DNA of 64,000 bases from the IMG/VR virus record IMGVR_UViG_3300007735_000804, positions 1 to 64,000 of that record; one strand, given 5' to 3'. The position numbers and the translations under genes are program-made. How positions within the stretch are numbered: the first letter of the stretch is position 1; the number at the start of each line of letters is the position of its first letter. A model generated the notes under the pieces. That model worked only from the letters and a program-made list of their open reading frames with translations, made no database searches and was not told the origin of the DNA. Positions 1 through 64,000 of this stretch are shown here, piece after piece.

Positions 1-300
1 AAGTTGCTATTCCTGCTTATTTTGCATAAGTTGCTATTCCTGCTGATGTAGCATAAGTTGCAATACCTGCTGATGTTGCATAAGTTGCAATACCTGCATT
101 AGGAGCATAAGTTGCAATACCTGCTGATGTAGCATAAGTTGCAATACCTGCTGATGTTGCATAAGTTGCAATACCTGCATTAGGAGCATAAGTTGCAATA
201 CCTGCTGATGTAGCATAAGTTGCAATACCTGCATTAGGAGCATAAGTTGCAATACCTGCTGATGTTGCATAAGTTGCTATGCCTGCTATATCAGCATAAT
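1..300 (-). repeat. 27-bp coding tandem repeat (ATSAGIATY / APNAGIATY)
   Basis: About 10 units of gcataagttgcaatacctgc plus a variable block; the repeat continues past the stop codon at 17-19. Confidence 0.9.
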
Positions 301-3300
301 CAGAAGTAGCGGCATTACCACTTATATCAATATTATAAGTTCCAGATAATCTAGCACTGTTAATGGTTCCAGTAGTAATGTTTGCTGCATCGGTTAAGTT
401 AAATGCTGTAGTAGCAAATGATGCTGTAGAAGCAGTACCAGTTAAGTTAGCGGTAATCGTTCCAGCACTAAAGTTTCCAGAAGCATCTCTAGCGACAACT
501 TGATTAGTGGTATTTGCCGATGTTGCTGCAACACCAATCGTTAGTGTTGCACCTTCACTTCCTCCATCAGCACCAGTAATGTAACTTCCATTTGTAACAG
601 AAGCAACATAGTTTCCAGTGGTATCAGTTCCAAGTCCAACACTATTAGGTTGAATAGTTGCTGCTAAAGAAACATTACCAGTTCCATCAAAACTAATTGG
701 CGACGCTACAATATCTCCAGTGATTTCAAAAGTTCTAGAGTTTTGTAGTGCGGTTGCTACTTGTGCTGTAGATGCAGTACCAGTTAAGTTAGCAGTAATT
801 GTTCCTGCACTAAAGTTTCCAGAAGCATCACGAGCAACAATTGTACTAGGTGTATTATTACTAGTCGCATTGCTGGTAACAGTAAAAGTTGTCGCACCAG
901 AGTTATTATAAGTCGCAACTCCAGAAAGACCAGTTCCAGAAGTATTAAGTGTAAGATTATTTGCAAGAGTTCCAGTTATAATACCAGAAGCGTTAATGTT
1001 TCTTACAACTGCCAAATCTCGTTCGGTGAATTGAACCGATCCTGCAGCAAGTCTTGTACCTGATGGGAATTGAGTACTACCAATACCAATTGCATAATTA
1101 CTCAACCAAGCATCAGTATTCAGACCAGCAAAAGACCCTGCCTTGAACCACATAAATTTCTTGTATGTGGCAGGTAATGATTCTCCAATTGCAACATTAA
1201 CAAGTTGAACTAAAGGATTTCCTTCGGTTGATGCAATGGCAATACCACCATGATTTGCGGTAGTATCCGTTGAAGCATCATTACCATAAGTATTAGTTGT
1301 AAATCCAAGAGTTATATCAGCATCAGTAACTCTAAAATCTTGAACGATAATATAAGCAGTCGTACCACCAACTGTAATATTACCCGTGACATTTAAGTTA
1401 TTATTGACTTGTAAATCATTTCCAACTGTTACGTTTCCAGGTAATGTTGGATTTGAAGCAATCGATATAACAGGTGTAGATCCCTCTCCTGTTCCACCAG
1501 TAACTGTAATTTGTGCTACAGTCCCAGAAACCGACTGCACATAATCACCAGTAGTATCAGATCCAAGAGCAACCGAGTTTGGTTGGATTGTTGCTGCTAA
1601 AGAAACATTACCAGTTCCATCAAAACTAATTGGCGACGCTACAATATCTCCAGTGATTTCAAATGTTCTTGGAGTTTCTAATTTTGTTGCAGAAGCAGCA
1701 ATACCTGTCAGAGCACCGATGAATGTGGTTGCAGTAATAACACCAGAAACTTTCGCATCACCAACAACATCAAGTTTTGAAGTTGGTGTTACTGAACCAA
1801 CACCAAGATTAGTTCCAGTATTAATTGAAACAGTACCAACACCAGCAGTTGGTCCAATATTGATATTAGTGAATGAACCAGAAAGACCACCAGTTCCAAG
1901 GTTAATTGTTTTGGTATTTCCAGAAGCAGTAGCACCTGCCTGAATATCAGTTTGTTGTGATGCAGTTGAACGACCAAATGTGATTAATCCAGTTCCAGAA
2001 CTTCCCCCAAGTGTTATTGATCCTGTTGTTTGGTTACTTCCAAAAACGTGAGTGCCTGATGCTGAACCAGTTAATGAAAGTGTAGAAGTAGCACCCAATG
2101 TTGAGTTAATGGTTACAGCAGTAAATGTTTGAGTTCCACCAAATGATTGTGATAGTCCAAGAACTGCTACTGTATCAGTTCCAGTAATTACCGGTAGGTT
2201 GAGAGTTCTATTAGCAGTAATAGCACCACCAGTAATATCATATTGGAAAGTGTTTGCTGGGTTTTTTATCTTGAGTCCTGATGAAGTAAAGGTTCCAACA
2301 CCAGAAACATTCAGTTGTTGTGCTGTTAAACTTGTTGTACTTGTAACACCTAATGTACTGATACCAGTAACCTGAAGATCGGTAAATGTATTAGGAGCAT
2401 TAGCAATCGCACTTTCAATTGTTGATGTTGTTGTTGCGTCAAGAGAGGTAATATTTTGAAGTTGTCTACCAGAACTAATAACTTCAACCGCATTAATACT
2501 TAACGATCCAATTGTAGTAACTCCAGAAATTTTAACATCACCAACAACATCCAGTTTTGATGTTGGTGTTGTGGAATTGATACCAAGATTAGTACCAGCA
2601 TTAATTAAAATAGTACCAATACCAGAAGTTGGACCAATATTAATTCTAGTAAATGAACTAGAAAGACCTGCTGTACCAAAATTAATTGTTTTAACAGTGC
2701 CAACCCCAGAAGCACCAGCCGAATAATTTGTAGTATGAGTTACTGTAGATTGATCATAAGTTTGTGCGCCTGTTTGAGATACTCCACCCAAAAATATTGT
2801 ACCTGTTGTCTGAGATGCAACAATAAAATTATTAGTTGCACTATTAAATTGAAACCCACCACCAGAAATAGTAATTCCAGATCCAAATGTTTGCATCCCA
2901 ACAAACGTTTGAGGAAATCCAGTTACTGCAATACCAGTATCCGATGTAATAATTGGTAGATTTAAAACATAACTACCAGAAATTTCACTACCATAAATTG
3001 TATATTCATTAGTATTTGATGGATTTCTTATTTTTAAACCACTAGATCCAGGTGGTGAAGAATAAAAAACTCCAGATCCAGAAACATCAAGATTATAAGT
3101 ATCTAAATCTGTAAGTACATTTGCAGATCCAAGTGTAGTAAGTCCTGTGATTTGGCTATTGCCAACAACATATAAACTTCTTCCACCAGCGTTTGTTGTA
3201 CCAATACCTACTCTACCAATTACCTCAAGAGAAGTAAGATTTTCACTATATGATACAATACCTACTTTTAGATTTTTCTGTCTATTGCTGGTATACTTTG

Positions 3301-3304
3301 CCAT
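17..3304 (-). CDS. Long Gly/Thr/Ser-rich tail fibre / virion structural protein with internal repeats
   Basis: 1095 aa. VGIGTT and ISTLG/VGVVT-type motifs typical of cyanomyophage fibres; duplicated RTFEITGDIVASPISFDGTGNVSL and VARDASGNFSAGTITANL modules. Confidence 0.75.
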   Translation of the reverse strand: MAKYTSNRQKNLKVGIVSYSENLTSLEVIGRVGIGTTNAGGRSLYVVGNSQITGLTTLGSANVLTDLDTYNLDVSGSGVFYSSPPGSSGLKIRNPSNTNEYTIYGSEISGSYVLNLPIITSDTGIAVTGFPQTFVGMQTFGSGITISGGGFQFNSATNNFIVASQTTGTIFLGGVSQTGAQTYDQSTVTHTTNYSAGASGVGTVKTINFGTAGLSSSFTRINIGPTSGIGTILINAGTNLGINSTTPTSKLDVVGDVKISGVTTIGSLSINAVEVISSGRQLQNITSLDATTTSTIESAIANAPNTFTDLQVTGISTLGVTSTTSLTAQQLNVSGVGTFTSSGLKIKNPANTFQYDITGGAITANRTLNLPVITGTDTVAVLGLSQSFGGTQTFTAVTINSTLGATSTLSLTGSASGTHVFGSNQTTGSITLGGSSGTGLITFGRSTASQQTDIQAGATASGNTKTINLGTGGLSGSFTNINIGPTAGVGTVSINTGTNLGVGSVTPTSKLDVVGDAKVSGVITATTFIGALTGIAASATKLETPRTFEITGDIVASPISFDGTGNVSLAATIQPNSVALGSDTTGDYVQSVSGTVAQITVTGGTGEGSTPVISIASNPTLPGNVTVGNDLQVNNNLNVTGNITVGGTTAYIIVQDFRVTDADITLGFTTNTYGNDASTDTTANHGGIAIASTEGNPLVQLVNVAIGESLPATYKKFMWFKAGSFAGLNTDAWLSNYAIGIGSTQFPSGTRLAAGSVQFTERDLAVVRNINASGIITGTLANNLTLNTSGTGLSGVATYNNSGATTFTVTSNATSNNTPSTIVARDASGNFSAGTITANLTGTASTAQVATALQNSRTFEITGDIVASPISFDGTGNVSLAATIQPNSVGLGTDTTGNYVASVTNGSYITGADGGSEGATLTIGVAATSANTTNQVVARDASGNFSAGTITANLTGTASTASFATTAFNLTDAANITTGTINSARLSGTYNIDISGNAATSDYADIAGIATYATSAGIATYAPNAGIATYATSAGIATYAPNAGIATYATSAGIATYATSAGIATYAPNAGIATYATSAGIATYATSAGIATYAK
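657..1663. repeat. 74-bp perfect direct repeat (657-730 and 1590-1663)
   Basis: gttgctgctaaagaaacattaccagttcc...ccagtgatttcaaa is identical at both sites. Confidence 0.85.
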
Positions 3305-3319
3305 TTTAGGTAAAAGTTA

Positions 3320-3661
3320 TTAGTTAAGTGTTTCCAAAATACTGCCAAGAAATTTAACATCAGTTGCATTACTTGCAGATAAAACAAGAACATCACCGGA
3401 CTCAAGAACCAATTTGCCTGATAAAAGATTTGCAGAATCACTTGCAGAAATTGGAAAATCCTTCAATATTTCCGTAGTAACTGCAATTCCAGAAGTTGTT
3501 CTTTGATGTGAAAAAGAAATTGTTTGAGTATTATTTCCAATATTTGCTGCTTGTGCTAAAAGGACAACACCAGTATATCCAACAGGTGCAGTGTAGATTC
3601 CAACTGCATTTGTTGTAGAAACTTTAGTGATTGTTTTAAATACATTAAGTGCTAATGCCAT
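3320..3661 (-). CDS. Small virion/tail-associated protein
   Basis: 113-aa beta-rich protein with KLVLESGD motif, lying between fibre genes. Confidence 0.55.
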   Translation of the reverse strand: MALALNVFKTITKVSTTNAVGIYTAPVGYTGVVLLAQAANIGNNTQTISFSHQRTTSGIAVTTEILKDFPISASDSANLLSGKLVLESGDVLVLSASNATDVKFLGSILETLN

Positions 3662-3665
3662 TTTC

Positions 3666-5519
3666 TTATTCTCCTCCTAATGCTAGTATGAATGGTGTCA
3701 TTGTTGAAAACAAACTTTTTGAATAAAATGTACCAGAAATTGTTCCAGTTGTTTGATTAATCACAACACCATCACCAATTCTAAAATTACCAGATTGATC
3801 TGTGCTTGTAAAAACTACTAGACCACCATTTCTCATATCAATTTCATTATCTTGAATTGGAACACCACCTTGAGCAGGAAGAGCACCATTAATATTTGTT
3901 CCAGAACCAATGTATTCAAAAGAATGTCCAGATGCCAATATTCTACTTTGCTTAAAGAATGGTACAGTTGACCCAACACCAACAGCATAAGGAACATTAT
4001 CAGTCAAAGTAATCGTACAAATTCCAGAAGAAACTGGTGTAGAACTTAAGATTGAATAATAAGTTGGAAGTAATTGTAAAGTAGATGTTGCAGTATTTAT
4101 TCCAACATCAGGACCAGCAATTGTGATTGATGGAGTTGTATCATAACCCCTACCACTTGAAACGATTTCGATTGCAGTTACACTTCCGTTTGTTACTTCT
4201 GCGACTGCGGTTGCCCGGACCCCCCAAGATGTAGTGGGGGCGTCAATTGTAATGATTGGACTTGAATTATATCCAGTTCCACCAGAACTCACTTGAATTT
4301 TTCCTATAGTGTAATATAGATTATCGAAATAAACAACCTGACCATCAAAAGGTCTTACGACATTAATCTTTGTAGTACCACCAGAAACATAAGTATGAGG
4401 AAGTGTTGATGGTCCAACATTCACCACAAGTTGATTTGCTGCCGGAACTGATTGAACCTCAAAAACATAACCAAAATTACCACTTGGATATGTTACAATA
4501 CCTGGTCCAGAAGGGCAGGTGAATCCAAGTCCAGCAAGAGTCACTCCCATCCCAACACTAAAATTATGATTTGTAGAAGTTGTAATCGTTGTTACACCGC
4601 TGACATTATCATAAACAGCATTCGATACGTTATAAGTTGGCACATTTAAATCAAGTATAAAAGTATCACTATTTGCTGCTGCTGTTGCCGTTACAATACC
4701 TGTGTATTTTCTAGGTCCGACACCATCAGCAACAAGACCATAATTACCAAAGGAAGCATTAGAGTTAGTTAAATCACAAGCACCACCAGATCCACAGAAG
4801 ACGGCAGTGTCTGGGCAGATTGTAAACAGTGAAACTAACTGTGCATATCCTTCGTTTGTAATTGAAACTCCGATACCACCCTGATTGTATTGGGTATAAG
4901 AGTCAAGAACCATTGATTTTGTTGGTCCAATTGAATACTTACCATCAACTTTCATTCCAATACTGTTTGGAATAAAGTTAGTGCAGTTTTGGATGTAAGG
5001 CGATTGATTATTATAAACTGGTTTATTTGGATTGAAAGCAAAGATAGCACCGGTGTTTGCTGAACCTACAAACGACATTTCAGCAATGTAGTTTCCATTA
5101 CCAACATAAAAAAGGTCTCCTTGATTTTGTGGAGTAACGGAGACCTCTCTTAAACTATCACCAACAATACTAACTTGATTTGGTATTTGAATTGGATTAT
5201 TTTCTACATAAGATCCAGCACTAACTCTAATAACGGAACCTGCTGTTGAGATTGCGACTGCTCCTGCGATGGTTGCTTTTGCGTCTCCGAGTTTGAGTCC
5301 TGTGTTTGTATCGCTTCCGTCTTTTGTGACATAGATGACATTAGTTACTGTTGCGCCTGCACCGATACGAATAATGTCTGTGCCGATTCCTGGACGCTCT
5401 CTTTTTGCAGTGAGTTCACCATCATAAGTATTATAGGCTAATTCAGCACTTAAAAGTTGGTCTACTGTAGGTCTTTTACCAGGAACAGCAGAGCGTTTAA
5501 TCCTGATCGGAGTTGACAT
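3666..5519 (-). CDS. Virion structural protein with pectin-lyase-like beta-helix and tail-fibre repeats
   Basis: IYVTKDGSDTNTG...AKATIAGA, SPYIQNCT, GTGY...P.ITI and TSTDQSGNFRIG motifs. Confidence 0.65.
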   Translation of the reverse strand: MSTPIRIKRSAVPGKRPTVDQLLSAELAYNTYDGELTAKRERPGIGTDIIRIGAGATVTNVIYVTKDGSDTNTGLKLGDAKATIAGAVAISTAGSVIRVSAGSYVENNPIQIPNQVSIVGDSLREVSVTPQNQGDLFYVGNGNYIAEMSFVGSANTGAIFAFNPNKPVYNNQSPYIQNCTNFIPNSIGMKVDGKYSIGPTKSMVLDSYTQYNQGGIGVSITNEGYAQLVSLFTICPDTAVFCGSGGACDLTNSNASFGNYGLVADGVGPRKYTGIVTATAAANSDTFILDLNVPTYNVSNAVYDNVSGVTTITTSTNHNFSVGMGVTLAGLGFTCPSGPGIVTYPSGNFGYVFEVQSVPAANQLVVNVGPSTLPHTYVSGGTTKINVVRPFDGQVVYFDNLYYTIGKIQVSSGGTGYNSSPIITIDAPTTSWGVRATAVAEVTNGSVTAIEIVSSGRGYDTTPSITIAGPDVGINTATSTLQLLPTYYSILSSTPVSSGICTITLTDNVPYAVGVGSTVPFFKQSRILASGHSFEYIGSGTNINGALPAQGGVPIQDNEIDMRNGGLVVFTSTDQSGNFRIGDGVVINQTTGTISGTFYSKSLFSTMTPFILALGGE

Positions 5520-5575
5520 TTATTGCATTCGGTATTTACCAGAAGAAGCAGTATGTACCGCTTTCATTTATTTAT

Positions 5576-5947
5576 TCAACTAGCATTATTACGTCTTGGA
5601 CGATATTTGGATAAGTTAACAGGAGGATCTGGTTTCATCCATTCTTCTATTTTATCAAATCTCTCTTCACTATAAAAGTCTTGCTGAACATACCACAGTT
5701 TCCAATGCTCATGCCCCTTCGATTGATTACATGAATGGCAGCAACATACTACATTTTTTGTAAAGTCCATTCCACCTTTAGACTGCGGAACAATATGGTC
5801 GATTGTTAAATTTTCTTCTGCACCACAATAAGCACACTTATTTTCCCAACTATCTTTTATGTTTTGTCTCCACAACCTTTTTGCTTCTCCGGAACTCATT
5901 GCATGTAAATGAAACATGTATTCTTGAGGCGAATGGAGATTAACCAT
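5576..5947 (-). CDS. HNH endonuclease
   Basis: CAYCG...LTIDHIVPQSKGG...NVVCCCHSCNQSKG. Confidence 0.9.
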   Translation of the reverse strand: MVNLHSPQEYMFHLHAMSSGEAKRLWRQNIKDSWENKCAYCGAEENLTIDHIVPQSKGGMDFTKNVVCCCHSCNQSKGHEHWKLWYVQQDFYSEERFDKIEEWMKPDPPVNLSKYRPRRNNAS

Positions 5948-6050
5948 AAAGACCTTTCTTTTCTTCTATTTATTTTGAGTTTGTATAACCTCAATTAATT
6001 CCTTCAAAGTAATAAAAATATAATGAAACTCATCATAATAAGTAATGTCC

Positions 6051-6257
6051 TCATCCCTCTGAAGATTCTGTAGAATTTTTTTTAGCACAACGATCTCTTG
6101 CCCAAGCACGACTTACACTATTTACATAAGAACAAGACTTCTGTTTTTGACCACAATGGGGGCAAACAGCATCTGGTGGATCTGCAATATAACCATCAGG
6201 TGTATACATCCTTTTTTTCTTTTGGTTTTTTGCTTGTTTATGTTTGCGGTGATTCAT
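6051..6257 (-). CDS. Hypothetical protein, possible Zn ribbon
   Basis: CPHCG...C...C; ATGA-type coupling to the neighbouring gene. Confidence 0.55.
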   Translation of the reverse strand: MNHRKHKQAKNQKKKRMYTPDGYIADPPDAVCPHCGQKQKSCSYVNSVSRAWARDRCAKKNSTESSEG

Positions 6258-6568
6258 ACAATCACAGGTTGCCCTTCACCTTCTGGAAGTTTAATCTGAG
6301 GCAATTGATTAATTTTTTCAACCATCCATTCTTCCTGATGTTGTTTATAAGGTTCTGTGTTGATTGCTAGTTCATTAGTCGGCAATGCTTTGGGCATCTC
6401 AATATCAATAACCTGCCCCATCATAAATTTGTTTCTTGTAATAGTTCTATTTTGTGGATCAAAAGCAACCATCATTAGAGCATCAATTTCTTCACCACAA
6501 TCGGCAATCTTTCGTCCAGTCTTGGTTTCGATGACTGAAAAATAATCTTCACTATTGTACTTTTTCAT
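6254..6568 (-). CDS. Hypothetical phage protein
   Basis: 104-aa ORF downstream of a TATAAT-like promoter. Confidence 0.6.
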   Translation of the reverse strand: MKKYNSEDYFSVIETKTGRKIADCGEEIDALMMVAFDPQNRTITRNKFMMGQVIDIEMPKALPTNELAINTEPYKQHQEEWMVEKINQLPQIKLPEGEGQPVIV

Positions 6569-6676
6569 TGTTCTGTTGCTTTTCTTTATTATAAGGCACT
6601 TGTGGTCTTCTGTAAAGTTGTGGAAAAGTGTCTCTAATGATTTCTGCGAGTTTATAAGGTGTTTCCGTAGTAATCA

Positions 6677-7387
6677 TCAGTATTTTTCAAGTGCATACAT
6701 TCCATTCTTTTCCACAATCGCAGAGCAAGTATCCACAAAATCACCACAACACATATAAGTAATCTTTCCAAAGTTTCTTATATTTCCAGAATGAATATGT
6801 CCACAAATTACACCAGCATACTTCTTATCTCTTTGAGCACAATAAGAAGCAATATCAGTTTCATATTGATTGATATAATTCTTACCACGCACACTATTCT
6901 TCAGGAAATACACTAATGAAAAACGGAAAAATCTTTCTAACCATAAACTCAATGGTGTAATAATTTCATATCCTTTATTAAAAATGAGTTGTTTCCAAGA
7001 CCCAGAAGAATACTCAGAATACTTATCTCCATGAACACAAAGGAATTTATTTCCGTTCGAGTCTTCGTGAATATATTCATCCACCATTCTAAAATTCTTA
7101 TGTTTGAAATCACAGTACCGACGAATCTGACCTTCGTGATTTCCAAGAATATAAACGACTTCTGTGCCTTTCTTGACTAGGTTAAAAATCTGATGAACGC
7201 ACTCAGTATGCTCTTTTGTCCATCGAGTATTATATTTTTCCATACAGTAGATGTCTATAATATCACCTACTAAAACTAGTTTTTTAGTTTTGAGTTCTTT
7301 GAGAAACTTTAGAAATTTTTGAGTGTTACATCGTGGAGTGCCCAGATGCACATCAGAAATAAAGACTGTATCGTAAGTCATAATCAA
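6677..7387 (-). CDS. Calcineurin-like metallophosphoesterase, UDP-2,3-diacylglucosamine hydrolase (LpxH-like) family
   Basis: ISDVHLG, GDIID, GNHE, HGD and CGHIH motifs. Confidence 0.8.
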   Translation of the reverse strand: MIMTYDTVFISDVHLGTPRCNTQKFLKFLKELKTKKLVLVGDIIDIYCMEKYNTRWTKEHTECVHQIFNLVKKGTEVVYILGNHEGQIRRYCDFKHKNFRMVDEYIHEDSNGNKFLCVHGDKYSEYSSGSWKQLIFNKGYEIITPLSLWLERFFRFSLVYFLKNSVRGKNYINQYETDIASYCAQRDKKYAGVICGHIHSGNIRNFGKITYMCCGDFVDTCSAIVEKNGMYALEKY

Positions 7388-7545
7388 AATCTTTTTGGGG
7401 TATATTCCATTCCTTCTAAAAGTGCATCTAACATTGCTCCATATTCTTTAAATCTTCTGTCTCCTGCGATGAAACATCTTTGTCTCATCCATACCGCATC
7501 TGCCAGAAGTTTAATCTGGTCTTCAGAAAGTTCTAGGTTTTTCAT
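7384..7545 (-). CDS. 53-aa micro-protein, paralogue of 31147..31314 (not in ORF track)
   Basis: Hand translation: MKNLELSEDQIKLLADAVWMRQRCFIAGDRRFKEYGAMLDALLEGMEYTPKRF. Confidence 0.75.
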   Translation of the reverse strand: MKNLELSEDQIKLLADAVWMRQRCFIAGDRRFKEYGAMLDALLEGMEYTPKRF

Positions 7546-7657
7546 TTAATAAAAGCAACCTCTCTATGTAGTATTTTAATAATGATAATGGTCTGTAAGT
7601 GAGAGTAAGAACATAAAGATGCCAAATGTTATGAAGAATGTGAGAATTAGGAACATT

Positions 7658-8086
7658 TTATTGGTGCTTTTGTAGGTATTTAATCATTTCTTCTAGAAGA
7701 TTTACATTATCACCTACTTGACCCAATACCATATTACAGTTCCTACAAAGCAACTGACGAACTTTACCTGTCTTATGATCGTGGTCTACACAAAGTTTTT
7801 TCCATTTACCATCACCTTCACCTTTACAAATAGCACAAACTCCTTTTTGCTCATCAAACATTTCTTGGTGTTCTTGAAGAGTTATACCATAGTTTCTTTT
7901 CAAGTCATTATTTCTTGTGCGTTCTGGATTATCTTGATGTCTTTTTTTAACTCTTTCTTTATCACATTCTTTACAAGATGAGTGACGAACCATAGTAGTT
8001 TTATTTCTTACATAAAAATCCGTAGCAAGTTTTTCTTTACCACAAGATATACAAGTTCTATAAAGTTCGGAGTATAGTTTAGTCAT
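7658..8086 (-). CDS. Endonuclease VII-like free-standing homing endonuclease (F-CphI-like)
   Basis: CAICK...LCVDHDHKTGKVRQLLCRNCN; directly downstream of intron-bearing psbA, as F-CphI is in S-PM2. Confidence 0.85.
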   Translation of the reverse strand: MTKLYSELYRTCISCGKEKLATDFYVRNKTTMVRHSSCKECDKERVKKRHQDNPERTRNNDLKRNYGITLQEHQEMFDEQKGVCAICKGEGDGKWKKLCVDHDHKTGKVRQLLCRNCNMVLGQVGDNVNLLEEMIKYLQKHQ

Positions 8087-8109
8087 TCGTGTTTTCTTTC
8101 GTGCATAAT

Positions 8110-8117
8110 TATTTATA
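8110..8117 (-). promoter_or_regulatory. T4-type late promoter TATAAATA
   Basis: Exact consensus upstream of the endonuclease; also exact at 33109-33116, 42959-42966 and 49254-49261. Confidence 0.75.
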
Positions 8118-8143
8118 AAAAAAGGAACTCCGAAGAGTTCCTT
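8118..8143 (-). terminator. psbA intrinsic terminator
   Basis: AAGGAACTC-TTCG-GAGTTCCTT followed by a T run. Confidence 0.8.
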
Positions 8144-8152
8144 AACATTATA

Positions 8153-9439
8153 TCACCCGATGGATGGTGCAGTCAAGGCAACCGAAGTTGTTTGAGCAGC
8201 AGCAAGGTCAAGTGGGAAGTTGTGAGCATTCCTTCTGTTTTAACCTCTGTCGCCAGAGGGAGCGGACTATATCATCACTTATAAGAGTGTCGGACGCTAG
8301 TGGCGTATTACGGATGAAGCGTCATCCACCGCCTAGTCTCTGAACCTTCCTTACACGCTTGCAAGGCTTGGATGCTGATTGTCTACAAGAGAGTTCCAGC
8401 AATTCATCCGATTTAACGAGCGCCATGCAGACACAAAACGCTCATGCATTACCTCAATCCCTAAATTAGCAGAATTCAATACATCTGCCCAAGTTTTAAT
8501 AACACGGTTTTGACTATCAGTAATGCTTTGAACAAAGTTAAATCCATTGAGATTATAACTCATAGTAGCAATACCTAAAGAAGTAAACCAAATTCCAACT
8601 ACAGGAAGTGCTGCTAGGAAAAAGTGCAGTGAACGGGAATTATTAAATGATGCGTATTGAAAAATCAATCGACCGAAATACCCGTGAGCAGCAACAATAT
8701 TATAGGTTTCCTCTTCTTGACCAAACTTGTATCCATAGTTTTGTGATTCAGATTCAGTCGTTTCACGAATGAGTGAAGAAGTAACCAAAGAACCGTGCAT
8801 TGCTCCAGCAAATGCACCACCAAAAACACCTGCAACTCCCATCATATGAAAAGGATGCATAAGGATATTGTGTTCTGCTTGGAATACAAGCATAAAGTTA
8901 AAAGTTCCAGAAATACCGAGAGGCATACCATCACTAAAACTTCCTTGTCCAATTGGATAGAGAAGAAATACCGCAGTTGCAGCAATAGCAGGAGCAGAAT
9001 AAGCAACAAAAATCCAAGGACGCATACCAAGACGATAAGAGAGTTCCCACTCTCGCATAGCATACATCCAAATACCAATCAGGAAGTGAAAAACAATTAG
9101 TTGATATTCACCACCATTATATGCCCATTCTTCTAAGGATTGTGCTTCCCAGATTGGGTAAAAGTGCAGTCCAATTGCATTGGACGAAGGAACAACAGCA
9201 CCAGAAATGATGTTGTTTCCCCACATAAGAGAACCAGCAACGGGTTCCCTAATACCGTCAATGTCTGTTGGGGGTGCTGCAATAAAAGCAAGAATAAAGC
9301 AAGCAGTAGCAGCAATAAGACACGGAATCATAATAGTTCCCGACCACCCCACATAAAGTCGGTTGTCGGTAGAAGTAACCCACTGGCAAAAAGATTCCCA
9401 AGGGTTAGTAGAATTGCGTTGTGCAATAGAAGCAGTCAT
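8153..9439 (-). CDS. psbA: Photosystem II D1 protein, 359 aa; exon 1 9439-8438, exon 2 8230-8153
   Basis: MTASIAQR...EVMHER joined to [25 protein letters not shown]; Y161, D170, E189, H190, H198, H215, H272, H332, E333, D342 and A344 are present. Confidence 0.97.
8231..8437 (-). mobile_element. Group I self-splicing intron (207 nt) in psbA after codon 334
   Basis: Exon ends in U and intron ends in G; P1 GAGCGU/GCGCUC; core elements AATTGCTGGAA (P), AATCAGCA (Q), GTTCAGAGACTA (R), ATATAGTCC (S). Confidence 0.95.
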
Positions 9440-9562
9440 TTTCGTTAAAGGGTAAGTAAAAGTCCAGGGGGAACTGGATAGTACGTTATTCCCCACAGCA
9501 CCCTCCACTGTGGGCATGAGAGACGTTTTTATACTCCCCATAGGTCTCGGTTAGTGGGAGTC
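9440..9562 (-). ncRNA. Structured psbA 5' UTR, PhotoRC-II-like motif
   Basis: Hairpin CCCACAG-TGGAGGGTG-CTGTGGG, plus ACTCCC/GGGAGT and GAGAC/GTCTC pairings; family assignment from recall. Confidence 0.6.
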
Positions 9563-9609
9563 ACAGTGTTGCGAAATGTTTTAATTTCGTAACATTTGTT
9601 TACCTATTT

Positions 9610-9638
9610 ATCATACTACTGTTTCCCGTCCGTGTCAA
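9610..9638 (-). promoter_or_regulatory. Sigma70-type psbA promoter
   Basis: TTGACA-17 bp-TATGAT, overlapping an ATAAATA late-like element. Confidence 0.7.
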
Positions 9639-9799
9639 GCCCCGTATTCTTCCAGTTTGTCCAGGACTTTGTTGAGATACTGGTGTGCCAACCATTTTGG
9701 ATCATATCCAGATTTATTCATCCACTCCTTATCCAAATCTCTTTTAATTTTGAGGATCTCACATTTTATGATGTCCTTTGTCAATTGTCCTCTTGGCAT
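9635..9799 (-). CDS. 54-aa hypothetical cyanophage protein (not in ORF track)
   Basis: MPRGQLTKDIIKCEILKIKRDLDKEW...HQYLNKVLDKLEEYGA. Confidence 0.65.
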   Translation of the reverse strand: MPRGQLTKDIIKCEILKIKRDLDKEWMNKSGYDPKWLAHQYLNKVLDKLEEYGA

Positions 9800-9858
9800 A
9801 TACAAAAAAAAACTCTGCCCCTTATTTAGAGCAGAGTTTATTATTATGTAGAATTATT

Positions 9859-9966
9859 TCACCAAACACCGGGAATAATTTGTCCAGTCAGGGCATAAGA
9901 TCCCATTGCGGCAACGATTCCGATCATTGCGAACCAACCATTAATGCGTTCTGCACGTTCGTTCAT
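9859..9966 (-). CDS. hli: High-light-inducible protein, 35 aa (not in ORF track)
   Basis: MNERAERINGWFAMIGIVAAMGSYALTGQIIPGVW; AExxNG and TGQIIPG motifs. Confidence 0.92.
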   Translation of the reverse strand: MNERAERINGWFAMIGIVAAMGSYALTGQIIPGVW

Positions 9967-9978
9967 TGTTTTTCTCCT

Positions 9979-10164
9979 TTATTTTACATTAGAATAGATT
10001 GAAGTTTCACCATAATCACGGTGAATTTTATAACCAACAACTGCACCCTTCGTGTTCATCAGGGCAGGCATAAAAACAATTGTGAAGAACACTGCTGGTG
10101 CTCCAATAAAGAGAGCAGCAACGATCACATAATAAGTCAGAATTTCAATTAGAGAGTGTTCCAT
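9979..10164 (-). CDS. Small single-TM membrane protein
   Basis: Probable start MEHSLIEIL; long hydrophobic segment. Confidence 0.6.
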   Translation of the reverse strand: MEHSLIEILTYYVIVAALFIGAPAVFFTIVFMPALMNTKGAVVGYKIHRDYGETSIYSNVK

Positions 10165-10423
10165 TGTAAGGGTGTTGTTGTTTAAGTTCAGGATTTGGTT
10201 GTGAAGGAACAACTGGGTTCCTTGATTTATTTTTGATGACGATGAAGGCATCGTTTTGATAGGATATAGTTCCAAATGGTTTTGCCCATTTTGGATTTGC
10301 ATCTGGATGAGTTGCAGTTCCTGTGACTGCTACACCACCGATTTCAACAGAGATGTCATCATTAGCATCCCATCCGAGTTCTTGTAGGGCAAGAGCAAAT
10401 TGCCCAAGCATCGCAGCGGTCAT
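10145..10423 (-). CDS. Hypothetical cyanophage protein
   Basis: 92-aa ORF coupled to its neighbours. Confidence 0.65.
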   Translation of the reverse strand: MTAAMLGQFALALQELGWDANDDISVEIGGVAVTGTATHPDANPKWAKPFGTISYQNDAFIVIKNKSRNPVVPSQPNPELKQQHPYNGTLSN

Positions 10424-10509
10424 CAGTATGTTTCTGAAAGTTGCTCAATAGCATAACCCAAAATTACGAAAAATGCAATAGTGGTTACTGTCCAGAGTGC
10501 TTCAGTCAT
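10423..10509 (-). CDS. 28-aa single-TM peptide (not in ORF track)
   Basis: MTEALWTVTTIAFFVILGYAIEQLSETY; TGATG overlaps at both ends. Confidence 0.55.
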   Translation of the reverse strand: MTEALWTVTTIAFFVILGYAIEQLSETY

Positions 10510-10718
10510 CAGAAGATTCCGAAGAAGAGTTTGCCAGTGAGAGCATAAGAAACAGCACCAGCAACAATGCCGACCATCGCCCAGCGTCCATTCATTTTCT
10601 CCGCTTTTTCTGCATAAGGTTCAAACCCATAACGCTCAATATCTTCTTTAGACATCCACATCGTAGGTTCTTTGGCAAACATATTCATTTGCCCGCGATC
10701 ATTAGTTGTTACAGTCAT
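10509..10718 (-). CDS. hli: High-light-inducible protein, long HliA/B-like type
   Basis: AEKMNGRWAMVG motif; N-terminal RGQMNMFAKEP; start placed after the promoter at 10746-10774. Confidence 0.92.
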   Translation of the reverse strand: MTVTTNDRGQMNMFAKEPTMWMSKEDIERYGFEPYAEKAEKMNGRWAMVGIVAGAVSYALTGKLFFGIF

Positions 10719-10745
10719 TGTACATTCGTTAAGAATTGTTACACA

Positions 10746-10783
10746 ATTATATAGTAAAAATAAAGGGGCGTCAAGCCCCTTTT
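10746..10783 (-). promoter_or_regulatory. Sigma70 promoter with its -35 inside a terminator hairpin
   Basis: AAAGGGGC-TTGAC-GCCCCTTT; TTGACG-17-TATAAT. Confidence 0.75.
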
Positions 10784-10813
10784 GTTCGGATATCGTAACT
10801 TGAGTACAAATAC

Positions 10814-11596
10814 TCATCCACCAGGATTGCTAATACGATTTAAATAGGGATCATAGGTCATTAAATCAGAAATTTGCATATCACATCCTTGAGTTTGCCA
10901 AAAATTAATCAGTGCATCATGACTTCCTTTATGATAAATATCAATATGCTCTGGATGAATAGCAGAACCCAAATCGAGACGATATAAGAATAAAGGAATT
11001 GAATATGTTTTACCAGATCCAAAAATAGTATCTTCTGAAACTGCCCTAGGTTTTACACCATTATCAAGTTTGAATTTATTACCGCGAATATGATTCTTGA
11101 TAATCTTTGCTGCGTGGTGACGTGTAATCAGATAAGCTGCCGCAGAGAAATCATTAATAAAATAATGGTGTAAGCGAACATGAATATTACCAGTACAAAT
11201 CGTAGTTAACTGCACACAGTCCCAATCATGAGGTAACTTTGATACAAAATCCTTCCAAGTAAAGTTCCAATATCTGGTAGGTTCTAAAGCAATGTCATCT
11301 TCAAAAATAAGAATATATTCGGCATCAGTATTCTCATAAAAATATTTAATTGCTTTCAAATGGGACATGCAGCATCCAATTTCATTTTGAGACATGTTAT
11401 CAGGAGCACGTCCAATTAAGAACTCACATACATCATCAGTTCTTCCATCAAAACCAGAAATTCTTAAATGATTTTCAATTCCCCAATAAGTAAATTGATC
11501 CTCCATATACTGACGACGATGATCATCAGCATCAAGATTCAACCATAAAATTTGTGGTAAACCATTTAATTTGTATAATGACTTATTTATGTCCAC
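10814..11596 (-). CDS. Glycosyltransferase family 25
   Basis: INL...RR, EIGCCMSHLKA and ILIFEDD motifs. Confidence 0.85.
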   Translation of the reverse strand: MDINKSLYKLNGLPQILWLNLDADDHRRQYMEDQFTYWGIENHLRISGFDGRTDDVCEFLIGRAPDNMSQNEIGCCMSHLKAIKYFYENTDAEYILIFEDDIALEPTRYWNFTWKDFVSKLPHDWDCVQLTTICTGNIHVRLHHYFINDFSAAAYLITRHHAAKIIKNHIRGNKFKLDNGVKPRAVSEDTIFGSGKTYSIPLFLYRLDLGSAIHPEHIDIYHKGSHDALINFWQTQGCDMQISDLMTYDPYLNRISNPGG

Positions 11597-12530
11597 GAAT
11601 CAGATTCTCCATAAACGGTAAATGATATTTTTGTAAAGTTGTATCCCAAGAAAATTGTTTAGAATATTCTACAATATTTTTTCTATTTTTTAAAGATACC
11701 TCTCTATTTTCTTTTATCTTTTCCCCTATAAAATTTATATCATTTATTTTATCTTCTGGTATTACAGTAATATATTCTTTACTTGTATCTAGATTTGCCG
11801 TTGCCCACTCCGAAATAACTAAACCCAATCCAGCAGATAAAGCTTCCATGCATACAAGAGCATGTGCTTCACCATCACTTAAAAGAACAAGGTTTGCAAA
11901 ATGCGTTAGATTATTATATAAGTCTTTCTTACTCCATTCGCCAAGATAATTTTTACTAGTGTCAAATCTACCATCTTCAATATTTCCAGCATAGTATAAT
12001 GAAGATATCTCCTGGAACATATATTGCCGTTTTCTATCCACAACTTTAGCAAGATAAAGGCTTTTATCAGAGTGCTCTGGGGTGTCAGTCACTTTAAAAT
12101 TTTCTGCATTTACCCCATTAGGTGTTACAAATATTTTTTCTTTTGGAATACCAAGATTTGAATACAATGTTGCAATCTCTTGAGATAATGCAAAAATATT
12201 AGGTTGAATCATTGGAAAGTAAGCAAGTTTTTGCCAATACCCTCCAATCAATTGAGGTCTACCCAAGTATCCATAATGAGTAGTAATTGCTGTTGGAAAT
12301 CTTAAGTGAGGATAAAGAACAACATAATCATCATACTGAATGTGTACAAAGTCTGGATTGAATGCATTAATCTCTTTCAATGCTTCATTAAGATCTGTTG
12401 TATTAACAATCTGAACATCATGTCCCATTTGCTTGTATGAAAGATTCATCTCCCATACAAGAATTTCAACTGCACCCCATCCTGTTGGAGGAATAGGGGA
12501 TAAACCAGGTCCAACTAATGTAATTTTCAT
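11583..12530 (-). CDS. GT-B (GT4-like) glycosyltransferase
   Basis: IPPTGWGAVE, PNGV, EAHALVCMEALSAG. Confidence 0.85.
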   Translation of the reverse strand: MKITLVGPGLSPIPPTGWGAVEILVWEMNLSYKQMGHDVQIVNTTDLNEALKEINAFNPDFVHIQYDDYVVLYPHLRFPTAITTHYGYLGRPQLIGGYWQKLAYFPMIQPNIFALSQEIATLYSNLGIPKEKIFVTPNGVNAENFKVTDTPEHSDKSLYLAKVVDRKRQYMFQEISSLYYAGNIEDGRFDTSKNYLGEWSKKDLYNNLTHFANLVLLSDGEAHALVCMEALSAGLGLVISEWATANLDTSKEYITVIPEDKINDINFIGEKIKENREVSLKNRKNIVEYSKQFSWDTTLQKYHLPFMENLIRGHK

Positions 12531-13492
12531 GTCAACTCTGTGATATTTTTTTCATAAAGTTTAACCAAACTTTCCCAAGAGAAGGTATTGGCGGCATAAT
12601 CTCTGATATCTTTTCTCATTTCAATAGATATTTTTCTATTTTCATCAATTGCTTTCGAAACATAATCAATGTCACTCCAATGCTCATCATCAATAATAGT
12701 GACATATGGTTCATTAGGAAGTTCATGTGCAGCCCACTTTGATGATACAACTCCAAGACCTGCCATCATACCTTCTTTAATGCAAAGAGGTGTTCCATTC
12801 TCACCATCAGATAAAAGAACTATATTTGCATAATCAGTTAGATGATCTAATTTGTATTGATGTTCCCATTCACCAAGATAATTTTTATTAGGATCAAATG
12901 GTGTAGTGTTTGTATACTTACCCACAAAATCTAGTGTATCAATCTGCTGATAAAGATACTGCCTTTTTCTTAATTCAATTTTAGCAAGATAAAGCGATCT
13001 ATTTGGTTTTATGCAAATATTTTTAAATGCGATTTCTTTATGATTTGCACCGTTTTGACAAATCCTTAATTTACTTTCGTCTGCCCCAGCATTCTTAAAT
13101 GCATTGTAATCTTTTTGAGAAATACAAAAATTATAGTATGTTTTATTTTTTGCTAGAAAATCAAAAACTGGTTTATAACCATACCGATTATGAATCTCTG
13201 GACGTTCAATATACGCATGATGACTACTGATTGCAATCTTTGCATTAGGTTGCAATTCTTTAATCCTATCCAGAATCTGATAGAACATATCATAATGAAG
13301 ATGAATGAAATCATATTGATCACTTACAAAATAATCAATAATTTCTTCAATATCGGGGGTGTTAATAATTACTCCCTCATGACCTAACTCACCCAATTCT
13401 TTTGCATACTCCCAGATTAAAATTTCAACTGCCCCCCAACCATTGGTTGGGATCTCCATAAGTCCTGGACCAATAAGTGCTATCTTCATCAA
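12527..13492 (-). CDS. GT-B (GT4-like) glycosyltransferase, paralogue of the previous gene
   Basis: IPTNGWGAVE, ENGTPLCIKEGMMAG. Confidence 0.85.
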   Translation of the reverse strand: MMKIALIGPGLMEIPTNGWGAVEILIWEYAKELGELGHEGVIINTPDIEEIIDYFVSDQYDFIHLHYDMFYQILDRIKELQPNAKIAISSHHAYIERPEIHNRYGYKPVFDFLAKNKTYYNFCISQKDYNAFKNAGADESKLRICQNGANHKEIAFKNICIKPNRSLYLAKIELRKRQYLYQQIDTLDFVGKYTNTTPFDPNKNYLGEWEHQYKLDHLTDYANIVLLSDGENGTPLCIKEGMMAGLGVVSSKWAAHELPNEPYVTIIDDEHWSDIDYVSKAIDENRKISIEMRKDIRDYAANTFSWESLVKLYEKNITELT

Positions 13493-14211
13493 TAAAGCTC
13501 CTTATACGCATGTACTAAAGTAAATTCAGAATTTCTAAAATCTGGTGTCTTCCAGGTTTCAGTTAAATTTGTGTTGATCGTATACTCTTTACCACAAACA
13601 AAATAAGCAATCTGCATATAGAGATCTAGCCACCCAAATCTATGATCCATAGTATTTAAAATCAAATCAAAATCATCATCAATAAAATCATAAATTTTAT
13701 GATAGTTGTTCAAGAATGTTTCAATATTAAAGATACTGCCGCCGCCAGCACCATACCAATCAACATTAGGTTGAGCACCGTACTTTGTTTTAATGTGATC
13801 TAACAATGCTGGAGAAATCTTATTGCCTGGAACATCAAAACCAGCACATTCCCATATTGGATCAATTTTAACTTCACCTTGAGTAAGTACATCATCCTCC
13901 ATCATGATCATATGAGTGCCATCATTATTAGCAACATGCTTTGCAGCTTCTCTAAAATGATGCAACCAATGAAGTGATTCATCTTTTGTAAAACCATATA
14001 CCCCAGAAGGATCACCCCAATTCCTTCTGCCAATTCTCATATAGGAGTGTACATAGTTGCAGTTATATTTTTCAGCAAGATCCGAATAATCGACTCCACC
14101 ATCACAAATAATTGTGTATGGATTATTTGGATAATACTTGCGAAATTCTTGAAGGACAAATTCTGTTGCTCTTTTATTTTGAAAAACAGTATGAAAACAT
14201 CCGAAAGTCAT
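13489..14211 (-). CDS. Putative GT-A glycosyltransferase
   Basis: IICDGG and MMEDDV motifs; island context. Confidence 0.6.
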   Translation of the reverse strand: MTFGCFHTVFQNKRATEFVLQEFRKYYPNNPYTIICDGGVDYSDLAEKYNCNYVHSYMRIGRRNWGDPSGVYGFTKDESLHWLHHFREAAKHVANNDGTHMIMMEDDVLTQGEVKIDPIWECAGFDVPGNKISPALLDHIKTKYGAQPNVDWYGAGGGSIFNIETFLNNYHKIYDFIDDDFDLILNTMDHRFGWLDLYMQIAYFVCGKEYTINTNLTETWKTPDFRNSEFTLVHAYKELY

Positions 14212-14213
14212 TT

Positions 14214-14993
14214 TTAATTTCCTTTTCTATAGTAGGGTTCAATGTCATCTCTATACAACCAAAACCAATGTGGTTCACCTGGAGGTGTTGGTTGAACATC
14301 AGGGATCATTCCTTTATGGTCATAACTAAAAGGTCCATTATAAAAACTAAACGATTTAGGATTATTCATCCCTACCCATTTTTCAAAATTCATTCTTGAG
14401 ATTGGACCAAAATCTCTAGAATCTTGTGGAAAAGCATCATTAATTGGATGGTGTAAAGTTCTAATATAAGAAGCATTAGACCACCAAAAATTACCACTCA
14501 TATGTGGCCATGGATCAATACAATAGTTTACACCAGAAACATCATGTGAGTCAAGCTTATTTACAGCATCTTTCCAATTATCAATGACACCCCATTCCAT
14601 AAAGTGTCTCCAACTATTAATTGCCCTAAACTTTCTATCAGAATAGTGATCTCTTGCACCAGCAAGATGACTCATACCTTTGGTATGAAAATAAAGAACT
14701 TTAATATTTGGATTATATGTACATTCTTCATAGAGATGTTTTAGAGTAAATCCTTCATATTGATCGTCAGTATTAGATACTTCTAAAACTCTTACCCAAT
14801 CATAAAGAGAAACAAACTCTGCAATTCTCGATCCTTGCTCACCGTTGATTGCACAATAAAATCTTGCTTCATCTAAAATCCCAGATCGATAAACACGTTT
14901 GAGTTGTTCGTCAACCATTAACTTCCAAAGATCAGTATTTGATGGACTCCAAATATGATAATAAATTGATAGATTCTTATCCATAATTACCAC
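14214..14993 (-). CDS. Putative glycosyltransferase-like protein
   Basis: YEGFTL, VLYFHTKG, SGNFWW. Confidence 0.55.
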   Translation of the reverse strand: MVIMDKNLSIYYHIWSPSNTDLWKLMVDEQLKRVYRSGILDEARFYCAINGEQGSRIAEFVSLYDWVRVLEVSNTDDQYEGFTLKHLYEECTYNPNIKVLYFHTKGMSHLAGARDHYSDRKFRAINSWRHFMEWGVIDNWKDAVNKLDSHDVSGVNYCIDPWPHMSGNFWWSNASYIRTLHHPINDAFPQDSRDFGPISRMNFEKWVGMNNPKSFSFYNGPFSYDHKGMIPDVQPTPPGEPHWFWLYRDDIEPYYRKGN

Positions 14994-15727
14994 TCTGGAT
15001 TTTCATGATACTGCTTATTGTCTTTAGATACATGGACAATTTTCTTTTCAAAATTACAAAATCTTTCAAATGATTCTGGAAATGCAAACTCTGGACCAAG
15101 AGTGACCACTTCACTTTTATTTAAAATATAAAACTTATTAATGTAACTTTCTTCATAAAATCTAGCAGTTACATTTTTTGACAGATCATCTTTAGTCCAA
15201 GAATCAATCTGACGCATCATATCAAATACATAGGGAACTTTGCCACCCCACAAACAAGTTTGCCAATACATTGATAGATCCATTCCAGGTTCAACACAAG
15301 CATTCGATTTTTGATTAGTATCAAAACAACCAGGAAGTCTATCATGAGGTGGCATCCTTAAGTAATGACATGGGTGATGAACACCAAGATATTTTTTACT
15401 ATCATCATTACCAAAAAATTCTTCAAATGTAACTTTATCATGTACAATCATGTCAGCATCAATCGTTACTAACCAATCACAATCCTCACAATCTTTTTCA
15501 ATCTCCAGCAATTTTTCAAATGTTTTAAAAAATGTATCTGGAAACCCATAATGCGGAATGTTTACTACTTTAATATTTTCAGGAATTTCTCCCTCAAACT
15601 CACCATCAGTAAAAACAAAATACTTTTTATCTACATTTGGCATGAAGTTTTCTTCAATAGAATCATACCAATCTGAAAAAAAATTTAAATATTTTTGTGT
15701 TCCCCAAAAAGTTATTGCAATAGTCAT
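14987..15727 (-). CDS. Glycosyltransferase family 6
   Basis: KYFVFTD, IDADM, HHP, WGG and EESYINK motifs. Confidence 0.85.
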   Translation of the reverse strand: MTIAITFWGTQKYLNFFSDWYDSIEENFMPNVDKKYFVFTDGEFEGEIPENIKVVNIPHYGFPDTFFKTFEKLLEIEKDCEDCDWLVTIDADMIVHDKVTFEEFFGNDDSKKYLGVHHPCHYLRMPPHDRLPGCFDTNQKSNACVEPGMDLSMYWQTCLWGGKVPYVFDMMRQIDSWTKDDLSKNVTARFYEESYINKFYILNKSEVVTLGPEFAFPESFERFCNFEKKIVHVSKDNKQYHENPEW

Positions 15728-15736
15728 TAATAAACC

Positions 15737-16534
15737 TCAAATTTTTAAGTCTTTTAAAAAGTGTTGACAAGACCAAGAAAAATATTCTTTAACCTTTGTA
15801 CAATCTAAATTTACGCAAGTTGTTTTTTGATTGCTTTTTTTAACTGTAATATCAAGTCTTCGAAGAGAAGCTATAATATCTATTATATCACAGATTTTAT
15901 AACTTTCATTACCAACCAAAAATGTAAAATGTTTAGTATCCATTTTTTTATAGATTGCCTTTAATATAAGTTCAACCAAATCTTCCACATGAATAACATC
16001 AACAATTGTATTAAGATTGGTATAAATCTCTACTTTTTCTTCTGCTGTTAAAAGTTTATCAATCAAACCATTTACTCTATTATTAACTGGTTTTCCAGAA
16101 TAAACATTGCTAACTCTAAATGCAATACTAGTAAATGAATATTTGTTGTGTAAAATTTCTACATAATTTTCCAAAAGAATTTTATGCGCCCCATATATTG
16201 ATTTTGGTCTTGGCGTAACATTTTCATTGATTACCTCATTAATTATTGAACTATGAAGATCTCCAGCAGAAGATAAGAATATAATTTTTCCATGAGGATT
16301 GGTTTGCAAATAATTTTCAAAGATTCGCAAAGGAATAAAAACATCACTAAAAAATGATTGCTCCACATCATCTATTGTATTTCTTGGAGTAGTTGATGAA
16401 GAAAGATGTACTAAAGTTGAATTAGAAGAAAATTTTACATCTGGTACATTATTTCTAAAAGTTATTGGATTTACTTTTATCTTATTAGATAAACACTTCC
16501 CTATCAAACCATTTGAACCAGTTACATAGATCAT
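15737..16534 (-). CDS. NAD-dependent epimerase/dehydratase (extended SDR)
   Basis: VTGSNGLIG, YGAHK. Confidence 0.85.
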   Translation of the reverse strand: MIYVTGSNGLIGKCLSNKIKVNPITFRNNVPDVKFSSNSTLVHLSSSTTPRNTIDDVEQSFFSDVFIPLRIFENYLQTNPHGKIIFLSSAGDLHSSIINEVINENVTPRPKSIYGAHKILLENYVEILHNKYSFTSIAFRVSNVYSGKPVNNRVNGLIDKLLTAEEKVEIYTNLNTIVDVIHVEDLVELILKAIYKKMDTKHFTFLVGNESYKICDIIDIIASLRRLDITVKKSNQKTTCVNLDCTKVKEYFSWSCQHFLKDLKI

Positions 16535-17389
16535 TTAAATAATTTTCCATCCTTCACAATAAAGATCTTTAGTATTGTGTTGTGAGTATGCTGATCCAAA
16601 CCATTTACTTGGAGCAACAATTTTTTTATTTGGATTTTTCTGCAACCAAGAACCCCACCAACTTAAACTACTATTAGCAATAATAGCATGAGAACACAAA
16701 GACATTAAACACAAATCAATATATGGAACTAAAGCACCATCAGAATACTTATGTTCTGGTTCAGAGAACATAAATCTTTCATCCTTAAAAAACTCTTGCT
16801 CTTTAACCCAATCAATTGAATCTGAAAAAACAAGAAATTTCATATCGTTTGGAAATTCTTGTATTGCTTTTTCATAATATTCAATTGACTGGACGGGATG
16901 TTGATCCTGTAGATTTACATATGCCCATTTGAATCCACGTTTATCTGCAAGATTAGGATCTCCTCTTCTAACATGAATAAAACCTATCTCTTCTCCATCA
17001 AACTGAGTCATAAATTCAAGACAGGGTTCTAACCAATCTTTCTTAAATGTAAAATCTTCTCTTACTTGATTTTTAATTTTTTTAAAATATTTTTCAGTTT
17101 GAAAAAAACCAACTAAAGAAACATCGTCTTGACAGTTATTAAACAAATCTTCGTCGAAATGAAAATGTTTTTCCTGTGCTACTTTTTCTGTCTGAATAAA
17201 ACCAATTTTCTTATTAGTGCTTAATTCAAAGCATTCAAGCAAACCATAATTATCAATTTGATATTCATCATGTTGTGGAGGAATAGTATATTCCAATCCA
17301 CAATTTGAAGCGATTCCCTTCAATGAAGCATATTGAAACATTTGATTACCTAATCTTCCAAGTGTTCCAATAGAATTATTACCAATCAT
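16535..17389 (-). CDS. Alpha-1,2-fucosyltransferase, GT11
   Basis: GRLGNQMFQYA, IHVRRGD, IIANSSLSWWG. Confidence 0.92.
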   Translation of the reverse strand: MIGNNSIGTLGRLGNQMFQYASLKGIASNCGLEYTIPPQHDEYQIDNYGLLECFELSTNKKIGFIQTEKVAQEKHFHFDEDLFNNCQDDVSLVGFFQTEKYFKKIKNQVREDFTFKKDWLEPCLEFMTQFDGEEIGFIHVRRGDPNLADKRGFKWAYVNLQDQHPVQSIEYYEKAIQEFPNDMKFLVFSDSIDWVKEQEFFKDERFMFSEPEHKYSDGALVPYIDLCLMSLCSHAIIANSSLSWWGSWLQKNPNKKIVAPSKWFGSAYSQHNTKDLYCEGWKII

Positions 17390-18230
17390 TTTTCATCTCC
17401 TGAAATACTTTAGAAATCCCACTCTCAATTGCTGTTTTTGGAATCCACCATTTAGTTATATAAGTATCTGGTTCGTTCTTTTTATTCATCTGAACCGTAT
17501 CTTTTTCAGTTGATGGTTGTATTTTTACGTTGTACTTTTCAATCAGATTGAATTGACCAATAATAATACTAGCAATATCTTTTATCTTGGTAGTTCTAAA
17601 ACTAGTAATATGTAAATTGTCTTCAGAAGTAAAGTCATCATAATTATTCATGATTGTTTCAAGAGCTTCGCAACAATCTTCTGCGTAAAGAAATTCTCTT
17701 TCTTCTTCACCATCAGTAAGCATATCAATTACACCCGTTTCAAATCCCTTACGAATGAAATCTGTAATGACATGTGACTTTTCATAATCTTTTTCAATAC
17801 CGTACACATTCCAAAATTTGACAATGAGACCATTCAAAGATTTGGTATAAATTTCCCCAACATTTTTCAACACTCCATAAGGTGAATAACTCATGTTACT
17901 CATCTGTGAAGATGCAAATACAAATCTTTTATTATACTTCTTCAGCAATCCAAAAGTATTTGCCATCAAACGACAATTATTATTAATGAATTGGAAAGTA
18001 TGTTGATACTTTTTAAGATATCTAGAACCACCTACATCAAATGCAAGAAAGAAAACAAAATCAGAATCTGCGATTCTTTCTTCAAGAAGAGGGTTTGGGA
18101 TCGTTGCCAAATCTTCAGATGAATCATTTACAATATCAAATTCATAAACATACTTCCCTTTATTTCGAAGGTATTCAGTTAAGTATGCACCAATTTGACC
18201 ACTAGATCCCAAGATTAAAATTTTATCCAT
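17379..18230 (-). CDS. NAD-dependent nucleotide-sugar epimerase
   Basis: GSSGQIG, YGVLK, REFLYAED. Confidence 0.85.
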   Translation of the reverse strand: MDKILILGSSGQIGAYLTEYLRNKGKYVYEFDIVNDSSEDLATIPNPLLEERIADSDFVFFLAFDVGGSRYLKKYQHTFQFINNNCRLMANTFGLLKKYNKRFVFASSQMSNMSYSPYGVLKNVGEIYTKSLNGLIVKFWNVYGIEKDYEKSHVITDFIRKGFETGVIDMLTDGEEEREFLYAEDCCEALETIMNNYDDFTSEDNLHITSFRTTKIKDIASIIIGQFNLIEKYNVKIQPSTEKDTVQMNKKNEPDTYITKWWIPKTAIESGISKVFQEMKNDW

Positions 18231-19465
18231 CAGACAATTTCAATATACGGTAAAGGAAAAATAAACTTGCCTCCAGAACTTCTATACTCTTTTTCTCTTT
18301 GTATAATTCCATTTCTAAAGTGCCAAGGCAGAACAATCATGTAATCTGGTTTAATTTGTTTGACTTCAGACTCTGGAATAATTGGTATGTTTGTTCCTGG
18401 AGTTACACATCCATATTTGTCAGGATTAACTTCACCAATAGCAATAATATCTTCTGATGTTAATCCACACCATTGTAGCATAACATTACCTTTTGTGGAA
18501 GCACCATAACCATAAACTGTTTTACCATCAGCCCTCAAACCTCTGATTAAATTAACTAGTGATTCTTTATGAGATTCTACTCTTTCTGCAAACTCATAAT
18601 AAGGTTTAAGTGTATCTAAACCCATCTTATATTCTTCATCAATCAACCAATTAATAACTGCGGAATTAACTTTGATTTCAGTATTAGTATCTTTACACGC
18701 AGTCACAGCAAAACTACCACCATTAATATCATTCAAAGATACATCAACAATTTTCATTCCAGCAAGAGAAAGAATCTTGTTAACAGAAAGCATTGAATAA
18801 TATTCAATATGTTCATGACATGCAGTGTCATATGAAGTAGCTCGAAGCGTTGATGGTAAATATGCCTGCTCAAAGTGCCACAAACCATCATCAGAAAGAA
18901 TATCATGAATATCCTTTACAAAGGATACTGGGTCATCTAAATCATAAAAACAAGAAATAGATGTTACTAACTTACACTTTTTATCTTTCTCAACCGAATA
19001 GTATGATTCTTTTGAGAAGAAGTCTGCAACATATGCAATCTCTTCTGGATAATAATCAAGAAATTTTTTAATTGTTGGATCAATACCAATTCTCTTCGTA
19101 AACGTTGGCAGTGCTTTTAAGAAGGTGCAATCATTTGAACCGATATCAACAACTACATCACCATCTTTAAGTTCACATAATTCGGATAGATAACTAGCCT
19201 TTTGATTCAAGTGCTGAACCATTGAGTTATTCAAACTAGAAAGGTAACCATAGTTATCCCCATACATCTCTGTTGGTTCATATGTATGTTTTAATTGAAC
19301 CAAATAACTAGACGGACTCCAGACTAATTCAAGTGGACCGATTCCAACATCTTCATTTGGTTTTGGAAACACTCCCGTGAGATTTTGATTTCCAAGATTT
19401 AAAATTGTTTTAAGATCTTGAGTTTTTGTTACTCTACATGAATCAATTTCTTTGTAATTGGACAT
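18230..19465 (-). CDS. NDP-hexose C-methyltransferase
   Basis: VVDIGSND, HEHIEYYS, GYGASTKGN, PGTNIPI. Confidence 0.88.
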   Translation of the reverse strand: MSNYKEIDSCRVTKTQDLKTILNLGNQNLTGVFPKPNEDVGIGPLELVWSPSSYLVQLKHTYEPTEMYGDNYGYLSSLNNSMVQHLNQKASYLSELCELKDGDVVVDIGSNDCTFLKALPTFTKRIGIDPTIKKFLDYYPEEIAYVADFFSKESYYSVEKDKKCKLVTSISCFYDLDDPVSFVKDIHDILSDDGLWHFEQAYLPSTLRATSYDTACHEHIEYYSMLSVNKILSLAGMKIVDVSLNDINGGSFAVTACKDTNTEIKVNSAVINWLIDEEYKMGLDTLKPYYEFAERVESHKESLVNLIRGLRADGKTVYGYGASTKGNVMLQWCGLTSEDIIAIGEVNPDKYGCVTPGTNIPIIPESEVKQIKPDYMIVLPWHFRNGIIQREKEYRSSGGKFIFPLPYIEIV

Positions 19466-20394
19466 TATTCAAATTCCTCAATAATAGATAAAAGACCTTT
19501 GCATCGATTTATATAAGTGTGATCTTTTTTAACCACTTCCATTAAATGGATTATCAAATCTGTATTATATTGATTTTTTATACCCAAGTCATAAATTTCT
19601 TGAGCATTATCTGATGTTAAGAGATTATCGCTGATAAAACTTTTTGCATAATCACAATCAGAAACTACTAAACAACCGTAACTGATTGCTTTCATAATTC
19701 TATCTGAAGTATAACGATTTATCTTTTGTTCTTTAGGTCTAAAATCTGGAACAAAGATAGATTTTTGCATCAAATACATGTGTTCATCTTCAGTAGCTGG
19801 GTTAACCCAAGGATCCCTATGGGTAAAAGGAATATTATTATTTTTAATTATTTCTATAAAGTTTTGATGAAGTGGTTCACAATTAACTCTCGGTGCATGA
19901 ATAGTTCCTACAAAGTTATATTCATTATCCCTTTTAATTTTTGCCCAATCAAAATTTATTTCATGGGGTAGAAGATTAGTCGCATAATGAAAATGAATTA
20001 CATTATAATCTTCTATTGAATCATTATCAAATACCACTCCCTTTTCAATTTCAAGGTATCTTTCTCCATCTGGGATTGGATGTTTATATTCAGCTACTCT
20101 ATAATTAATTAAACCCTTAACCTTTCCCAGATATTTATTCAGATTGGTAAAGGTGTCATATGAAAAGTATATTCCAGATTCTAAAATTGGAACATTATTT
20201 TCAGACCTACCCTGGTTATCTACAAAAAATACTGCATTCTCATAATTAAACTCATCTACAGAAGGATAATTACCATCATGAAACCAATAAACTTGACTAC
20301 CAAGATATTCAAAAGCTTTTTTTAATCCATAATAAATGTATGAATGAGTATGAGATAAATGAGGGTATCCCCATAGAATAATTTTCCTATTCAT
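19465..20394 (-). CDS. Putative glycosyltransferase
   Basis: HTHSYI; C-terminal RIMKAISYG...HTYINR. Confidence 0.6.
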
Positions 20395-21416
20395 CTAGTG
20401 ACCCTCAAATCACATTCACACATTTCTTCAACAAGTTTTTCAAATGTGTATTCAGGTTTCCAACCAAGAACCTCTTTTGCCTTTGTACAATCACCAACTA
20501 GAGATTCTACTTCTGCAGGTCTATAATAATCTGGATTAATTTGAACTAATACTTTACCAGTATTTTTATCTATCGCAACTTCATCCTTACCTTCTCCAGA
20601 CCATTCAATATCGAACCCAATATAGTTGCAAGAAACATTGACAAAATCTCTTACAGAATGTTGTTCTTCCATAGAAACAACATAGTCATCAGCAAAATCA
20701 TGTTGTAACATTAACCACATAGATTTTACATAGTCTTTAGCATGTCCCCAATCTCTTTTGGCATCCAAATTTCCTAATTCAAGAGGTCCCTTTTTCTGAC
20801 CATTTTTTATTTCAGAAAGTGTTTTAGTAATTTTTTTTGTTACAAAAAGTTCACCTCTTCTAGGTGATTCATGATTAAAAAGTATTCCATTGCAACCAAA
20901 AAGATTATAAGACTCTCTATAATTTTTAGTAATCCAAAATCCATATAGTTTAGAAACACCATATGGAGATCTTGGATAAAATGGTGTGGTTTCTCTTTGG
21001 GGAACTTCTTGAACTTTGCCGAACAATTCAGAAGTAGAAGCCTGATAAAATCTAGTTTTATCTACAAGACCCAAAACTCTAATTGCTTCTAGCAATCTAA
21101 CTACACCAACAGCATCAACATCAGTCGTATAAAGAGAATTTGAAAAAGAAACTTTTACATGACTTTGTGCTGCTAAATTATAAACTTCATCTGGTTGAGT
21201 TTCTTGAATAATAGAAGTCACATTTGAAAAATCACTCAAATCACCATAATGCAATTTGATATTAGGATCTACCAACAACTCTTTTATACGATCAGTGCAA
21301 TCAGATGTAGAATTTCTACGGATGATACCATGAACCTTATACCCTTTACCTAAAAGTAATTCTGCAAGATACGATCCATCTTGCCCAGTAATTCCTGTAA
21401 TTAATGCTGTTTTCAT
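20391..21416 (-). CDS. gmd: GDP-mannose 4,6-dehydratase
   Basis: [37 protein letters not shown]. Confidence 0.96.
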
Positions 21417-21423
21417 TTTAAAA

Positions 21424-22173
21424 TTAATAATGAACCTTGAAATCTACTTTTTCAACTTTGACTTGATTATTTAAAATATGATGCTTCAATAAAAGTTCGT
21501 TACACCAGTACCCATCAATTTCATTAGACTGATTTACTAAATCATTAAGGTGATTATACACATTGGAGTAAATATTCATTACATTAGTTCTCCCCATTGC
21601 AAACCAATCTGCAATCATATCATCTGGTTGATATAAGTCATGATAAATTAATACATTATCTTCAAATTCATCAGTAAACATTTCATCAAATTTTAAAACC
21701 AAATGTGGAGCATGATCAATTCTATTTCTAATAACTAAATCATAAGTAACATTATTATCAACACAATATTGATTCTTAATATTATTTGACATCATTATAC
21801 TATAAAACATGCTATTTGCGGTGTTGCAAATATATTCTTTTGCCGAGTCTAAACCTGATGCAACTTCCAATGCCCAGGTCCATGCCTTAACAAAACAAAG
21901 ATCTGTAAACTCATATTTCTCATCCCAAAATTTCGGTCTATCGACTAAAATCTTTTTAGGTTTATAATACTGTTTTAATTTTTCAATTGCATTCGAATTT
22001 AATCTGTTTCCCTCTCTTCCTGGAATAACAGAATTTGTACTTAAATTATTTTTATCAAACCAAGTATGAATAAACACATCAACATCATTGTGTTTTAATA
22101 TTGACTCATTTAGGGCATGAAACCCACTATCAATCGATCTGGGTTGCCCAGATAAACAAAGTGCTATTTTCAT
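21424..22173 (-). CDS. Glycosyltransferase-like hypothetical protein
   Basis: [29 protein letters not shown]. Confidence 0.55.
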
Positions 22174-22616
22174 AATTTTACCAAATTTGGATAATCAGTA
22201 CAGACACCATAGCAATCAAACTGGGAATAATCTTGTGCTGATTCTTTATTTATTAGGGGGATAATACTGCGATTATTGACAGTGCCCATCAAATCATGTA
22301 CCCACACATGACCAGTGCTGGTTAAGGTAAAAGAATCTGATTGATGGCAAAAATACTTTACATCTTTATCCTTTAAGTAATATGCAGATTCAACATTCTT
22401 ACAATGAATCCAGAGATAATCCTTTCTTACATTTAACCAATTATAATCTACCTTATATTGGGGGTCATCATGACCCAACCACAGTTCACCATTAATTGAA
22501 CGAACATCAATCTCTACATGATATCCATTACCAATTGCACAATCAATATAACTAGGGCGATTTTCTTTATCTGGTATTGGACCACGAATGTTTCCTCGAT
22601 GAGAAATGATTATCAT
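22170..22616 (-). CDS. Glycerophosphodiester phosphodiesterase-like protein
   Basis: IISHRGN, EIDV, LGHD, WIHCKN. Confidence 0.7.
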   Translation of the reverse strand: MIIISHRGNIRGPIPDKENRPSYIDCAIGNGYHVEIDVRSINGELWLGHDDPQYKVDYNWLNVRKDYLWIHCKNVESAYYLKDKDVKYFCHQSDSFTLTSTGHVWVHDLMGTVNNRSIIPLINKESAQDYSQFDCYGVCTDYPNLVKL

Positions 22617-22924
22617 AGTTCTTCAATCCTCAATGCTTTATCTTCGATGAACAGATCGTAAAATGGTTTATCTGCTCGCAACTCGTGGTACTTTGCACCC
22701 CACTCTGCAAGTTGCTGCCTAGTTAGTTCGGTCCAGTCAATCTGTTTTCTAGATCCACGGGCAGTCCAATAAACGATTGTATGACCTTCCTCATAGAGTT
22801 TATTGATCTTATCTATATTTTCTTGAATGGGTTTTGCTTTGGTATAATCGTGAGTTGTGCCAAAGTCAACAGAAGTTTCCCGATGACAAATGGTTTCATC
22901 AATATCAACATAAATGACTTTCAT
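22613..22924 (-). CDS. HAD-family phosphatase (capsule-biosynthesis type)
   Basis: DIDETI, WTARG, KP.YDLFIEDK. Confidence 0.8.
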   Translation of the reverse strand: MKVIYVDIDETICHRETSVDFGTTHDYTKAKPIQENIDKINKLYEEGHTIVYWTARGSRKQIDWTELTRQQLAEWGAKYHELRADKPFYDLFIEDKALRIEEL

Positions 22925-23601
22925 TGATACATTGTTCTCCTATAAATTTCATTTGGGCAGGTATCAACATCAGAAACTTCTTGTTTGGTCAAGAACTTAA
23001 TTCCGCCCAGAAGTTTTGCTCCAATAAAAATATCAGCAGATTTTTCACACATTAAAGTTGCAGCAACACAATCTTTTTTAGATGCAGATGCTGTTATTAT
23101 ACCATGATTTTGAAGTAGAATCAACTTCGGAAAGAAACCTTCATGATCTACAAATGCAGAAACATGTTTTTCAACTAACTTTAAAATTGCCTCTCCAGGG
23201 GGAGCATAAGGAACTGTACAAGACTTTGTTCCGTTTCTTACAATTTGATCAGGAAACCATCTATGGCTAGCAAACTGATGCAACTGACTTGAACAAAGAA
23301 TTTTAGTTGTATGTGGTGGATGTGTATGTGCAATAAAATTAATCTCTGGAAAAGTCTTCATAATCCAAGCATGAAATGACGTTTCAATGCTTGGTTTTTT
23401 ATGTGAAGGATTTAACTGAACTCCATGAATATTACATAGAGTTAGATCTTCCTCTACTAGAGTATGAAGACTTGTCCCACTTGCCTTAATTAAGAATGTA
23501 TTTTCATTTTGGCGCATAGAAACATTTCCTTCGCCACAAATAGTGTAGTCACATATTTCATATGATAGATCTAGAAGTTCTTTAATTGGTGAAATAGTCA
23601 T
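22921..23601 (-). CDS. Class II aldolase/adducin family protein
   Basis: EGNVS, KPSIETSFH, HTHP, LQNHG. Confidence 0.88.
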   Translation of the reverse strand: MTISPIKELLDLSYEICDYTICGEGNVSMRQNENTFLIKASGTSLHTLVEEDLTLCNIHGVQLNPSHKKPSIETSFHAWIMKTFPEINFIAHTHPPHTTKILCSSQLHQFASHRWFPDQIVRNGTKSCTVPYAPPGEAILKLVEKHVSAFVDHEGFFPKLILLQNHGIITASASKKDCVAATLMCEKSADIFIGAKLLGGIKFLTKQEVSDVDTCPNEIYRRTMYQ

Positions 23602-25138
23602 TTTTATAAGAGTAGGGGTGCCAGTTTACTTTATTAAAAAATGTTTGCCAATATTTATAGGTGTTTAAATCATTGGGTGTTCCCCAACAAATATATTCAT
23701 CAACTTCAAAATTTCTAACAATATATCCTAGTTCAATTGCTTCATTGAGAAGATTATCAATATAAAATTCACCATTGGTTTTTATATTTTTTTCATATAA
23801 ATTTTTAAGGGAATTGAGATAAATGTCTTTATTTCTAAAGAACATTGTTCCAACAATTGCATATTCCTCTAAAGGATTATTACCAGTGAAATTTTTAACA
23901 TTTACTTTTCTAATAATATTTTCAGCATCTACATCTAACCAAGAATACATATTGGGATTATAATAACTTGTATAATTGTTTCTATAACTCCAAACTATAA
24001 TATCATTATCAGTATCACCAACCAATTCTAAAAATTTATCTGCATCGTAAAATACTCCATTATCACAAGTAGAAACAAGGATAGATCCATCACCACAATG
24101 TTCTAGAATCTTCTCCGTAGTGCAAGCCTGACCTTCCAGAACTTCATCAATCCATAAAACTTCCCCTTTTGGGTGTGGTGATGTTTGTCTTCTTAAGCAA
24201 GCATAGATTGTCCTATCAGTTTTAGGTAAGCAGCGAACTGCTTGTTCAAACATATTCTTATCATTAACTTGAATGAATGGTTTTGGTTGCTCATAACCTT
24301 CTTTAGAAAATCTACTACCAGCACCTGCCATAGGAAGTGCAAGAGTGCAGTTCTCAAGTCTAACTTCTTTTTGCCCCTTTAATGCTTTAGAATAATAATC
24401 AGACCACTTCAAATACATATCCAAATCAAGAGGAGTTCCCCACTGAAGCATATGGGAAATTTCATAAACTAAAGAAGTAAGATTATCATTATACAAAAAA
24501 TTATAAATTAGACTTACATAATATTCTCCACTTAAATTTACATCATCATCCATCATCTTTTGAAAATATTTTTTAATATACTTTCCTTTCCCGAAATAAT
24601 ATGTTCCAGTGGAAGCATATTCGTTCATCTTATTGTCAGTAAATGGATGTTTCTCCTGAACTTCTAAAATTTTATTAGAATCATCTACCTTACAAAAAGC
24701 ATAGTTATCACTACCCAACATGTGGGGGTGAAATCCAGTATAACAAACTACACATCCATCACAATTAGATTCATTCACAAACTTTTCAAAATCATCATAA
24801 TCCCAATACATTGAGAAGTCGCAGTAGTTAATAATGACTTGCTCTTCATCATCTATAAGATCATATACAAATGAAGTTGTATAGACTGGTCCTTTTTTGT
24901 GATTTGATATAATTTCTACATAACTATTATCAACTAAAGATTCTAATAAAAATTTTACATTATATAATTCTTCGTGAATTTTATTTACTATAAAAATAAA
25001 TTCAGAATTTTTTGGATACAAATCAATGATGTGCTCAATAACCTTTTTACCATCAATCTCAATGAGATATTTTGGAATTTCATAACCGACGTTTGCAAAT
25101 CGGTTACTCATTCCAGACATGGGTATTATGACTTTCAC
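23582..25138 (-). CDS. Tandem two-domain sugar-phosphate nucleotidyltransferase
   Basis: Two copies of the PMxGxxxRF...PK motif; GEYY/GEFY and WGTP twice. Confidence 0.82.
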   Translation of the reverse strand: MKVIIPMSGMSNRFANVGYEIPKYLIEIDGKKVIEHIIDLYPKNSEFIFIVNKIHEELYNVKFLLESLVDNSYVEIISNHKKGPVYTTSFVYDLIDDEEQVIINYCDFSMYWDYDDFEKFVNESNCDGCVVCYTGFHPHMLGSDNYAFCKVDDSNKILEVQEKHPFTDNKMNEYASTGTYYFGKGKYIKKYFQKMMDDDVNLSGEYYVSLIYNFLYNDNLTSLVYEISHMLQWGTPLDLDMYLKWSDYYSKALKGQKEVRLENCTLALPMAGAGSRFSKEGYEQPKPFIQVNDKNMFEQAVRCLPKTDRTIYACLRRQTSPHPKGEVLWIDEVLEGQACTTEKILEHCGDGSILVSTCDNGVFYDADKFLELVGDTDNDIIVWSYRNNYTSYYNPNMYSWLDVDAENIIRKVNVKNFTGNNPLEEYAIVGTMFFRNKDIYLNSLKNLYEKNIKTNGEFYIDNLLNEAIELGYIVRNFEVDEYICWGTPNDLNTYKYWQTFFNKVNWHPYSYKNDYFTN

Positions 25139-25788
25139 AATTCAAAAGTGTCTTTAATTTCTTGAATTAGTTCTGCATTATTTGAAGCAACACCCAATCC
25201 ACAAGAATTTGTAAAATTAACTTTGGGAACTTCTAATTGAGAAAAGAAAAGACCAACAGTATCAGGATTAGAAACAGTATCGTGAAACAAAATTACACCA
25301 TCCTCTTTAAGGAGAGGTGCCCAAGTCTCACAATCATTTTTACAGTTTTGGTAGTCATGAAGACCATCGATATGTAAAAGATCTATTTCTTTATCCCAAG
25401 TTTTTGCAACATCATCAAAATACCCTTTGATGATCTCCAAATTATTCAGTTTAAGCTTTTCTTTAGCCGATATTACAAATTCATAATCACGATCTTGTCG
25501 AATTCCATGCTTTGAAATATCAAAACAATCTATACCATAAACTACATTTTCTTGACACATTGCCATGACAAATGCAGAATAACCATAGTCAACTCCCAAT
25601 TCAACTGTAATTTCAGGTTTGATTCTTTCAATCAACCATTTAACAAATTCATAGTGACCTTTTGGAGGAACATTCCAAGCAGATGGAATTGCTCCTAGAA
25701 TTTCACTCACATTGTCATCATCGAGAGATAAAACATATTCTCTCCAATCTTCTCTTTTATTTTCAAACCAAGAAAAATTTTCAACCAT
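25135..25788 (-). CDS. Class I SAM methyltransferase (Methyltransf_24-like)
   Basis: VELGVDYGYS, LHIDGLHDY, ILFHD. Confidence 0.85.
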   Translation of the reverse strand: MVENFSWFENKREDWREYVLSLDDDNVSEILGAIPSAWNVPPKGHYEFVKWLIERIKPEITVELGVDYGYSAFVMAMCQENVVYGIDCFDISKHGIRQDRDYEFVISAKEKLKLNNLEIIKGYFDDVAKTWDKEIDLLHIDGLHDYQNCKNDCETWAPLLKEDGVILFHDTVSNPDTVGLFFSQLEVPKVNFTNSCGLGVASNNAELIQEIKDTFEL

Positions 25789-26824
25789 TTAATTGCTCCT
25801 TAATCCAATTGTAAGTTTTACTAATTCCTTCTTCAAGGGTTTGGGAATAATCCCACCCAAGTTTTTCACGAATCAAATCATTATTAGAGTTACGTCCACG
25901 AACACCCAAAGGACCAGGGACATGATTCTTCTCAACTTTTTTACCAGCAACTTTTGCAGCAGTATCTGCAAGTTGATTAATAGTGACCATTTCTTCAGAT
26001 CCAATATTCACAGGACCGAGAAAATCAGATTGCATTAAACGACGAGTTGCTTCAATACATTCATCAATGTAGAGGAATGAACGAGTCTGCTTACCATCAC
26101 CCCAGATCTCAATTTCACCAGCGTCTTCAGTAAGTTCTGCAACCTTACGGCAAATTGCTGCAGGTGATTTTTCTTTACCACCAGTCCAAGTTCCTTCAGG
26201 TCCAAAAATATTGTGATAACGAGCAACTCTTACAGGAATCCCGTAGTTGCGGTGATAGGCAAAGTAAAGACGTTCAGAGAAAAGTTTTTCCCAACCATAC
26301 TCTGAATCAGGGGCAGCAGGGTAAGCATCGGATTCTTTTAGACCTGGGTTATCTACATCCATCTGTGCATATTCTGGATACATGCAAGCAGATGAAGAAT
26401 AGAAAATCTTTGTTGTATTTTTTCCACACTTCTCATTCAATTCTTTAACTGAACGAAGAACATTTAAATTGATAGTCGCAGAATTATTCATAACATCTGC
26501 ATCATGATCACCCGTAAAAATATATCCAGCGCCGCCCATGTCAGCAGCAAACTGATAGATCTCATCAAAGGGTTGGATGTAACGATAAGGAACAGAGTTA
26601 TAAAAGTTACCTCTGTCACCTTTATATTCAACAACCTTACTTACAAAATTTGCATTAGTAAGATCTCCTCTAATAAATTCATTTGCTTCATGTTTAGAAT
26701 ATTCTGGATACTTAAGGTCTACACCACGAACCCAATAACCTTCGGATCGCAGTCTACGCACCATATGACTTCCAATAAAACCACCAGCACCAAGTACAAG
26801 TGCTTTCTTGACGTATTGACTCAT
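25781..26824 (-). CDS. GDP-mannose 3,5-epimerase-like SDR
   Basis: GAGGFIG, AADMGGAG, SSACMYP, YGWEK, GVRGRNS. Confidence 0.88.
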   Translation of the reverse strand: MSQYVKKALVLGAGGFIGSHMVRRLRSEGYWVRGVDLKYPEYSKHEANEFIRGDLTNANFVSKVVEYKGDRGNFYNSVPYRYIQPFDEIYQFAADMGGAGYIFTGDHDADVMNNSATINLNVLRSVKELNEKCGKNTTKIFYSSSACMYPEYAQMDVDNPGLKESDAYPAAPDSEYGWEKLFSERLYFAYHRNYGIPVRVARYHNIFGPEGTWTGGKEKSPAAICRKVAELTEDAGEIEIWGDGKQTRSFLYIDECIEATRRLMQSDFLGPVNIGSEEMVTINQLADTAAKVAGKKVEKNHVPGPLGVRGRNSNNDLIREKLGWDYSQTLEEGISKTYNWIKEQLNG

Positions 26825-26856
26825 AGATAAAAATTACTCCTAGTATATATTCTACA

Positions 26857-27657
26857 TTACAAACAAGTAGTTTGCAAGCCCTTTTCTAAAGAGATACTTT
26901 GATTGAATCCCAAAGATTTAAGTTTACCAACATTCAAGTAATAATCAAGTGCTGGATTAGGTAGATAATTAATTGTACTTTTGCTATCTAATATTTTTTT
27001 ACTATATTCAACAGCATCTTTAAATTCTGTAATTACTCCAGTTCCTATATTATAAATCTGATTAGTTTTCGAGTTATTCATTAATTGATAAAAAGCATTG
27101 CAGACATCATCTACAAAAATAAAATCTCTTTTGAACTTGCCATAGTTGTAAAGATCTACATCTTGATCATTTTTTAATAGATTAATGATATAACCAATAA
27201 CATTTTTCTTAAAAGAGCAATTCTTATCTTTACCATAAACATTTGCTAATCGAAAGATACGATACTTAACTCCAAATGTTTCGCAGAATGTTATTAACAT
27301 CTGCTCTGCAGTTCTTTTAGTTATTGAATAAAACCCTTTAGGATTACAAGAATCTTCCTCAGAAGCATTAATCACTTCAGAACCATAGACAAATCCAGAA
27401 CTGACAAAATTAAAAGTGATATTTTCACTTCTACAGTTATCTAGAACATCCATCAATACATTTAGATTTGTATTAATATCTACGTGAAGGTCTTCGTAGA
27501 TATTATGATTGGTGGTTGTGCTGATGCAATACAAGATATTATTAGTCTCTGGAACTTTCTGGTCTCTTGGAATTTTTACTCCACCATAAAGTTCGCAGAA
27601 CCGACCACCAATAAATCCAGTCGCACCAAATACAGATGTGTCACTCATACTTATCAC
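26857..27657 (-). CDS. NAD-dependent epimerase/dehydratase
   Basis: GATGFIG, YSITK, RDFIFVDD. Confidence 0.85.
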   Translation of the reverse strand: MISMSDTSVFGATGFIGGRFCELYGGVKIPRDQKVPETNNILYCISTTTNHNIYEDLHVDINTNLNVLMDVLDNCRSENITFNFVSSGFVYGSEVINASEEDSCNPKGFYSITKRTAEQMLITFCETFGVKYRIFRLANVYGKDKNCSFKKNVIGYIINLLKNDQDVDLYNYGKFKRDFIFVDDVCNAFYQLMNNSKTNQIYNIGTGVITEFKDAVEYSKKILDSKSTINYLPNPALDYYLNVGKLKSLGFNQSISLEKGLQTTCL

Positions 27658-28177
27658 AATCCTTAAATGATACTCCCTTAAGATCTTTGTCAGAAAGAAT
27701 CGGAGATGCTAAATTCCAATTAATATTCAAATCTTCATCATTCCACAAAAGAGTACGTTCATGTTCTTGGTAACGATAATCAGTTACCTTATATAATACT
27801 TCTGCTTGATGTGAGAGAACACAAAAACTATGAGCAAATCCAGGTGGAACCCATAACTGTTCAGATCCTGGCGAAAGTTTAACTCCTATCCATTCTCCAA
27901 ATGTTGGGGAACTTTTACGCAAATCAACAATTACATCATAAATCTCACCAGCAATACATCGAACAAGTTTACCTTGTGCATGTTCAATCTGATAATGCAA
28001 ACCTCGTAAAACATTTTTTGTAGAAACTGAATGACAGTCCTGTACAAATTCATAATTTCCAATAATTTTTTGAATATCACGAAGATTAAAAGACTCAGTG
28101 AAAGAACCTCGACTATCTTCAAAAATATTTGTGCTAATAATGTATGCGTCTTTTAGACTAGTTCCGATTGCGTTCAT
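27641..28177 (-). CDS. rmlC: dTDP-4-dehydrorhamnose 3,5-epimerase
   Basis: DSRGSF, LRGLHYQ, VPPGFAH, LSDKD. Confidence 0.93.
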   Translation of the reverse strand: MNAIGTSLKDAYIISTNIFEDSRGSFTESFNLRDIQKIIGNYEFVQDCHSVSTKNVLRGLHYQIEHAQGKLVRCIAGEIYDVIVDLRKSSPTFGEWIGVKLSPGSEQLWVPPGFAHSFCVLSHQAEVLYKVTDYRYQEHERTLLWNDEDLNINWNLASPILSDKDLKGVSFKDCDKYE

Positions 28178-29084
28178 ACCATTTAATTGTTTTATCAAGT
28201 CCATTTTCAAAAGTAAATCTAGGAGACCAGTCCAATTTATTTTTTATCTTTGTAATATCTGTAGAATAACGACGATCATGTCCCAGTCTATCATCTACAT
28301 ATTCTATCATATCTTCAGTCATATTCATACGCTCTAAAATCATCTTAACCAAATCAATGTTGCGAAGTTCGCATTCACCACCTATATTATACTTTTCACC
28401 AATAGAACCCCTTTCAGCAATTGCTGAAAGTGCCTCACAATGATCTTGAACATATAACCAATCCCGAATTTGTTTACCATCACCATAGATAGGAACTTTC
28501 TTACCAACTAAAAGATTGCTAATAGTTTTAGGTATCATTTTTTCATGATACTGCCTTGGTCCATAGTTATTAGAACAGTTTGTAATTATGGTGGGCAACC
28601 CATAAGTATTATGATATGCCATTACAAAATGATCACTTGCTGCTTTAGATGCCGAATATGGATTCCTTGGAGAATAATTAGACTCTTCAGTGAATGAACC
28701 CGCATTTATGGAACCATAAACTTCGTCTGTAGAAATGTGAAGAAACTTTTCAATTCCATTCTTAACAGCAAGATTTAAAAGATTAACTGTTCCCTCAATA
28801 TTTGTATGAATGAATTCTGAACAATTTTTAATTGAGTTATCAACATGACTTTCTGCAGCAAAATGAAAAATTGTTTTAATTTTGTGCTTATCAAAAACAT
28901 ATTGACAACTCTGTTCAGAAGCAATATCAATTGTATAAAATTTGACTGGATCTGGTATGTTGTGCCAGTCTGCAGCATATGTCAATTTATCAATACAAAT
29001 AAGTTCTTCATCAGTTTTTGTCGATAAGTGATGAAGAAAATTACTTCCAATAAATCCTGCACCACCTGTAACTAAAATTGCCAT
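28158..29084 (-). CDS. rmlB: dTDP-glucose 4,6-dehydratase
   Basis: GGAGFIGSN, AAESHVD, STDEVYG, PYSASK, CSNNYGP. Confidence 0.95.
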   Translation of the reverse strand: MAILVTGGAGFIGSNFLHHLSTKTDEELICIDKLTYAADWHNIPDPVKFYTIDIASEQSCQYVFDKHKIKTIFHFAAESHVDNSIKNCSEFIHTNIEGTVNLLNLAVKNGIEKFLHISTDEVYGSINAGSFTEESNYSPRNPYSASKAASDHFVMAYHNTYGLPTIITNCSNNYGPRQYHEKMIPKTISNLLVGKKVPIYGDGKQIRDWLYVQDHCEALSAIAERGSIGEKYNIGGECELRNIDLVKMILERMNMTEDMIEYVDDRLGHDRRYSTDITKIKNKLDWSPRFTFENGLDKTIKWYERNRN

Positions 29085-29087
29085 TGA

Positions 29088-29588
29088 TTAATCACTTCTT
29101 AATGAATATTTTTCTAAAAGTTGTGGGGAGTATTGTTCTAAAACAGGTGCATCTCCACTCTCTTCTCTTTTTTTCTTCTCAAGATCATATACTCTATTTC
29201 TAATTTCAGTTGAAGAATACTTATGTTTTCTCAAATGATAAAATAAGTCTATATCATGATCAATACAATACTGTTTACCAGTAAAGTCTCTATCTACATA
29301 CTCTTCACTCAAAAAACGGATATGAATTGTTTGAGTTTGAATTAGATTAAGTAAATCTTCTTCAGTCTCATAAACTAGAATCTCATCAACATATTTACAT
29401 GCTTGAAGTTGAACATAACGTTCATATACAGATTGAGCTGGTTTATTTTTAACACCAGGTCTATCAATTGTTGGATCAACTTGAAGTGCAACTTTAAGAT
29501 AATCACACATTTCTTTTTCCATTTTGAGCATTGTAACATGCCCAGCATGAAATAAATCAAACGAGCTACAATTAAATCCTATTTTCAT
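29088..29588 (-). CDS. Cytidylyltransferase, TagD-like
   Basis: FDLFHAGH (HxGH), SSTEIR. Confidence 0.85.
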   Translation of the reverse strand: MKIGFNCSSFDLFHAGHVTMLKMEKEMCDYLKVALQVDPTIDRPGVKNKPAQSVYERYVQLQACKYVDEILVYETEEDLLNLIQTQTIHIRFLSEEYVDRDFTGKQYCIDHDIDLFYHLRKHKYSSTEIRNRVYDLEKKKREESGDAPVLEQYSPQLLEKYSLRSD

Positions 29589-29653
29589 ATGAGTATTGTT
29601 TTTTTTATAATTATACTAAAAAAGATGGGTTTATGCAACCCACCTTCATGTAC

Positions 29654-30057
29654 TCAGGCTCGCCACCAATTCTTTGACTGGAAATTGGAAACCAGGCGGG
29701 AGAGAGTCCCATCCGCACCACTTGCTTTTTAATGGAAAAGCAAGAAACCATAAGGGGTCAGATTGACTCCACCACTTGGTTTTAGGAAACCAAGAAAAGT
29801 TGGGTTAACTTTGATAGTTCGGTAATACCAAAGAATGCTATCAGAAATAGCACGTCCCAGAGTTTAAGTTTGATAGCAAAAGGAATACCAAAGAGTCCTC
29901 CGATAAACTTAATTGCTAGACCAAACTTAAAGTTTCCCCACAACATAACTTGATAACCAAGCATTAGGAGAAAGTTTCCAAGATACCTCAAGATACTTGA
30001 TTTAGACATAAGGGGTTTGCTCCCGACCAGGGCTTAGTTTTGAGTCATAACCGAGAC
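29654..30057 (-). ncRNA. manA-like structured RNA, interrupted by a 75-codon ORF
   Basis: 5' part GTCTCGGTTATGAC...CCCTGGTCGGGA; three TTTC-hairpin-TGGYG units at 29661-29797; upstream of sugar genes; family assignment from recall. Confidence 0.6.
29782..30009 (-). CDS. Small multi-TM membrane protein
   Basis: 75 aa with three hydrophobic segments; stop codon lies in the loop of an RNA hairpin. Confidence 0.65.
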   Translation of the reverse strand: MSKSSILRYLGNFLLMLGYQVMLWGNFKFGLAIKFIGGLFGIPFAIKLKLWDVLFLIAFFGITELSKLTQLFLVS

Positions 30058-30293
30058 TATTCATCATCGTCTTTTACATAACAAGGAACTCGATCTGGAT
30101 CTAACCATTTCGCATACTCAATATCCTCCATTGCAGTAGAACATTGTAGAACATTATCAAAAAGATAAATGTCATTCCAGCGTTTTGTATAGTAATTTTG
30201 TTTTTGTAAACGATAATCGGGGTTACCGTTTATTTCAAGGATACCTGCTTCAACAAAACGATATCCTTCACGCTCCAGGAGAACCTTACTCAC
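30057..30293 (-). CDS. Hypothetical cyanophage protein
   Basis: 78 aa, coupled to the upstream gene. Confidence 0.65.
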   Translation of the reverse strand: MSKVLLEREGYRFVEAGILEINGNPDYRLQKQNYYTKRWNDIYLFDNVLQCSTAMEDIEYAKWLDPDRVPCYVKDDDE

Positions 30294-30502
30294 GCTTCAA
30301 CTGCCTCAAGATCGCTGGCGACATACTCCATAAGCATTTCGTAGTCGTCAAGGGGGTCACCAGAAAATACCACTCCTTCATTTTCGTAGAAGCGGCGCAC
30401 CTTTTTATAAAGTTTCGGACTCTTTACATCAAGATAGATTTCCCCGTTAGCAGCAAGACGGAGAGTGCTAACATCTTTTTTGAATTTTTGAATCAGAGAC
30501 AT
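30290..30502 (-). CDS. Hypothetical cyanophage protein
   Basis: Probable start MSLIQKF, after a TTGACT/TATAAT promoter. Confidence 0.65.
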   Translation of the reverse strand: MSLIQKFKKDVSTLRLAANGEIYLDVKSPKLYKKVRRFYENEGVVFSGDPLDDYEMLMEYVASDLEAVEA

Positions 30503-30577
30503 TGTTTTGAATTGTTGCCTTAGTATTATAAGGGTTGTTGAGTGTTTAGTCAAGTGTGCCAGTGAAGTAACTGGCAA

Positions 30578-30651
30578 TCGGGCATAGAGGATTTGAACCT
30601 CTGGCCTTTCCGCCCCAAACGGAACGCGCTACCAAACTGCGCTAATGCCCG
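30578..30651 (-). tRNA. tRNA-Pro(UGG)
   Basis: Cloverleaf; TTCCG-TT TGG GG-CGGAA; GGTTCAAATCC. Confidence 0.93.
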
Positions 30652-30691
30652 TTGCGTTGAGTGGTCTTGCCTCCCAACAGAAGTAATTATA

Positions 30692-30844
30692 CTACTTCTT
30701 GTGCCCCCTGTCAAACGGAGCCCAGTGCTGCCATCCGTATTTATGAATTGCCCAGATACCCATAATAGGCAGAACAATCAAAAGATATCCAATAATACCA
30801 AGAGTATAAGGATTTTCTAATACCCATCTTGCAAAGTGTCCCAT
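30692..30844 (-). CDS. 50-aa single-TM protein (not in ORF track)
   Basis: MGHFARWVLENPYTLGIIGYLLIVLPIMGIWAIHKYGWQHWAPFDRGHKK; TAATG coupling. Confidence 0.65.
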   Translation of the reverse strand: MGHFARWVLENPYTLGIIGYLLIVLPIMGIWAIHKYGWQHWAPFDRGHKK

Positions 30845-31065
30845 TAATATCCCCTCCAAGTCTTAAATTCGTAGTAAAAATATTGGTCAAGAATTTTATC
30901 ATCTAATGGAGCATTCTCTTCCCTATGTGCCCACTCAACACAGAAATCTACAATCTTATGGTCGTGTAATGAACTATGTCCCCACATTCTTACGAATGCA
31001 GTTGCAGCAAAGTGATATCGTTGCCTAATGTGCGGTTCCGTTTCCCTTATAATCTTTGGAGTCAT
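30844..31065 (-). CDS. Hypothetical cyanophage protein
   Basis: 73 aa ending YFYYEFKTWRGY. Confidence 0.6.
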   Translation of the reverse strand: MTPKIIRETEPHIRQRYHFAATAFVRMWGHSSLHDHKIVDFCVEWAHREENAPLDDKILDQYFYYEFKTWRGY

Positions 31066-31147
31066 AGTATCCTCCTTTTGTTCCGAAATAGAGTGTTGTT
31101 AAAACAAACGGGACTGAAACAAATAAAAGTGCTTTTGCGAGTAACAT
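31025..31147 (-). CDS. ndhP: NDH-1L small subunit NdhP homologue, 40 aa (not in ORF track)
   Basis: MLLAKALLFVSVPFVLTTLYFGTKGGYYDSKDYKGNGTAH matches the NdhP TM plus FGTxNGFYDxDxYHGNGSAH signature. Confidence 0.85.
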   Translation of the reverse strand: MLLAKALLFVSVPFVLTTLYFGTKGGYYDSKDYKGNGTAH

Positions 31148-31314
31148 TATGAAAATACTCCTGGAACATAATCAATTCTTTCACGAAGTTCATCTAGAAG
31201 GACGCCATACTCCTTGAACCTTCTATCACCAGCAATGAAACATCTTTGTCTCATCCATACTGCATCTGCGATTAATTTTAGTTCGTAATCTGAAAAATCT
31301 TTAAAGCGTTCCAT
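31147..31314 (-). CDS. 55-aa micro-protein, paralogue of 7384..7545
   Basis: Core ADAVWMRQRCFIAGDRRFKEYG. Confidence 0.75.
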   Translation of the reverse strand: MERFKDFSDYELKLIADAVWMRQRCFIAGDRRFKEYGVLLDELRERIDYVPGVFS

Positions 31315-31321
31315 ATTTCTC

Positions 31322-31417
31322 CTAGTGGGGTGGATATGCATGATTGAGTCCCCATACAATGAAGCACCCTATCGCACCAAAAATAGTTAATGCCTTGAAC
31401 AATAGATTAGTATTCAT
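31322..31417 (-). CDS. 31-aa single-TM peptide resembling the NdhQ C-terminus
   Basis: MNTNLLFKALTIFGAIGCFIVWGLNHAYPPH versus recalled NdhQ ...ILGFIAGLIWWALHTAY. Confidence 0.45.
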   Translation of the reverse strand: MNTNLLFKALTIFGAIGCFIVWGLNHAYPPH

Positions 31418-31511
31418 TATCCTCATCCTCGTAAGTAGATGGTTCTTCTATCTTTTGCTGTAAAACTCTTTGTTGTAGTTCTTGAATATCTTCGTCCGTA
31501 ATAGATATCAT
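31407..31511 (-). CDS. 34-aa acidic micro-protein
   Basis: MISITDEDIQELQQRVLQQKIEEPSTYEDEDNEY; ATGA coupling. Confidence 0.5.
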   Translation of the reverse strand: MISITDEDIQELQQRVLQQKIEEPSTYEDEDNEY

Positions 31512-31687
31512 TTGTCCTTGAGTAGTTCTTCTATTCTTTGACGCATATTTATGCTGTCCTGTTTCATATAGTCCCGAAGAGAATATCCCTTCTGACCTCT
31601 CATAATACAGGTGCCTTGATAGAACATCGTGGCTGCAAATACTAACAGGAGAACGATACCAATTATTTCAGGGTAATGTTGAGCCAT
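31508..31687 (-). CDS. 59-aa single-TM protein
   Basis: MAQHYPEIIGIVLLLVFAATMFYQG...RIEELLKDK. Confidence 0.6.
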   Translation of the reverse strand: MAQHYPEIIGIVLLLVFAATMFYQGTCIMRGQKGYSLRDYMKQDSINMRQRIEELLKDK

Positions 31688-31869
31688 GGTAGTACTGGTG
31701 GAATAACTCCGATAAGTCTTAACAATCCTTCAGCAAATAGAGCAAGAACCACCCAACCAACACACATAGAAATAATGGAAGCATTCCGATTGTGTTGTCG
31801 TATAGCAGCATCAATCATCTCCTGGACTTCAGAACGAGATACATAATCGTCATCAAACGGTTCCATCAT
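31663..31869 (-). CDS. Small membrane protein
   Basis: HNRNASIISMCVGWVVLALFAEGLLRL. Confidence 0.65.
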   Translation of the reverse strand: MMEPFDDDYVSRSEVQEMIDAAIRQHNRNASIISMCVGWVVLALFAEGLLRLIGVIPPVLPWLNITLK

Positions 31870-32015
31870 TTCTCATCTCCAAGAAACTTTGCAAGAGGAT
31901 CCTTGCGAGTTTTAACTATTTCAACTGCTCTCTTGTAGAACATATTATCCATGTTCCCAGAGGCTTCAAAAGTCTCCTTGATCTTCACCCAGTTCTCATA
32001 GGTGTGCTGATCCAT
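31866..32015 (-). CDS. 49-aa hypothetical protein, first gene after an early promoter
   Basis: MDQHTYENWVKIKETFEASGNMDNMFYKRAVEIVK... Confidence 0.65.
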   Translation of the reverse strand: MDQHTYENWVKIKETFEASGNMDNMFYKRAVEIVKTRKDPLAKFLGDEK

Positions 32016-32131
32016 AGGTTTAAAGTTTGAATACTACTAGTTATGCTAGTGAGTAATTCTACTATGTCAAGTTTGTGTTGATATAAAAATATACATTAAG
32101 ACAATCTTAAAATTGTAATATTTTTTTTAAA

Positions 32132-32215
32132 CGGAAAGGGTGGGATTCGAACCCACGGTGCTATTAACACGACAGTTTTCAAGACTGTTTCCTTAAACCA
32201 CTCGGACACCTTTCC
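32132..32215 (-). tRNA. tRNA-Ser(UGA)
   Basis: ACAGT-CT TGA AA-ACTGT; long variable arm. Confidence 0.93.
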
Positions 32216-32222
32216 ATATAAA

Positions 32223-32294
32223 TGGGAAATGCTAGATTTGAACTAGCGACCTCTGCGTTATCAGCACATTGCTCTACCGCTGAGCTAATCTCCC
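32223..32294 (-). tRNA. tRNA-Ile(GAU)
   Basis: TGTG-CT GAT AA-CGCA; cloverleaf. Confidence 0.9.
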
Positions 32295-32297
32295 ATA

Positions 32298-32389
32298 CGG
32301 AGGATGTTGGATTTGAACCAACGGATGCACTTAAAGTACATCGGGGGATTAGCAATCCCCTGCATTAAACCTAACTCTGCCAATCCTCC
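32298..32389 (-). tRNA. tRNA-Ser(GCU)
   Basis: GGGGA-TT GCT AA-TCCCC; long variable arm. Confidence 0.92.
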
Positions 32390-32646
32390 TATCGGATTTC
32401 AAAGTCTAGGCGTTTTACTTTACGCTGACGCCTTGCTTCCTGAAAAGCAAGATCTTCGTTTGAAAGAACACCAGACTTTGATTTTGTATGATAGGAGTTT
32501 AGCATAACGACAGATGATAAGTCAACTGCAGAGATCTTATCACCACGAATAGTTGACATATTGGGACAACCACACGTCACAGTTTTAGTAGGATGCCCCT
32601 CTAACTCCTTACCACAGGAGCGGCATCTGATTCTTAAATTATCCAT
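32389..32646 (-). CDS. Cys-rich (Zn-binding) hypothetical protein
   Basis: CRSCG...CGCPN. Confidence 0.7.
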   Translation of the reverse strand: MDNLRIRCRSCGKELEGHPTKTVTCGCPNMSTIRGDKISAVDLSSVVMLNSYHTKSKSGVLSNEDLAFQEARRQRKVKRLDFEIR

Positions 32647-32652
32647 TTTATA

Positions 32653-33090
32653 CTATTTTTCAGTAAATGAACGCAACATCCAAATGTATTTTCCGTGTGC
32701 TTCGTTTAGATCATCAAGAAGATTAATCGTTCCTCTTGACTTTTGCTCTTCCGCTTCAACAGCAGCAGCATCAAACATAGCAACTATTTTTTTATGATCC
32801 TCAAGAAGATCACGAATCATTTCCATTGAAGAAATGTTAGTCTTTGCTTCAGAAACCCCAGAAACTTCCAATACTCGTGAAAGAGAACTGATAGGTTTAA
32901 TACCTAAGAATCTCATATGTTCTGATAATCTATCAATCTCTTCCTGAATAGTAAGATATTGCTCCCCAAACAAATCATGAATCTGTTTAAAGTCTTCCCC
33001 TACAACATGCCAATGATAAACCCAAGTTTTCTGAAAGAGTAAAAAGAGCGATGCTTGCGTATCACTCAGAAGTTTATATAGAGATTCCAT
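32653..33090 (-). CDS. dps: Dps / ferritin-like DNA-protection protein
   Basis: YHWHVVG, IHDLF, IDRLSE, KYIWML. Confidence 0.9.
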   Translation of the reverse strand: MESLYKLLSDTQASLFLLFQKTWVYHWHVVGEDFKQIHDLFGEQYLTIQEEIDRLSEHMRFLGIKPISSLSRVLEVSGVSEAKTNISSMEMIRDLLEDHKKIVAMFDAAAVEAEEQKSRGTINLLDDLNEAHGKYIWMLRSFTEK

Positions 33091-33120
33091 TATACTTCTT
33101 TTTGAAAGTATTTATAAAAG

Positions 33121-33193
33121 TGCCCGATATAGGTTCCGCCCCTACCGATGCCTGCTTGTAAGGCAGGTCCCTTCACTAGCTGGGTCATCGGGC
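33121..33193 (-). tRNA. tRNA-Val(UAC) with atypical T-loop
   Basis: CCTGC-CT TAC AA-GCAGG; acceptor stem GCCCGAT/ATCGGGC; T-loop GGCGGAA. Confidence 0.75.
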
Positions 33194-33533
33194 AAAAAAT
33201 TAAAGTTTTTCCATCATATATTCTACAGTATTTGCTACATCATTCATAGCGTTCCGTAAATTTTCTCTTTGACCCGACTCTTGCCTTACGACTGGGCGAT
33301 GGTCGTCTGTAAGAGTCCAACGCCATTGATTCATATCCTTACAAAACCAGAGATTAATTTTCATTCTTGAAATACTCTAGTTCGATCCATTTGAGAAGAG
33401 TATTGTATGAATAGATTGCTGCTTCATTGCAATTATTCTTTTTCATATCTTGAATATAAAATTCAAGAGCATCAATAACCATCTCACGATCTTTTTGGGA
33501 AATAAGAGACATAAACCTCCTAACTCGTTATCT

Positions 33534-33568
33534 ATAATACATTAAAAAGGGGGTCTTGTCAACCCCCC
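33534..33568 (-). promoter_or_regulatory. Early promoter within a terminator hairpin
   Basis: GGGGGT-TGACAAG-ACCCCC-TTTTT; TTGACA-17-TATTAT. Confidence 0.7.
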
Positions 33569-33591
33569 ATTCTATATTATGTAGTTAGGTA

Positions 33592-33963
33592 TCAGAAGGA
33601 ATAACGCACCTTCAGTTCACCGCCCATATCAAACACTTTGGACAGTCCACCATATTCACCAGTCACTTTGGCATTCACACCAACATTCTTGGAAACTTTG
33701 GATTTCACACCAACTTCACCAACGGTCACATACTCATTACGGGTAGAACCAGTATTCCACTCATAACCAGGACCGATCTCACCAAAAACAACAACGTTCT
33801 TGGCAACTTTATCTTCATAACCGATACGCAGTTCGGTTTGTGCGGACTTATAGTTGCCGTCAGAAAGAGCAGTAGTGGTCTTGCTTTCTACATAAGGGCC
33901 AGCAAATGCAGCCGAAGCAAGGAAAGGAGTTGCAGCAACAGCTGCGATTGCGGATTTAAACAT
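33592..33963 (-). CDS. Small outer-membrane beta-barrel protein
   Basis: Signal peptide MFKSAIAAVAA...AFA, alternating beta-strands, C-terminal RYSF. Confidence 0.75.
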   Translation of the reverse strand: MFKSAIAAVAATPFLASAAFAGPYVESKTTTALSDGNYKSAQTELRIGYEDKVAKNVVVFGEIGPGYEWNTGSTRNEYVTVGEVGVKSKVSKNVGVNAKVTGEYGGLSKVFDMGGELKVRYSF

Positions 33964-34105
33964 AATAGTACCTCTATATTTTCTCGCAGAGTTTCCTGCG
34001 GATGTAAGGAGTTTCGACAAACTCCCTTTAGTTCAGTGACTCAACAAGTATTTGAGGTTTCATCACTTGATTTATTTAGATATTAACGGGAATTCGGTTT
34101 CCCGA

Positions 34106-34177
34106 AGCGGAGTATCGGATTCGAACCGACGACGAACTGCTTGGAAGGCAGTCATTCTACCACTGAATTAACTCCGC
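34106..34177 (-). tRNA. tRNA-Gly(UCC)
   Basis: ACTGC-CT TCC AA-GCAGT. Confidence 0.93.
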
Positions 34178-34223
34178 AAAGTGGGGGATTTCTCCCCCAA
34201 CACACTTCCTTCACACAAAAGAA

Positions 34224-34252
34224 AGTATAAGACATAATATGAATTATGTCAA
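34224..34252 (-). promoter_or_regulatory. Sigma70 promoter with a palindromic spacer
   Basis: TTGACA-17-TATACT; GACATAAT-N4-ATTATGTC inverted repeat. Confidence 0.75.
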
Positions 34253-34253
34253 G

Positions 34254-34326
34254 AGCCCCCGCTCGGAATCGAACCGAGAATCTTCCGCTTACAAGGCGGA
34301 TGCAGTAACCGTTATGCTACAAGGGC
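34254..34326 (-). tRNA. tRNA-Thr(UGU)
   Basis: TCCGC-CT TGT AA-GCGGA. Confidence 0.93.
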
Positions 34327-34330
34327 AAAT

Positions 34331-34538
34331 GGGTAACGAGTGCCCGTCACCCGCAGAAGACACTTTCTGCAATTTTCACTGCATTAGAGGGCAGTGAATA
34401 AAAACATTTCCAGTAGCCGCTCTTATCTCCCATAAGGAAGATGTAGGCATCGAACCTACAAAGGACAGTCCCGAAGAACTGCTGGGAATTCCACCCAGAA
34501 TGTAGTTTAGAAGAATCAGACATTTCCAATCCCTCTAA
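34331..34538 (-). ncRNA. Unidentified highly structured RNA between tRNA-Asn and tRNA-Thr
   Basis: Seven hairpins plus a possible TTAGAGG/CCTCTAA pseudoknot. Confidence 0.6.
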
Positions 34539-34610
34539 CTCCCCAACCTCGATTCGAACGAGGGACAGCAAAATTAACAGTTTTGAGTTCTACCACTGAA
34601 CTATTGGGGA
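34539..34610 (-). tRNA. tRNA-Asn(GUU)
   Basis: CAAAA-CT GTT AA-TTTTG. Confidence 0.92.
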
Positions 34611-34635
34611 ATGGTTTGGAGCATTATACTCCAAG

Positions 34636-34708
34636 CAGGGCAGGAGGGATTTGAACCCCCATCTTACATCTTAGAAGGATGGTGCATGATCCGTCATGCT
34701 GCTGCCCC
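34636..34708 (-). tRNA. tRNA-Arg(UCU)
   Basis: CATC-CT TCT AA-GATG; GGTTCAAATCC. Confidence 0.9.
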
Positions 34709-34726
34709 GTGTATGAAAGTATTATA

Positions 34727-35119
34727 TCAGTCCTTGGGGCAGTCGTCAACCCAAGGAGCACAGATTCTCATTTCTCCACCAAGCAGTCTCTGTGCCTCGC
34801 TGCCGTCTGGTGGTTTCTCAACATATCTAGGTTTCTTTATTAATTCGTTAATAATGCGATCATATTCAGGTGTAACATCATCAATCGCACGATCAACATC
34901 GCGTTTGATTCTACGCCCTAACTTCGCAGGATCTTTAATAACAAACTCATTAAGAATAGTTTGTGGGAAATATTTTCTTTGAATCTCATCCAATAAGTCC
35001 CAAAGTCCATCTTGAGATACCCCAGTGCATTGTGAGAGTGCTGCGATAATGGACAATAATACTATTCCGATTATAGCATATTGCTTTATGTCTGGTTTTT
35101 GTTTTCCAAACTTAAACAT
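34727..35119 (-). CDS. Membrane-anchored hypothetical protein
   Basis: N-terminal TM helix. Confidence 0.65.
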   Translation of the reverse strand: MFKFGKQKPDIKQYAIIGIVLLSIIAALSQCTGVSQDGLWDLLDEIQRKYFPQTILNEFVIKDPAKLGRRIKRDVDRAIDDVTPEYDRIINELIKKPRYVEKPPDGSEAQRLLGGEMRICAPWVDDCPKD

Positions 35120-35144
35120 AAAAGCGCAGCACTCTTACTATGTA

Positions 35145-35336
35145 TCACTCCTCTTCAGTAAATTCTGCAGTAGTTTTTTCTGTTGATTTTGGTTCTGGAA
35201 GGGTTACACCGATTTGAGTCAAATACTCAATTGCACCTTGGACTTTCCAAAACAATTCTCTATTTTGAGAAATTTGCTGATCTAAAGTAGATCTTTGTTG
35301 TAAAAGATTTTGAAGATGTTCTTGTTGTTCAGTCAT
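35145..35336 (-). CDS. Small coiled-coil protein
   Basis: Probable start MTEQQEHL. Confidence 0.55.
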   Translation of the reverse strand: MTEQQEHLQNLLQQRSTLDQQISQNRELFWKVQGAIEYLTQIGVTLPEPKSTEKTTAEFTEEE

Positions 35337-35395
35337 TGTTCTATAAAAAGTAAACAGTAAAAAGTAAGGGGGAGTCATTCCACTCCCCCTATATA

Positions 35396-36031
35396 TCAAA
35401 CTTCTACCATGATCAGTTTGGAAGCATACTCATGAGCATACGAAGTGCGGGCGCCATGATGCCCCCAACCAATCCAACTATACGCATAGTCCATATAACG
35501 GTTAATCGATTTACCAGGAGTCTTCATACGCTCCTCAATCTTTTGCCATTGGACCTCGTTTGTAAGATAACGAAGTTGCGTATCCAGAGATGATGGTGAC
35601 CCACCATTCCTTCTAGCAAAATCACCCAATCCATAATATCTGTTGGCAGATGTCCATTGAATCAGTCCGTAACCGCCGTAGCAATTACGCCAACTGGTTC
35701 TGCTACCACCTTCGCAAATGTTAGGAATAAAAGTTGATTCCTGACGAATATTACCCATGATGGTAGCAAGGGCGTTTCTGTCTTTAATACCACGATCCTG
35801 GAAGTATGCCAGGGTAGCATTCTCATGTTCATTACACCCTTTACAAATTAGCCTTTTCTCTTTTGGCTTTTCAGCGGGAGCAACCTCTTTGGTCGCTGTC
35901 GGTGTTTCAAACTCCTTAACGATTGCAAATGGCGGAGCATCTACAGGTGGAGGTGGAAACAGGGGCAGTGTTGCCGCATTGGTTGTAACCGTTGCCAGGA
36001 GAGGCAGGGCTACTGTAAAGAAATTTTGCAC
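35396..36031 (-). CDS. Secreted phage-tail-lysozyme-type cell-wall hydrolase
   Basis: IMGNIRQES, GYGLIQWT, QLRYL; probable GTG start and signal peptide. Confidence 0.8.
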   Translation of the reverse strand: MQNFFTVALPLLATVTTNAATLPLFPPPPVDAPPFAIVKEFETPTATKEVAPAEKPKEKRLICKGCNEHENATLAYFQDRGIKDRNALATIMGNIRQESTFIPNICEGGSRTSWRNCYGGYGLIQWTSANRYYGLGDFARRNGGSPSSLDTQLRYLTNEVQWQKIEERMKTPGKSINRYMDYAYSWIGWGHHGARTSYAHEYASKLIMVEV

Positions 36032-36243
36032 TAGTTTTAATTGAACTCTACATCCGTATAGAAAGGGGGTACACCCTCTTCTCAAAGGGCACTTTCCACG
36101 GCTCTAATTGTCACTCAAAGTCTCATTACGAGAAAACCCACCATAAGAATGGGTTTGTTCATAATAAGTTAATATTTATGATTTGTCAAGATGCCAGTTT
36201 AGAAAATGTCTTTCCTAAATAAGCTAGGTTCATATTTAAAAAA

Positions 36244-36705
36244 ATGAAAAGACTTCTATTAGCCTTTTCGTTATTCTTTACTACTCCTGCTTTTGCTGGT
36301 GAAATTACATCCAAAATCGTGGATTCAATACAATTAAGCGTTCAGGGTGCAGCGGTACAATCAGAGAGAGTCGGTGGACAATATGCCGTCTCTGGTACAA
36401 ATATCAACGTAACAACTCTTGGTGGAGTTGGTAGTGCAGGTTCTTATGCGATCAACACAAACGGACAAGCATTTAGTTTCTCCGAATCATCAATTACTGC
36501 AGATACTGTTGTCACCACTCAGTCGGCAGCTTCTGGAACAATTGCTTCTCCCAACCTTTACAGCAACTCTACTACTCAGTTAGGTGGAGACAAGGGTTCT
36601 CTTGCAGGTACACTTTCACCAACAAGTATTCCTACTATCACTGCAGGTGGTCCTGGAAGCACTGGTACTGCACAAAGAACCATCGAGTTAAGCGTATTCA
36701 AGTGA
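36244..36705 (+). CDS. Secreted beta-rich protein A
   Basis: Signal peptide ending PAFA; Ser/Thr/Gly-rich; ends LSVFK. Confidence 0.75.
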   Translation: MKRLLLAFSLFFTTPAFAGEITSKIVDSIQLSVQGAAVQSERVGGQYAVSGTNINVTTLGGVGSAGSYAINTNGQAFSFSESSITADTVVTTQSAASGTIASPNLYSNSTTQLGGDKGSLAGTLSPTSIPTITAGGPGSTGTAQRTIELSVFK

Positions 36706-37064
36706 GACACATAACTCCCGTTTTGCTGCTTGCAACGGGACTTATATCTCCCTGTTATGCAGCGCCTGTCACTCCTAATTTTACGAGTGGCACGATTACT
36801 TCTGAGACCAGAACTCGCACTGAGGTGGTTGAAGTTATCAAACAAATAGAATATACAACTGGAACATCTTATACTGTCACTGGTACTAATATTAATATAC
36901 CTGACCGTCCTGGTCCAGGCACGAACTACACAATTCAAACGCAAGGTGCTCCGTTCCAGTTTAGTGAGACTTATCTGACTCCTGGAATTGCGAAAGAAAC
37001 ATGGATAGATCGCAAAACAGTAGAGGAATCTACTACAAATTCATTGTCGGTCTTTACGCAATAG
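36702..37064 (+). CDS. Secreted beta-rich protein B, related to A
   Basis: Signal peptide; shared GTNIN and G.AF.FSE-like motifs; ends LSVFTQ. Confidence 0.75.
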   Translation: MRHITPVLLLATGLISPCYAAPVTPNFTSGTITSETRTRTEVVEVIKQIEYTTGTSYTVTGTNINIPDRPGPGTNYTIQTQGAPFQFSETYLTPGIAKETWIDRKTVEESTTNSLSVFTQ

Positions 37065-37597
37065 TATTTGCTCTACCAGCAACTGCTCAGCAAGCACCGT
37101 CTAATACGAATATTGCAGGACCCTCAGCATCTGCCACTGGTAATGTAACCAATCAGGCAGTTCAAGTGCTTCAGGGTCCTTTTGCTGTGAATACTTATGG
37201 TTCTGGTGTTTCATGTCAAGGTCCAACATTAAGTCTACAAACATTTGGATATAACAGTATTGCAGGTAGTAATGATCCAACATCTTATCAGACCAGTTCA
37301 TTCAATGGAGGACTCTCTGCAGGGTTCTCTATACCGCTTGACGGGTCATTTCAAGAACTATGTAAGACAAGAGTGAGAACTGAAATATCCAGACAGCAGG
37401 CAGAGGCAGACAAGGCACGACTTGATTTTGAATTGGTGCGTCTACTTAAATGTGGTGAGGCAATTAAGTCAGGTATTACATTTCATCCAGAAAGTCCCTA
37501 TGCAAAAATATGTGCTGATGTAGTTGTTAAGTATCCCAGAGTACAGGATGTAGTCAATGGAAATAAAAATAATCAGTCCATCGTCCGTAAGAATTGA
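37001..37597 (+). CDS. Secreted protein with Cys residues and a C-terminal helical region
   Basis: Signal peptide; ASATGNVTNQAVQ, CQGPT, RLDFELVRLLKCG. Confidence 0.7.
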   Translation: MDRSQNSRGIYYKFIVGLYAIVFALPATAQQAPSNTNIAGPSASATGNVTNQAVQVLQGPFAVNTYGSGVSCQGPTLSLQTFGYNSIAGSNDPTSYQTSSFNGGLSAGFSIPLDGSFQELCKTRVRTEISRQQAEADKARLDFELVRLLKCGEAIKSGITFHPESPYAKICADVVVKYPRVQDVVNGNKNNQSIVRKN

Positions 37598-38240
37598 AGA
37601 ACCACCAATCATTCCTACGATAGAACCTCCTGTTACAAGAAGAGCGGAACGAACTGTAACACGTGGATTAGAACTTCCAATTATCAATATTCCAGACCCA
37701 TCATTCAAATATCCAGTCATTGATGTTCCGACTCAAGAAGAGTTTGATGCTGCGGTAAGAGCAGAACAAAAGAAACAAGAAGAGGAAAAAGAAGAAAAAA
37801 CTAGAAGTCTTCCTGACTCAAAACCAATCGTTCCACAAGTTCAAGTTCCTCAAGAGTCAGTACAAGACAAAATTATCAAAGAAACCAATACAGAAAACAA
37901 CAATTTAGGAGTTCCTGTCATTGAAGTACCAATCATCGGGGAAGTTCCAGTCCCACCTAAAGAGCAGGTTATTCTTGCTGGCACCACTGCTACTGCTTCT
38001 GTTGCTGCGGCTCTTGTTGGCAAATCTTTGGTGGAATGGATGGTAAAGAAGATGAAACCAGTTGTTGAACAGATATTCGTAAGGGGTAAGAAACTCTTGA
38101 GTAGAGATCTTACCCCATATGAACTTCAGATCTACTTTGCGTTTGAGAAAAGTCAGTCTCTGAAGAAAGTTAATAAGTTACTTAAAAAAGAACAAAAGAA
38201 AGAAAAGAAAGAACAATACAAAAAGTTTCACGAGAAGTGA
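37557..38240 (+). CDS. Pro-rich membrane-associated protein with a basic C-terminus
   Basis: VILAGTTATASVAAALVG hydrophobic segment. Confidence 0.65.
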   Translation: MEIKIISPSSVRIEEPPIIPTIEPPVTRRAERTVTRGLELPIINIPDPSFKYPVIDVPTQEEFDAAVRAEQKKQEEEKEEKTRSLPDSKPIVPQVQVPQESVQDKIIKETNTENNNLGVPVIEVPIIGEVPVPPKEQVILAGTTATASVAAALVGKSLVEWMVKKMKPVVEQIFVRGKKLLSRDLTPYELQIYFAFEKSQSLKKVNKLLKKEQKKEKKEQYKKFHEK

Positions 38241-38654
38241 TTACTTCTTACGCTTTGCATCCAGTTCAGCAAAGTTCTTGACCTTGGTGCCGCCATCATA
38301 AGACCAAGCATATCCCTCAATAATCATTTGGTCGTTGAGAGATGTTGGTTCATCATTAATAAACAAGTGTCCGATGATCCTACCATACTTCTCCGTAGAA
38401 TCAGGAAGTTCTGTCTTGATTAGAATGTTTTTAGCATTTTCACAACGATGCTTCAACCATTCTTTTGATTCAAGTCCGTATTTTTTCTCATTCGCATCAG
38501 CGGTGCGGCTTTCAGGAGTATCAACCCCAGCAAGGCGAATGCGTTTAGTGAGAGATATGTCAAACCCCAAATCAATATCAGCGTCAATAGTGTCCCCATC
38601 GACTACTTTATGGATTGAGCGAATACGATATATGTATGGGTCTTTATTATCCAT
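38241..38654 (-). CDS. Thermonuclease (SNase-like)
   Basis: VVDGDTID, RIRLAGVDTPE, KYGRII. Confidence 0.9.
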   Translation of the reverse strand: MDNKDPYIYRIRSIHKVVDGDTIDADIDLGFDISLTKRIRLAGVDTPESRTADANEKKYGLESKEWLKHRCENAKNILIKTELPDSTEKYGRIIGHLFINDEPTSLNDQMIIEGYAWSYDGGTKVKNFAELDAKRKK

Positions 38655-38866
38655 TAGAAAGGAAACTTAATACTCGCAGTATTTAGTTTCGGAATAGATA
38701 ATTTTTCAAATGCTCTGTTGACTTGATTCTCTACAACCTTACCAACAAACTCTTCTGGGTTGTTTAGAATTGCTTCTGCTCTCTTATAAGTCACATAAGC
38801 ACCATAACAAAGTGCTCCACTAATGAGAAGGCTTGTCGTCGATAGAATGATTGCTAGGTTCTTCAT
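38654..38866 (-). CDS. Small membrane protein
   Basis: N-terminal TM helix. Confidence 0.6.
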   Translation of the reverse strand: MKNLAIILSTTSLLISGALCYGAYVTYKRAEAILNNPEEFVGKVVENQVNRAFEKLSIPKLNTASIKFPF

Positions 38867-38964
38867 TTTTCATTTCCTCATTTGCTAATCGTAATATGTA
38901 GAAGATCACATATGCAGTAAAAGCAAGTCCACACCCAAGTAAAGTCAACACTCCCCAGGGAAAA

Positions 38965-39165
38965 TCATTCATTCCAACCTCCTTCCTGTTTATGTATCCA
39001 AACTTTCAAATTTTTTACATATTTTCTTAATGTTTCTGCTTGAGAAAGATGCCAATCATCACCTGTCATAAGATGCTGCCGCATATGTTCATCGACAGCA
39101 TCCAGACATTTCTTAATTACAGGATTCCAGGGTTCCCTTATAGGATTGTTCCACTCTCGTGGCAT
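38965..39165 (-). CDS. Hypothetical cyanophage protein
   Basis: MPREWNNPIREPWN. Confidence 0.65.
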   Translation of the reverse strand: MPREWNNPIREPWNPVIKKCLDAVDEHMRQHLMTGDDWHLSQAETLRKYVKNLKVWIHKQEGGWNE

Positions 39166-39171
39166 AAAACC

Positions 39172-39285
39172 TCACTTTTTCTTTCCACCGTTTTTTGCTT
39201 TTTTAGCAGTCGCATTACCTTGATTCTGTTTAGAGTTTTTACTTCCAGTAGAACCTTTTTTACCTTTGTTTGCGGACTTTGCCAT
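39172..39285 (-). CDS. 37-aa Lys-rich basic peptide (not in ORF track)
   Basis: MAKSANKGKKGSTGSKNSKQNQGNATAKKAKNGGKKK; TGATG coupling. Confidence 0.6.
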   Translation of the reverse strand: MAKSANKGKKGSTGSKNSKQNQGNATAKKAKNGGKKK

Positions 39286-39617
39286 CAAACTCCACCTGTT
39301 CTTGGTTGAACTTGTCCTTCAAGAACTTCAACTCTTTCTTCAAGAGATACAGTTGCTTCAGGAGCAGGTGGTTCTGGTGGTGCTTCTACAACTTCTTCTC
39401 TGCGTGGCTCTTCTTTCTTCTCATCATCCTCACCACCTTTCTTCATCGTGTTAATACCAAATGTGGCAGCGGATGCTGTAAAGACTGTAGCAATAAAGGT
39501 AGGATCCATTTTGGATAGCATACCAGCATAGCTAGCAGTAAGAAGAGCAGCAGACCAACTCAAGATAGAAATACGAATAATCTGACTCATACATTTACCT
39601 TTCTTGTCGTTTTCCAT
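39285..39617 (-). CDS. Two-TM membrane protein, holin candidate
   Basis: Two hydrophobic helices and a charged C-tail; directly downstream of the lysozyme. Confidence 0.55.
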   Translation of the reverse strand: MENDKKGKCMSQIIRISILSWSAALLTASYAGMLSKMDPTFIATVFTASAATFGINTMKKGGEDDEKKEEPRREEVVEAPPEPPAPEATVSLEERVEVLEGQVQPRTGGV

Positions 39618-39635
39618 TTTAGTTTGTGTGTGAAG

Positions 39636-40298
39636 TTAACCTTTTTTCCAAGCTTCACCTTCTGCTTTTCTTCTACGTGCTAAACCTGCTTCTACATTTG
39701 AACCAGGATTTCTGTAAAGATAAAGCGCATCGGGCACCAGATCCCATTCTTTATTTTTTAGGCGTTTAGTAATAGTATTGAAGTTATCACCACCGTAGAA
39801 ACCAGCCCCAAGATTATAAGCAAAGCTAAGAAGAGCTCCTCTTTTTCCATCTGACATTTCATTCCAGTGTGGGATTTTACGAAGTGATGGAAGAAAATTA
39901 TGCTTACACTCTTCAATCAGAAGTTCATCTGCTTCTGCTTGTGTAATTGTATCTCCCATGTGGAATGGTTTACCATTTTTATCTCTTGTACATCCCCAAC
40001 CGATTGTGATTGGAAGTCCACCCGATAGAGGATCAGGATAGGCATTCAGTCTACATCCTTCAAACTCTTTGATAAGTTTGATACCCATCATTGGAACATC
40101 ACCACCTGTTACAGGAGCTGCAGCAGCGGGTGCCGGTGCAGCACTAGTCTTTTTTCCACGATAAATCTCTGCCCAATCTACATTATCCTCCAAAAACTTA
40201 ACTGGTAGGTTGTCTTCTAACCATTGAACTGCCTTCACATGGTTAGGGTTCTTCTCATCATAGAATTGAAAGAAGTTATGTAAATCAATTCTTGCCAT
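39636..40298 (-). CDS. GH24 lysozyme (endolysin)
   Basis: IKEFEGCRLNAYPD...TIGWG, SFAYNLG, GLARRRKAE. Confidence 0.92.
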   Translation of the reverse strand: MARIDLHNFFQFYDEKNPNHVKAVQWLEDNLPVKFLEDNVDWAEIYRGKKTSAAPAPAAAAPVTGGDVPMMGIKLIKEFEGCRLNAYPDPLSGGLPITIGWGCTRDKNGKPFHMGDTITQAEADELLIEECKHNFLPSLRKIPHWNEMSDGKRGALLSFAYNLGAGFYGGDNFNTITKRLKNKEWDLVPDALYLYRNPGSNVEAGLARRRKAEGEAWKKG

Positions 40299-40396
40299 TG
40301 TTGCCTCCGAAGTATTTTTGATAAAGTTGATTTGCTTCTAAGTGTTTACCATGATTTGTAAGATCCTTAATGATCTTAAGCATCTTTCTCTTAAAA

Positions 40397-41068
40397 TTAA
40401 TCGAAGATTCTTCCCCATCCATCATTACCTCCTGGGCACCAACGATACTTCAACATAGCCTTTGTATAAATGGTCTTCTTACCGTTGGTAACAGGACCAG
40501 TGTAGTTGTCATTACACGAACCATATGGGTCATTACAATAGTAACCTTTGCCATCTGGTGTTTTACCGATGACTACAACCATGTGCCCACCAGTAGGAGC
40601 AGAAAGAGGACCCCTGTGGAGGATACCAATAACGACAGGTTTCCCAGCGTCAAGACTTTTATCAATGTCAGCAAAAGAAAGATTGTAACTAAAGTGTGAC
40701 TTAACTCCATAACCTGCCAGAACCTTTGTCTGAACCGCATGGTCAGTCGTGTCACCAATCGCAAATACTTTCTTGACATACTCATCGTCGCCTTTGATGC
40801 TGCCTGGCTTGAGGAAAGCAAGGCACATAGCGCACGATGAACTGTTACAAGTTCTATGTGCATCTCTATAGTTATCTACTTGATTAAAGTATGGAACATC
40901 GAGTACTGCTGGTGTTGGTGGTTTTGTTCTGTAAATACCAATCCAGTCAGTCTCTGCGTCATCTAGGAATTGAGCAGGAAGGTTATCTTCTAACCATTGA
41001 ACTGCCGCTACATGATTTGAATTTTTTTCGTCGTAAAATTTAAAAAAATTGTGAAGGTCTAGTGTCAT
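40397..41068 (-). CDS. C39-like peptidase (probable endolysin)
   Basis: VPYFNQ, CNSSSCAM, GHMVVVIG, NDPYG. Confidence 0.85.
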   Translation of the reverse strand: MTLDLHNFFKFYDEKNSNHVAAVQWLEDNLPAQFLDDAETDWIGIYRTKPPTPAVLDVPYFNQVDNYRDAHRTCNSSSCAMCLAFLKPGSIKGDDEYVKKVFAIGDTTDHAVQTKVLAGYGVKSHFSYNLSFADIDKSLDAGKPVVIGILHRGPLSAPTGGHMVVVIGKTPDGKGYYCNDPYGSCNDNYTGPVTNGKKTIYTKAMLKYRWCPGGNDGWGRIFD

Positions 41069-41246
41069 CTCCCTCTCCTATGAACTCTAATGAGAAAATG
41101 TCATGATCAGGAATTTCTGGATTCAACCATTCACGAAATTCAGATTGAATCGCATGGGCATCTTCAATGTTCTTTTCACAGAGAGTATGAATACGGTCAA
41201 CTGCCCAATCATGTGTTTGGCGAAGAGTCTTTTCCAAAGTTTCCAT
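41040..41246 (-). CDS. Hypothetical cyanophage protein
   Basis: 68-aa ORF in a coupled run. Confidence 0.6.
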   Translation of the reverse strand: METLEKTLRQTHDWAVDRIHTLCEKNIEDAHAIQSEFREWLNPEIPDHDIFSLEFIGEGDDTRPSQFF

Positions 41247-41658
41247 AATCTTTTCGCATATAGCGTCCTAGAATATTGCTATTATAGTACGCAGGAGAAC
41301 CATCGTCAAGAGACTCGATCAACACATTATTTAGGAAAAGTTGTTTTGTTTCTTCATAGTTACACTGTCCTTTGGTTCGATGGAGGCTAAGTATTCTTCT
41401 GTCGCAGGATGCTTTTCCCCAAACGTCAATGTCTGCTTTAAGTTCTGGGCAGGAACCGTAATACTTTTTCCAATCAGACTCTGATTTAACTTTTCTACTT
41501 TTTCCTTTTGGTTTACGAAAACTCCACAGATACTTCCTCCCAATATATTTACGACCAGTTGGACGGCAATGTATAAGATATACAAAACCAAAATAATCTT
41601 GAATATGATCAGAATCAAATACTTCCCCATTGTAGATCCAGGGATTCTCATAGCTCAT
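41209..41658 (-). CDS. GIY-YIG-like endonuclease
   Basis: GFVYLI...RKYIGRK, YYGS. Confidence 0.75.
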   Translation of the reverse strand: MSYENPWIYNGEVFDSDHIQDYFGFVYLIHCRPTGRKYIGRKYLWSFRKPKGKSRKVKSESDWKKYYGSCPELKADIDVWGKASCDRRILSLHRTKGQCNYEETKQLFLNNVLIESLDDGSPAYYNSNILGRYMRKDYGNFGKDSSPNT

Positions 41659-41706
41659 ATTAAAGTATCTTATGAGCTATTATTTATCTTCAACGGGAAC
41701 AAAGCA

Positions 41707-41745
41707 ATTCTAGCAATAAAAAAGCACCCCTGTCAAGAGGTGCTT
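41707..41745 (-). promoter_or_regulatory. Early promoter within a terminator hairpin
   Basis: AAGCACCTC-TTGACA-GGGGTGCTTTTTT; TAGAAT 18 bp downstream. Confidence 0.7.
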
Positions 41746-41763
41746 GAGATTATGTTAGAAAAC

Positions 41764-42933
41764 TTAAGCTTGATTTTTCGATTCTTTTCCTCTATTTGAA
41801 CTAGAAGTTCCTCTAGCAAGTCTCACACCCGTCGCTTTAGGTGCAGGTGGTTCTCCATATTGACCACCGCCACTAGGTCCAGGAATTCTTGGACCAACAT
41901 CTTGCTTATAGCGATTTTTTAACTCATCCCTTCTATTGTTAAAATCATCAATTCTACTTGGAATGGTAAAACCAACACCACCCTCAACAATACTCTTAAT
42001 CATTTTAGAATCCATCTCAAGCATTACATAATGCGCTTCGTCTACGGTATCTACGTGCCCGTTCTCCAGGAGATAGTCAAGAACGAGATCATAAGCATCT
42101 TCATACTCATAACCTGCTGCAATCTGAGTTTTTGCAGGTGCTACTGGCGCTGGAGTCTTAGTAGCAGCAATAGCAGCGGTTTTCTTAACTTCAGGTGCTG
42201 CTTTGAATGCATTTGGATTTTGAGTTAATGATTGATTGCCAGCACCCAATTTAGCAACTTCTGGTGCCTGAACTGAAGGAGATTTCATAGGAAGACTAGA
42301 TCTCATATCCTTCATTAAAGGATTGTCAGTCTGCTGTGTTCCACGAATTCTTGCCTTTTCAGCAGCTGCAGCAGCAAGTTTTGGATTTGCCTTTGCCCAC
42401 TGATCCATTGCAGAAAGTTTTGGTTCTGATGCTTGTGGTTTTGATGGAACAACTTTGGGTGCTGCTGGTGATGTAGATGCTGCTGTTCGGCGTTGCGGTT
42501 GGGGCGATTCTTGTCTAGGAGAGTTTGGATTGATAGCTGGTTTAATTCCAACAGCTTGTTGTGCTTTTGCAATATTCTGTGGTGTATACTTTGGATTTAT
42601 GGCTTTGGTTAAATTATCCTTATTCCATCCATTATTGGGTCCACCTCTAGCTTTTTGTCTATCCAACATTCCCTGAATAGCTGCCTGCTGCATTTGCTTA
42701 GGACTGCTACCTGCAGGTGCCGCTGACCTTTCCCTATCTTTGGATGCTTGTATAGCAGTATTTTGTTGGGATCTCTTCTTATTTCTAGATGCCTCTGCTC
42801 TGGCAGCTGCATCTTGTGCAGCTCTAATAGTAGATGCATCATATTGACCTTCATTCAAAACTTCTTGCTCAGAAGAAACAATACTTTCATATAAATTTGC
42901 AATCTCATTCAGGTTACTCGAAGAAAGAGTCAT
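41764..42933 (-). CDS. Low-complexity late protein, probable internal head protein
   Basis: Late promoter; Ala/Pro/Gln-rich; YDLVLDYLLENG motif. Confidence 0.55.
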   Translation of the reverse strand: MTLSSSNLNEIANLYESIVSSEQEVLNEGQYDASTIRAAQDAAARAEASRNKKRSQQNTAIQASKDRERSAAPAGSSPKQMQQAAIQGMLDRQKARGGPNNGWNKDNLTKAINPKYTPQNIAKAQQAVGIKPAINPNSPRQESPQPQRRTAASTSPAAPKVVPSKPQASEPKLSAMDQWAKANPKLAAAAAEKARIRGTQQTDNPLMKDMRSSLPMKSPSVQAPEVAKLGAGNQSLTQNPNAFKAAPEVKKTAAIAATKTPAPVAPAKTQIAAGYEYEDAYDLVLDYLLENGHVDTVDEAHYVMLEMDSKMIKSIVEGGVGFTIPSRIDDFNNRRDELKNRYKQDVGPRIPGPSGGGQYGEPPAPKATGVRLARGTSSSNRGKESKNQA

Positions 42934-42964
42934 CTTGCTAATACGTTTTACTTTCTTTTATTTA

Positions 42965-42991
42965 TAAAAAAAGAGGGTCCGAAGACCCTCT
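42965..42991 (-). terminator. nrdB terminator
   Basis: AGAGGGTC-TTCG-GACCCTCT-TTTTTT. Confidence 0.85.
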
Positions 42992-42994
42992 GTA

Positions 42995-44179
42995 TTAAAG
43001 TTGGAATCCTGCAAAGGAATCTTTTGTAACGTCTTGTTTGATTCCTCCAACAATGTAAGACTCAACTTCAGTTTCTTGTGGGGCAACTTGAAGACCTTTC
43101 GAAGAAATCCAATGCTCAGTCCATGGAAGTGGATTATTCTTTGCTGAAATATCATAAAGTGGGCGAAGACCAATTGCCTTCATTCTACGATTTGCAATCC
43201 ATTCAACATACTGCTGCAACAGTTTGTCATTCAGACCAATCATAGAACCATCCTTGAACAAATATTCTGCCCAAAGTTTTTCCTGATTGACTGCATTATC
43301 AAAAGTCTTATAAAACCACTGCTCTTCCTCTTTGGCAATAAGTGCCATCTCAGGGTCATCACCCTCTTTCCATTTATTCAGAATGTTTTGAGTGATAACC
43401 AAATGTTGATTTTCATCACGAGCAATTAATGAAATTATCTTTGCACTTCCCTCCATAAGCTTGAGCTCGCCAAACGCAAAACTACAAGCGAAGCTGACGT
43501 AAAAGCGAATACCTTCAAGAATATTAACGTTTGCAACTGCTCTGAACAATTTACGTTTGAGTTCATACCTTGCTTCTCGTGCGTATGGTACTTGTTCTAA
43601 TGCGTGAACCCACTCATTTGAATTATCATACTGATGAGCACTATTAATAAAATCATTGTATGCCTGAGTGACACTCACGGCACGTTCCATAATGCGATCT
43701 TCTTTAAGAATAGTATCAAAAACTTCAGATGGGTCTGAATATACGTTTTTGATAATGTAAGTGTATGAACGAGAATGGATCATCTCCATAAACTCCCATA
43801 CTTTCATACACGCTTCCAGTTCAGGAAGTGAACAGTATGGAGCAAACGCCATACCAGGTCCACGACCCTGAACAGAATCCAGCATCACCTGATATTTCAA
43901 ATTGCTGGTGAAGATATGTTTTTGCTCTGGGCGTAGCATATGATAATCGCTACGATCTTTTTGAAGAGATACCTCTTCGGGTCTCCAGAAATAACCCAAT
44001 TGTTGTGTGGTTAATTTATCGAAAATTGGATACTTGTAAGAATCGTATCTTTGTATTCCTAATGGTTTTCCAAAAAACATAGGTTGTTTTTTAGTGTCTA
44101 CTTCTTCAGAGTTAAAAACGGTCATTGAATTGACCATTGGTTTCTCCTCTAGATGGGTTTTAAATCTTACAAGACTCAC
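42995..44179 (-). CDS. nrdB: Class Ia ribonucleotide reductase beta subunit
   Basis: FWRPEE, EMIHSRSY, EGIRFY, RDENQH, APQETEVESY. Confidence 0.97.
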   Translation of the reverse strand: MSLVRFKTHLEEKPMVNSMTVFNSEEVDTKKQPMFFGKPLGIQRYDSYKYPIFDKLTTQQLGYFWRPEEVSLQKDRSDYHMLRPEQKHIFTSNLKYQVMLDSVQGRGPGMAFAPYCSLPELEACMKVWEFMEMIHSRSYTYIIKNVYSDPSEVFDTILKEDRIMERAVSVTQAYNDFINSAHQYDNSNEWVHALEQVPYAREARYELKRKLFRAVANVNILEGIRFYVSFACSFAFGELKLMEGSAKIISLIARDENQHLVITQNILNKWKEGDDPEMALIAKEEEQWFYKTFDNAVNQEKLWAEYLFKDGSMIGLNDKLLQQYVEWIANRRMKAIGLRPLYDISAKNNPLPWTEHWISSKGLQVAPQETEVESYIVGGIKQDVTKDSFAGFQL

Positions 44180-46457
44180 AATCTTCTTCCTCCGTCGATA
44201 AAATGTCAGAAACTAAACTTTCAAGTGATTGACGGGGTTCTTCAACCTCATCATTCTTCATGTCGTGGGTGTTTTGATAGTAGCTGGTTTTCCAGCCGTA
44301 CTTATATGTAGTCAAAAGGTCCTGTGCCATTACTGAAGTAGGAACTTCATTATCTGGGTAATGCTCTGGATTATAGGACCAGTTTCCAGAAATCGCTTGA
44401 TCAAAGAACTTTTGCATAACAGCAACAATATGAATGTACCCACGATTGCTAGACATATCCCACAGCAGCGTATAATTGTTCTTAAGTGTTTGATACTGGG
44501 GAACAATCTGCTTGAGTGGACCCTTCTTGGACTTCTTAATGGACAAGTACCCGCGAGGTGGTTCGATTCCATTTGTTGCATTTGACACAACGGAACTGCT
44601 CTCCGATGGCATCTGTGCGGACAGTGTTGAGTTCCGTACCCCGTATTGTAGTACTTGTGCTCTAAGACCTTCCCAATCATATTTCAACTCGTTTGGAACG
44701 ATTTCATCCACATCCTTCTTGTATGTATCAATCGGGAGAATCCCTTGTCCATACTTGGTACGATGCGAATATTCACAGGCACCTTTCTCCTTTGCAAGAT
44801 TAACTGTTGCCTGAATGAGATAATATTGGAATGCTTCAGTTAAGTCATGAACCAGTTTCCAAGCACCAGGATCATCGTAATGCTCACCGTGCTTGGCAAG
44901 ATAGTGTGCAAGACCAATGTATCCTACCCCAAGTGAACGACGTGCTCTGGTGGCGATTTCTGCTGCTCTGACGGGATATCCTTGAAAATCAATGAGTTCA
45001 TCAAGACTCCTAACAGCAAGATCGCAAAGAAGTTCAAGATCCTCATTAGTTTTAATTTTACCAACATTAATAGCAGAAAGGATGCAAAGAGCAATTTCAC
45101 CATCAGTATCGTCAATATGTTGAAGAGGTTTAGTGGGCAAAGTGATTTCCTGACACAGATTACTCATCTCAACTTTATCAATAAAAGATGAGTGAGAGTT
45201 GCAGTGGTCGATATTCATAATGTAAATACGACCAGTCTCTGCTCGCTCTTTTAAAAGTGAAAGAAATAGTTCTTGACCGCCAATAGTTTTTCTTGGAACA
45301 GACTCATTTCGTTCATAAGATACATATAACTCGTCAAATCCATCAGTGCCAAAAGCATCATACAAACCAGGAACATCGTGTGGAGAGAAGAGTGAAATGT
45401 CTTCGTTGCGGATGAATCGTTCATAGAAGAGTTTAGAGATTTGGATACTATAGTCTAACTTACGAACACGATTATCCTCGGTTCCTTTATTATTTTTCAA
45501 TACTAGGATGTCTTGGATTTCTTGATGCCAGATAGGAAAGTGGACTGTAGCTGAACCACCTCTGATCCCGTTTTGAGTGCAGCATCGTACAGTTGCTTCA
45601 AACTTTTTAAGGAAGGGGACAACGCCTGTGTGTTGTACCTCTCCGCCTCTGATTTTACTGTTGATGCCACGGATGCGACCTGCGTTGATACCGATACCCG
45701 CCCTTTGTGCAACATATCTGCCAATAGCCATATCGCTAGTAAAGATACTATCGAGGGTGTCATCAACATCAACAAGGACACAACTAGCGTATTGTCGAAG
45801 TGGTGTTCTAACTCCCGCCATGATGGGGGTTGGAATGTTGATTTTGTGCTTGGAGATTGCGTCATAATACCTCTTAACGTAATCTAAACGTGTCTCCTTT
45901 GGATACTTTGAAAATATAGTTGCAGCAATCAAAAGATACATAAACTGTGGCGTTTCATAAAGTGCCCCAGTGCTTCTATCCTGCACGAGATACTTATCAA
46001 CGACCTGACGTAGACCTGCATAAGTGAACAGATAGTCACGACTATGATCAATGAACGACTGAAGTTTATCAAACTCTTCATCGGAATACAGTGACAGAAT
46101 CTCTGGGTCATACACACCTCTACCCACACAACGCTCTACATGCTGCTTCACAGTGGGACAATCGTAAATACCTCCAAACAACTGCTTGCGAAGGGAAAAT
46201 AGCAATAGGCGGGCAGCAACAAACTGATAATTGGGGTGGTCCAGGTCAATCAAATCTGAAGCAGAGCGAATCAGAATCTCCTGAATCTCTGCTGTCGTAA
46301 TACCATTATAAAATTGAATCCCAGACTGCATCTCAACTTGTGAGGCAGACACACCAGCTAGATCTTTACATGCCTCTTCCACCATGACGTGGAGTTTATT
46401 CAAATCAAGAGGTTCTGTATTACCATCTCTCTTGACAACGTTTGTTCCGTTACTCAT
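44160..46457 (-). CDS. nrdA: Class Ia ribonucleotide reductase alpha subunit
   Basis: ATP cone VVKRDG, SCVL, SNLCQE, C-terminal CESCKI. Confidence 0.97.
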   Translation of the reverse strand: MSNGTNVVKRDGNTEPLDLNKLHVMVEEACKDLAGVSASQVEMQSGIQFYNGITTAEIQEILIRSASDLIDLDHPNYQFVAARLLLFSLRKQLFGGIYDCPTVKQHVERCVGRGVYDPEILSLYSDEEFDKLQSFIDHSRDYLFTYAGLRQVVDKYLVQDRSTGALYETPQFMYLLIAATIFSKYPKETRLDYVKRYYDAISKHKINIPTPIMAGVRTPLRQYASCVLVDVDDTLDSIFTSDMAIGRYVAQRAGIGINAGRIRGINSKIRGGEVQHTGVVPFLKKFEATVRCCTQNGIRGGSATVHFPIWHQEIQDILVLKNNKGTEDNRVRKLDYSIQISKLFYERFIRNEDISLFSPHDVPGLYDAFGTDGFDELYVSYERNESVPRKTIGGQELFLSLLKERAETGRIYIMNIDHCNSHSSFIDKVEMSNLCQEITLPTKPLQHIDDTDGEIALCILSAINVGKIKTNEDLELLCDLAVRSLDELIDFQGYPVRAAEIATRARRSLGVGYIGLAHYLAKHGEHYDDPGAWKLVHDLTEAFQYYLIQATVNLAKEKGACEYSHRTKYGQGILPIDTYKKDVDEIVPNELKYDWEGLRAQVLQYGVRNSTLSAQMPSESSSVVSNATNGIEPPRGYLSIKKSKKGPLKQIVPQYQTLKNNYTLLWDMSSNRGYIHIVAVMQKFFDQAISGNWSYNPEHYPDNEVPTSVMAQDLLTTYKYGWKTSYYQNTHDMKNDEVEEPRQSLESLVSDILSTEEEDCESCKI

Positions 46458-47425
46458 ACCTTCTTCCAATTGTTAAACTTAATTTTTGCTTCTAATCCAG
46501 AGTAGATATTTGATTTTAACACATCCATAACCTGATGTCCAGCGAGCACCATATCATTGATATCCTTTTGCTGAACAAATGTTGGCCAAATAATCACCTT
46601 GTCGCCTCTGTCGATGGTCTTTGATATTCGGTTAATGATTTCTCGATTACGTGGTTCGTTATCAAAAACGTAAATATAATTGCTCCAACCAAACGACCTA
46701 ATATTAATGTCGGACCCACACATAGCAACAGCATTTTGTACAAACGTGGAGTCGAAGGGTCCTTCAACAATGTAAATAGGTTTCGAAAAATCCACTTGGT
46801 CGAGACCGTAAATTTTGGGAGCATCATCAAAAAGCATCACGGTAATGTATTTAACCGGATTAGGACCCAGTGCTCTTCCCTGAAAACCAATCAAATTACT
46901 TTCAGTATCATACATTGGTATAATAATGCGACTCTCATCCCTACCAATAGTGTCAAAAGTAACTTTTTGAGTATTTGTCCATTCTTTAAATTTGTTAGCA
47001 AAATAAAACTTTTCGGGATCAAGTCGCCTTTTTTCCAAATAGTTTTTTGCTATTTCTACTTCTGATGCTTTAGGTAAATCCAGTTTCTTTTTAAAGACTG
47101 GTTTAGTGAACTCAAACTTGGGTTCTTCTACAACGAAGTTTTTTCCAGTGTGCCCTTCTTTAAACTTCTCCATTGTGTACTGTTTATACAGCACAGTATC
47201 AATCTCTTTGAGAAAGTTATTGAACGACATACTCGCACCACAATTGTGGCACTTAAAGTTGGTATTGTTCTTTACAGGATACAGATATCCCCTCGTCTTG
47301 TTCTTGTTCTTCTGGGAGTCTCCACAGATAGGGCAGCGGAAGTTGTAGAGATCCGTCTTGACCCTTTTAAATTTTTGCAAGCGTGATGAAACGAGTCCAA
47401 TATACTTGGAGTCAACAAAATCCAT
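46454..47425 (-). CDS. DNA primase, T4 gp61
   Basis: CPICGDS...CHNCG, VEGPFDS, FDNE, KDINDM. Confidence 0.95.
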   Translation of the reverse strand: MDFVDSKYIGLVSSRLQKFKRVKTDLYNFRCPICGDSQKNKNKTRGYLYPVKNNTNFKCHNCGASMSFNNFLKEIDTVLYKQYTMEKFKEGHTGKNFVVEEPKFEFTKPVFKKKLDLPKASEVEIAKNYLEKRRLDPEKFYFANKFKEWTNTQKVTFDTIGRDESRIIIPMYDTESNLIGFQGRALGPNPVKYITVMLFDDAPKIYGLDQVDFSKPIYIVEGPFDSTFVQNAVAMCGSDINIRSFGWSNYIYVFDNEPRNREIINRISKTIDRGDKVIIWPTFVQQKDINDMVLAGHQVMDVLKSNIYSGLEAKIKFNNWKKV

Positions 47426-47438
47426 TATGAAGGTAATA

Positions 47439-47861
47439 TTACTTCGTTCTTTCTATTATAGCAGGTGCTGGTTTAGGAGTCAAGAACGATGTGATTGATG
47501 GAAGCAGTCCAATAACAACCACAGCGACAGCAAGAACACCACCAATTTGCCATCTAAACTTAAAAAGATTTTCTACTTTTTGTTCTACTTTTCCTATTCT
47601 TTCACCCAATTCTTTGCTAATTTCTTCATGTTGTTCCTTTGAAGATTTTTTAATTTCTTCAATCATTGTAACAATGATACCATCAGTTCTATTACATTGT
47701 TCAATCTTTTCATTATGAATGGCAAGCATTTGACTAATATTTTGACTCGTCTCACCAATCTTTTGAATTGCAGTATCAATACGCTCCATCATCTGCTCAT
47801 AAACATTAATGCGTTCTTCAAGTAGTGCTATCTTTGTTTCGGTAGATGATTGCTGAAACAT
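47439..47861 (-). CDS. Coiled-coil protein with a C-terminal TM helix
   Basis: Probable start MFQQSSTE; heptads followed by FRWQIGGVLAVAVVVIG. Confidence 0.65.
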   Translation of the reverse strand: MFQQSSTETKIALLEERINVYEQMMERIDTAIQKIGETSQNISQMLAIHNEKIEQCNRTDGIIVTMIEEIKKSSKEQHEEISKELGERIGKVEQKVENLFKFRWQIGGVLAVAVVVIGLLPSITSFLTPKPAPAIIERTK

Positions 47862-47865
47862 TGTT

Positions 47866-48078
47866 TTACTGCGGTGGTTTTCTTCTTTGCATCCAACGTC
47901 TACGAGAACCTGCACCAAGATATGCGTTTTTCTTTTTTCTAGGAAACACGGGAGGCGTTTCTGTATTTGGATTAAACCCAAGACCAGCAGTGTTTGCTGC
48001 ATTAGTTGGTCCAGAAACCACAGCAGCATCTTCCTTTAGATGACGAATAGTTTGTATTAATCTATCTATTTTATCCAT
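47866..48078 (-). CDS. Small hypothetical protein
   Basis: Probable start MDKIDRL. Confidence 0.55.
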   Translation of the reverse strand: MDKIDRLIQTIRHLKEDAAVVSGPTNAANTAGLGFNPNTETPPVFPRKKKNAYLGAGSRRRWMQRRKPPQ

Positions 48079-48449
48079 TAGACTGCTTGCAATTGCGTAA
48101 GACACTCAACGTCTTCTTTGATGTCGTGAATTTGAGTTTTAGGATATTCTGGAAAACGATTTAAAAATAATAAAAAACTTTTTATTGATGGCCACAATTC
48201 TCTCTCTAAATTGTAAAATAATAATGGAACTGCAGCATCATTAAAGACATTGAAAAGTATAATTAAATGATTTAAGATAAGATGAGTTTTAAGCTCTCCA
48301 GTATTTTTATACTTTTTAAGTAATCTTTTAACATAACGAATTCGCTTCAAGTCAGATTGAAAATCCTCCATCGTAATTGCTTGAGGATTTTCATAGAATT
48401 TTATAGCAAATAACAAATAGTTATCTTCATTCAACTCATCAAATCTCAT
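48078..48449 (-). CDS. Conserved T4-like phage hypothetical protein
   Basis: LILNHLIILFNVF motif. Confidence 0.75.
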   Translation of the reverse strand: MRFDELNEDNYLLFAIKFYENPQAITMEDFQSDLKRIRYVKRLLKKYKNTGELKTHLILNHLIILFNVFNDAAVPLLFYNLERELWPSIKSFLLFLNRFPEYPKTQIHDIKEDVECLTQLQAV

Positions 48450-48455
48450 AGACTA

Positions 48456-49220
48456 TTATTTTGCTGTTGGATATAAAATACCGTCGGAACCAGTTGTAAT
48501 ACCAGACATTGCAACAAGAACTTCACTCTTAACTCTCAAATTACCATGTGTATCGGTATATGTCATAATTCCTACCCAACCTTGATGGGTAAATCCTCTA
48601 TAAGCAGCAGGAACAGAAGATGCGTCAGTTGAAATGCCATAAACTTGTCTATCATAACCATCAGTGTATCTCTTAAATGTGAGAGATGCTCCAGTGGCAA
48701 TTCCTGCAGAAATCGTAGATCCTAAAGTAATGGTGTTTGTTCCGAGTGTGGATACTACAAGGTCATTACCATTATTTAACATCGTATCTCCAACAATCAA
48801 ACCTGATGGAGGGACAACTGGAATAATACTAGTGCCAATATTAGCGTTTGTTGTTGCTGTTCCAGTAATACCTAAATTAATAAGAGTTTGTGCAGCATCA
48901 TTTCTGTTACTAAATGATGAATCGAGAGTAGTATATTTTGGAAGTTGGCTAATATAAAAACTTGTAGCAGCAATTGCAGCACCAGAAAGACCTGCAGTTG
49001 ATGCGATTGATAATTGAGTTGTACTTGCGATTCCAACAATTACCGCATCTCCAAAATATGTCCCACCACTACCACGAATTCCAAAACGAATTACATCACC
49101 AGTTGCAGCGGCACCAACTTGCCCAAAAGTTGTACCAGATCCAGTAACAACAAGGGTTGAATAGTTCAGGGATACAGTTCCGCCTGAACCTTTATTATCG
49201 TTTCTTCCCCAAAGAGACAT
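48456..49220 (-). CDS. Virion structural protein
   Basis: MSLWG...HQGWV...RVKSEVLVAMS; late promoter. Confidence 0.7.
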   Translation of the reverse strand: MSLWGRNDNKGSGGTVSLNYSTLVVTGSGTTFGQVGAAATGDVIRFGIRGSGGTYFGDAVIVGIASTTQLSIASTAGLSGAAIAATSFYISQLPKYTTLDSSFSNRNDAAQTLINLGITGTATTNANIGTSIIPVVPPSGLIVGDTMLNNGNDLVVSTLGTNTITLGSTISAGIATGASLTFKRYTDGYDRQVYGISTDASSVPAAYRGFTHQGWVGIMTYTDTHGNLRVKSEVLVAMSGITTGSDGILYPTAK

Positions 49221-49307
49221 TTGACGTACCTGATAAATTTCTTTTTATAATGATATTTATAAAAAAAAGAGACCTTATAAAAAGGTCTCCAATATTAAGA
49301 TATTAAC

Positions 49308-49487
49308 TCAAGGAGTTAAATCTTTTGCACCCTTTGCTTTTAGTTGTCCTTGAACTTGTAAAAGAATGAGTGAAAGAATGCCGTTGGACTTTACTTTTGG
49401 GTTTGCGCCAAGTGCTTCAGAAACTGCAAACAGAACTGTTGCAATTAAAGCCTGATTAGCAAGACACCAAGCGATGAGTGCCGACAT
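49308..49487 (-). CDS. 59-aa membrane peptide, holin-like (not in ORF track)
   Basis: MSALIAWCLANQALIATVLFAVSEALGANPKVKSNGILSLILL...; GGAGG RBS and CTAAATA promoter. Confidence 0.65.
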   Translation of the reverse strand: MSALIAWCLANQALIATVLFAVSEALGANPKVKSNGILSLILLQVQGQLKAKGAKDLTP

Positions 49488-49527
49488 GATGACCTCCGTG
49501 TGAAGAGTATCCTGTCTTATTTAGTAA

Positions 49528-51252
49528 TCAATCATATCTAGAATGCATATGAGATTGATCTCTTCTATTTGCCTGCATTTGAGCATATCTACCTGCACCT
49601 TGTCGGTTTTCAGGTCCACCATAGGTTCCACCAGGTTGATCAACATAACGGCGAGTTGATGCTCTTCTTTGCTCTTTTGTTGTACCACCCTTACCTCTTA
49701 AATGAGGATTTTGACCTCCAGAATAAGAAGTTACTGGTCTTCTACCACCAGGACCTGATTCTCCAGATTTCATTCTTTTTCTTTCAGAACCAGTTGACCC
49801 CAGACCTCTTTTTTCTTCTGCTCTTGCCTCATCCACCATTTCACCTTCTGGTTCATAAGACTGGCGAAGTTGTTGCATTGCGGCATCCATTTGTGATGCT
49901 CTATTTCCAAGTCTTCCAGCAATACCGGTATTTGAACTGGTTGTAGATGATGTTTGTTTTTTAGCAAGTGGATTTTTAATTCCCAATCTTGGATGACCAA
50001 GATAACCATCACCAGGTTGACCGCCCAAAACTTCATCAATCTGATCACCTTCTGGATCATAAGAACACTTAAGACCCATCGCTCTTAACTCGTTCTTTGC
50101 AAGATTTACTGCAGTTGGAATTGAGCGAGGATCCATTTCATCCTGCTCTTTTTTTGCTTTTTTGTCTGCTTGGGCAACAGTTTCTTCAGCAACTCTTTTT
50201 GCCACTTTAGTAGCAGTAGCATACATCACTTCTTTACCACGACCAGGATATCTCTTTTCAAATTCTTCTCCTTTATCTTTCATAGACTTTACAATCTCTT
50301 CTTTCTTTTTAGTTTCAGGTGCAGTCAAAGTTCTTTCTTGAACCATTTTAGCCAATTTCATTTCAGATTCTGAAAGTGGGTTGCCTTGCATATCATAATG
50401 AGCAACCTGCATGAATGAAGAAGATTGCTTACCACTACCAGGAAGTTCTGGAGCAATCACAACTTTATTTTCCCCTTTCATTACATCAATTTTTTTTCCA
50501 TTTGCATCTGGATTAGACTTTTCAGTATTCACTTCACCAAGAAATTCTTCAGAAACACCTTTTCTTTTTGCAATCGCTGCCCCAACCGCATTGCGACGCT
50601 TCATCAGATACTTATCAGACTTATCCTCATCACCATCATTATCGATATCACCATCTTCTTTACCAACAGGATCCAAACCTTTACCCGCTTTTACAGCAGC
50701 AGTATTAGCACCTTTTGATTTTTCTTTTTTTGCATCCTTATTAACTTCACTCATTTCAACGGAAGCAATATTTGGATTAGCACGAAGTTCTGCAATCTTT
50801 TCACGAGTTGCATCACGAGTATAAGTATTTCCAGTCTTCTTGTCCTTTACAATAACGTGATAGATTCTTTCACCTTTCTTATTAACTCTTGAATAAAACT
50901 CCTTCAATTCTTCTACTTGCTCTTCAACATTATCCTCTTTCTTTTCTACAAAAACTTTATAGAGAGCGGTTGCAATAGCATCTGTTGCCATATCTTTTGG
51001 ATCAACAGAACTCATAACCTCTTCCTTTACATTTCCAGTAAGCATTTGCTTTGCTCTTGCTTTTACTGCTGGAGCGGCAGATGACTTGGCAAGTTGAGCA
51101 AGATATGCTTTTGTAACAGAAGCAGGATCAAGTCTTGATCCACTCGTGGACTTCATCATCTGCTTGACTTTGTAGCGTGTATCATAAGCAAGCTGTCTTG
51201 CCTGCTTTTCAATTTTCTGTGTCGCGCCGACACCAGCTGTAGGTTTATCCAT
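49528..51252 (-). CDS. Large charged protein, probable internal head protein
   Basis: DGDIDNDGDED loop; repeated SY(D/E)PEG..(I/V)DE. Confidence 0.6.
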   Translation of the reverse strand: MDKPTAGVGATQKIEKQARQLAYDTRYKVKQMMKSTSGSRLDPASVTKAYLAQLAKSSAAPAVKARAKQMLTGNVKEEVMSSVDPKDMATDAIATALYKVFVEKKEDNVEEQVEELKEFYSRVNKKGERIYHVIVKDKKTGNTYTRDATREKIAELRANPNIASVEMSEVNKDAKKEKSKGANTAAVKAGKGLDPVGKEDGDIDNDGDEDKSDKYLMKRRNAVGAAIAKRKGVSEEFLGEVNTEKSNPDANGKKIDVMKGENKVVIAPELPGSGKQSSSFMQVAHYDMQGNPLSESEMKLAKMVQERTLTAPETKKKEEIVKSMKDKGEEFEKRYPGRGKEVMYATATKVAKRVAEETVAQADKKAKKEQDEMDPRSIPTAVNLAKNELRAMGLKCSYDPEGDQIDEVLGGQPGDGYLGHPRLGIKNPLAKKQTSSTTSSNTGIAGRLGNRASQMDAAMQQLRQSYEPEGEMVDEARAEEKRGLGSTGSERKRMKSGESGPGGRRPVTSYSGGQNPHLRGKGGTTKEQRRASTRRYVDQPGGTYGGPENRQGAGRYAQMQANRRDQSHMHSRYD

Positions 51253-51268
51253 TAGAAAGTCTAATTGC

Positions 51269-52591
51269 TTACTTTTTCCTATACTTATTTATGAATTCTT
51301 TTATATTATAACCTTTGTATGCTTTTCCACCTGGTTGAAGATTCTCTTTTCCTGTTCCGATTGCTCCTGGAGTCATATCAGAGAAATGTCTGAATGCACC
51401 TAAAGTTCCCTCAAGAGTATTGGGTTTTCCAGGTAATCTCATTTTACGATCCATTCTAACTTCGGTATATTCTCTCAAATCTTTAATCCAAGACTTGAAC
51501 ATCATACCAGACTCACTTACGCAAATCAAATAGTTGGTTCCTCTGCGAATAATACGACCAACCATTCCCGTATTCAAGTTCTCTACTAACTCACCAATTC
51601 TAAAAATAGATTCTTGGAGATAATGCTCACGAAGATTTCTAAAGTCAAACTTCGGTGCAATTTCCCATATATCCCACCCCTCTTTCACACTCATCGCACC
51701 ACGAAGCATATTGAATAACTCTTTCGCTTCTGCTGGTTTGACTTCTGGCGGAAGACCTGATCTGAATGTCTTAAAATCTCCCTCTGCAGCAGCAAGTCTC
51801 ATTCTTGAAGCGGACATTCCCTCTACGCCTTGTGCATCAGGATCTCTATCACCAGCAGAAACAACCTCAATATTATCAAAGTTATACAGTTGCCCATTAT
51901 ACTGATTTGACAGTTTTTCAAACTCTTTAACTCTATCTCCACCACCAATAATTCTTACACCAGCATATCCATTATTATGTGCCATTTTGAGCACATCAAA
52001 AATAGTTTTGGTGTTGGCATCGTTTACAATATTGCCCGCGTGATTTGGGTAAAACTTCTGCATATAAGCAATCTTTGTATCAGGGTCAAGAGGATTCTTT
52101 TTTTTGTCCTGACTTCTTGATGGGAAAATTAAATACTGCCCATCCTGATCCTGCGACGCTGCCTGTGCTGCAACATCCATTAACTGTTGGTGTCCAATCG
52201 TTGGAGGATTGAAACGACCGAATGCAACAGTAAGAGTTCCTTTTGTTTTAGGAACTGGTAGATATTGAGCAGGTGGTGCTTCTTGCGCTGCCATTTGCTG
52301 CTCTGGTGCAGGTGGTTGTTCTGTCGGTGCTTGTTGTTGTGCTGCCTGTTGTTGAAGTGCTGGATCATTATATCCAGGTGATGCTACTTTCTTTTCTTTC
52401 TCAGTTTGCGCTGGGTCTTTACCACCAACCTTTTGACGCTTATTATAAAACTTTAACTGACCACCTTCTGTTTTTGCTACAAATTCCCCTTGCTTATCGT
52501 ACCAACCGCCGTGACCATCACCAACAAGACCAAGACGCTGCGCTTGTTGAGAGGCAGTTGCTTCTGCGATGAATTGGAAAAAACTTTTCAT
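51269..52591 (-). CDS. Cyanophage cytidylyltransferase-like (HxGH) nucleotidyltransferase
   Basis: FGRFNPPTIGH, GMSASRMR. Confidence 0.85.
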   Translation of the reverse strand: MKSFFQFIAEATASQQAQRLGLVGDGHGGWYDKQGEFVAKTEGGQLKFYNKRQKVGGKDPAQTEKEKKVASPGYNDPALQQQAAQQQAPTEQPPAPEQQMAAQEAPPAQYLPVPKTKGTLTVAFGRFNPPTIGHQQLMDVAAQAASQDQDGQYLIFPSRSQDKKKNPLDPDTKIAYMQKFYPNHAGNIVNDANTKTIFDVLKMAHNNGYAGVRIIGGGDRVKEFEKLSNQYNGQLYNFDNIEVVSAGDRDPDAQGVEGMSASRMRLAAAEGDFKTFRSGLPPEVKPAEAKELFNMLRGAMSVKEGWDIWEIAPKFDFRNLREHYLQESIFRIGELVENLNTGMVGRIIRRGTNYLICVSESGMMFKSWIKDLREYTEVRMDRKMRLPGKPNTLEGTLGAFRHFSDMTPGAIGTGKENLQPGGKAYKGYNIKEFINKYRKK

Positions 52592-52644
52592 TATCTACTT
52601 TATAGTATGACTCAATACCTTTTAATACTTATATTTATTATTAT

Positions 52645-53508
52645 TTACCTATAGACTCCAAAAGGATCCAAAGCTAACTGTATTTGTTCTCCACCTTCTT
52701 CCCTTGAATCTAAACTAAAACCACTTTTTGATGGATTTTTATCTATTAATAATGCTGTAGAAAATCTATAATTCCAAGGTTCCGTGCTACTTCCTCCAGG
52801 TTTTCTTCTTACCCTCAATTTCAAAGTTCCATCAAATTTTTTAACTCCTATTTTTTGAAGTTGTAATGGATCAGAACTCATATAATATAATCCATATCCA
52901 CCTATTTGAATATAATGAGTTCCTTTTGATCCATAATAACTAAAAAGAGTGCTAGTTTGTGGCGCATTTGAACCACTCATTATAACATCTTTAAAATTTT
53001 GAATATCATATTGATAATCAACAGGTAACATATCCCTACCAGTTTTTGTTGCAGTAAACTTTTTTGGTGGACCATATTTACCCCATTCAGCATTAACTTT
53101 TTGAGCAACTTGAAGCCTGCTTAAAAGATTTCTCATTTCTATTGCCTCCGTGGTTGATGCTCCAGCAAGATACCAATTTTTTCCAGGAGCCCACTTTAAT
53201 CCACTTTGTCCAAAATCTGCAGCAGTATTTAATTTTATCTCAACTTTTCCTATTTGTTTTACAAGACTTGAAGAATATTTTTTTTGTCCTACCCCAGCCA
53301 CTCTAATTTTAAGGTCAGGCAACAAATTAGAAGATCCTGCGGGAGCAAATCCTGGAGGAACTAATCCAAGTTCTTTAAGACTAGAAAATAAATAATCCTC
53401 ATATATAAATCCACCGCCACCAGATTTTAAGTATCCTCCAGCACCTGCAGATTCCCAAAGATCATAATAATCTGGATCACCTTGAACTTCGCTTTGAACT
53501 ACTGCCAT
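52645..53508 (-). CDS. Hypothetical protein, possible PD-(D/E)xK nuclease
   Basis: Start MAVVQSEV after tRNA-Leu; YE...LPDL...VEIK. Confidence 0.5.
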   Translation of the reverse strand: MAVVQSEVQGDPDYYDLWESAGAGGYLKSGGGGFIYEDYLFSSLKELGLVPPGFAPAGSSNLLPDLKIRVAGVGQKKYSSSLVKQIGKVEIKLNTAADFGQSGLKWAPGKNWYLAGASTTEAIEMRNLLSRLQVAQKVNAEWGKYGPPKKFTATKTGRDMLPVDYQYDIQNFKDVIMSGSNAPQTSTLFSYYGSKGTHYIQIGGYGLYYMSSDPLQLQKIGVKKFDGTLKLRVRRKPGGSSTEPWNYRFSTALLIDKNPSKSGFSLDSREEGGEQIQLALDPFGVYR

Positions 53509-53531
53509 AAGTATTTTATTTTTATTTAGAA

Positions 53532-53613
53532 TGCCCAAAAGAGGACTTGAACCTCCACAGATATTTCTACAGGAACCTAAACCCTGCGCGTCTACCAATT
53601 CCGCCATTTGGGC
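53532..53613 (-). tRNA. tRNA-Leu(UAG)
   Basis: CAGGG-TT TAG GT-TCCTG; variable arm. Confidence 0.92.
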
Positions 53614-53616
53614 AAG

Positions 53617-53690
53617 TGGAGAATATCGGACTCGAACCGATGACTTCATCCTTGCAAAGGATGCGCTACTACCAACTGAGCTAATTCCCC
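53617..53690 (-). tRNA. tRNA-Ala(UGC)
   Basis: CATCC-TT TGC AA-GGATG; G3:U70 pair. Confidence 0.92.
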
Positions 53691-53705
53691 AATAAAAAAA
53701 TTATA

Positions 53706-54104
53706 TCACCTAATTGGCATTAGGTCAAATAATTCTGGGTGTAAATTTCCATACTTTCTCATCAGTTCTCCTGCTTTTGCATTTGCTTGATTTTCAATCA
53801 TACTTCCAGCAGATGAACTCATATTTTTACCTTGCATAACTTGCTTGTAATGAACAACCTCATGTGCAAAGGTTCTCAAAATATCCATAGGATGACGATT
53901 AACTACACTCACGTAAATAATTTTATTATTCATAATCCCAAATGCTTTTTCTTTTTTTGCAAAATCAGCATCATCCATTAACACATAAGGGATATCATAT
54001 GATAAATTTAATTCTCTTTTAAGAAATATTAAAAATCTTTTGAGAATTGCATCAAACTGTGTACTTGTAGTTGGTCTTCCTTTTCTTTTACCAAGTAAAG
54101 ACAT
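53706..54104 (-). CDS. HExxH metallopeptidase-like protein
   Basis: ILRTFAHEVVHYKQ...ENQANAKAG. Confidence 0.7.
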   Translation of the reverse strand: MSLLGKRKGRPTTSTQFDAILKRFLIFLKRELNLSYDIPYVLMDDADFAKKEKAFGIMNNKIIYVSVVNRHPMDILRTFAHEVVHYKQVMQGKNMSSSAGSMIENQANAKAGELMRKYGNLHPELFDLMPIR

Positions 54105-54116
54105 TTTTTAAAATAT

Positions 54117-54299
54117 TTATTCTACACCAAGGACGGCACTGATATTATCATCAAGGTCTTGAATGACTGCACGAATATCAGTAATACGTTCTGGAACATA
54201 GTTATAACTATATCCCCTCTGCGCTTCAAATAGAACTTGACGAACTGCGGCAGCGCAGCGAACATCCATTTTAATTGTTACTTTTTTTTCTTTAGTCAT
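54117..54299 (-). CDS. Hypothetical protein
   Basis: 60 aa, coupled to mazG. Confidence 0.6.
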   Translation of the reverse strand: MTKEKKVTIKMDVRCAAAVRQVLFEAQRGYSYNYVPERITDIRAVIQDLDDNISAVLGVE

Positions 54300-54712
54300 C
54301 GGTCGTCAGCAGCGCGGTTTTCGGAGAAGTAAACATCAAAAGCACCTTCAGGATAACGCTTGAGAAGTTTTTGCACATTACGAGCAACCACATCATCAAG
54401 TGTGGTATCAAGTGCCATACAAGCTTGGGCAACATACCACATAATGTCACCCAACTCAATAATCAGATGCTCACGATTATCTTCATTGAAGGGTTTACCT
54501 TGAAAGATCATTTTCTTAATGATTTCAAGAAATTCACCACCTTCAGCATTAATCCCAACACCAGCAGTCAGAAGACGTTCAATGTTTGCACCCTTTTCAT
54601 CCAGTTGAACTAGACGGTCAGATAGAGCAAGGAAGTCTTTTGATGCTTCGGACGTTACAGCATCAACAAACTCAACATACTTATCAAAATTAACATGTTT
54701 AGCAGTTTCCAT
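54296..54712 (-). CDS. mazG: MazG nucleotide pyrophosphohydrolase
   Basis: EGGEFLEIIKK, ELGDIMWY, KLLKRYP. Confidence 0.93.
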   Translation of the reverse strand: METAKHVNFDKYVEFVDAVTSEASKDFLALSDRLVQLDEKGANIERLLTAGVGINAEGGEFLEIIKKMIFQGKPFNEDNREHLIIELGDIMWYVAQACMALDTTLDDVVARNVQKLLKRYPEGAFDVYFSENRAADDR

Positions 54713-56088
54713 TAAAATTTAAATCCTTCAAACGACTTTTTAGGTTTCCTGTCCTCATCATTATACTCGTCATCTTGTCCAGAGTCAAGTATATCTTTTT
54801 GAGCAGTCTGTTCACAATCATACAATCTCATCTTTGCCCGGTCAATACCCACAATAAAACGCTTGTAGATAGTAGGGTCATTATATCGGTTCTTCAGTTG
54901 TTTCACCATAATTTGCCCAAGTGCCTCCAACTCTTCAGTGCTAATAAGGGCAAACATAAGGTCAGCAGTAGCAGGGAGACCAAAGGACTCGCTAGTATCA
55001 GTAAGTTCAACATCGCTATTGCCATAACCTGAACGAGTGGTCTGAGTAGCGGAGACAATTGGGACATTAAACTCCACTGCGAGTCCTCTAAGTTCTTCTG
55101 CAATTGCTTTAATATATGAATAAGAATTGACAGAGAGATTTGACTTATACCTGCTGGAAGCACAAATATTAAGGTAATCAATGAAAATAATATCAGGTCT
55201 AAATGACTTCTTAAGTGCAAGTTCATTAAGAAGTGCTTTAAAGTGTCCACTATGCGCTGATGCAGTGGGATACTCCTTAATTATAAGAGATCCTTGAGTT
55301 TTCTTTGAGATGTTTGTAACTTTATTTTCAAACATTTGGCGTGGCAAATCAACCAGTTGCTGAATCGGAACATTGAGAAGGTTTGCATCAATTCTTTCTG
55401 CAATTCGTTCCTCCGCCATTTCAAGAGTGATATAGAGCACGGACCTGCCCTGTAGCAAGACGGAGCTAGCCAGATGACACATAAACAGCGATTTCCCAAC
55501 ACCCGTTCCAGCGAGAGCAATATTGAGAGTCTTGTTAGGAAGACCACCTTTCGTGATTTTGTTGAAATATTCCAGGTCAAACTCGATTTTATCTTCCTTA
55601 CGGTGGTAAAATTCATATCGCTCCTCATAGTTTTGAAGATAATCGTGTCCGATATTGTTATCAAAACTTACAGCAAGAGCATCTGATAGAATGCTTGGAA
55701 TTGCATCACGACTCTTATCTTTGTTATTCCCGTCAGCAATATGGATTGACTCCATAAGTGCCAAATAGATAGCACGGTCACGACACCACTTTTCAGTGGT
55801 ATCAAGCAACCATTGTTTTTCTACAGGAGAATCATTCAGAGAATTATTGATTTGTCTGATATCCTTGATTTCTGTTTCGTTTAGGTCAGTTCTATTCTCT
55901 ATCTCGATATTGAGTGCTTCAATGGTGATTGCTGAACCATACTTGACAATAAATTGAACAACCTCCTCAAAAATGACCTTCTCCGCCTTTTGCTCAAAAT
56001 AATCTGGTTGTATGAAAGGAATAACTTTCCGCGAATAGTCTTCATTAAAAATTAGATTCCGTAAAATAGTGTGTTCAAGTCTTTCCAT
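54712..56088 (-). CDS. Replicative helicase, T4 gp41
   Basis: AGTGVGKS, IFIDYLN, SATQTTR. Confidence 0.96.
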   Translation of the reverse strand: MERLEHTILRNLIFNEDYSRKVIPFIQPDYFEQKAEKVIFEEVVQFIVKYGSAITIEALNIEIENRTDLNETEIKDIRQINNSLNDSPVEKQWLLDTTEKWCRDRAIYLALMESIHIADGNNKDKSRDAIPSILSDALAVSFDNNIGHDYLQNYEERYEFYHRKEDKIEFDLEYFNKITKGGLPNKTLNIALAGTGVGKSLFMCHLASSVLLQGRSVLYITLEMAEERIAERIDANLLNVPIQQLVDLPRQMFENKVTNISKKTQGSLIIKEYPTASAHSGHFKALLNELALKKSFRPDIIFIDYLNICASSRYKSNLSVNSYSYIKAIAEELRGLAVEFNVPIVSATQTTRSGYGNSDVELTDTSESFGLPATADLMFALISTEELEALGQIMVKQLKNRYNDPTIYKRFIVGIDRAKMRLYDCEQTAQKDILDSGQDDEYNDEDRKPKKSFEGFKF

Positions 56089-56645
56089 TACTTATAATGC
56101 AAGTAGGCACTCATAATATACTTTGGACCACTGATTGGAGGTTCACCTTTGTGAGGGAACATCCAAAGTGGTGGGAATATCAATAGTGTTCCTTTTTTAG
56201 GTTGAACAGATAAGTCTTTAAAGATAGTTTCCCCACCAGATTCAACATCATTCAAATACCACATAAAAGATAAAAATCTCCTTGCCGATTCATGATCAAC
56301 AACATCAACATGTGTATCAAAACGATCTTCACCACCAGGATTATACTTCTTTATACGAAATTGTTCAAATGCATTTTCTTCTGGAAAAACTCTCCTGTCA
56401 GTAAATTCATAATACTGATCACGATATTCAAATATTTTTTTAATAATACAATTATGAACTTGATTAACTTCTGGTGCAAGTTCTCGATATTCTGTTAAAT
56501 TAAATTGAGTAAAATTAGGTTTTCCTTCATTGTCATGACGCTCGTGTTTATCTGAAACTTGCTCAAATAAAGAAATTAAAAAATCACAAATATCAGACTC
56601 TAAAGCGTTCTCGTAAACATGAATGAAGTCATTAAGTTCAACCAT
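56088..56645 (-). CDS. 2OG-Fe(II) oxygenase
   Basis: HVD, YLNDVESGGET, FPHKG...KY. Confidence 0.9.
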   Translation of the reverse strand: MVELNDFIHVYENALESDICDFLISLFEQVSDKHERHDNEGKPNFTQFNLTEYRELAPEVNQVHNCIIKKIFEYRDQYYEFTDRRVFPEENAFEQFRIKKYNPGGEDRFDTHVDVVDHESARRFLSFMWYLNDVESGGETIFKDLSVQPKKGTLLIFPPLWMFPHKGEPPISGPKYIMSAYLHYK

Positions 56646-57639
56646 AACTGAATTCTTCTTTGGCAATTGCATCAAGTTGTTGCATTACCTCTTCGGTAAA
56701 ATACTGATCTGGATTCTTTAGAATTTCTTTGGCGTAAATTTTCTTACCATCCATCTCATAACGGCCCGCAACATTTTTCCAGAGTCCGCCGAGTTCCCCG
56801 AGTTCCAGAAGACCATAATAGCGATCAAGACCGCGCTCATCATAAAATAGACGGATTTCAACGTCTTTATTCTCCTTACTCAAACGCGATTTAGCAGTCT
56901 TAGCCTTAATAATATTGCCGACCACTTCCGTTCCATCCTTTTCTTTCTTTTTGCTGAGATAGATGATCGTAGACGCTGCGTACTTGAGTCCAGAACCTCC
57001 TCCCATCTCTTTCGTTGGTACATAAGCTCCGATGACATCGTATGTATGATTTGTGACAATGAGCGGGACATTTGCTTGACCTAGTTTAAGTGTGAGCATT
57101 CGAAATGCACCTTTGACCAATTGCGATTTAGTCATATCACGAACTTGCTTATCATTTAGTGCATCAGTAATTTCTTTCTCGGTAGAAAGCATACCCAGAG
57201 AGTCTAACACAAACATACAAGGTTTGCGTTCTCCTTCAGGTTTTTTTAAGTATAGGTCTACTGCCTTGAGTGCTTTACTACGAAACTCTTCTATGGTGAC
57301 AACATTAACCACGACAAGACGAGATGTGTCGATGCCGCGTGATTCCAGGAGTGACTTTGTAATGGCAGCCTCAGTATCAAAGTAGAGACAATAACCATCG
57401 GGGTGAGTATCAAGAAAATTCTTAACCACAGCGAGAGAGAAGAAAGTTTTTCCAGTAGAAGACTCTCCAGCAATAGCAGTAATCTTATTCCCAGATACAC
57501 CACCAAATATGCTACCTGAAACCAGTGCATTAAAAATGTACGAACCCGTATCAACATACTTTTCAGTTTCATCAATATCAGAAGCAAGTTGTGTATACTC
57601 ACCACCAATTTCTTTTACAATATCTTTAAGAAAATCCAT
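56638..57639 (-). CDS. uvsX: RecA-like recombinase
   Basis: GESSTGKT, LDSLG, MGGGSGLKY. Confidence 0.95.
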   Translation of the reverse strand: MDFLKDIVKEIGGEYTQLASDIDETEKYVDTGSYIFNALVSGSIFGGVSGNKITAIAGESSTGKTFFSLAVVKNFLDTHPDGYCLYFDTEAAITKSLLESRGIDTSRLVVVNVVTIEEFRSKALKAVDLYLKKPEGERKPCMFVLDSLGMLSTEKEITDALNDKQVRDMTKSQLVKGAFRMLTLKLGQANVPLIVTNHTYDVIGAYVPTKEMGGGSGLKYAASTIIYLSKKKEKDGTEVVGNIIKAKTAKSRLSKENKDVEIRLFYDERGLDRYYGLLELGELGGLWKNVAGRYEMDGKKIYAKEILKNPDQYFTEEVMQQLDAIAKEEFSYG

Positions 57640-60140
57640 CAGGTAAAAAATAGTTCAAGGTTTACAGTTTTTTCCACATTCCATCCAATTGAATCGAGAA
57701 TAGATTTTAATGGTTCCACAAAACTCTTCTCAAATTGTAAGTCATAATCAATATATTTGTCAAGACCAAGTTCTTTTGGAAAATCTTGAATGAATGAAAT
57801 AATATTTTCTTGAATGATATTTGGTTTTTTCAAATACACAAATTTAATTTTTTCACCATTAGCAATTAACGAATATTTATTAGTCAATTTCTTCTCCTTT
57901 ATATAATGATTAAACAAAAGTGCTCCACGAATATGAATGGGAGTTTTGTGGGCATAAATTGTTGATGATGCTGCATATTTTCGAACATCAGAAGCCGTTC
58001 GTGGGAAAGCAATTTGTTCTGGAGGCAGAGATTTAAACTCTTCACGACATTTATCAATGAAATTAATTACATCTTCTTCAGTTCCACTCATCATCAACTT
58101 TAAACCATCTTTAATCATTTTGCGACAAGGTGCTGGAGTTGATGACTTGACTGCCTCAATGCCCATCATTTTCAGTTTGGGTTCTTCATAACGAACACCT
58201 TCACTGTCCCACACATTCAAAATGTAACGCTTCTTGGCAGTCCAGATTCCACGTTCGGCAATGTTCTCACGCTTCATCTGCATCTTTTGGTCATATGCGT
58301 TCACATAGTCAGCCAGTTCTTTGTAGCAACCTTCAATATACTTTTCAAGTTCCACTTGACAGACCTTATCAAGGAACGAAACAATGCCTTCAGTAGTTTT
58401 CTCTCTTCCCGCGAATACACATTCAACCAAAGGACCCATATTAAGGTAAATAGAATCAGTATCTGAAGCAATAACATAATCAACCTCACTAGTCTTTAAG
58501 AGTTTGTTGAGATAGGCATTCATCTTGTTCTCAATCCAACGGATTGAAACTTGACCAGACAAGGTGATTGCCTCAGCATTTGCTAGTTTGTAATAACGAA
58601 AATACTGATTGCCGATAGCACCATAAGCAGAGTTAAGTTGAATCTTCCTTGCCATTTGGATGTTGTTGCATCGAGCAATCTCTTTAATTAATTCCTTATT
58701 TTTTGTCTTTTCATATTCTTGCTTTGCAGCAAGCATCTTCTTTTTGTAAATGGTGCGGTCCTGATAGATCTTCTCCATCAGTTCAGGCAAGAACCCACGC
58801 ACATCCTTGCGGAACATTGCCCCATTAGCACAAACTGCTTTATCTTTATACAGTTCAAATGTAATGTCCTGGTTCAGGATCTTATCAACAGTTACAGTTG
58901 GGTGCTTCTCATCCAGAAGAGTTTCTGGAGAAATATTATATTGCATAATGAGGTGAGGATATAGCGAGTTGAGGTCAAAAGACACAACCCAATCATACTT
59001 CCCTGGAATCGGTTCCTTAACATAAGCACCTGCATACTTGGAATCCTTATCAGAACGCTCTTTGGGAGGAATAACAATGTTTCTCTTTTTCAGATAGTTG
59101 TAAATAATCGTATCCCACATCCGAACTTGAGAGAACACATCAGCATAATTTGCCTTTGCGTCATATGCCATTGTGATTGCAAGTTCAATCAATTTCATCT
59201 TGTCTTCCAAACGGTCAACAAGTTCTACGTCAATGATGTTGTATTCTACAAACTTCTGCCAACCTTTAGTGTAAAAGTCTTTAAAGGTATCAAATTCAGA
59301 GTGGTCTAATTTTTTTGAATCAAGTTCTACGCTTGCAATATAATCAAGACGATATGATTCTTGTGCTTTATATGTAAATTTCTTATATAGATTCAAATAA
59401 TCAAGTTGAGTAATGCCACCCACATCATAAGAAATATGTTTACGACCAGCAATATAAATCTCACTTTCAGTAACAAGACCCCAGGGAGAAAAACGCTTCA
59501 TCAGTTTTTCACCTAAAACGCGATCCAAACGCCGAACGATATATGGAATATCATACAATTCAATATTCCATCCAGTTAAAACTTCTGGAGTATTATCCTC
59601 GACCATCCACCAATTAATAAAGTCATTCAATAAATCTCTTTCATTATCAAATCCTCTATAAATCACATTTGATTGATTATTATCAAACTTACCCATACCC
59701 CAGGTGCGGATTTGTTTAGAACTATAATCCTGAATAGTAATTAACAAAATTTCTTCAGAAGCTGATTCTACGTCGGGAAATCCATTCTCAGAGGCAACTT
59801 CAATATCAAGAGTAGTAACTTTAATTTTACCAATATCAAACTTCATCTCATCATTGGGGTACGTTTCTGAAATGTATTGATAAATGTATGCGGTATTTCC
59901 ATAGATTTTAAAATTTTCTACGCCCTCATATTTCTTAATAAATTCACGACATTCCCGAATAGATCCAGGTTGAACTGACTCAACATACTCACCATTTAGA
60001 GTTTGATATTTAGTTTTTTTATTTGCAGGGACAAAAAGAGTCGGGTTAAACTTCTCACGAGTCATGAAGTGTTTTCCATCTTCATAACCACGAACCAAGA
60101 AGTGGTCCCCGACCATCTGGACATTTGTGTAAAATCTCAT
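57639..60140 (-). CDS. Family B DNA polymerase, T4 gp43
   Basis: DIEV exonuclease motif, SFDLNSLYP, KIQLNSAYG, SDTDS. Confidence 0.97.
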   Translation of the reverse strand: MRFYTNVQMVGDHFLVRGYEDGKHFMTREKFNPTLFVPANKKTKYQTLNGEYVESVQPGSIRECREFIKKYEGVENFKIYGNTAYIYQYISETYPNDEMKFDIGKIKVTTLDIEVASENGFPDVESASEEILLITIQDYSSKQIRTWGMGKFDNNQSNVIYRGFDNERDLLNDFINWWMVEDNTPEVLTGWNIELYDIPYIVRRLDRVLGEKLMKRFSPWGLVTESEIYIAGRKHISYDVGGITQLDYLNLYKKFTYKAQESYRLDYIASVELDSKKLDHSEFDTFKDFYTKGWQKFVEYNIIDVELVDRLEDKMKLIELAITMAYDAKANYADVFSQVRMWDTIIYNYLKKRNIVIPPKERSDKDSKYAGAYVKEPIPGKYDWVVSFDLNSLYPHLIMQYNISPETLLDEKHPTVTVDKILNQDITFELYKDKAVCANGAMFRKDVRGFLPELMEKIYQDRTIYKKKMLAAKQEYEKTKNKELIKEIARCNNIQMARKIQLNSAYGAIGNQYFRYYKLANAEAITLSGQVSIRWIENKMNAYLNKLLKTSEVDYVIASDTDSIYLNMGPLVECVFAGREKTTEGIVSFLDKVCQVELEKYIEGCYKELADYVNAYDQKMQMKRENIAERGIWTAKKRYILNVWDSEGVRYEEPKLKMMGIEAVKSSTPAPCRKMIKDGLKLMMSGTEEDVINFIDKCREEFKSLPPEQIAFPRTASDVRKYAASSTIYAHKTPIHIRGALLFNHYIKEKKLTNKYSLIANGEKIKFVYLKKPNIIQENIISFIQDFPKELGLDKYIDYDLQFEKSFVEPLKSILDSIGWNVEKTVNLELFFT

Positions 60141-60394
60141 TATGCAGTTAATTCAAGATACTTTTCAACAATTTCTTTTTTTGGATCTACAATCGTAAGA
60201 ATACTGTCAGAGTGAATCATCATCTCTGTCTGGTCAGTTACATCTGGCCAAGGAGTTAAATTACCTTCAGCATCAATACGGTGTGGATTAATTAATTTGC
60301 AATCAGGTTCTCCAAGTTCAGAACCAACTTCAATAATTTCTGTGACAATTACGTTATCAACTTTCAGTAAAAGACACTTGACTGTTTTGTCCAT
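60140..60394 (-). CDS. Hypothetical cyanophage protein
   Basis: 84-aa gene immediately upstream of gp43. Confidence 0.7.
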   Translation of the reverse strand: MDKTVKCLLLKVDNVIVTEIIEVGSELGEPDCKLINPHRIDAEGNLTPWPDVTDQTEMMIHSDSILTIVDPKKEIVEKYLELTA

Positions 60395-60689
60395 TTACTT
60401 TCTCCTCATACATTTTTTTAATAGTTTGAATTGGTTCCACAATCGTAATGATCCAATCAGGTGGAACTGGAATCTGGGTGTCGCTAGTAAGAACAATCCA
60501 TGGAGATAAAGACACTTCTAAATCTCCATGAGGACTTTCATTTTCTTCCACGAGCAAAATTGTTTTACGAGTTTCTACTTTATGTGGATTTGTAAATAGA
60601 TATCCACATACTTTATCATCAGAAATCAGTTCTTTGGCATCAGAAATGATTGTTTCACCAGATTTCAATAATGCTAACTTAATTGACAT
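60357..60689 (-). CDS. Hypothetical cyanophage protein
   Basis: Start MSIKLALLKSGE. Confidence 0.7.
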   Translation of the reverse strand: MSIKLALLKSGETIISDAKELISDDKVCGYLFTNPHKVETRKTILLVEENESPHGDLEVSLSPWIVLTSDTQIPVPPDWIITIVEPIQTIKKMYEEKVNGQNSQVSFTES

Positions 60690-60711
60690 TTTTTCTAATA
60701 TTCCTCCATAT

Positions 60712-60763
60712 ATTATACCAAGAAAAATGGGAGGCGTCAACTGGATTTTGCCAGTTGCCTCCC
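60712..60763 (-). promoter_or_regulatory. Early promoter within a terminator hairpin
   Basis: GGGAGGC..AACTGG/CCAGTT..GCCTCCC; TTGACG-17-TATAAT. Confidence 0.75.
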
Positions 60764-60786
60764 GCGCCGACGATATTCGAAACTAT

Positions 60787-60948
60787 TTATTCCTCTTCAC
60801 AACCCTTTCCACCACCACCTGGATTAAATGGAACTGCTTTTCCAGCAGGAACATTTTGAACTTTTCCGTGCATATAAACCTTATGTGGCTTTGCCATAGG
60901 ATATTTGATGGTTTTTATTTCACTTAAAAACTGCTGGAAGGTCTTCAT
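60787..60948 (-). CDS. 53-aa protein with a T4 capsid-targeting-like N-terminus (not in ORF track)
   Basis: MKTFQQFLSEIKTIKYPM...; CTAAATA late-like promoter. Confidence 0.6.
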   Translation of the reverse strand: MKTFQQFLSEIKTIKYPMAKPHKVYMHGKVQNVPAGKAVPFNPGGGGKGCEEE

Positions 60949-60965
60949 TTAAGTTTTTCTTTTAT

Positions 60966-61400
60966 TTAGAGATAGTCCTTCCTTTGATGGTGATCGGGAA
61001 CAATCTTTCCAAGTTTCACAGTTAGCAGTCCATCCTCAAATACCACTTCCCGTACTTCCGTGTCGTCGGATAATGTCCACGCTCTCTTGAAAGATCGTTG
61101 AGCCAGTCCCTTATGGACGTAGTTGGTATCAGATTCTCTGTCTTCCTTCTGCCCTTCGACAAAAAGTTTTCCATACTCTGTGTATACATAAACTTCTCCT
61201 TTCTTAAATCCAGCAAGTGCAAGTTCTAAACGTGATTCTACGTTACTGATTTGAACAAGATTGTAAGGGGGATAATTAGAAGTAGTTTCGTGGAGATTGA
61301 ATAAACGATCAAAATATTCGTCCATTCCAATGCTGTGACGAGTAATCCTATCCATCAAGGCAGGAAGATCCGCAGCAGTATACCTTGTGAGGTTAGTCAT
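60966..61400 (-). CDS. Small heat-shock protein Hsp20
   Basis: YPPYN, ALAGF, GLAQRSF, DGLL. Confidence 0.93.
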   Translation of the reverse strand: MTNLTRYTAADLPALMDRITRHSIGMDEYFDRLFNLHETTSNYPPYNLVQISNVESRLELALAGFKKGEVYVYTEYGKLFVEGQKEDRESDTNYVHKGLAQRSFKRAWTLSDDTEVREVVFEDGLLTVKLGKIVPDHHQRKDYL

Positions 61401-61508
61401 TATAGTAGCTCCTTTAAAAGCGAGTTTGTGTTTTGTGGACCCAGAAGGCGTCCTTACTATTATATAGTTAAAAACAATAAAAAAGGGAGTGTTGAACTCC
61501 CCACTTTT

Positions 61509-61949
61509 TTATTCGGCATCCTCTACCTTTTTCTTCTTCGCACCAATATTATACTTGGTTTCCAGAATCCAATCACCCTTGTCCTTATAAGCAAGAACTT
61601 TAATTTGGTTCAGGGGAGCGATATCTTGGATTTTATTCAGGTCTATAATCTCAATTAAACCCCAATCGGCAAGAAGTTGGGCGATACGATTGCGACGTTG
61701 TACATCATTCACAGTTAGATTTGCGTGTTTGCCGTCCAGAGCAAACAGTTCCTTAAAGTGAACGAGGTAATATCTACCTTGTTTGTGTAGAATATGGCAA
61801 GACTGATAGATTTTCTTTTCCTTTCTTGAAGCAACTCCGATACGGGTCAAAGTCTCACGAACCTTCAAAAAGTCATCGGGTTCGTTAAGAATCACTTCCA
61901 CCATTTGGTCGGGCGTCCACTTCACTTCAGGTTCTTGAACGACACTCAT
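61509..61949 (-). CDS. regA: Translational repressor RegA
   Basis: FLKVRETLTRIG, CHILHKQG, HFKELF. Confidence 0.95.
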   Translation of the reverse strand: MSVVQEPEVKWTPDQMVEVILNEPDDFLKVRETLTRIGVASRKEKKIYQSCHILHKQGRYYLVHFKELFALDGKHANLTVNDVQRRNRIAQLLADWGLIEIIDLNKIQDIAPLNQIKVLAYKDKGDWILETKYNIGAKKKKVEDAE

Positions 61950-62326
61950 TTTGTTCCTCCAGTTTCAAATTTCGATTTAATAAAAGTAAGTTGTTCTTTA
62001 GTAAGAATCCTCAAAGCTTGTTTTGCCTTCTCATTACTATAACCATAATAACGCTTAACATAATCAAGGTCTTTGATTTTATCTTGTCGGAGCCAGGGAG
62101 AAAATCTCTTCTTTTTCCTCAGACTATTTATAAAAAAGTCATACTGGAGTTTTTTTGGAAGAAAATGATATTGATTCATTTCATTCGCAAACAAAACGCA
62201 ATCAAGATGACCTGATAGACAACGATTGATAATATAAGGAGCATATTCCTTCTCAAGTGAAGGGTCTTCATCAATCAAATGTTTCTTCGTTTGATTGATC
62301 GAATTTAACCAGTCCTTCAATTCCAT
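61946..62326 (-). CDS. Clamp-loader small subunit, gp62
   Basis: Start MELKDWLNSIN; YIINRCLS, YYGYS. Confidence 0.9.
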   Translation of the reverse strand: MELKDWLNSINQTKKHLIDEDPSLEKEYAPYIINRCLSGHLDCVLFANEMNQYHFLPKKLQYDFFINSLRKKKRFSPWLRQDKIKDLDYVKRYYGYSNEKAKQALRILTKEQLTFIKSKFETGGTK

Positions 62327-63143
62327 AATTAAATAACAGTAGTTCTTTACGTTGTTTTTGCTCTCGCATATATTCACCAACCGAACGCATCGTATAAGTC
62401 AAATCAAACTCTGCGGCATTCCAGTTTTTGAACCTATCCTTTACAAGTTGATCAGAATTATAACTTACCAACTGGTCCATATCATTAGAATCGCAGTCAG
62501 AAGCAAACTTATCGTGATCAAATCCTTTGTGCATTGATCCCTTACGCCCATAGAGATTATCCTTAATGTCATAAGGAGGATCGAGATACATAAAAGCACC
62601 TTTATTTCCATCCATCAGATAATCGTAGGAATAATTAGTTATACGCCAATGTGCAATTAATTCAGAATACGCAGGCAGTTTTTGGATCCCTCGCAAACTG
62701 AAGTTGGCATTGGAGGCTTGTTCAGAAAATGAGGAGCTCTCTGTGAGACCACTGAAAGAACACTTATTGACAACATAAAAAGCCACAGCACGATCAAAAT
62801 TTGACACGGTTTTGTCATTGATCCGTTCCTTCGATTGGAGAAAGAGTTCTTTCGCTTTGTCTGGGGTAATATTTGCCTGCTTTAAATCAACTAGTTCGCT
62901 TTTCAAATCATACCCAAACATCTGAAGTTGTTGCCAAAAGTTTACAAGAGGTTCATACAAATCATTTACCCAAATATCTAGGCTGGGATATTTTTTGGTG
63001 ATATGAATCGCAACACTTCCTCCCCCAAGAAATGGTTCACGGAACTCATCATAATTGCGAAGATCTGGAAAATAAGGATCCATCTTGACGCAAGCACGGG
63101 ACTTACCGCCAGGGTAACGTAATGGGGTTTTAAGAGACTTCAT
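62271..63143 (-). CDS. dam: D12-class DNA adenine methyltransferase
   Basis: LRYPGGKS, EPFLGGGS, DPPY. Confidence 0.9.
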   Translation of the reverse strand: MKSLKTPLRYPGGKSRACVKMDPYFPDLRNYDEFREPFLGGGSVAIHITKKYPSLDIWVNDLYEPLVNFWQQLQMFGYDLKSELVDLKQANITPDKAKELFLQSKERINDKTVSNFDRAVAFYVVNKCSFSGLTESSSFSEQASNANFSLRGIQKLPAYSELIAHWRITNYSYDYLMDGNKGAFMYLDPPYDIKDNLYGRKGSMHKGFDHDKFASDCDSNDMDQLVSYNSDQLVKDRFKNWNAAEFDLTYTMRSVGEYMREQKQRKELLLFNYGIEGLVKFDQSNEETFD

Positions 63144-63339
63144 AATCTGCTGGATGATACTTCAAATATTCTCTAAAGGTGAGTTTCATTTCTTTCTGCG
63201 TCATACCACAATGCTTTGCGGCAGCAGGTATAGTCATTTTTGCACGGAAAAGTGCTTCGTTTGCTTCTTTTACATTTTCAGGAGTTGTCTTCACGGGAAC
63301 TTCGTAAAGAGATGCCTTATCAATTTTGAGCAGACTCAT
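63130..63339 (-). CDS. Small HTH-like hypothetical protein
   Basis: 69 aa between gp44 and dam. Confidence 0.6.
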   Translation of the reverse strand: MSLLKIDKASLYEVPVKTTPENVKEANEALFRAKMTIPAAAKHCGMTQKEMKLTFREYLKYHPADYEVS

Positions 63340-64000
63340 TTAAACTCACACTCCACCATAATCTCAGTCAGACAGGCAAGCATATTTATTTCTTGATCTG
63401 CTACGAACGCACTCTGATACTGATACTTAGCAAGAACAAGCACAGCAGCAGGAATACTATTGTTTTCAAGGGTGCTATAAAGAGCATCGTAAATACGGCG
63501 CAACAATAAAGTAATATCATTGTCCATATTAGCCACCACCCACTTCCGAACTTCAGGGAAGTTCTTTTCTTTAAGGTTTTGAAGAAGATCATTTACAGCA
63601 ACATCGGAGAAAGTAGCAAGAATTCCAGAATCAATTTGCCCACTTACGGAGTATCGTTGGCACTCATTGAGAACTCGCCTGAAATCGGGAAAATGTTTTG
63701 ATACCAATTCAATAAGAACTTTTTGATCATATGCAATTTTTTCATTATCTAGGATAGTTTGCAACCGTTTAAAAAAAGAACTTGCTAGTTGTGCCTTTTC
63801 TTTACCCTTTAAACTAAAATCAACAACTGCACAACGAGAATGTAATGGTTCAATTATTTTATTTTTATAATTACACGTAAAAATAAACCTACAATTGTTA
63901 TAAAACGTTTCAATATTTGCTCTTAGCAAAAGTTGAACATCATTACCTGTGTTGTCTGCCTCATCTATGATAATGATTTTATGTTTAGAGTCTGCGGTTA
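63336..64000 (-). CDS. Clamp-loader large subunit gp44 (5' end outside the window)
   Basis: IIDEAD Walker B, FIFTCN, PLHSRC, FPDFRR. Confidence 0.93.
   Translation of the reverse strand, partial: TADSKHKIIIIDEADNTGNDVQLLLRANIETFYNNCRFIFTCNYKNKIIEPLHSRCAVVDFSLKGKEKAQLASSFFKRLQTILDNEKIAYDQKVLIELVSKHFPDFRRVLNECQRYSVSGQIDSGILATFSDVAVNDLLQNLKEKNFPEVRKWVVANMDNDITLLLRRIYDALYSTLENNSIPAAVLVLAKYQYQSAFVADQEINMLACLTEIMVECEFK

Follow-up and report, generated by a model that had tools for sequence, protein, structure and literature searches.

The T7 map places a holin (gene 17.5) and spanins (18.5/18.7) at a position equivalent to the one that the genes described here occupy in T7-like cyanophages. For cyanophages of Synechococcus and Prochlorococcus we know of no holin or spanin that has been identified, although, in oceans and lakes alike, much carbon and many nutrients are set free when phages lyse these hosts. 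In a 2026 paper (PMC13371907), the way in which the T4-like cyanophage Syn9 lyses its host is still an open question. Here we describe a five-gene module (A, B, C, D and h4) found in more than 400 cyanophage records, T4-like myoviruses as well as T7-like podoviruses. Our main reading, to which we assign a probability of roughly 45%, is that the module is a late lysis set in which h4 acts as the holin, while D together with A, B and C forms an envelope-spanning, outer-membrane-disrupting substitute for spanins.

The 64-kb stretch of DNA analysed here (the window) is the start of the 213-kb genome of a freshwater T4-like cyanomyovirus. A, B, C and D are its only credible plus-strand genes, as a preliminary description of the sequence had proposed. 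They overlap one another, as described there; the overlaps measure 4 nt (A/B, GTGA), 64 nt (B/C) and 41 nt (C/D). The four genes match PHROGs 564, 650, 848/1755 and 9426 respectively. The remaining plus-strand ORFs of at least 110 aa (at 30185, 34611, 38335, 49569 and 50411) each oppose a tRNA or a minus-strand gene on the other strand, and none has a PHROG match. What did not hold up is the view of these genes as a lone four-gene operon, as the unit that recurs across cyanophages also includes the holin-like h4, 1 kb away.

The flanks contain, as had been suggested, three peptidoglycan hydrolases, a nuclease and a holin candidate. Divergent from A lies a Phage_lysozyme2-type hydrolase (35396..36085, minus strand) with a hydrophobic segment at its N-terminus and a near-consensus sigma-70-like promoter on its side (36189-36161). 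On the other side, an SNase nuclease (38241-38654) and three small ORFs (h1-h3) make up a minus-strand block (38241..39165) that inverts jointly with D in relatives; we treat it as context, a putative module member at most. Beyond h4, which has two predicted transmembrane (TM) helices and belongs to DUF6450, the minus strand encodes an endolysin candidate directly upstream of it, a phage lysozyme without a signal peptide (39636..40298, Phage_lysozyme match), followed by a C39-like cysteine peptidase (40397..41068) that matches an endolysin PHROG. These last two proteins have a common 55-aa N-terminal domain (65% identity, E = 1e-21). A separate phage outer-membrane-protein gene is also found near the cassette.

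The first two genes of the plus-strand cluster, A (36244..36705, 153 aa, phrog_564) and B (36702..37064, 120 aa), are paralogues in the Pfam family DUF6322. B matches this family directly (PF19847, 49.8 bits against a gathering threshold of 30.6), a match that was recovered again in a search of the whole genome. A has no direct Pfam match, and is placed in the family because it aligns with B by hhalign (97.4%, E = 1e-11, 82 columns), because iterative HMMs seeded with either protein converge onto a single family, and because the ESM Atlas clusters nearest to A are 100% DUF6322. BLASTP between the two (E = 1e-8) agrees, and the kinship noted from shared motifs is thus borne out. B is the copy present in all lineages; homologues of A were found in 325 phage records, in some of which they are annotated as 'OMP1 protein'.

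Both proteins begin with a predicted signal peptide (aa 1-19 in A, aa 1-21 in B), followed in A by an amphipathic N-terminal beta-strand and in B by the invariant N-terminal motif VxPxFTxG. In a crude test for n-region, h-region and AxA site, applied to the homologues of each lineage, the share that passed was 95% or more for both proteins in every lineage. A carries a Gly/Thr/Ser-rich C-terminal extension ending in ELSVFK, and B ends in SxSVFTQ. The LSVF-x endings pointed out earlier are thus present in both window proteins, but only that of B is general: [ST]S[LIV]S[VI]F[ST][QN] is a conserved ending across the three lineages, of which some marine myoviruses show minor variants, whereas ELSVFK is confined to freshwater phages, marine A proteins ending in FV[TS]E[LI]x[IV]x. 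Nor is LSVF-x the terminal beta-strand signal that it had been taken for, since its aromatic residue is not C-terminal as in the canonical signal of outer-membrane proteins. We likewise rejected the integral outer-membrane beta-barrel implied by the name 'OMP1', for which we looked for at least eight TM strands of amphipathic character and a beta-signal with an aromatic residue at the very C-terminus; mature A and B have approximately 100-135 aa, about four predicted strands, and the termini ...VFK and ...VFTQ. A similarity between residues 17-55 of A and a 2135-aa MucBP-repeat protein was judged to be a weak one amplified by repeats.

Structure models of the module proteins reach a pTM of just 0.34-0.35, and their fold matches are non-significant or limited to a hairpin or helix. 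With that limit, the AF2 model of B (pLDDT 79, pTM 0.34; strands 29-52 and 95-119) suggests, at low confidence, a long beta-hairpin resembling the stems of oligomeric beta-barrels. Its Foldseek and VIA matches, non-significant or hairpin-only, are essentially all long beta-hairpins that build such barrels; aerolysin-type toxins, for example, match over the hairpin only (Foldseek E 0.016-0.3, TM at most 0.25; VIA Z at most 3.8). The outer halves of both strands are polar on both faces, which argues against a lipid-exposed barrel. Searches of the B and C profiles against PDB sequences returned no meaningful match.

A quite different architecture for A and B would be a surface or periplasmic fibre, built by pilin- or amyloid-like beta-strand exchange with C as nucleator or anchor. 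A major/minor pair of paralogues with signal peptides and Thr/Ser/Gly-rich sequences would suit such a fibre; chaperone-usher pilins are among the proteins closest to A in ESM features (scores 0.74-0.77), the top AFDB-cluster match of B is DUF4402 (E = 2e-4), and F-ENA fibre subunits appear among its VIA matches. Every one of these leads falls below the reliability limit of the tool that produced it, however, the genome has no usher (PF00577), a Pfam search returned no curlin repeats, podoviruses carry a single copy rather than a pair, and a fibre does not account for the association with h4, D and the endolysin. We therefore rejected the specific assignment of A and B to chaperone-usher pilins (usher missing, pilin scores below the reliability limit) and consider a fibre of any kind very improbable.

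C (37001..37597, plus strand, 198 aa, PHROG 848/1755) is the third predicted exported protein of the cluster, with a cleavable-type signal peptide (hydrophobic core aa 14-29, AxA site). An invariant motif, ASATGNVTNQAVQ, lies at aa 43-55 (nt 37127-37165), and in each lineage 80-94% of the homologues that carry the motif have a hydrophobic core with KD of at least 2.0 just upstream of it. The beta region and Cys residues first remarked upon correspond to an amphipathic beta-strand (aa 104-115), which leads into a long 42-residue helix (aa 115-156), and to four invariant Cys at positions 72, 121, 151 and 171; a low-confidence model likewise shows beta-hairpins and the 42-residue helix. All 456 phage records with homologues of C are cyanophages.

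Three independent leads connect C to outer-membrane factors, none of them significant. The Pfam family OEP scores 12.9 bits (E = 0.099) against a cut-off of 22 bits, Foldseek against the PDB returns TolC, OprM and SilC at E 4-7, and Atlas models align at TM 0.31-0.34; VIA-align superimposes the helix only. We accordingly rejected C both as a TolC/OEP family member and as a TolC-like fold. The recurrence of these leads, the amphipathic beta-strands of A and C, the resemblance of B's modelled hairpin to barrel-forming hairpins alone, and the outer-membrane-protein gene close by would nonetheless be in keeping with an outer-membrane channel or secretion conduit made of A and B, with or without C, that serves as a porin-like auxiliary or export route and has no part in lysis. 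We regard this as decidedly unlikely, given an OEP score well short of its cut-off, fold matches with E above 3 and TM of approximately 0.3, the missing C-terminal aromatic signal and the largely polar faces of the B hairpin; moreover, a nutrient channel expressed late would have little time in which to be of use. Overall, the two-component outer-membrane pore or filament suggested in the preliminary description has behind it only models of low confidence and fold matches short of significance.

The fourth gene, D (37557..38240, plus strand, 227 aa, phrog 9426), encodes a predicted bitopic membrane protein with the Pro-rich region, hydrophobic helix and basic tail that had been read from its sequence. 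Its Pro-rich N-terminal domain bears a conserved PxIxxP...VIDVPTQEEF motif, and is followed by a TM helix rich in Ala and Thr (aa 138-163, nt 37968-38045). Next come an amphipathic helix of cationic character that is conserved (aa 163-180; muH 0.5-0.6 versus 0.25 when shuffled) and a Lys-rich tail. Net charge is -1.5 to -2.2 ahead of the TM helix and +1 to +6 behind it; by the positive-inside rule, D would be oriented N-out, C-in. The four Cys in the N-domain of marine D proteins, like the four invariant Cys of C, fit a location in the oxidising periplasm. Signal peptides, correctly predicted for three of the four proteins, are lacking in D: by the same test none of 75 freshwater and none of 75 marine myovirus homologues passed, and only two of 64 from podoviruses. 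Export of an N-domain of 60-180 aa is thus unexplained, and this counts against the lysis reading.

The fifth member, h4 (39285..39617, minus strand, 110 aa), matches DUF6450 (PF20048, 61.2 bits, E = 8e-17, gathering threshold 25) and has homologues in 428 phage records, all cyanophages. Its features are those of a holin: small size, two TM helices (aa 13-34 and 40-58), a C-terminus highly charged with acidic and basic residues, and an endolysin neighbour, h4 starting 18 nt past the lysozyme stop in the window. It is on these features that we propose h4 as a holin candidate. The linkage to cell wall-degrading enzymes varies among lineages. Among 66 freshwater loci, 26 contain a lysozyme or C39 peptidase, and 12 podovirus loci have a lysozyme at a distance of 1-3 kb downstream of C; near the module of marine myoviruses no endolysin was found, and PF00959 lysozymes are absent from the marine genomes searched (P-SSP7, G002 and G003).

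The gene order of the module differs among lineages. Podoviruses have the order D-h4-B-C in 65 of 80 loci, with a single DUF6322 copy, and the module lies between the tail fibre and TerS/TerL genes. In marine myoviruses A-B-C faces D-h4 (47 of 80 loci), and in freshwater myoviruses A-B-C-D is followed by h4 downstream on the opposite strand. The four-gene operon of the window is the product of a local inversion that brought D into it. A site-specific invertible switch was considered for the block formed by D and the nuclease and rejected; because flanking inverted repeats were not found, we regard its inversion as an evolutionary rearrangement. Co-occurrence across cyanophages, proposed at the outset as a check, was confirmed by a linked gene set in at least two unrelated virus families, and the cyanophage records with C and h4 homologues also include S-TIM5.

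Outside phages the family is nearly absent. Among 201 host-order genomes, DUF6322 occurs in two, and in G005, one of these, it lies on a phage-sized contig of 189 kb. Module matches in bacterial genome contigs most likely come from phage contigs binned into MAGs or SAGs, as their size and odd taxonomy indicate. By this search of 201 host-order genomes with DUF6322, the module appears to be phage-only. The families themselves are already catalogued, those of A/B, h4 and C all without a function: they are DUF6322 and DUF6450, for which B and h4 exceed the Pfam thresholds, and PHROGs 564, 650, 848, 1755 and 721, matched with E-values of 1e-19 to 1e-51. The P-HM2 annotation lists the A/B, h4 and C families as T4-GC 234-237 and 43, in the numbering of Sullivan et al. 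(2010), who do not discuss the module genes. Literature searches on OMP1, DUF6322, cyanophage spanins and holins, lysis cassettes and the locus tags of P-HM2 and P-SSP7 likewise yielded nothing on them. Nowhere in the literature searched are these families joined into one module that several virus families share.

A role in the virion is the plainest alternative for genes of this kind, whether as ordinary structural components or as assembly factors. Late-type expression would fit it, as would the podovirus copies adjoining tail-fibre genes, and the Syn5 proteins gp55-58, of which gp58 is a known capsid protein, are similar in size and position to D, h4, B and C. No HMM match connects the Syn5 proteins to the module, however; they were rejected as homologues and give no ground for a structural role of the module. 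Export by their conserved Sec signal peptides would moreover take A, B and C out of the cytoplasm where virions assemble, and the same set is carried by myoviruses and podoviruses with different tails. We find a virion role barely plausible; the evidence supports viewing A to D as predicted exported or membrane proteins that are not parts of the virion.

The CTAAATA that had been noted ahead of the cluster (36215..36221, plus strand) is a T4-type late-promoter-like motif and lies 22 nt upstream of A. This sequence is a described late-promoter variant of the T4-like phage Aeh1 (PMC1524935). It is not over-represented in the window (nine copies observed, 15 expected), and all nine copies share the orientation of the genes around them. 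In about half of the related myoviruses (29 of 55 freshwater and 31 of 64 marine relatives) a copy stands no more than 120 nt ahead of A. Among relatives h4 is likewise preceded by the motif, but B, C and D never are; D is thus in every case a gene downstream of C or of h4. The motif and the position of the genes suggest that the module would be transcribed late. In metatranscriptome contigs from RNA libraries we found relatives of A and B and a weak signal for C and D, although these contigs are unstranded and cannot prove transcription.

Timing bears on a further alternative, in which the module remodels the envelope outside lysis, either for superinfection exclusion or by masking or destroying receptors so that progeny are spared from infected cells and debris. 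Exported and membrane proteins that are phage-only, specific to a host lineage and common to phage families with the same hosts would be expected of such a system, and the 'OMP1' annotation of A in some records would suit it. Exclusion genes such as T4 imm and sp are typically expressed early, though, and the late-promoter motif and class-III position of the module argue against such timing, and five genes with inner-membrane parts and endolysin coupling exceed the needs of known receptor-masking systems. We consider this explanation unlikely.

The reading of the module as a lysis set draws on several lines of evidence: the same gene set in unrelated virion architectures with common hosts, the T7-like position that equals that of the T7 holin and spanins, the linkage to endolysins, the conserved Sec signals, the Cys residues of C and marine D, the predicted topology of D, the holin features of h4, the predicted late timing, the near-absence of DUF6322 from the host order and the likeness of the B model to barrel-building hairpins. 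In addition, a lipobox scan of the 213-kb genome from all possible starts yielded no credible lipoprotein-spanin candidate, extending what had been remarked for the lysis region, and none of five cyanophage genomes (four complete) matches the Rz family (PF03245) at E of 0.1 or below. Against it weigh the marine loci without a nearby endolysin, the marine genomes without a PF00959 lysozyme, the lack of a signal peptide in D, the low pTM values and non-significant or partial fold matches, the polar strands of B, the weak metatranscriptome signal of C and D and the missing match of any member to a holin, spanin or disruptin family. Thus the 'uncharacterised envelope machine' or spanin substitute first envisaged is upheld as regards predicted export, linkage to lysis genes and the lack of a canonical spanin, but not as a lone operon.

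If the module is indeed a lysis set, h4 would serve as holin for the signal-less lysozyme and the peptidase encoded just upstream of it. The C-proximal helix of D would fix the protein in the inner membrane; its cationic helix and tail would face the cytoplasm and its Pro-rich N-domain would reach into the periplasm. A/B and C, exported by Sec, would assemble at or in the outer membrane by means of long beta-hairpins and a disulfide-stabilised coiled coil. The complex of D with A/B/C may then span the envelope and, after wall degradation, breach the outer membrane as spanins do elsewhere. We infer oligomerisation, the contacts among A, B, C and D, and the role in lysis from the features described above. 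A bolder version, in which A/B and C form a hetero-oligomeric beta-barrel/coiled-coil in the outer membrane that is tethered by the Pro-rich arm of D and triggered by the DUF6450 holin, would amount to a third class of device for breaching the outer membrane, next to spanins and disruptins; it would be limited to picocyanobacteria, and T4-like, T7-like and S-TIM5-like cyanophages would pass it among themselves as a cassette; this we put forward as a doubtful extension.

The module provides five candidate genes that nearly all T4-like cyanophages and many T7-like ones carry. Its predicted topology and phenotype can be tested, and knock-out methods now available make the question of cyanophage lysis approachable. 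A lipoprotein-free spanin substitute, if confirmed, would widen the known ways in which phages breach Gram-negative envelopes, and could account for the way in which lysis fits the envelope of cyanobacteria.

Sequence and profile searches placed none of the five proteins in a known family of holins, spanins or disruptins, and comparison with known systems is therefore one of features. The predicted Thr/Ser-rich hairpin of B, with 24-25 residues per strand, is like the stem hairpins from which beta-PFTs and phage collar or ring proteins form oligomeric barrels (aerolysin, lysenin, anthrax PA, phi29 gp11, SpoIIIAG, FliF), but the match is limited to the hairpin (Foldseek E 0.009-0.1, VIA Z at most 3.8), and B, with approximately 100 aa when mature, has neither receptor or cap domains nor a clearly lipid-facing surface. 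Among class II holins (phage 21 S21, two TM helices, N-in/C-in), h4 has counterparts in its small size, two TM helices, charged C-terminus and position next to a signal-less endolysin, while differing in that DUF6450 is no holin family. D recalls the unimolecular spanin T1 gp11 in its C-terminal TM anchor and extended non-helical periplasmic segment; unlike gp11 it has no N-terminal lipobox or signal peptide, and attachment to the outer membrane would need A/B/C.

Two-component spanins (lambda Rz/Rz1, T7 gp18.5/18.7, T4 PseT.3/PseT.2) differ from the module in having two proteins rather than three or four, exported partners with a lipoprotein signal, and an i-spanin with an N-terminal TM helix and a coiled coil, where D has a C-proximal TM helix (aa 138-163 of 227) and a Pro-rich ectodomain, and C a cleavable-type signal peptide; there is no Rz match, and A, B and C lack the lipobox Cys that defines an o-spanin. 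What the module, as predicted, has in common with them are late, overlapping genes linked to holin and endolysin genes, one inner-membrane-anchored partner combined with partners exported towards the outer membrane, periplasmic cysteines, a long helix and, in T7-like phages, an equivalent place in the genome.

The window covers the initial 64 kb of a virus record that is complete at 213 kb, and its closest named relatives, the freshwater Synechococcus phages DSL-LC02, DSL-LC03 and S-SRM01 (Kyanoviridae), place it as a T4-like cyanomyovirus. Nearly all of its genes lie on the minus strand, as do all 10 tRNA genes, which form two clusters (30578–34708 and 53531–53690); a ferritin/Dps-like gene (32653–33090) sits between tRNA groups. 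The preliminary description singled out four overlapping ORFs as the only convincing plus-strand genes. This stands, because A (36244–36705; 153 aa; phrog_564), B (36702–37064; 120 aa; PHROG 650), C (37001–37597; 198 aa; PHROGs 848/1755) and D (37557–38240; 227 aa; PHROG 9426, a weak match) all match PHROGs, while the remaining plus-strand ORFs of at least 110 aa match none and each run antisense to a gene or tRNA of the minus strand. The overlaps are 4 nt (A/B), 64 nt (B/C) and 41 nt (C/D), and the stop codon of D abuts that of the convergent nuclease gene. The flanking hydrolases, nuclease and holin candidate are likewise as first described, and that observation as a whole is confirmed.

Co-occurrence across cyanophages, proposed earlier as a check, ties A/B, C and D to a fifth gene, h4 (39285–39617, minus strand; DUF6450), which always accompanies the cassette in 240 related loci from IMG/VR (80 per lineage, queried with C of the window, of P-SSP7 and of P-HM2, and all ORFs classified with iterated HMMs). 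In T7-like podoviruses the genes run D-h4-B-C along one strand, DUF6322 being present just once (65/80 loci), and marine T4-like myoviruses carry A-B-C on the minority strand, convergent with h4-D (47/80). The majority arrangement in freshwater myoviruses is that of the window, A-B-C-D with h4 farther downstream on the opposite strand (36 of 80 loci); in a minority (nine of 80) D is still beside h4, both on the minus strand. Comparison with L034, L035, L047, L050, L053, L057, L060 and other loci reveals that the two differ by inversion of the block D-nuclease-h1-h2-h3 (37557–39285 in the window; the SNase nuclease and the small ORFs h1–h3 together occupy 38241–39165, minus strand), which shifts D between the A-B-C operon and the site next to h4. 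No inverted repeats were found flanking this block in the window. The inversion makes the window's four-gene operon a derived arrangement; thus the four plus-strand genes of the 'lone four-gene operon' hold, while the lone unit gives way to a five-gene set with h4.

By tblastn, C, h4 and A matched 456, 428 and 325 phage records, respectively, all from cyanophages of Synechococcus or Prochlorococcus, including the non-T4 myovirus S-TIM5. Judged by sequence searches, the hosts appear to have no homologues; 'cellular' assembly matches had phage-like contig sizes or implausible taxa, and among 201 host-order genomes only two had DUF6322, which in one of them (G005) lies on a 189-kb phage-sized contig. 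Cyanophage contigs, some of ~188–194 kb, turned up in assemblies assigned to Nonlabens, Formosa, Euryarchaeota, Saccharibacteria and others (L252, L247–L272); they are misbinned cyanophage DNA, with which public MAGs and isolate assemblies are contaminated. The gene families of the module have catalogue entries already (DUF6322, DUF6450 and several PHROGs), with no function assigned; the P-HM2 annotation lists the genes as T4-GC 237, 236, 235, 234 and 43, all 'hypothetical', and full-text literature searches on these families found no report. Since unrelated virions with common hosts share the same exported and membrane proteins, the target would be the host envelope, not the particle. That they are virion parts is barely credible given the signal peptides and given that Syn5 gp55–58, considered as homologues of the module, were rejected for want of homology.

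Those signal peptides, reported for three proteins, are kept on A, B and C in all lineages. A and B are related, as proposed: BLASTP gives E = 1e-8, iterated HMMs seeded by either reach the same 360 proteins, and profile–profile comparison gives 97.4% (E = 1e-11) across the signal peptide and central core (Y-x-V-S-G-T-N-I ... G-x-A-F-x-F-S-E). B passes the Pfam DUF6322 threshold, and the nearest ESM Atlas clusters of A are 100% DUF6322, under the name 'OMP1 protein family'. The paralogues diverge at their ends: the N-terminal strand of A is amphipathic, and at its C-terminus is an extension rich in Gly/Thr/Ser; the SVF-x ending described for both holds for B in all lineages and for A in freshwater phages only. 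A 2135-aa adhesin with MucBP domains (P0154) aligns with residues 17–55 of A through twenty of its repeats (summed E = 1e-14), probably because the repeats amplify a weak resemblance between beta-strand motifs. The B model (63-sequence alignment; pLDDT 79, pTM 0.34) has a small head and two very long strands (29–52 and 95–119) pairing the conserved termini. Foldseek and VIA-align matched it weakly (E 0.009–0.1, Z ≤3.8) and almost exclusively to long hairpins from which oligomeric barrels or rings are made: those of the phi29 and Andhra collars, of the aerolysin, lysenin, anthrax PA, iota and CDTb pores, and of FliF, SpoIIIAG and PilQ. The top AFDB cluster is DUF4402 (E = 2e-4, TM 0.27). A fibre built of A/B is very unlikely, as the genome encodes no usher and the leads fall below the tools' thresholds.

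C, described as having a beta region and Cys residues, indeed has four invariant cysteines and, in its model (74 sequences; pLDDT 63, pTM 0.35), four short strands, with aa 104–115 strongly amphipathic, and a 42-residue helix; the invariant motif ASATGNVTNQAVQ following the signal peptide is disordered. TolC/OEP surfaced three times as a weak lead for C, never significant, and VIA-align matched the helix alone. A channel or porin-like function is quite unlikely, since OEP and outer-membrane-protein tests failed and late timing argues against it. D homologues essentially never have a signal peptide. As reported, D is Pro-rich, with a conserved N-terminal motif and a variable Pro/Glu linker, followed by an Ala/Thr-rich TM helix (aa 138–163) and a conserved cationic amphipathic helix (K-P-[IV]-[IV]-K; net charge +3 to +5; muH 0.5–0.6 vs 0.25 shuffled); from the way its charges are distributed, an N-out, C-in topology is predicted. 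In marine phages the N-domain of D contains four Cys. h4 is a 2-TM protein whose C-terminus is highly charged; in the window it starts 18 nt past the stop of a signal-less lysozyme. An ORF of <40 aa (39170–39283, minus strand), beginning MAKSANKGKKGS and unannotated in relatives, has an ATG overlapping the h4 stop (TGATG).

The CTAAATA noted before A is present at 36215–36221; the window shows no enrichment of the motif, and nine of nine copies are sense-oriented. D never has a late-promoter motif of its own, and is always the downstream gene of C or h4. Exclusion of other phages or receptor masking is unlikely, the late-type signals arguing against it. Four RNA-library runs (one probably DNA), sampled from fresh and other waters, supplied contigs that were mapped onto 35300–40300; being unstranded and from relatives, they rank genes unreliably, with summed depth by far the highest over the Phage_lysozyme2 gene, intermediate over lysozyme and h4, lower over A and B and near background over C and D. 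Depth as uneven as this suggests RNA, not contaminating DNA, and a single contig runs from the end of A through the whole of B. The Phage_lysozyme2-type hydrolase (35396–36085, minus strand) has an N-terminal hydrophobic segment, possibly an export or SAR signal, and an upstream sigma-70 promoter match (11/12; 36161–36189, minus strand); together with the depth over this gene, these suggest an exported wall hydrolase with a host-type promoter.

Endolysin genes adjoin the module in freshwater myoviruses and some podoviruses, and in T7-like phages it lies between tail fibre and terminase, in the holin/spanin neighbourhood; marine myoviruses have no endolysin near it. The lysozyme (39636–40298) and C39-like peptidase (40397–41068), separate minus-strand genes, share a ~55-aa N-domain (65% identical, E = 1e-21). 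Because PHROG 3617 spans lysozyme plus peptidase and PHROG 10051 ('endolysin') peptidase plus N-domain (profiles of 405–455 positions), a two-enzyme endolysin appears to have been split here or fused in other phages. Directly upstream of these genes is a SegE-type GIY-YIG homing endonuclease (41209–41658, minus strand). An outer-membrane beta-barrel-like protein (33592–34020, minus strand; Pfam Phage_OMP, E = 1e-25), ending ...VRYSF, has CTAAATA ~50 nt upstream; in 22 marine myovirus loci a member of its family is found close to the module. No Rz-type spanin candidate was found in the cyanophage genomes searched and no credible lipoprotein o-spanin candidate in the 213-kb genome, in line with what was first noted for the flanks. 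Antisense artefact aside, only an 87-aa ORF outside the window (69068–69331, minus strand; ...LISVPMLSC...) passed a crude lipobox filter in that genome; hydrophobic past the Cys, it is a doubtful o-spanin.

The sharing across unrelated virions, the T7-like position, adjoining endolysins, late-type signals and lack of Rz or lipoprotein o-spanin candidates together point to a late lysis module. We consider this conserved envelope module most likely to supply what is missing from cyanophage lysis at the membrane and outer membrane, at a little under even odds (roughly 0.45); the 'envelope machine' or spanin substitute of the preliminary description thereby finds partial support and is sharpened. 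As these endolysins bear no export signals, they require a holin, a part h4 would play; D may be an inner-membrane-anchored arm across the periplasm, and A/B and C its partners on the outer-membrane side, all jointly doing the spanin job. The weakest points of the lysis reading are export of the D N-domain without a signal peptide, the lack of a nearby endolysin in marine myoviruses, and the low confidence of the oligomeric models. The lysis mechanism of Syn9 was still described as an open question in 2026 (PMC13371907). Compared with known systems, h4 is a member of no holin family yet has holin features, and the module, although every structural test for two-component and unimolecular spanins failed, would act most like a spanin system.
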